From Candidatus Sigynarchaeum calidifontis (lineage in GTDB: Archaea; Asgardarchaeota; Lokiarchaeia; Sigyniarchaeales; Sigyniarchaeaceae): 26,642 nt of DNA. Positions within the stretch are counted from its first letter, which is position 1, and each line of letters starts with the position of its first letter. Below the pieces are notes generated by a model. The model saw only the letters and a list, made by a program, of their open reading frames with translations, had not been told where the DNA came from and did no database searches. The translations under genes and the position numbers were made by a program. Positions 1-26,642 of this stretch are shown here, in pieces. Where the stretch lies: contig JAUQYZ020000062.1 of assembly GCA_030587475.2 (NCBI GenBank), positions 1 to 26,642 on the forward strand. The letters run 5' to 3'.

Positions 1-1418
1 AGCGCGCCGTGGGAGACAGCGGGCGTGTTCCAGCGCGCGGTGTACTGTTGCACGAACACCGCGTCCACCGTCGGTGCCCAGAGGGTGGCGTCGGTCCAGC
101 CCTCGGCGACCGACGGATCGTCGCCGATCGCCCGCAGGAACTCCGGGGAGGCGATGTCGCCGCGGGCGAAGAGCGACGCGAGGCTCTCCTCGACCGTATT
201 CTCCGTGATGCCGAGCCGCCGCGCGAGTTCCTCGAGGGCAATGGTTCGATAGGCAGTGACGATCTGCCCGATCTCGTCCTTGAGCGCTCCGTCGGTCATG
301 TACTCTCGTTTCTGGGTGAACACGCCGCGCAAGCGGCCTTGCTTGACCAGCTCGTGCAAGACACTCCGGATGAGCTCGATGGCAACTCCAAGCTCCTCGC
401 CGATGGTCTCGAGGCGGAATTTCTTGTGCTGTTCCGCGTAGTCGTACACGATGTCCATGAGCTTGCTCTTCGTGTAGACCTTGTTCCCCTTGACCGCGAA
501 GAAGCCGTCGATGTCGCGTGTCTTGAGCAGCGTGGCGAGTATATCCTTGATGATCTCGGCGTGCACGTCATGCGCGGCGGAGAAATCGTTGATGTCGATC
601 TCGCCCTGCGTGTTCGCGAGCTGGATGAGCTTGTTCTGCATGAAGGTCGTCGCGTAGTAAAACTTCTTTTGCCGAGAGAACGTGCCCCGCAAGCGCTCGT
701 TGCGGATGATCTCGTACATGAGCTTGAGCGCCTGGTCGAGGGTCACGCCCACGTTTTTCGCCAGTGCATCGACCGAGATGTACCCGCTCGTCTTGACTTG
801 CTCGGACACGCGGGATTTCAAGCCGGGATCGATGTAGGTGAAGAGCTTGTTCTGCTCGTCGATGATGCCGCCGAGGTTGTAGTCCTTCACGAGCGTCTCG
901 AGCAGCCGCGGGACGTCGACCTCGTCCATCTTGACGATGCCGCCGATCGTGGAGAAGCTGATCGTGCCGGACGACTTTAGCTTGGAAGTGAGGCAGCTCG
1001 GGCAAAAATCTTCCCCCTGGAGTTTCTTGAGCTTCCCGTCGCACACTTTCGGCTGCCTGGCGATGCCGATCTTGGTCGCCTCCTTGAGCACGATCTGGTC
1101 GGCCAAGTAACAAATCATGGGCTGGGCATCGAACGAGTTCCAGCCGCATTTCTCGCAGCGCAGGTAATGCTGGCCCGCGGGCAGCTTGTCGAGGCGCAAG
1201 GTGCCGGCGCATTTCGGGCAGCTCGATTGCGGGACGGTCGGGCACGTGTTGTTGAACTTGAGCGCGGTTTCCCGCAAGTGCGACGCGCCGCACTTCTGGC
1301 ACTTGTACTTCTCGTTCGTGATGACGTGGATGCGGCAGTACCCTTTCTGGCAAGTGGAACATTGATAATCGTTTTTCGAGAGGGGCGTGCCGCACACGGC
1401 GCAGTTCGATGCTACCAT
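1..1418 (-). CDS. Multi-zinc-finger protein with five tandem PCI/UFL1-DDRGK-like winged-helix repeats (3' end runs off the window)
   Basis: My translation from the ATG at 1418 is open to the window edge (about 472 codons): MVASNCAVCGTPLSKNDYQCSTCQKGYCRIH...CQKC...CPKC...CEKC...CPSC, then ~60-aa repeats ending LVKDYNLGGIIDEQNKLF, IIRNERLRGTFSRQKKFY, LLKTRDIDGFFAVKGNKV, LVKQGRLRGVFTQKREY and YRTIALEELARRLGITENTVEESLASLFARGDI. It is missing from the ORF track because there is no stop codon. TATA box at 1460-1469. Confidence 0.85.
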   Translation of the reverse strand, partial: MVASNCAVCGTPLSKNDYQCSTCQKGYCRIHVITNEKYKCQKCGASHLRETALKFNNTCPTVPQSSCPKCAGTLRLDKLPAGQHYLRCEKCGWNSFDAQPMICYLADQIVLKEATKIGIARQPKVCDGKLKKLQGEDFCPSCLTSKLKSSGTISFSTIGGIVKMDEVDVPRLLETLVKDYNLGGIIDEQNKLFTYIDPGLKSRVSEQVKTSGYISVDALAKNVGVTLDQALKLMYEIIRNERLRGTFSRQKKFYYATTFMQNKLIQLANTQGEIDINDFSAAHDVHAEIIKDILATLLKTRDIDGFFAVKGNKVYTKSKLMDIVYDYAEQHKKFRLETIGEELGVAIELIRSVLHELVKQGRLRGVFTQKREYMTDGALKDEIGQIVTAYRTIALEELARRLGITENTVEESLASLFARGDIASPEFLRAIGDDPSVAEGWTDATLWAPTVDAVFVQQYTARWNTPAVSHGA

Positions 1419-1459
1419 GACTCGTGCCAGCTCGGAGATTATGGATCGAATGGAGGCCC

Positions 1460-1492
1460 TTATAATAAATAGATTCGTCTTAGATTATCTAA
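1460..1492 (-). promoter_or_regulatory. TATA box (TTTATTATAA) with adjacent palindrome TTAGAT-T-ATCTAA
   Basis: AT-rich box about 42 bp upstream of ATG 1418; 13-bp palindrome at 1480-1492. The same 10-mer lies upstream of the NfeD-like gene (18171-18180). Confidence 0.5.
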
Positions 1493-1660
1493 TTTATCGC
1501 TAGGCCATTGCTTGGCAACGCGCATGGCTCGTCGGGTTGACCGCGTATCCGGTACATTGCAGATCCTTTTTAACGACCATTTTCATTACGAACTAAAACC
1601 CGGCACGTCCTGGCCCGGGATTCCGCGGCCGGGGCGTTCACGGGGCCCGGCGATCGAAGG

Positions 1661-1668
1661 TTTATATA
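1661..1668 (+). promoter_or_regulatory. TATA box TTTATATA
   Basis: Archaeal TATA consensus about 40 bp upstream of ATG 1709. Confidence 0.5.
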
Positions 1669-1708
1669 GGCTGGTGACGATTAATATAGTATTTAAATAG
1701 CATCTTGT

Positions 1709-2242
1709 ATGACCGCAAGGGAACCCGCGACGAGCATGACGATGGCATTGCCTGGCGACGAAAACGGCCAACCCGACCTGGAGCTGACGAAATCATTCAT
1801 CGACTTGATAGACAAGGCCGTCGCCAATGATTTCATTGTCAAGGAGATCACCGAGGAGGACAGGGCGAACGACTTCTACAAGTCCTTGAAGTTCACGCTG
1901 ACCTTCAACCAGATCAAGATACTCTACGAGCGGAAGGTCATCACGCATCTCTTCATCCTGCCGAAGATTCAATACCTGTTCGGCTTCCGCCCGAAGGAAG
2001 GGCTGTGCTTGCTCGTGAACAAGAAGGTGCACAAGCACGTGCTCTGCGACGGGCCGCTCGCCGAGCTGAACGAGAAATGCTTCCTGGTCAACAACCTCCA
2101 ATTCTTGCTCGTGCAGTCCGACGCGTTCAAGGTCTGGTCGTACGTTCCCGCGTGCCCGTGCGACCAGCGATGCGCGAACACGCCGAAAGCATTGGAACTG
2201 CGCACGAAGCTGTACGTGGAGAAGGACGAGGACGAGCGTTGA
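1709..2242 (+). CDS. Hypothetical protein (Cys-containing C-terminus, CPCDQRC)
   Basis: 177-aa ORF with genome-typical codon usage and an upstream TATA box; no family recognised. Confidence 0.75.
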   Translation: MTAREPATSMTMALPGDENGQPDLELTKSFIDLIDKAVANDFIVKEITEEDRANDFYKSLKFTLTFNQIKILYERKVITHLFILPKIQYLFGFRPKEGLCLLVNKKVHKHVLCDGPLAELNEKCFLVNNLQFLLVQSDAFKVWSYVPACPCDQRCANTPKALELRTKLYVEKDEDER

Positions 2243-2466
2243 ATACACTTGCTTGGCGGTGCACGGGTCTATAGCTTCATTATATATCTCTGCCATTTAG
2301 CGCAATTCGAATAGCCGGGACAAATCCAGACTCTATCTCCATTATCTGCCTAGAACATTCATGACTTTTTCCATCTTTTCTTGGTCCACTTTCAATTCCT
2401 ACAGCGGTACAATGAGCATGCTAAATCATAAATGTACGAAAGCAGTGTTATCTCGTGGGGATATCC

Positions 2467-2832
2467 ATGCCGCGAACCCTTGATGATGTCATTGAAATGG
2501 CCCGAAACGACAAGGACGTCCTCGCGATCGTTTTGTTCGGTAGCAGAACAAAAGGCGATGTATACAAGGATACCGACATCTGCCTCGTGACGAGGAACGG
2601 CTGTCCCCAAGACAAGCGGCTTCAATACCTTGCAATCTTTCCAAAATCGTTTGATATTCACGTTTTCGACGATTTGCCACTATACATCAAATCCAGGGTG
2701 ATGAAAGAGGGCAAGATCCTATTGAACAAGGATTTCCAGGGCGTGTTTGAAAAGTACTACCAGACGATAAAGGATCTTCGCCTTTTCGAGCCTCACTTCG
2801 ACACGTATCTCGGGATGACAACCGATGGATGA
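2467..2832 (+). CDS. Minimal nucleotidyltransferase (MNT/MntA-type antitoxin)
   Basis: LFGSRTKGDVYKDTDICL matches the GS...DxD Pol-beta motif, with later FDIHVFDDLP; overlaps the downstream HEPN gene. Confidence 0.9.
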   Translation: MPRTLDDVIEMARNDKDVLAIVLFGSRTKGDVYKDTDICLVTRNGCPQDKRLQYLAIFPKSFDIHVFDDLPLYIKSRVMKEGKILLNKDFQGVFEKYYQTIKDLRLFEPHFDTYLGMTTDG

Positions 2833-3247
2833 ACGACGCATATTATCCAAGCTACGCGAGATCGAAGCGTATCTTCAAGAGATGGAGGAACTCCGGCCGT
2901 CATCCTTCGAGGATTACCAGAAATCTTTGCAATCACGACGTGCTGTAGAACGTGAATTTCAAATCTTGATAGAAAGCGTGATTGATACATGTTACATGCT
3001 CACGAGCGAGTTGCGCATCGGTCCGCCAGCGGATGATGAACACATGCTTGATTTATTAGCGGCTAAGCTGCCCGTGGTAGAAAAAGTCAAGGGGATGAAA
3101 GGGTTTCGTAATATCCTCGTGCACAAGTATGGCGTCATCGATGATATCAAGGTATATTCGTTCCTGGAGGAAAACATGGGTGACTTCGCGGAATTCCTCC
3201 AATCTATTCGAGACTTTTTAGATTCCCATAAAAAACGGAAGAAATAA
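2825..3247 (+). CDS. HEPN/DUF86 (HepT-like) ribonuclease toxin
   Basis: AVEREFQILIESVID and GFRNILVHKY (Rx4H-Y motif); paired with MNT as a type VII TA system. Confidence 0.92.
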   Translation: MDERRILSKLREIEAYLQEMEELRPSSFEDYQKSLQSRRAVEREFQILIESVIDTCYMLTSELRIGPPADDEHMLDLLAAKLPVVEKVKGMKGFRNILVHKYGVIDDIKVYSFLEENMGDFAEFLQSIRDFLDSHKKRKK

Positions 3248-3286
3248 GCGGTTGCCCCCGAACTCAACACGAAACTCACGTCTTGC

Positions 3287-4294
3287 GTGCAATCGACGGA
3301 GCAAAAAATGGCGGAGCAGATATCCGCGTTGAGCACCCAGCAAGAGATCACGTCCAAATCATTCGAAAATTTCGTGAACATCATCAAGATGAGCCCCCAC
3401 TTGAAGGGAGAAACAGGCGAGGGCATCGTGCGATGGATTCTCGGCAACCTGCCGCGGGAGCTGTGGGAGGAACAATATCCTGTCACAATGGCTAGGAAAG
3501 GCCGGTCGACGGGCCGGATCGATTTCGTCGTTTTCCTTCCCCCGAGCCGCACCATCCTGCCCATCGATGCAAAATTCAACCTACCTGACAAGTTCTTGGA
3601 TGAATGCGAGAAGATTGAAGAGCAATCGATGGAAGATGGGGAACAAAAGGATGTCAAGGAGGAAAATGAAGGAAAGGAGGAGCAAGAACGTGAAGGCGTG
3701 GAACTTGAACGGGGCGACGAGGAAGGCGCTGGTGAACAACCGAAGGTAATCGAGCCAGGCAAGCATGGCAAGCTCGTCTCGCCACGCGAGAAAAAGGGAT
3801 TTGAATTCATCTTCATCTCCAAGGAAAAAGCCAAACAGATCAACGACATGGTCGTCGCCCAGGGGAAGGACATCGCGAGCTACATCTCGCCGGCCGATAA
3901 CACCACGAGCTTCGCCCTGATTTTCGTGCCTGATGGCATATACACGTGCCTCACGCAAGATACGTTTTCCAAGCTCAAGATGAACAACGTCATTCCCGTG
4001 AATACGTCTGGATTGTTCGCTATTATCCACATCGTGCACCGTTTTTACACCCTGATCAACATCGCAGAGATCACGAAATCCGCAAAGGAATTGTCCCGGA
4101 TCCACGACGAGTTCGCGCAATGCTTGGCCAATTGCACGGCGTCCATCGATAAAGCGCTCAAACAATCGTCCGACGCGCTCAAGAACGTGGAAAAGGTGAA
4201 GCAAATATTCGAGGCTTCGAGTCAAAAGATCGAGAACGTGTTTGAAAAATTAAACGTGCCACAAGACTTGAAGGAAAGAGAATTTAAAACATAG
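3287..4294 (+). CDS. RmuC-family PD-(D/E)xK nuclease-like protein with acidic insertion; N-terminus possibly truncated
   Basis: KGETGEGIVRWIL, EQY, RIDFVVFLP, LPIDAKF, YISPADNTTSFALIFVPDGIY and a C-terminal coiled coil. Start uncertain (GTG 3287 or ATG 3308). Confidence 0.8.
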   Translation: MQSTEQKMAEQISALSTQQEITSKSFENFVNIIKMSPHLKGETGEGIVRWILGNLPRELWEEQYPVTMARKGRSTGRIDFVVFLPPSRTILPIDAKFNLPDKFLDECEKIEEQSMEDGEQKDVKEENEGKEEQEREGVELERGDEEGAGEQPKVIEPGKHGKLVSPREKKGFEFIFISKEKAKQINDMVVAQGKDIASYISPADNTTSFALIFVPDGIYTCLTQDTFSKLKMNNVIPVNTSGLFAIIHIVHRFYTLINIAEITKSAKELSRIHDEFAQCLANCTASIDKALKQSSDALKNVEKVKQIFEASSQKIENVFEKLNVPQDLKEREFKT

Positions 4295-5041
4295 TTTAAA
4301 ACATAAGCATTGCGGGTAGCACATCCAGGCGGATTGTCTACGAAATGTTTGGTGCTCACGCTACTGGTGTCGCTGGTTATGCCGGTGAAGCGCGAGGGCG
4401 CGGCGAGCGGCGAGATCAGGGAGGCGATGCGCGTCGCCATGCACGTGGACGGGGCGGGCCGCGTGTACACGGCCGCGACGGCGCTGCGCGATGTAATTTT
4501 TTAACCATTCTCTTTCTATCTCGTGGATATTCGATAATTCATGCATCGATCCAAGTCGATCCTAGCCTCCTAGCGTCTCGTGCCGGTATGATCTTGCTTC
4601 TTTTGGGAGTGCATCCTTGGATCCGTCTCGCACGAGTCGTGACCTACGAAGAAATATCGTTTCTCCTCGTACGACGGAGATCGCGAAAAACCCGCCGAAA
4701 GCCTTCATGGGCGTTGTGTTCCCATTTTAGCACGGATCCCGGATCGAAACGATCAGCGATACCACCCGCGATCCAAGGATACAAGAAACGGATTTTAACG
4801 AGAAAAAGAGAAAGAGAAAAAATGTGAATAACCCGAGCCGCAAAAATTGGCTGGGTATTCACCACACGCGGAGGTATTGATATTCTTGTTGGGTTAGGCA
4901 TCCAAAATGGCAAAAATCGAAAGCCTAACCACGTTATACTTTACCACGTTCAACCTTTTAAGGTTTTCGCCGAATCTGGAACATTTCGGCGGTCGGCTGG
5001 CGCAATTTCCCTTCACGATCCACGGCAAAACTTGCCATGAT

Positions 5042-5138
5042 TTGCATGGAATTGTTAAACGGATCCGTGGGATCGACGGGAAACCGAACCTTGCATGGAA
5101 ATGATAACTCGATCGGGTGATCGACGGGAGAATCGACC
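5042..5138. repeat. Imperfect tandem duplication, 2 x ~49 bp
   Basis: Units 5042-5090 and 5091-5138 share TTGCATGGAA...GATC...GATCGACGGGA in register. Confidence 0.75.
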
Positions 5139-5214
5139 AAAACCCGCGCGCCGTGCGTGCATCATTTTTATCATCCCGTGGAGAGACGGGGCACAATGAT
5201 GACCAACTTTTTCA

Positions 5215-5332
5215 GCCGTGCAACGAACAATGTTCGCCGTGCAACGAACAATGTTCGATATCGTCAGCCGTGCTGACGAGATCGTCAGCGACGATGACGA
5301 CGGAATCGTCAGCCGTGCAACGAACAATGTTC
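5215..5332. repeat. Three exact copies of the 21-mer GCCGTGCAACGAACAATGTTC plus ATCGTCAGC sub-repeats
   Basis: Copies at 5215-5235, 5236-5256 and 5312-5332, each containing the palindrome GAACA-A-TGTTC; hairpin TCGTCAGC-CGT-GCTGACGA at 5261-5279. Confidence 0.9.
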
Positions 5333-5395
5333 AAGATACACGGCAAGCGCGATTGCACCAAGATCGTGATGCCGACCTTCTTGCGTCGGGCCGCT

Positions 5396-5824
5396 TTATT
5401 TCATCGATATCACGTTCAACCCGGTTATGCGTGAATAATGGTCGGCATTGCCGGTCAAAATGTCGCTATCGCCTCGTGACAATATCGTGCCTGCGATCAT
5501 GCAATCGAATAGATCGATCGATTCGCCCGCGCCGGCGAGTGAGAAATAGAGCTCGGCTCCCTTCCTTGCTGCCTTGGTCGTGAAATCGACCTGGACGAGG
5601 GCCTTCTCGAGCCTTTGTATGCTCGCTGTTTCCTTGTCGATGATCGCTTTTGCTTTCTTGAATTTTTTCACGAACTGGATCGTGTACAAGCCCGCATAGA
5701 TCTCGTACATAGAAATAGACGTAATCGCCAGTCGCTCGGACGCGTCGACTTTCGATAACAACTGTTCCACGGTGAAGTCGCCGTGCATCCACCCAATGGC
5801 GACGCTCGTGTCGATATAGAGCAC
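5396..5824 (-). CDS. vapC: VapC PIN-domain ribonuclease toxin
   Basis: YIDTSVAI, SISMYEIYAG, DLFDCMIAGT and ILTGNADHY carry the PIN acidic residues. Confidence 0.93.
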   Translation of the reverse strand: MLYIDTSVAIGWMHGDFTVEQLLSKVDASERLAITSISMYEIYAGLYTIQFVKKFKKAKAIIDKETASIQRLEKALVQVDFTTKAARKGAELYFSLAGAGESIDLFDCMIAGTILSRGDSDILTGNADHYSRITGLNVISMK

Positions 5825-5825
5825 T

Positions 5826-6089
5826 TTACGGTTCCTCCTTCGTCGTGGGCGCGGTGAACCTGGCGCGGAATTTCTCCCGAATCAATGCTCGTGCTTCGGC
5901 ATACGCGTCATGGATCTCGCCTTCATTTTCACCCTTTGCGATGCCGTGGCACTTGATGAATTCCTGGAGATTTCCTTGTCCATCCAGCAATCGTTCGATG
6001 ACGTCCGAATAACTCTCGTCTTCGCCTTTCAAAGCCTTCAAGCGCTCTTGGAGTTGCTTCTTGATCGAAATCTGGATCGATGTCATCAT
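5826..6089 (-). CDS. vapB: VapB-type antitoxin (archaeal RHH / DUF217-like)
   Basis: TSIQISIKKQLQERLKALKGEDESYSDVIERLL; ends 1 bp upstream of vapC. Confidence 0.85.
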   Translation of the reverse strand: MMTSIQISIKKQLQERLKALKGEDESYSDVIERLLDGQGNLQEFIKCHGIAKGENEGEIHDAYAEARALIREKFRARFTAPTTKEEP

Positions 6090-6412
6090 TATCACTATAT
6101 ATACATGATATAATGTCGATACTTGTCTTAATCCTTAACCATTCCATGCACCTTTCTCGCGCCGGTTCCTTGACACGTCATATCTTTGGCATTAATGCCA
6201 TTGATTAGAGGAATTGATTTTTGTTTTAGCTTTTCTCATACAAAGACGTGGGTGGTGCTGCTCAAATCCTCCGTGATTTTATCGTGATCGGCAATTGATC
6301 GAGCTAGATTCTCGCTTTATCGGAATGATCTCGCCATCATTCCACGCATCCTCGTATCGACGAATATTATCGTGGATGGAGGAAAATTTTCTCGATGACA
6401 CGCTTGAGAACC

Positions 6413-6420
6413 TATAAATA
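6413..6420 (+). promoter_or_regulatory. TATA box of the mvhG-hdrCB operon
   Basis: TATAAATA preceded by purine-rich GAGAA, about 80 bp upstream of ATG 6501. Confidence 0.45.
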
Positions 6421-6500
6421 AGCTCCCGCCAACCAGTAGCACGTGTGCTGGCATTCGGATTTCTGATTTTTTCGCGAACGCTGGCAACGGAGATTTCATC

Positions 6501-7838
6501 ATGCCAATCAAAGTAGCATTCATGCAGCTATCGTCCTGCTGGGGATGCCACCAGAGCCTGCTCAACTTGCATCTCGGCTTGCTCCCGGTGCTTCCCGAGC
6601 TGGACATCGTGTATTGGCCCGCGGTCGTGGACTTCAAGCTCTCTTCGCTCGAAGGCCGCCCCGACCAATCCATTGACGTTGGATTCTGCGAGGGCATGCT
6701 GCGAACCGAGCACGACGTGCACAATGCCAAGACCATGAGGGCAAAATGCAAGATCCTCATCGCGTTCGGCACGTGTGCGACTTACGGCAGCGTCAAGGGC
6801 CTCGCCAACCAATGGTCGCGGGAGGAGCTCTTGCAGCGAAAGTTCCAGCAAACCGAGAGCACGGCAGAACCGCTGGACATGAACACGAAGCGCGACCCGG
6901 AGCTCACGCCGATCGCCGAATCGGTCGTGAACCTCGACAAGGTCGTCAAAATCGACGCGTACTTGCCCGGCTGCCCGCCGCGCAAGGAAAACATTCTCGG
7001 CGCCGTCGCGTTCCTCATCAAGAAGGACCCGACGACCATGAAGAAGGATAGCAACGTGTGTGCCACCTGCAAGGCCAGCCCATGCCTGCTCGAGAAGGGC
7101 AAGCTGTGCTGGGGCGAAGTCACGGCAGGCGGCTGCTCGCTCATGTGCCCCGGGGATAATTTGACCCCTTGTACAGGATGTTTCGGCAAGTCCAACAAGC
7201 CAGACGCCGCGAAGGCCGCCAAGATGAAAGCCCTCCTCGATGCCAAGAAGGTCGGCGCGGAGGACGCGAATCTCGTGGCGCAGTTCATCTTGCTCTACCA
7301 CGGGCTGCCCCCGCAAGGCTCGCTCTACCTTGCCGGCGACCCGCTGCGCAAGCTCGCGCTCGGTGCCAAGATGGACTTCTCGGACGACGTGGTCGGCTCG
7401 TCGTTGAAGACGCTCGCCGGCAACCCGAACTTTAAGTTCACGAACAGCAACGTCTGTGGCACGTGCGACCGCAACGGCAACATGAACAAGAAGATGACCC
7501 AGATCAAGCGATACTACGAGGGGCCCGTGTACGACACCGGCACGTGCTTCATCAATCAAGGGTACATTTGCATGGGCCCCGTGACCCAGGCGGGCTGCGG
7601 CGCCATCTGCCCAAACAAGGGGAATACTATCTGCAATGGATGTTATGGGCCTGTTTTTGGCGTTAATGAACAAGGCGCGCGCGGCATCAGCACGATCGCG
7701 AGCCTTGCCGACGTGAATATCGATGCCGTAAAAGACGGCATCCTCGATCCTGTCGGGCTTTTCTACCGCTACACGCTGGCCGCGTCCGAGATCAACAAGA
7801 AGGTCAACGACACCAAGGGAGGCGAGAAGAAACAATGA
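6501..7838 (+). CDS. mvhG: F420-non-reducing [NiFe] hydrogenase small subunit (MvhG/VhuG-like) with duplicated C-terminal Fe-S module
   Basis: SSCWGCHQS, IVYWPAVVDFK, AFGTCATYG, PGCPP, then two copies of SNVCxxC...C..Gx.CxGxVTxxGCxxxCP...CxGCxG. Confidence 0.9.
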   Translation: MPIKVAFMQLSSCWGCHQSLLNLHLGLLPVLPELDIVYWPAVVDFKLSSLEGRPDQSIDVGFCEGMLRTEHDVHNAKTMRAKCKILIAFGTCATYGSVKGLANQWSREELLQRKFQQTESTAEPLDMNTKRDPELTPIAESVVNLDKVVKIDAYLPGCPPRKENILGAVAFLIKKDPTTMKKDSNVCATCKASPCLLEKGKLCWGEVTAGGCSLMCPGDNLTPCTGCFGKSNKPDAAKAAKMKALLDAKKVGAEDANLVAQFILLYHGLPPQGSLYLAGDPLRKLALGAKMDFSDDVVGSSLKTLAGNPNFKFTNSNVCGTCDRNGNMNKKMTQIKRYYEGPVYDTGTCFINQGYICMGPVTQAGCGAICPNKGNTICNGCYGPVFGVNEQGARGISTIASLADVNIDAVKDGILDPVGLFYRYTLAASEINKKVNDTKGGEKKQ

Positions 7839-8353
7839 TGTCCGACCTCGAATTCAAGCGACAGATCTACGAGTCGTACATGCACAGTGCCATCCGATAT
7901 TGCTACCAGTGTAGCCGTTGTGATGAAAATTGCCCCGTGCACGCGGTCACCGCGGCCTATAGTCCGCGCCAGAACATTCTCAGGTCGCTGCTGGGCATAA
8001 ACTTCATCTCCGCGGATGATCGCCTTGCCATCTATGGTTGCACGGTTTGCGACACGTGCGACGAGGTTTGCCCCAACAAGATCCCGCTCACGCACATCTT
8101 CGCCGTGCTGAAGAACATGGCCGCCGCGAAGAACATCTCGCCCGACAGCTTCAAGGGCCAGGGGAAGGCCGTGCACGACAATGGAACGGCCATTCCCATT
8201 AGCCCCCCGATTGCACGTCGCAGGGCGGCGATGGGGCTTCCGGAGAAATACGACCTGCCCGTTAGCGAGGTGCAAGCCGTCATGAAGGCTGTCGGCTTCG
8301 AGGACAAGCTGGCCAAGCTCACGATAGAGCCAAAGAAAACCACGGAGGCATGA
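7835..8353 (+). CDS. hdrC: Heterodisulfide reductase subunit C
   Basis: CYQCSRCDENCP and CTVCDTCDEVCP (two [4Fe-4S] clusters); 4-bp overlaps with both neighbours. Confidence 0.92.
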   Translation: MMSDLEFKRQIYESYMHSAIRYCYQCSRCDENCPVHAVTAAYSPRQNILRSLLGINFISADDRLAIYGCTVCDTCDEVCPNKIPLTHIFAVLKNMAAAKNISPDSFKGQGKAVHDNGTAIPISPPIARRRAAMGLPEKYDLPVSEVQAVMKAVGFEDKLAKLTIEPKKTTEA

Positions 8354-9246
8354 ACATAATGGACAAATCGCTGTTTCTTGGCTGCACGATTCCCGGGCGC
8401 ATTCCCTTCGTGGAGAAATCGGCAAAAGTCGTGTGCGACGACCTCGGCATCAAGACGGAGGTCCTCCCCGGCTTCGCTTGCTGCCCCGACCCCGTCGGCA
8501 TGAACGCGCTGGACAGGAACAACTGGCTCGCCCTGGCAGGCCGCAATCTCTGCGTCGCGGAAGCCGCGGGCAAGCCGGTCATGACCCTTTGCACGGGCTG
8601 CGCGATGACCCTCAAGACCGCGAACGACGACCTCAAGCACTCGCACCACGACAAGGAGAAGGTGAACCACGCGCTGAAGGGGGTCAACAAGGAATTCAAG
8701 GGCTCGCTCGACAATATCAAGCACATCGCGCAAGTTCTTTTCGAGGAGATCGGCATCGACAAGATCAAGGCCGCTGTCAAGAAACCCCTCAAGGGCCTCA
8801 AGGTCGCGGTGCATCTCGGGTGCCACTTCTTGCGGCCTTCCGAGGTCATCAAGTTCGACGACCCGTTCAATCCCACGAAGGTCGACGAGATCGTGAAGGC
8901 GGTCGGTGCCGATCCGGTCGATTACACGGAGAAGCTGCTCTGCTGTGGCCACGGGGTTTCGAACGAAAGCGTCGATATTGCCGCGACCATGAACCAGAAG
9001 AAATTCAAGAGTGCAAAAGCCGCGGGTGCACAAGCTTTCGTTGTTCTCTGCCCCTCTTGCTACCTACGCTTCGAGAACGCGAACAGGGACGTGAAAAAGA
9101 AGTTCAACGAGGATTACAACTTCCCCGTGCTCTACCTCACCGACCTGCTGGCCATCGCGTTCGGCCACAGCGGCGACGAGATCGGCCTCAAGGATCACCG
9201 GCCGAGCCCCGCCAAGGCCCTCGAATCGGTGGGTCTCCAAGCTTGA
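8350..9246 (+). CDS. hdrB: Heterodisulfide reductase subunit B
   Basis: Two CCG domains: FLGC...ACCPDP...LCTGC and HLGCH...LCCG...LCPSC. Confidence 0.95.
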   Translation: MNIMDKSLFLGCTIPGRIPFVEKSAKVVCDDLGIKTEVLPGFACCPDPVGMNALDRNNWLALAGRNLCVAEAAGKPVMTLCTGCAMTLKTANDDLKHSHHDKEKVNHALKGVNKEFKGSLDNIKHIAQVLFEEIGIDKIKAAVKKPLKGLKVAVHLGCHFLRPSEVIKFDDPFNPTKVDEIVKAVGADPVDYTEKLLCCGHGVSNESVDIAATMNQKKFKSAKAAGAQAFVVLCPSCYLRFENANRDVKKKFNEDYNFPVLYLTDLLAIAFGHSGDEIGLKDHRPSPAKALESVGLQA

Positions 9247-9262
9247 TTCGTGGCTTGACCCC

Positions 9263-9292
9263 TTCTTGTTTTCCTATTTTTTCTTGTTCTTG
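9263..9292 (+). terminator. T-rich archaeal terminator after hdrB
   Basis: TTCTTGTTTTCCTATTTTTTCTTGTTCTT lies directly downstream of the stop codon. Confidence 0.5.
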
Positions 9293-9344
9293 CCATGGTG
9301 AGCCGATACTTGACACGGGAAGATATAGAAAAAAGGCAATGGCT

Positions 9345-10115
9345 TCAGAGGTCGTCCTCGTCGTCCTCGTCGATGTCGTAGGCGAAGAAAGTGCCCTCCT
9401 CGACTCCAACATCATCATCCTCGCCCGGCTGCACGTCGCCGCGGACGATCTTGCCCCGGTTGCGGTGAATCTCCTCGTCCATTTGCCACTTGACGAGGTC
9501 CTCGATGGTTTGCATCGAGAACGTGGCGTGGATCTCGTCGATTTGCTCCTTGCGCAGCGCTCGGGCCATGTCGGCGGCCGTGTAGAACCACATCTCGTTA
9601 TCCCCGCGACCGGCCGGCCTGCCACCCTCGGCATCCACGTACAAAAGCCCGCCATCTTCCCCCAGCGCGAGCAGTTTTCGCTCGTCGGTCAACTGGTTTT
9701 CCTTGCACCAGATGACGAGCTTCCGATCGTAGACCCGGTACCACCAGCGAAGGAAGTCCTGGTTTCGATACCGGTACGAGCTCACGAAAAACCGGCGTTC
9801 CATCGGGTTCCGCCTGCCCCTCTTGAAAAAATCGAGGATGGTCGGGAACACGTCGCGCTTCCAGAACTGGTGGGCGATGTCGAGGATCTGCGTCGCCTTG
9901 TCCAGCTTTTCGGGCAAAAGCGCCTGCTCGCGCTGTTTCGCCTCGATCAGCGCCCGCCGCTCGCGATCCCGGCGCATTCGATTCGCCATTTCCCTCTGGA
10001 GATCAAGCCTGGCTCTTATCGTGAGCCTTTCCTTGACCTCCTCATCGAACGGATCCTTCGGGTCGGGCTTTGAACCCGACCCTAACTGGTTGTTGTCTAT
10101 GTCTTTCATATTCAT
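9345..10115 (-). CDS. Hypothetical protein (N-terminal charged helix, acidic tail)
   Basis: 256-aa ORF with typical codon usage, ending DIDEDDEDDL. Confidence 0.8.
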   Translation of the reverse strand: MNMKDIDNNQLGSGSKPDPKDPFDEEVKERLTIRARLDLQREMANRMRRDRERRALIEAKQREQALLPEKLDKATQILDIAHQFWKRDVFPTILDFFKRGRRNPMERRFFVSSYRYRNQDFLRWWYRVYDRKLVIWCKENQLTDERKLLALGEDGGLLYVDAEGGRPAGRGDNEMWFYTAADMARALRKEQIDEIHATFSMQTIEDLVKWQMDEEIHRNRGKIVRGDVQPGEDDDVGVEEGTFFAYDIDEDDEDDL

Positions 10116-10493
10116 CTGGCCTTGTCTTTATTTCTCGTGTAACTTACCAACGCTCCTTTTTTTACCAATAACCATTATATCCCTTATCTTTACTTTCAAT
10201 TCCAGCGAGGCAAGTTTATTATAATGGATACTTTAATCGTCGCTAGCTCGGTGGTTGTATTAATGGATATACCATGAAAAATGTCCTATACTTGCCGAAT
10301 CGCTCGAATGTTCTTCTGAAAAGTAGGCCTGGCATGGCAGGATCGGGCAGCACGCCGAGTGCTGCCCCGTGCGTCCTCCGATCAAGCACGCTAGGCATGT
10401 CACCATTCTAGCGGTGCGGGTATATAACCACTGGGGGTTTAACAAGCCGCGACGGAACCATGTATTGCATGGTTACGGGGAATGGATCCGCGA

Positions 10494-11723
10494 TCAGAAA
10501 AAAGATTGGATCAAGACATTCAACACGGGCAGGGCGATGGGGACGAGCAAGCTCCCGAGGAGCTTGCTGATGATGACCGTGGAGACCGGCCATTCCTTCA
10601 TGCGCCTGGCCTTCTCGTACCTATCCTTGAGCATTTCGACGAGCATCCCCTGACTGCGGACGATGTCACCATCTGGCATCTTCTCGCCAGGGTCGACCTT
10701 GTTGTCCTTGATCTCGCGCTTCATTGTTTGCAGCATCTCTTGAAAAAAGGAGAAGGCTTCGAGGTATTGCCCGTGCATGTCGACCAAGAACGCGATCTTC
10801 GCGTCCTTGACGCGCCGGTAGAGCGTGAATGTCGGTTTCAAGAAGACATAGGCGATGGCATAGATGATGAGGGGAATGAGCACGAACGGGATGTAGGTAA
10901 GCGGCTCGAGCGTGCTGCTGAGCACCTGGGGCAGGCCGATGAGCCAGGGAATCGTAAAGGCGAGCGTGGCGATGACCAGCGTCGTGTTGATGGCGAGATC
11001 CTTCAGCGGTAACAAGCCACCAAAGCCGTCCGGGTGTTCCGGCTCGATCTTGATGTTCACGTCCTTGAGGATGTCGTTCATGATGACGTGGTAGGGGAGA
11101 ATGCCGATGATCACGTTGGCACCGAAGAAGACCATGAAGAATGCCGGGATATAATTCCAGATGAAGACGAAGTCGGGCCTCGCGGTGTTGAAGACCGATG
11201 CAACGATGAATAGGGCCGCGATCATGGCGGAGATGGCCATGGAAACCGGGTGGTTGACGTACCTGAAGCATTTCTTGATCTTGCGACGAACGAAGCGCTC
11301 GTAGCGTGTCGAATCGTCGATATCGATGCCGCTGCTCTCGTCTTGTATCGTGTAACTGGTAACGAGTTTCTTCAAGTCCCTCATGACAGGTAAAAAAGTC
11401 CGCTCCTCCCACCAGTGGATCAACGTCGTGGCCACGACGGGAAACACGCAGAAAAAGCACGTCGTGATGAAATACATGAATAACGTGGCACGTGTTGCGA
11501 AACTCTCGAAAAACCACCAATCAACAATGAATTCCGTGATGCCGAACGCAGGTGCTGTCCAGCCAAAGAGCAACAACGCGGTAACGAGAAATGGTTTTCT
11601 AGGAAATAGCCTGGCGTGGACTTTAGAGAACCAAGGCCTTGCCTCGCCAAAGTACGTGGCAAGCTTGGTATCGAATTCCGTACTGCCGTGCTTGGGCGTA
11701 TCGCGAGTCGTGGATGGATTCAT
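10494..11723 (-). CDS. Hypothetical multi-pass membrane protein
   Basis: About 6-7 hydrophobic segments and a PEHPDGFGGL loop; TTTATAA box (11759-11765) and AGGTGG upstream of ATG 11723. Confidence 0.8.
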   Translation of the reverse strand: MNPSTTRDTPKHGSTEFDTKLATYFGEARPWFSKVHARLFPRKPFLVTALLLFGWTAPAFGITEFIVDWWFFESFATRATLFMYFITTCFFCVFPVVATTLIHWWEERTFLPVMRDLKKLVTSYTIQDESSGIDIDDSTRYERFVRRKIKKCFRYVNHPVSMAISAMIAALFIVASVFNTARPDFVFIWNYIPAFFMVFFGANVIIGILPYHVIMNDILKDVNIKIEPEHPDGFGGLLPLKDLAINTTLVIATLAFTIPWLIGLPQVLSSTLEPLTYIPFVLIPLIIYAIAYVFLKPTFTLYRRVKDAKIAFLVDMHGQYLEAFSFFQEMLQTMKREIKDNKVDPGEKMPDGDIVRSQGMLVEMLKDRYEKARRMKEWPVSTVIISKLLGSLLVPIALPVLNVLIQSFF

Positions 11724-11798
11724 CGGGGTGCCACCTTTCACGGAATCGTGCCATGTCATTATAAACCTTGCCGGACGTCCCAAAAATTGACGTGATGA

Positions 11799-12248
11799 TC
11801 AGCTGTCGTGCACGTTCACGATGACTTTGATACCTTTCCGCACGGATTCGGTGACCGTGCAGAACTTCTCGAAAACCTTTTTGCATTCACCGAGTCGCTT
11901 GATTGCCGCCGGGTTCGTGGTCTTCGGGAACAGATCGACCGCGATCTCTTGCACGCGCAACCGCCCGTCCTGGTCACGGCCCGTCGTTGCTCGCGCTTTC
12001 GCGATGAGCGATTCAACCTGAACGTCACGCTTTGACATGCAGAACGCGAGGCTCGATGCCAGGCAGCTGCCAACTGCCGATGCGAGCAGCCTGGCCGGCG
12101 TCACTCCGACCATCTCCGCTTCGTCCTTGTTCGTTTCATCGACGTGGATCTTCGGCACCTTCAGGCCATCGAAGTCGACCTTGAAGATGAGATCTTTCTC
12201 CCAATTTACCTCTACCTGGACGGTTGAACCTTGATCTCTTGCTGTCAT
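11799..12248 (-). CDS. OsmC/Ohr family protein
   Basis: GVTPARLLASAVGSCLASSL and EKFCTVTESV supply the two conserved Cys. Confidence 0.88.
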   Translation of the reverse strand: MTARDQGSTVQVEVNWEKDLIFKVDFDGLKVPKIHVDETNKDEAEMVGVTPARLLASAVGSCLASSLAFCMSKRDVQVESLIAKARATTGRDQDGRLRVQEIAVDLFPKTTNPAAIKRLGECKKVFEKFCTVTESVRKGIKVIVNVHDS

Positions 12249-12270
12249 ATGTGTACACAAAATCGGCTTT

Positions 12271-12323
12271 GCTTTTGATAAAAGCGAAGCCTTTATTAAA
12301 GCCTTAGGCAAACTTTTGCCTAA
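12271..12323. promoter_or_regulatory. Putative operators flanking the TATA box of the osmC-like gene
   Basis: GCTTTT-GAT-AAAAGC (12271-12285), minus-strand TTTAATAA (12293-12300) and TTAGGCAAA-CT-TTTGCCTAA (12304-12323). Confidence 0.5.
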
Positions 12324-12464
12324 TCACCTCGCATTTCTGCAATGGAATGCTTTCAGCGCGGGGGGCTCTAGAAAAGTTTTAAACAAGCAAGCGAAAAACT
12401 TGATCAATAATAAAACATTGATGTTCAAACACATGGCGCTTGAAATCCCGGGGCAAATGCAAAC

Positions 12465-13001
12465 ATGAAGCGTTTTGACACTGATTTTATCTGGAAACTG
12501 CTTATAATTGGAGAAGGCGGATCGGGGAAGTCTTGCATCCTTCACCGGTACATTCACAATGAATGGGTAGAGGACATGAAAATGACCATCGGCTGCCAGT
12601 TCCACACGCAGCTGCTAGAGCGTCAAAATTACAAGATCAACCTGGTCCTCTGGGATTTTAGTGGACAAGATCGTTTCAAGTTTATATTCGACGATTACTG
12701 CCGTGGCGCATCGGGCGCCTTCTTGATGTTCGACATGTCTCGCCTCCAGACGCTATACGAGTCCCCGAAATGGATCCAGATGATCAAGAAAAACACGAAG
12801 GGGGAGATCCCCATCGTGCTTCTCGGCGGGAAACTCGATTTGCTCGACCAGCAGAAGCTCGCCGAGGTCAACGCGGCCGCGGAGCAAGTCACCAAGGAGA
12901 CCGGGTGCATCGCCTACGTGCCGACGTCGTCCAAGACCGGCTTCAACGTGAACGAGTGCATCATGTACATGGTCGACTTGCTCATCGCGCAGAACAGTTG
13001 A
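12465..13001 (+). CDS. Rab-like small GTPase (Ras superfamily)
   Basis: G1 GEGGSGKS, G2 TIGCQF, G3 WDFSGQDRF, YCRGA, G4 GKLD, G5 TSSK; no C-terminal prenylation motif; followed by a T run. Confidence 0.95.
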   Translation: MKRFDTDFIWKLLIIGEGGSGKSCILHRYIHNEWVEDMKMTIGCQFHTQLLERQNYKINLVLWDFSGQDRFKFIFDDYCRGASGAFLMFDMSRLQTLYESPKWIQMIKKNTKGEIPIVLLGGKLDLLDQQKLAEVNAAAEQVTKETGCIAYVPTSSKTGFNVNECIMYMVDLLIAQNS

Positions 13002-13119
13002 CACGCCTCTTTTTTTTCAACGCTATCCCGAGAAACGTCTTTCACGTGACATGTCAAGGGGCAGTTTTCCCGAATTTCCTTGGCAATAACAGCTCAGTAC
13101 CTTGAGAAAAAACGAGGAA

Positions 13120-13791
13120 TTATTTCGTGCCGTACTTGGCGATGGAGAGCAATTTGAGTGCATCGGCGACTTGCTCGGCGATATCGCCGATGTCCTCCAG
13201 GTGTTCCATCGCGTCGAGGAACGGCAGGATTTTTCGCAAGTCCACGTCCTTCAAATCGTCCGAATATAAGATCTTTTGCAACTCCCTGAATAACACGTCG
13301 CTCTTGCGTTCGGTGAGATCGATGTCGTTACAAACCTTGAGAACACGATCGGGATTGTCGTTCAAGGCGAAGAATGCGTCCCGATGCAGGGCCAATGCCT
13401 GCATGATGATATCGGCAAGCTCGATCGCCTTGTCGGCGACGGTCTTTGGCAACTTGCGCCACGAGCAGTTCATGAGCCGCTGCCCGGTTCCCTCTGCCCA
13501 GTCGATCAAGTTATCCGACCGCAAGATGAGCGATGGATCCATCTCCCGCTCGAGCAGCCCGAGCGCCTTGACCTCGGCAAGCTGCGTGGTGAGCATGTTC
13601 TTGTCTTTGTCTGCCTCGGCCTCGATTTCAACGAGTTGTTGGTACTTCTGCTTCGATTCATCGATGTTTCCCTTGACCCACGCCTCGACGCATTGTGCGA
13701 GGGCCTGCCCCGCCTCCTTTACCTTCCGCGCGTGGTCAAGCGCCACTTGCATTATCCGGTTCGTGATGCCCCGTGTTTCCATGCAATTCAC
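13120..13791 (-). CDS. DUF47 / PhoU-like phosphate transport regulator
   Basis: Two PhoU-type repeats: EAEADKDK...DNLIDWAE and ERKSDVLFR...EDIGDIAEQVAD. Start may be ATG 13782. Confidence 0.88.
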   Translation of the reverse strand: MNCMETRGITNRIMQVALDHARKVKEAGQALAQCVEAWVKGNIDESKQKYQQLVEIEAEADKDKNMLTTQLAEVKALGLLEREMDPSLILRSDNLIDWAEGTGQRLMNCSWRKLPKTVADKAIELADIIMQALALHRDAFFALNDNPDRVLKVCNDIDLTERKSDVLFRELQKILYSDDLKDVDLRKILPFLDAMEHLEDIGDIAEQVADALKLLSIAKYGTK

Positions 13792-13884
13792 ATCGTCGAT
13801 AATTGCTAGATAGCTTGCAGAGAAAATATATTAGGCTTGTGCTTCACGTTCTAAAGGCTCGGCGACTCGAATGCCCGGCCACAT

Positions 13885-14883
13885 TTACTCGTTTTTCGTG
13901 CCGAGCAAGTCGTTGAAACCCGCGATGAAGGCATCCAGCTTTGTTGGATCCGTTTTCAACACCTTCATCGCGTCGTGCTTGTACCGTTTTATTTCCTTGC
14001 GCAATGAGGGCGACAAGGCCTCGCCTCTCGTGACACGTGCGTTGATCGCCCGACGTGTCGCCACCTCGAAGCGATCCAAGGCGCTAGACGACATTCCTTG
14101 GATCGAATCCCTCCACTCTTGCACGTCGTTGATCAAGAATCCGTCATTGACGATGCGCCCGAGTAATGCAAGGTTCCAGAATGCCGGATTGTCCATCACG
14201 CTGGTCGTTGCGCCCAGCAGCTTCGCGACAGGTTCTTTCGCTCGCAAGAGGAGGGCTGCCTTGTCCAGCTCCCGCTGCAAGATGACCATGGCATCGCTGG
14301 TTGCCATCTTGGCCAGGTTGATCGTGACGAGCGGCTCGTCCCAGGAGTACGACCGGGATCCAGGCATGTCCATTTTTCTTGCGATGTCCTTGATCACCTC
14401 GACAGGAACCTGGCGCTCGCGCTTGGCGTTCCACGCGATGCATTGCTTCAAGGGCGTGGCAACGTGGATGATCGCGTAATGCACCCGGTGCTTGCAAGCG
14501 ACATCGGCGACCTCCTTGCGCATGCTCCGGAAGTAGTTCACGTCGTCGTCGATGACGATGAGGCCCTTTCCGAGGGCGTCGTCGATTTCATTGAGCTTCC
14601 CGGCCCGTACCTCCGCCTCTAGCGCGGGGTCAAAGGCATTGCCAGCGCCGCTCGTGCCATGCATGGCAGCCCGTAGCAAGTCTATGTCAAGAATCTTGAC
14701 CTGGCTAGCTGGTATCCTTTCGCGTATATCGGCTGCGATGCTTGCCGCCAGCGTTGACTTCCCGGATGCCGGCAACCCGCACAATATAAACACGGCTTGG
14801 TTGGGTGGATCTACACCTCGTGACGTTGTCGGTTCCACGATACTTGATTTAATCGGGAAACAAGAAAAAAGCGACGGTAGCAA
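13885..14883 (-). CDS. pstK: O-phosphoseryl-tRNA(Sec) kinase (PSTK)/KTI12-family P-loop kinase
   Basis: LCGLPASGKST, IDLLR, VIDDDVNYFRSMRKEV, WNAKR and YSWDEP. Start uncertain. Confidence 0.75.
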   Translation of the reverse strand: MLPSLFSCFPIKSSIVEPTTSRGVDPPNQAVFILCGLPASGKSTLAASIAADIRERIPASQVKILDIDLLRAAMHGTSGAGNAFDPALEAEVRAGKLNEIDDALGKGLIVIDDDVNYFRSMRKEVADVACKHRVHYAIIHVATPLKQCIAWNAKRERQVPVEVIKDIARKMDMPGSRSYSWDEPLVTINLAKMATSDAMVILQRELDKAALLLRAKEPVAKLLGATTSVMDNPAFWNLALLGRIVNDGFLINDVQEWRDSIQGMSSSALDRFEVATRRAINARVTRGEALSPSLRKEIKRYKHDAMKVLKTDPTKLDAFIAGFNDLLGTKNE

Positions 14884-14889
14884 ATTGCT

Positions 14890-15858
14890 TCACGCGGGTG
14901 GCGCTTTCGTTTCAAGGTTCACGCCGATGCCCTTGATCCGCGGCATGCGAATCTTGGGCGTGAAGACGCGCACTCTCGTGGCCTTGGCAATGCTCTTCTG
15001 CATTGCTTCCATCAGTTTCTCGAACGCAAGGCGCTGGCCCTCGAATTCTGCTGGAAGCTCCACGGCTGGCATATCCTGGCTGACTTGCTTGGCTAATTCC
15101 TTCTCTGGCTTCTTTTCAGCCGTTTCCTCGGCGCTTGCAAGATTCTCGAGCTTTTTTTCAATGGTATTCATGGGGACAAGCTTTTTTTCTGCCTCGCGCT
15201 TCTTTTCGAAATCCTTGTACCTCGTGGGAACGAAATCATCGAGCTTCTTTTTCGGATTCGATTTGAGGATCTTCTGGACCTGGTCCAATTCCTGCAAGGT
15301 GTAGACGTGGCCATTGCGCTCATTGTAGAGCATGCCAGAGACGTTCAAGCCAGGCTGGATGCGCTTGAGAAACGCCAGGCTTTCGACTTGGGCGCGGACG
15401 TTATCTATTTCGTCGTTGAAGATGCCGAGGTATTTCAAGGCACTCTCGCGGGTCGAGAAATACTCGCGAAGGTAACTGCGCAATGGAAGCCTCGCGGTAA
15501 AGCTATCGAGGTTCTTGTAAACAAGTACCTTGTCCGCGCTCTTGCAGCCCGCGTGCCCGAGGACGATGACATCCGAGATGCGATCCGTGAGCATGGCAAG
15601 CATGATGCTCCTGATGGTTTCTAGCGTGATGTTGCCCGCGATGCGGATCACGTAGGCCTCGCCAGGTTCAAGATCGAAGATTTTTGCCGGGTCTACCCAG
15701 GGGCTCGTACACGTGATGATGATGGGCCGCTCCGCTGGCGCGACGCGCGGCCGAGGGTTTTCCATGCTATCCTTAATGGCATACAGCGCGTTCATGTGCT
15801 TTTCGATGAGTCTTGATTCCACCTTTAACACGCCCGTGCTTGTTCTTGAAAATTGCAT
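14890..15858 (-). CDS. Beta-carbonic anhydrase-like protein, degenerate active site, charged C-terminal extension
   Basis: IITCTSPWVDPAKIFDLEPGEAYVIRIAGN, IVLGHAGC, NVRAQV and VSGMLYNERNG. Zn ligands are kept but CxDxR reads CTSPW. Confidence 0.8.
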   Translation of the reverse strand: MQFSRTSTGVLKVESRLIEKHMNALYAIKDSMENPRPRVAPAERPIIITCTSPWVDPAKIFDLEPGEAYVIRIAGNITLETIRSIMLAMLTDRISDVIVLGHAGCKSADKVLVYKNLDSFTARLPLRSYLREYFSTRESALKYLGIFNDEIDNVRAQVESLAFLKRIQPGLNVSGMLYNERNGHVYTLQELDQVQKILKSNPKKKLDDFVPTRYKDFEKKREAEKKLVPMNTIEKKLENLASAEETAEKKPEKELAKQVSQDMPAVELPAEFEGQRLAFEKLMEAMQKSIAKATRVRVFTPKIRMPRIKGIGVNLETKAPPA

Positions 15859-15921
15859 GACAATATCCGCCGGTTACCCGAATGAAAAAATGAGGGAGCC
15901 GGCGGTGGTGGTAGGAATGCC

Positions 15922-17076
15922 TCAGGTGCTCTCGGGAACTTTTTTCTCCTTGAACATCTTGACGATGTCCTCGCTCACGTGCGGGATGATGTTCAGGAAG
16001 GGCACGATGCTCTTGGCGAGGCTACCGAAGGAGTTGTTCGAGTCCCCGATGACGACCATCTTCTCCGGCTTGACATTCTGGAACACCTCGGGCAGCGCGT
16101 TGATCATCTGCACCGCGAGGAACCGCTCGTCCGCCGCCTTCATGGCCTCGACCTGGCTCTTGAAACCTTCCGCTTGCGCGAGCATCATCTGGCGTATCTT
16201 TTCAGCTTCACCTTCCGCTTGTGCAGCGAGTTTCATCTTGATCTGTTGTGCCTCGCCCTCAGCGGTGATCACCTTCTGCTGTCGTGCCGCGTCCGCTTCG
16301 ATCTTGATTCGCTCGCGTTCCTGGTTGACGACCGCGATCTCGCGCTCCTTCGACTTTAATTCGATCAACTGGCGCATCTCCTCTTCCTGGATGCCGATCT
16401 TCTGGTTCACTTGCAGCTCTTGGGTTCGCGCGATCTCTTCAGCTTTTGCCTTGGCAATGCGTGCCTGCTGCTCGGCAATGCTCTTCTTGAGCTGCTCCAT
16501 GTTCCGCTTGAGCGTCTCGTCGATGATGTGCACCTCCTTGATCTCGATGGACTCGATCGTGATGCCCCAATCCGCGACGAGATCGTGCAGGCGATCCGCG
16601 ATGGCCTTGATGATGTCCATGCGTTCCCTGATGATCGTCTCCAGCTCCATGTTCGCGCACGTCGTGCGGATGATGGCTTCCGTCGCGTTGCGGAGCACGT
16701 GTTCGACATAATTGCTCGACCTGGGTTCCCACGAGACTGCCGTGTAGGCCACGTCTGGCTTGATGACCCGCCAGTACAAGTACGCTTCGAGAGAGATATC
16801 CTGAAGCTCCCGAGACACGAGATTCTGCCGCGCCTCGAGGCTGGTTTGCTGGGTCGTCGTCGGGATGACGATAACATCGTCAATGAGCGGGAGCTTGAAT
16901 AATTTCCCGCCAAGCCCGGCTGTCTTCACCTTACCATTTCGCAAATGGATAACAAACTCGTTGGTCTTGAACTTGCGATATCGGCTCACGAGAACCATCG
17001 CAATGATGAACCCGAGCAGCCCGAGAGCGAGCCCGACCAGCCACCCGTACTGCTCTACCTGGTAGATTGCCAACAT
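15922..17076 (-). CDS. SPFH/band 7 flotillin-like protein
   Basis: N-terminal TM helix, SPFH core (WGITIESIEIKEV) and an AE/EA-rich coiled coil (AEGEA repeats). Confidence 0.93.
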   Translation of the reverse strand: MLAIYQVEQYGWLVGLALGLLGFIIAMVLVSRYRKFKTNEFVIHLRNGKVKTAGLGGKLFKLPLIDDVIVIPTTTQQTSLEARQNLVSRELQDISLEAYLYWRVIKPDVAYTAVSWEPRSSNYVEHVLRNATEAIIRTTCANMELETIIRERMDIIKAIADRLHDLVADWGITIESIEIKEVHIIDETLKRNMEQLKKSIAEQQARIAKAKAEEIARTQELQVNQKIGIQEEEMRQLIELKSKEREIAVVNQERERIKIEADAARQQKVITAEGEAQQIKMKLAAQAEGEAEKIRQMMLAQAEGFKSQVEAMKAADERFLAVQMINALPEVFQNVKPEKMVVIGDSNNSFGSLAKSIVPFLNIIPHVSEDIVKMFKEKKVPEST

Positions 17077-17215
17077 TGTTGGTATGCCTCCGTTTTAGAT
17101 TCTTGTTTCGATCATGTTTGATTCGGTGGTGATAGTACAATCAAGTTCCACGTGTTATCTGTCCAACTACATTTTCTTTGTTCATTGCAATCACATCAGA
17201 TTCAAACCTTGCTCG

Positions 17216-18121
17216 CTAAACGTTGACGTGCCGAGCCTTTCGAACCTCCCGGTAATCATCATCCACGAGGTAATACTTCTTGCCTTGAACCATGCCATGG
17301 TCGCAGATGTAGACTTCCTTTCCCGCGTCGAAAGTCTTGTCGCTGTAGAGCGGCATGACCGGGATGCGTTGGGAACCCATTGGGGTGCCAGGCGCGTCGA
17401 GCCGGACCACGCCACCTTCAATATCAACCTTCATGAACACCTTCACCTTCCGGCCGATGAGTGGCAAGTCCGCGGGGATCACGTACGTCTCGCTCCTCGT
17501 TATCCTTCGCCACACGATCCCGAGCAGCTTGTTGAGCAAGAACGGCGGGACAAAAGCGATTGCGACAACGAGGAGCGTGCTCGTTTCAAGCAAGTTGGAG
17601 AAGCACAGGCCGAGAGCCCCCGAGAACATGAGATAGCCGGCGATCAAGAGCATCAACGGGGCCTTCTGTCCCTTGTCGGACGTGAACAGCATCGCGTCTG
17701 GCGATTCGATGCCCGTGCTCGCGTCGATATCGGCACCCCCGTTCGCATCGCCACCTTGATCGATTGCCGAGTCATCCCCCGCGCCGGCTTCACTCGCCTC
17801 GGCATCGCTGGCATCGGCGTCACCATCGTCGATTTCCCCGGCATCCGCGTCATCGAGTTCTGCATCGCTGGCATCTGCATCCCCCGCGTCGATTTCCCCG
17901 GCATCCGCGTCATCGAGCTCGGCATCTCCTGCATCGGCCTCGCCTCCCCCGACGTCTTGATCATCAAGACCGTGGTCGCTGGCATCTTGTTCCCCGGCCT
18001 CGCTCCCGCTACCGTGGGTCATCGATATGCCCAGCAAGATCATCAGCATGACGGTCACGACAACCCCGCCGACAAAGAATCCCCAGAAAACTTGTATTAA
18101 CCATTCAAATGCCATAAGCAT
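17216..18121 (-). CDS. NfeD-like (YqiJ-type) membrane partner of flotillin with long Asp/Ala/Gly repeat
   Basis: N-terminal TM, acidic repeat, further TMs and a C-terminal OB-fold-like segment (LIGRKVKV...GGVVRL); directly upstream of the SPFH gene. Start ATG 18121 or 18115. Confidence 0.8.
   Translation of the reverse strand: MLMAFEWLIQVFWGFFVGGVVVTVMLMILLGISMTHGSGSEAGEQDASDHGLDDQDVGGGEADAGDAELDDADAGEIDAGDADASDAELDDADAGEIDDGDADASDAEASEAGAGDDSAIDQGGDANGGADIDASTGIESPDAMLFTSDKGQKAPLMLLIAGYLMFSGALGLCFSNLLETSTLLVVAIAFVPPFLLNKLLGIVWRRITRSETYVIPADLPLIGRKVKVFMKVDIEGGVVRLDAPGTPMGSQRIPVMPLYSDKTFDAGKEVYICDHGMVQGKKYYLVDDDYREVRKARHVNV
17802..17935 (-). repeat. Intragenic 60-bp tandem repeat (~2.2 copies), DAELDDADAGEIDxGDADAS
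   Basis: CGTCGATTTCCCCGGCATCCGCGTCATCGAG recurs at a 60-bp period. Confidence 0.9.
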
Positions 18122-18614
18122 CACGCTGTTTTCCGTTTTCCTTGCTTTTTTTTTCAAGTGCTGCCTGTCATTATAATAAAGGGATCGAGATCCTTGCCCG
18201 TTAATGAAATCCAGCTCGGATCAAGGCTATGTCCCAAAAAATCTGATTTATACCTATCATCATAAATACATATGTTTTGATCGGTAACCCGCATCCTTCA
18301 TTCACGCCCCTACCACGATGCAGCACCTTTTGGTGGTGCCTATTCTCGCCTTTCGGAGAAAACATGCCATTTTCCGCGTCGCGATGACTTGAACGTCATG
18401 TATTCCGTCTCCACTTTTCATTTCCATCGTCTTTTCATGCGATCTCGTCATGAGGCGGCAAGGATTCACTTCCAACCTTTTTTTACATCGAGATGCGGGA
18501 ATGTAAAGGTCTGCTTTTCCGTGTCCAGCTCGCATTTTTGTCGGGACGTGGCATCTTTATATCCTGGCGCGCCCGTGTTATGATTGAAAGCCTCACAGCA
18601 CGTGTTGAACGCCG

Positions 18615-18926
18615 ATGATCAATTTTTACGTGTACATGCTCGAGGTGACGGGAATAGATGGCGCCCGGTCACTCTACGTCGGTTCGACAAATTCGATAGA
18701 GCGACGCTTTAGCGAGCACGTTAAAGGTGAAGGTGCGATGTACACGAAAAACAAGCTAGTCAAACTGGTTTTTTATCAGAGCTTCAAGACACGTGCCGAG
18801 GCCATGCGGCGGGAACGGCAGTTGAAGCAGATGACACCTAGCAAGAAGCGCGCCCTCATCGATGACATCTTCGAGAACGAGTACCTCACTGAAGATACTG
18901 CCATTTTTCCACAGTGGGCCCGGTAA
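18615..18926 (+). CDS. GIY-YIG nuclease family protein (UPF0213-like)
   Basis: FYVYML...LYVGSTNSIERRFSEH..GEGAMYTK...EAMRRERQLK. Confidence 0.92.
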   Translation: MINFYVYMLEVTGIDGARSLYVGSTNSIERRFSEHVKGEGAMYTKNKLVKLVFYQSFKTRAEAMRRERQLKQMTPSKKRALIDDIFENEYLTEDTAIFPQWAR

Positions 18927-18997
18927 AACCCCGTATACGTAGATCTGGATCATATGTCGCTCTATCAATGGCCTCCCTGGCATCCTCATTGATTGTC

Positions 18998-19273
18998 ATG
19001 TTTTATACCTACATGATCGAATGCAAGGGAAAGGATGGAAGGCTCACCTTGTACACGGGATATACAAAATCCATCAAGCGTCGCCTTGCCGAGCACGGGA
19101 GCAGCCGTGGGGCACGGTATACCAGGGGCAAGATCCTTCGACTCGTGTTTTTCCAGACGTTTCGGACGCGAATCGAAGCCATGCGGCGCGAGCGGGAAAT
19201 AAAAGGGCTGTCCAAGGCAATAAAGCTATCACTCGTGAAGGATGCGCGTGTCAACGAGTACCTCGCGTGTTAG
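18998..19273 (+). CDS. GIY-YIG nuclease family protein (UPF0213-like), second copy
   Basis: FYTYMI...LYTGYTKSIKRRLAEH..RGARYTRG...EAMRREREIK. Confidence 0.92.
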   Translation: MFYTYMIECKGKDGRLTLYTGYTKSIKRRLAEHGSSRGARYTRGKILRLVFFQTFRTRIEAMRREREIKGLSKAIKLSLVKDARVNEYLAC

Positions 19274-19320
19274 AATAAAGAAATAGGGACGTTGGAAAGA
19301 AAAGGAACGATACCACGTGT

Positions 19321-21636
<2,316 letters not shown>

Positions 21637-21872
21637 TCACGTAAAAACAAACAATGTTCGCATAAAACCTTGACCGTGGTACAGCCGCGTGCACATGTCC
21701 ACTGTGTAACGAATCGACCATTATCTGCGATGTCGCACGCATTTTATACGCTGGTCAGCGAGAAAGAAAAGCGAAAATGGTCTAAAAAACCTACCTCCTT
21801 CGGTGCATTAGCTTGTTAAGTTACATGAAGCATCGCGCAATCGTTTTTTACCCGGTTTCCATTGCCTTATTG

Positions 21873-22532
21873 ATGATACTCGAGTTAAAGGCGGATTATG
21901 ACCGCATGCTCCCGCGGAACCAAGCCGGCGTTCGATTCACGTTCGCCCATGTCGTACTAGCATTGTTTCTGTTCGATATGCACGGGAAACTCGGGAGAGT
22001 CGAGCTGGAACGGCAGCTCGCGCTCGGGCGGGGTTCCTTGCGAACATTTGTCATGAGATTGAAAAAAAACTTGGGACTCGTGGTATCGTCTTCGACAAGA
22101 GCCCACGTGCTTTCTGAACGCGGGAAAACGGTTGTTAAGAAAATCAAGGAGCAACTCTCGGTCATCGGCGACATTCCCATCATTTTCGACGAGCTGAAGT
22201 TCGCGAAGTACAACGCACTCGCGCGATTATGTGCTTCGAGTCTCGTGCCAGGGCGAGAAATCGAGCCCATGCGTCTCGTCGACGTGGCGCGTGCTAACGG
22301 CGGGAAAGGGCTGCTCTCTTTAATCGTGCAAGCCGGCCGGGCGCTGAAGGTGCTCGGCGTTCACATGGACTTGAAGAAGCAATATTCGGCGGAATGGTCC
22401 AGACTCAACGAGCTCTTCACGCTCGTGGAGGGGGACTTGTTGCTCATCGCATGGGCAGATACCGAGCGCGATGCAAAGATCGCTGTCATCGCGGCGGCGG
22501 TGGCATCTCTAGAAATGATGACCCGTGAATAG
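21873..22532 (+). CDS. DUF4443/DUF2111-like protein (N-terminal wHTH plus GAD-like domain)
   Basis: GRVELERQLALGRGSLRTFVMRL HTH; LVDVARANGGKG and EGDLLLIAWAD. Start uncertain. Confidence 0.65.
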   Translation: MILELKADYDRMLPRNQAGVRFTFAHVVLALFLFDMHGKLGRVELERQLALGRGSLRTFVMRLKKNLGLVVSSSTRAHVLSERGKTVVKKIKEQLSVIGDIPIIFDELKFAKYNALARLCASSLVPGREIEPMRLVDVARANGGKGLLSLIVQAGRALKVLGVHMDLKKQYSAEWSRLNELFTLVEGDLLLIAWADTERDAKIAVIAAAVASLEMMTRE

Positions 22533-22561
22533 CGAAGAATTTTGATGAAAAAAGGAGATAT

Positions 22562-23434
22562 TCATTTAATTTGCTCGTTGATCTTCGCGAATATATTATT
22601 AAAAGCGTGTTTTGCATAGGAATCTTGCTTTTGCGAGATCACGGGGACAGGCTCTATTACTTGTTGAACCGTTGGTGGATCTAACGGGATAGATCCAAGA
22701 AAGGGCACGCCAAGATCACGTGCAAGACGACTTGCACCATCCGGGGAACCAAAAAGACGCTCCTCGTGGCCACACCTGCTGCATTTGTACACGCTCATGT
22801 TTTCCACAACGCCGAGCACCTTCACGCCCATTTTTTCAGCCATCACGATGGTCTTCCCAACACTCGTCGTGCTCAATTCTTGAGCTGTCGTCACGACGAC
22901 GACGCCATCCAGCGGTTTCACGAGCTGCATGATATCGAGAACTTCATCGCCCGTGCCGGGCGGCAAATCGATTATCAGATAATCGAGATCTCCCCAGTTC
23001 ACCATGCCGAGATATTCGCGGAGCACGCCCATCTTCATCGGGCCACGCCATATCACGGGTGTTTTATCGTCTGGGAGCAAGAATGCAGTTGACATGACCT
23101 TGATGTTAAGGGGTCCTTTCGATGGGATGATGGTCTTGGTAACCGGGTCAATTTCGGGGGGCGCCATATCGATGCCGAGTAACTTGTGCAATGTAGGTCC
23201 CGTAATGTCGATGTCGAGTGCCCCCGTCGCTCTACCCGCCTCGGCGAATTTGACCGCAAGATTGGCAGCAACCGTCGTCTTCCCCACCCCGCCCTTTCCC
23301 GAGATGATCGCTATCTTGTGCTTGATGCGCGCCATGTTCGCCTCGATTTTTTGTTGCAGCTCCATCTGTTGCGCCCGCCTCTCAAGTGTCGGGCTAGACT
23401 TGATATCCGGAACATTATCTTGTTTTTCCGCCAT
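22562..23434 (-). CDS. mrp: Mrp/NBP35 (ApbC) Fe-S cluster carrier ATPase
   Basis: SGKGGVGKTT, DIDITGP, VIWRGPM, DLPPGTGD and VENMSVYKCSRC. Confidence 0.95.
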   Translation of the reverse strand: MAEKQDNVPDIKSSPTLERRAQQMELQQKIEANMARIKHKIAIISGKGGVGKTTVAANLAVKFAEAGRATGALDIDITGPTLHKLLGIDMAPPEIDPVTKTIIPSKGPLNIKVMSTAFLLPDDKTPVIWRGPMKMGVLREYLGMVNWGDLDYLIIDLPPGTGDEVLDIMQLVKPLDGVVVVTTAQELSTTSVGKTIVMAEKMGVKVLGVVENMSVYKCSRCGHEERLFGSPDGASRLARDLGVPFLGSIPLDPPTVQQVIEPVPVISQKQDSYAKHAFNNIFAKINEQIK

Positions 23435-23586
23435 TGGTTCCACCTGACATTCCAATTCCTACAAAAATGTCATGTGTACGGAACCACAAAAAAAACACGG
23501 CTTTGCCGCAATTGCATGAGAAGCATGAGACGAATGGTGAAATCGTGCAAGATACCACATGGCGTGTGTTTTAAGCGTGTCTCCCT

Positions 23587-24357
23587 TTAGGAAGACGGTT
23601 TCCCTTGCCAATACAGGTTATAGAGGAATTTCAAGCACGCTTCTTTATAAGCGGGCGCGATGTTGATGGCCGTGATCCGGTTTGACGTGTACGCCACGGT
23701 CAACAATCCATTCTCGATGAGCGCCTTCAACTTGCGTACCAGGGTCGTGCGCGGCAGATCCAAGGCATGTAGCAAGTCTTGAAAGGATAATCCAGGGTTC
23801 GTCGCGATCTGCTTGAAGATGTCTATTGAATCCTCCTTGTGGATGTAATAATAAAATATATCGAGCGCCTTGTCGAGGAACTTATCGAAAAAAACCGTGC
23901 TGTTCCCGAATTTCTCGACGCGGATGAAATCAAACTTTTCAAGCATTTTCAGATGCCAGATAAGAGTATTAGAGTCAAGGTTGACGGCGTCGCGGATTTT
24001 CGAGAAATAAATGCCCGGTTCGGCCTTGATGATGTCGAGGATGCGCTTGCGCAGGTCATTCTTCAACACGCCATCTCGGGACGTGGCTTTGCCTGGGAAG
24101 AGTACCCGCTTCTTGATGAGGTAGTCGATGGACTTCATGACGTCGACATTGTCTGCTTCCGTGATCTCGCGGGCACACGCGTAATATAGCTTGCGGGAAT
24201 CGAGAATATAGTGCTTGCTCATGAGCTCCTTGGCGATCCTCATGATCCGCTCTTGAAGTGGCGTCGGTTGAAAGCCATACTCCCAGGGCTCTTCGACCTC
24301 CTCCGGTTCTCCCTCGTCATCGATGCGGATGATGTCGTTTGGATCCTGATCGCTCAT
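23587..24357 (-). CDS. Tandem winged-helix transcriptional regulator
   Basis: RKRILDIIKAEPGIYFSKI...WHLKMLEKFDFI and IATNPGLSFQDL...RKLKALIENGLL. Confidence 0.85.
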   Translation of the reverse strand: MSDQDPNDIIRIDDEGEPEEVEEPWEYGFQPTPLQERIMRIAKELMSKHYILDSRKLYYACAREITEADNVDVMKSIDYLIKKRVLFPGKATSRDGVLKNDLRKRILDIIKAEPGIYFSKIRDAVNLDSNTLIWHLKMLEKFDFIRVEKFGNSTVFFDKFLDKALDIFYYYIHKEDSIDIFKQIATNPGLSFQDLLHALDLPRTTLVRKLKALIENGLLTVAYTSNRITAINIAPAYKEACLKFLYNLYWQGKPSS

Positions 24358-24373
24358 GTTACATCGCACGGGC

Positions 24374-24868
24374 TCAATACGCGACGTCGAAGTCAACGTT
24401 CGCCTGGAAGATGTCGTCGATGTACTTCAGCCGCTGTTCTGGGGGAATGTCCTTGAGCGCGTTGAAGATTTCATCTTGAACATCGTCATCAACGTGCAAG
24501 TCTCTAACTTTTTTCAAGACATCCGGGGTGAACATGGCTAGCTCGAAGGTCGGGAGCCCATCATCGCGTTGTGCAGCCGCGGGTGCTTGCTGGTCCTTGG
24601 GTGCCGCGGCGGTTTCCGGCGTGATTATTGTCCTGGGCTCGACGAATGTCGACTTGGCCTTTGATTTTTTCTTCGTGGGAACGTGAATGCTCGTACCCCT
24701 GTACTCGTGATAGGATGCCACCACAACGACGCTTCCCACGAACGTGGAAAGTAAAACGAGCAGCGTGTTGTTTTGGATGTTAATATTGAACATGATAACG
24801 ACAAAAAGTATATATACGGACATGCATCCCACGATCTTGAAATACCTTGCCTTTTTTTGGGGTTCCAT
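24374..24868 (-). CDS. Small membrane protein (2 TM, linker, acidic helical C-terminal domain)
   Basis: Two N-terminal hydrophobic segments; ends 16 bp upstream of the wHTH gene. Confidence 0.75.
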   Translation of the reverse strand: MEPQKKARYFKIVGCMSVYILFVVIMFNINIQNNTLLVLLSTFVGSVVVVASYHEYRGTSIHVPTKKKSKAKSTFVEPRTIITPETAAAPKDQQAPAAAQRDDGLPTFELAMFTPDVLKKVRDLHVDDDVQDEIFNALKDIPPEQRLKYIDDIFQANVDFDVAY

Positions 24869-25150
24869 GAGATTTACCTGCCTTTTGGGCGAGAATGCCA
24901 CGAATCGAACCGTTCAACGTGGTCGTCAAGGGTACTATTGGATAGCAGATCTATAAACCAGCTACCACCAAAAATGCACACTTGGATAATGTACAGATTC
25001 ATCTTCAAGAAACGGATTTAGTTCTCGCGATTCCCTTGGCTGCATAATAATTGAGAGCCGGAATACCACTTTTCATGAAAAACATCGTGGCTTCGGATCG
25101 GGCTTTTCCGATCAACGCCATGGAAGCGATCCTTGATGAAAATCCCCGAG

Positions 25151-25771
25151 TCATAATTTATTGAATGAAATTAGTGAGCTATCGAGTTTCCAACAAAAAA
25201 TCCTGATGGAAACGTGGTTCGGATCCGCCGGCGTGTCTTTGAAGCCTGCCGGGACGATGTACGGGCGTCCGAGCTCGATGTTTTCTAAGCCACGCGTGAT
25301 CAAGAGGTTATCATATGGAATAGCTGTCGTTGTTTTCTCGACCCGAGTTCTATCCATCCATGCAACACGGTCATTCAAGATCCCCTCGAATTTCAAGACA
25401 TTCATCTCGAAGAAATACAATACCATCGATTTCAAGGGCGATCGTGAATCTCTCTTCCAAACCGAAGCGTGCTCGATGCAAGCGAGCTGAGCCGTGGATC
25501 CACGGAGGCCCGTTTCCTCCTCGATCTCACGGTACAACGCCCCCGTCAGGGATTCATTTACCTTCACCTTGCCGCCCGGAAACAACATCGTTCCGCTAGA
25601 TTCTTTGACAAACAAGTATTGCTCTTTATAACGATTCGATCCCTTGATGAGCCCGATCACGATCACGTTCTTGATATCATCGATTTCCTCGCCCATCCGT
25701 GCCACCTTTTCTTCGTGTTTACAATGTTTTTTCCGTGTCATGTTTCGTGCTTTATTGCTTTCGGAAAACAT
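25151..25771 (-). CDS. Nudix hydrolase
   Basis: Complete Nudix box GKVKVNESLTGALYREIEEETGL. Start uncertain. Confidence 0.88.
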   Translation of the reverse strand: MFSESNKARNMTRKKHCKHEEKVARMGEEIDDIKNVIVIGLIKGSNRYKEQYLFVKESSGTMLFPGGKVKVNESLTGALYREIEEETGLRGSTAQLACIEHASVWKRDSRSPLKSMVLYFFEMNVLKFEGILNDRVAWMDRTRVEKTTTAIPYDNLLITRGLENIELGRPYIVPAGFKDTPADPNHVSIRIFCWKLDSSLISFNKL

Positions 25772-25807
25772 TTTTGAACCACCAAGCAGAAAAACGGTTG
25801 GTTAGAC

Positions 25808-26455
25808 ATGGCGTCTTTCATCGTTCCCGAGAGGTCTGCATTGCTCGTCATCGACATGCAATACGACTTCATGCCCGGCGGCGCGCTGGCAGTTGCCGGT
25901 GGTGACGAGATCATCGATGGCGTGAATGCTTGTATGCGGGATTTTTTCGATGCAGGCGCTGCAGTCGTCATCACCCAAGACTGGCACCCGCCTGACCATG
26001 CATCCTTCGCCTCGGCACACGGCGGGAAACGCCCTTACGACCCGATCGATGGGATACCCGGAATCGGCCCCATTTTATGGCCCGACCATTGCGTCCAGGG
26101 GACTCGCGGTGCGGAGATCCATGACCGCGTTGATAAAAAACACGCACACGTGATCTTGAGAAAGGGCTTTCACCGCCAGATCGACAGCTATTCTGCATTT
26201 GTGGAAAATGACAAGAAAACTGCCACGGGATTGGCCGGGTTCTTGAAGGAGAGAGGCATTATATCTGTGCATATCTGCGGCCTTGCATTCGACTATTGCG
26301 TCTTTTACAGCGCCATCGACGCCGCGGCCCTTGGTTTCAAGGTTTACGTGTTCACGGATCTTTCACGGGCAGTTGGATCCCCGCCGGGAATACTCGAAAG
26401 TGTTAGCGTCTCTTATGCCACGCATGGATGCGCGCTGCGGCGATATCTGTCATGA
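25808..26455 (+). CDS. pncA: Nicotinamidase/pyrazinamidase
   Basis: LLVIDMQYDF.PGGALAV, QDWHP, WPDHCVQGT.GA, RKG, DSYSAF and GLAFDYCV. Confidence 0.95.
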   Translation: MASFIVPERSALLVIDMQYDFMPGGALAVAGGDEIIDGVNACMRDFFDAGAAVVITQDWHPPDHASFASAHGGKRPYDPIDGIPGIGPILWPDHCVQGTRGAEIHDRVDKKHAHVILRKGFHRQIDSYSAFVENDKKTATGLAGFLKERGIISVHICGLAFDYCVFYSAIDAAALGFKVYVFTDLSRAVGSPPGILESVSVSYATHGCALRRYLS

Positions 26456-26642
26456 TCCTTTCCTTTCTTGCAATCCGTGCAAATGCCGGCGTATCTTTTT
26501 TTCGCGATGTAGCTCTGGAAACCACGACAGGCCGTGTAAATCGCAATTGATTTATGCAACAATTGGGCTATCGAGGATGGCGCGAAAACATTGAGGGAAT
26601 CTAGAATAACTTAATAATGGTTGATCGTTCCAATCGATCAAT

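Follow-up and report, generated by a model that had tools for sequence, protein, structure and literature searches.

How the scaffold-type UFM1 E3 ligase of eukaryotes originated, and especially why DDRGK1 and UFL1 jointly complete a single winged helix (WH), is an open question. The window analysed here, 26,642 nucleotides of contig JAUQYZ020000062.1 from Candidatus Sigynarchaeum calidifontis (assembly GCA_030587475.2), carries near its start a gene that bears on it, which was predicted from the DNA alone to code for an unannotated array of five tandem winged helices resembling UFL1 and DDRGK1. The protein family to which this gene belongs offers a testable answer, namely an archaeal protein in which that winged helix is intact. 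We are close to certain about the identity and architecture of this scaffold protein. As an explanation of the whole, we somewhat favour a soluble Asgard scaffold of the family cog.003822, possibly a non-catalytic ESCRT adaptor, with a rod that would have been split inside WH2 on the way to the eukaryotic proteins.

The ORF starts at position 1418 of the minus strand and runs to the first bases of the window, giving 472 codons with no stop codon before the contig end. It is absent from the default ORF track because it is open-ended. In relatives the gene is not unannotated, as NCBI gives their proteins the name 'PCI domain-containing protein'. The stretch singled out in the original prediction, 150..1000, codes for residues 140-423. 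For modelling and residue numbering we used P0004, a full-length homologue that is 99% identical to the window's protein, and a protein of Candidatus Sigynarchaeum springense is 91% identical to the scaffold. In this assembly, the scaffold gene is truncated at the contig end and split over two contigs, the remainder being found on contig C40 (Table 1). The match of the window DNA to the P0004 contig and to C40 ends at approximately position 150, and positions 149..1 are wholly divergent from both, so that the ORF's final 49 codons represent a contig-end artefact. The break costs WH5 12 residues in the window. No second copy in the assembly and no plasmid match was found for positions 1-149, which are probably an assembly chimera.

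Table 1. Coordinates of the scaffold gene and its parts (window positions unless contig C40 is given; residue numbers follow P0004).
Feature	Position	Strand	Remarks
Scaffold, residues 1-423 of ~799	150..1418	(-)	Authentic coding part; 421/423 residues identical to full-length P0004; DNA alignment break at ~150
Scaffold remainder, residues 391-799	C40:1-1230	(+)	407/409 residues identical to P0004 391-799
Zinc-binding module, residues 1-137	1008..1418	(-)	Conserved Cys/His ligands counted on orthologue alignments
WH1, residues 138-197	828..1007	(-)	Aligns with complete DDRGK1 winged helix including the DDRGK-motif wing
WH2, residues 198-256	651..827	(-)	Helices 1-2 resemble the DDRGK1 C-terminal partial WH; recognition helix and wing resemble the UFL1 N-terminal partial WH
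WH3, residues 257-316	471..650	(-)	Resembles UFL1 WH1; 8b9x alignment passes through; E3_UFM1_ligase match; model
WH4, residues 317-375	294..470	(-)	Resembles UFL1 WH2; E3_UFM1_ligase match; model
WH5, residues 376-423 of 376-435	150..293	(-)	Most PCI-like unit; cut by contig break
Contig-end sequence outside gene	1..149	.	Diverges from P0004 contig and C40; GC-rich

The AlphaFold2 model of full-length P0004 contains five consecutive winged helices of the order H-beta-H-H-beta-beta, modelled with a pLDDT of 80-94 and with boundaries at residues 138-197, 198-256, 257-316, 317-375 and 376-435. They share only 18-21% identity with each other and a single invariant glycine, which is part of the L-x-G-x-(I/F) wing motif, and the prediction of five tandem repeats of about 60 residues with this motif is thus borne out by the model, the repeat alignment and Pfam. 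That the repeats are not due to chance follows from the Pfam E-values obtained with the window's own translation (PCI 4.9e-16, E3_UFM1_ligase 2.4e-9, DDRGK 8e-8), and all three families were matched by 17/17 orthologues. WH5 gave the clearest PCI signal (3.7e-19 at residues 383-427 of P0004), and VIA matched it to the WH domains of the CSN and the proteasome lid (Z 11-12.8, rmsd 1.0-1.3). The likeness to the PCI proteins found in the proteasome lid, CSN and eIF3 concerns single WH units, above all WH5, with Pfam PCI reaching up to 84 bits; these proteins have a helical solenoid followed by one WH, whereas the scaffold has five WH units and no solenoid. The Pfam PCI match is limited to profile positions 19-83, the WH part, and searching the PDB with a profile recovered no PCI protein at E<=0.01.

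At this threshold, the chains returned by the PDB profile searches were all of DDRGK1 or UFL1, with 8b9x at 1.3e-13, and SelB and ESCRT-II WH pairs were absent from the PDB profile searches. On the window's protein, E3_UFM1_ligase (PF09743) scored 37.7 bits against a cut-off of 23.2, aligning residues 269-374 with profile positions 126-233, while for Pfam DDRGK this protein and its orthologues gave 32.6-57 bits, above the cut-off of 27.8. In sister-family orthologues the scores reach 71 bits for E3_UFM1_ligase (E 1.7e-19) and 57 bits for DDRGK. The two human proteins occupy different parts of the archaeal rod. DDRGK1 chains cover positions 136-218 of the search profile (human DDRGK1 216-297) and UFL1 chains cover positions 220-339, with 8c0d_A starting at 220, and the Pfam families divide the rod in the same place: DDRGK spans 136/141-200/221 in orthologues, and in three orthologues its match stops at 200-221 and that of E3_UFM1_ligase begins at 214-230. 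Human DDRGK1 and UFL1 therefore tile adjoining stretches without overlap and meet within WH2, near residue 220 (approximately position 759 of the window). Due to this adjacent, non-overlapping tiling, the archaeal rod looks like an unsplit DDRGK1-UFL1, that is, a single-chain, collinear counterpart of the C-terminal WH region of DDRGK1 and the N-terminal WH region of UFL1, as judged from sequence alignments. The resemblance to short motifs of the human proteins that the original prediction had pointed out, GGIIDEQNKLF/DDRGK, was recovered in the HMMER alignment.

Comparison of folds led to the same proteins. The best five Foldseek matches are the DDRGK1-UFL1 chimera 8b9x (E 3e-11, TM 0.71) and ribosome-bound UFL1 (8qfc_B, 8ohd_A and 9gy4_E, E 1e-9 to 1e-8), and VIA gave a Z of 14.3 over 244 residues for 8b9x. 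SelB (1lva) ranked 20th (2.8e-4) and no ESCRT-II chain was among the best 50 Foldseek matches listed, while Pfam EAP30 was matched in 1/17 orthologues. The preference of the array for UFL1/DDRGK1 over SelB, ESCRT-II or generic DNA-binding winged helices, on which the original prediction had staked its case, is thus seen in Pfam scores above cut-offs, in PDB profiles and in folds. VIA superposes 8b9x on residues 181-438 of the model, which shifts the register by one unit relative to that found with sequence profiles. As the WH units are repeats, a one-to-one register is not unique; we prefer that of the sequence profiles because three independent profile sources share it, namely the two Pfam families DDRGK and E3_UFM1_ligase and the individual PDB chains. 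The archaeal scaffold shares with the human DDRGK1-UFL1 structures (8b9x and 8c0d; 8ohd and 8qfc on the 60S subunit) a tandem, PCI-like WH rod, a collinear sequence match of about 200 residues and the wing with the DDRGK motif, at an identity of only 12-16%. It differs from them in that one chain, rather than two, completes the shared WH, in that it has neither a membrane anchor nor a counterpart of the UFL1 C-terminal part, and in that it carries three further parts, a zinc module, an appendage of the adaptin type and a Vps28-C bundle.

The zinc fingers that had been noticed as fused to the WH array form an N-terminal module, residues 1-137, with 16 conserved Cys/His ligands (C6, C9, C20, C23, C28, H31, C40, C/H43, C59, C67, C70, C88, C91, C126, C139 and C142), which are kept in 14-17 of 17 orthologues and in 6-7 of seven more distant ones by alignment count. 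Residues 1-137 matched no Pfam family, and the module is modelled with a pLDDT of 50-80; it is a possible cargo or tag reader. The C-terminal half is encoded on C40 and was invisible in the window from which the prediction was made. In a second model, made for this half (pLDDT 93.3, pTM 0.85), it consists of an adaptin-type appendage followed by a Vps28 C-terminal bundle, and it is the most conserved half of the scaffold. Foldseek matched the appendage to those of COPI, alpha-adaptin, beta2-adaptin and gamma-COP (7e-11 to 2e-8) and to BBS9 (5e-8), and VIA, which is independent of Foldseek, to the AP-4 beta platform (Z 13.4) and alpha-adaptin (Z 12.7 over 203 residues). As in the adaptin, COPI and BBSome appendages (1w80, 1e42, 1pzd, 2mj7 and BBS9 in 6vbu), the appendage starts with an Ig-type sandwich and continues into an alpha/beta platform, and BBS9, like the scaffold, has a helical domain after the appendage. 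In contrast to these proteins, with which it shares 10-14% identity, the scaffold has no HEAT-solenoid trunk or beta-propeller, and its subdomains are oriented differently (a joint alignment of the two gives an rmsd of 12-14 A). The last domain is a four-helix bundle like the Vps28 C-terminal domains 2j9u and 2j9w, with 92-95 of 94-99 residues superimposed at an rmsd of 1.8-2.2; in VIA, 2j9u gave a Z of 12.6 (rmsd 2.2, 92/94 residues) and 2j9w a Z of 14.2, and other four-helix bundles also scored a Z of about 11. Pfam VPS28 reached 22.7-24.3 bits on the orthologues, just under the cut-off of 24.5, matching profile positions 88-182 only, whereas the N-terminal ESCRT-I core of Vps28 (positions 1-87) found no match in the orthologues. 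The assignment as Vps28-C is thus suggested by the fold together with sub-threshold Pfam scores. A search of the genome with Pfam VPS28 gave nothing at E<=0.1.

The appendage and the Vps28-C bundle point towards ESCRT and sorting, and the most likely role of the scaffold is that of a non-catalytic, ESCRT-linked adaptor. Adjacent genes for a Vps22-like protein and Vps25 (ESCRT-II) are encoded in the genome, proteins with Vps28-C and appendage domains have been proposed to associate with ESCRT-II (Makarova et al.), and yeast two-hybrid contacts have been reported between Asgard ESCRT-I (Vps28 and/or Vps23) and ESCRT-II Vps22 (Hatano et al.). On the other side, the scaffold gene adjoined ESCRT genes in none of the five loci surveyed. 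From the N-terminus, the parts of the scaffold are a four-site zinc module, five WH units, a linker, the appendage with its Ig sandwich and platform, and the Vps28-C four-helix bundle, and we tentatively propose the following mechanism. The bundle might dock the scaffold on ESCRT-II (Vps22/Vps25), the appendage could serve as a hub for partners with short motifs, and the rigid WH rod would keep the zinc module at a distance. The eukaryotic UFM1 E3 scaffold might then have arisen from such a rod via fission inside WH2.

One might instead imagine that the scaffold already acts as an E3, the rod recruiting a UFC1-like E2 charged with a Ufm1-like tag and directing conjugation as eukaryotic UFL1-DDRGK1 does. 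The homology of the rod to DDRGK1 and UFL1 speaks for this, as does a cassette made up of JAB / ThiF-E1 / Ubl / UFC1-like E2 that the same genome carries on contig C221. The genome encodes the scaffold, a UFM1-type E1/E2/tag cassette and ESCRT-II. The E2 matches only UFC1 in PDB sequence searches and has an invariant Cys152, and a relative of it is encoded by the genome of the cultured Lokiarchaeum ossiferum. At its C-terminal end the tag family has the invariant motif ...IDQGxVG, with 0-3 residues after it, and it gave weak signals only, to TUG-UBL1 at 0.001 in five members and to Ufm1 at 0.1 in one. The 92-residue Ubl had no Pfam or PDB sequence match, alone or as a profile, and Pfam Ufm1 had no match in the whole genome, so its identity as Ufm1 rests on context, on the C-terminal VG and on the literature, in which Asgard Ufm1 homologues are already described. 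Against an E3 function, the scaffold was found in 24 of 151 sampled genomes of the phylum, all from one order and including 21/25 of one family (f2), but the E2 in 11 of 151, in only 2/25 of that family and mostly in families without the scaffold. The distribution of the UFM1-type cassette does not follow that of the scaffold, and their phyletic patterns are decoupled. In addition, the neighbourhood survey suggested earlier came out negative, with no Ubl/E1/E2 genes beside the scaffold in the five orthologue loci examined. Furthermore, the E3_UFM1_ligase alignments begin at profile position 13-26 and leave unmatched the UFL1 N-terminal segment, which we take to be the UFC1-binding helix of the published UFL1-UFC1 structure; in the scaffold, the place before the UFL1-like stretch is taken by helices 1-2 of WH2, and these align with DDRGK1. 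[quoted passage not shown] Past the WH rod, Pfam found no UFL1-related family in the scaffold or its orthologues, and no transmembrane anchor was predicted in the scaffold (the maximum in a 19-residue Kyte-Doolittle window was 1.42, and none exceeded 1.6). A single TM segment precedes the WH array in some larger relatives. Taken as a whole, an E3 function of this kind appears unlikely to us. It is slightly less probable still that, in lineages possessing both, as this genome does, the archaeal UFM1-type cassette (UBA5-like E1, UFC1-like E2, Ufm1-like tag and JAMM protease) uses the rod as its E3-like platform, while the appendage and Vps28-C pass tagged targets to ESCRT-II. If true, the eukaryotic UFM1 ligase would descend from an ESCRT-coupled tagging adaptor, via fission within WH2 and loss of the tail.

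A scaffold that works independently of a Ubl and, like UFL1-DDRGK1 on the 60S subunit, attaches to the large ribosomal subunit would agree with the fold matches to ribosome-bound UFL1. The main 60S-contacting parts are the UFL1 C-terminal domain and the long helix of DDRGK1. The fold matches span only about 285-289 alignment columns of UFL1 chains of 631-692 residues, however, and the remainder of UFL1, including the C-terminal domain, is without a counterpart in the scaffold, which ends in the appendage and Vps28-C. The sub-threshold Ribosomal_S25 matches in Pfam reflect generic WH similarity. We therefore regard ribosome binding as improbable, even though an ancestral function independent of UFM1 has been suggested by Picchianti et al. 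An ordinary regulator, with zinc ribbons and tandem wHTH units binding DNA or RNA, is very improbable: it could explain the many weak Pfam wHTH matches (DeoR, PafC, GntR, FeoC, TrmB) to single WH units and the JGI auto-annotations of relatives as 'DtxR family regulator' or 'biotin operon repressor', but the wHTH matches lie at or below cut-offs or cover one unit only, the multi-unit matches above threshold belong to protein-scaffold WH families (PCI, DDRGK, UFL1), and conservation is highest in the trafficking-type half.

By its architecture the scaffold belongs to a known, catalogued family, and the suggestion of an undescribed system has to be dropped. The asCOG entry cog.003822, as annotated by Makarova et al. 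(2024), lists Zn, a UFL1 domain, Adaptin-C and Vps28-C, and going by that annotation our protein has all four parts in unchanged order, both being found in Asgard (Lokiarchaeia-type) lineages; compared with that entry, the copy in the window comes from a Sigynarchaeum-like lineage and is divided over two contigs. The origins of UFL1 and DDRGK1 have likewise been placed in Asgard archaea (Picchianti et al., 2023). Since the architecture is already catalogued, the value of the locus does not lie in gene discovery, but in the collinear tiling of DDRGK1 and UFL1 and in the negative phyletic coupling to the cassette. With regard to the locus itself, a divergent upstream ORF of 177 residues (1709-2242) was considered as a conserved partner and rejected, having no Pfam family and not being syntenic in five sister-family genomes. 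Local synteny among close relatives of the scaffold locus is confined to MvhG-like/HdrCB genes and an M28 peptidase.

The scaffold ORF (472 codons) runs on the minus strand from window position 1418 to the contig end, where it stays open, and this open end accounts for the earlier observation that the ORF track had missed it. The contig, C101, begins with the window and belongs to an assembly of 4.99 Mb that is 89% complete. Scaffold residues 1-423 (window 1418..150) are identical at 421 of 423 positions to P0004, a full-length 799-aa homologue in a near-identical public genome (its residue numbers are used here), and the match ends at window position ~150. A second contig of the same assembly, C40, begins with a 98-base overlap, which is 97% identical to window 151-248 (3 mismatches), and continues past it with 409 codons, 407 of which are identical to P0004 residues 391-799. 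Because C40 carries this continuation, we conclude that the gene is divided by an assembly break, for which the mismatches in the overlap suggest strain heterogeneity as the cause. Window 149..1 is GC-rich and unlike both the orthologous contig and the C40 continuation; window 1-149 is probably an assembly chimera and the last 49 ORF codons are an artefact.

An AlphaFold2 model of P0004, built on 17 orthologues, contains five consecutive winged-helix (WH) units (residues 138-197, 198-256, 257-316, 317-375 and 376-435; pLDDT 80-94). The five tandem WH of the original prediction are thus borne out, and window 150..1000 coincides exactly with the stretch from WH1 to WH5, the latter truncated. The units are mutually ~20% identical with an invariant wing glycine, and follow a zinc module in which 16 Cys/His ligands are conserved and which matches no Pfam family. 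The window's own translation is matched by the Pfam families PCI (4.9e-16), E3_UFM1_ligase (2.4e-9, 37.7 bits, cut-off 23.2) and DDRGK (8e-8, 32.6 bits, cut-off 27.8), each of which is also found in 17/17 orthologues. A search of every PDB sequence with the family profile returned only DDRGK1 and UFL1 chains at E<=0.01 and no lid, CSN or eIF3 proteins; the DDRGK1-UFL1 chimera 8b9x was matched with an E-value of 1.6e-9, or 1.3e-13 over 202 profile positions with a broader profile. The same entry ranked first when the model was searched with Foldseek (3e-11, TM 0.71, rmsd 3.8, 251 columns), with entries of ribosome-bound UFL1 (8qfc_B, 8ohd_A, 9gy4_E) next and SelB 20th. It was also matched in the VIA search, which is independent of Foldseek (Z 14.3, 244 residues). 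The suggested kinship with UFL1 and DDRGK1 is therefore upheld, as profile and fold searches favour these proteins over SelB, ESCRT-II or generic wHTH proteins.

In the PDB search, the two human proteins, present as separate chains, occupied non-overlapping parts of the archaeal profile: DDRGK1 residues 216-297 aligned to positions 136-218 and UFL1 chain 8c0d_A to positions 220-339. Pfam gives the same order in four sister-family orthologues, for example with DDRGK profile 102-181 on residues 141-221 (57 bits) and E3_UFM1_ligase profile 26-234 on residues 230-435 (68 bits). This puts the junction within WH2, between its second and third helices, where the eukaryotic composite WH of the published DDRGK1-UFL1 structures is shared out between the two chains. 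The WH units are repeats and structural superposition alone favours a register one unit off; we adopted the collinear register since three independent sequence profiles agree on it. Judged from these alignments, DDRGK1 and UFL1 may have arisen by fission of an archaeal-type single-chain rod, a statement that we did not find in the literature searched.

The C-terminal half is the best-conserved portion of the scaffold. Residues 462-799, remodelled using 80 diverse homologues (pLDDT 93.3, pTM 0.85), matched the COPI, alpha-adaptin, beta2-adaptin and gamma-COP appendages (7e-11 to 2e-8), as well as BBS9, in Foldseek. VIA matched the AP-4 beta platform (Z 13.4), both subdomains of alpha-adaptin (Z 12.7, 203 residues) and Vps28-C 2j9u (Z 12.6, rmsd 2.2, 92/94 residues); for Vps28-C 2j9w, Z was 14.2. 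Pfam VPS28 scored 22.7-24.3 bits on orthologues, slightly below its cut-off of 24.5. The identity and architecture of the scaffold can be assigned with high confidence. Asgard multidomain proteins in which Vps28-C and HTH/PCI domains accompany an adaptin appendage have been described as ESCRT-linked, ESCRT-0-like adaptors (Makarova et al., 2024), and the architecture found here is listed in the same work as asCOG cog.003822. An Asgard origin of UFL1 and DDRGK1 has also been published (Picchianti et al., 2023). The scaffold does not represent the undescribed system for which it had been proposed as a candidate.

Representative proteins with the appendage module number 647, and many are far longer. 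In several of these, an N-terminal hydrophobic segment is followed by FG-GAP or Ig-like domains, one more TM segment and, after it, a WH array of the DDRGK/UFL1 type. Five large relatives of 959-2169 aa (P0036, P0043, P0055, P0076 and P0037) all carry N-terminal domains of the FG-GAP, Ig-like or DUF4350 type and a single internal TM before the appendage; two of them, P0036 and P0043, have the hydrophobic segment, the second TM and the WH arrays ahead of the appendage. Such relatives recall the membrane-anchored topology of DDRGK1, whereas P0004 contains no TM segment. Many appendage plus helical-bundle proteins (e.g. P0039, P0041 and P0061) carry an additional C-terminal tail of ~165-300 residues, in which, one far sub-threshold Cor1 match on P0039 aside, no Pfam family was found at E<=0.01. 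The same genome encodes a 626-aa paralogue, a version of the scaffold with a short arm, in which double zinc ribbons (Pfam DZR) and just one PCI-like WH accompany the same appendage plus helical bundle. A protein that scores 182 bits as the NCBIfam 'Sel_Asgard putative selenocysteine system protein', and is encoded directly downstream of a SepSecS-like gene, is homologous to the scaffold's platform and Vps28-C-like part (E 1.9e-9), so its name seems to be based on gene context only.

We tentatively propose, as the most likely mechanism, that the scaffold is a soluble ESCRT adaptor. Its Vps28-C bundle would dock it on ESCRT-II, the appendage would act as a hub for partners, and the WH rod would be a rigid arm holding out the zinc module. 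A Vps22-like gene is present in 29/31 sampled genomes of the order and adjoins the Vps25 gene on contig C70 of this assembly; two-hybrid interactions of Asgard ESCRT-I (Vps28 and/or Vps23) with Vps22 have been published.

A rod related to UFL1 could also belong to a proto-E3, which we consider unlikely. The C-terminal region of UFL1 has no counterpart in the scaffold, nor has its N-terminal segment, the UFC1-binding helix of the published structure. The genome encodes a UFM1-type cassette, whose E2 matches only UFC1 among PDB sequences, but no Ubl, E1 or E2 gene lies beside the scaffold at any of the five loci examined. The scaffold occurs in 24/151 sampled genomes of the phylum, all in one order (21/25 in family f2), and the E2 in 11/151, mostly in families without the scaffold (2/25 in f2). 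The scaffold is unlinked to the cassette, and a role as UFM1 E3 in this genome is possible but unsupported. Relatives of the E2, all labelled 'hypothetical protein', are found in Sigyn-, Prometh-, Hod- and Lokiarchaeal records, including Lokiarchaeum ossiferum; UFC1 has been described as eukaryote-only (Picchianti et al., 2023), and Ufm1 homologues in Asgard archaea have been published. A ribosome scaffold appears quite improbable and a nucleic-acid-binding regulator very improbable.

Features in the window and on other contigs of the assembly
Feature	Location	Strand	Remarks
177-aa ORF	window 1709-2242	plus	divergent from scaffold gene
Polbeta nucleotidyltransferase/HepT-like pair	window 2455-3247		position and length match to genes called on near-identical contig L003
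Oxidored_q6 (MvhG-like), then Fer4 and CCG-domain (HdrC/HdrB-like) genes	window 6501-9246		position and length match to L003
UFM1-type cassette	C221, L014:7013-10019		gene content and E2 PDB sequence matches
JAB/MPN protease, 446 aa	C221	minus	divergent from Ubl and E2
ThiF E1, 253 aa	C221	minus	divergent from Ubl and E2
Ubl, 92 aa	C221		divergent from JAB/E1; family end invariant ...IDQGxVG, then 0-3 residues
UFC1-like E2, 197 aa	C221		GTGA overlap with 92-aa gene; Cys152 invariant
Short-arm paralogue, 626 aa	C89, L007:223-2100	plus	
Sel_Asgard protein	C88, L005:1483-2232	minus	

The 177-aa ORF next to the scaffold gene matches no Pfam family. ORFs of this type (161-177 aa) adjoin the scaffold in close relatives; this synteny is absent in the sister family, and in one genome the ORF lies on another contig (55% identity). 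In several relatives the scaffold gene and the Oxidored_q6/Fer4/CCG trio remain syntenic.
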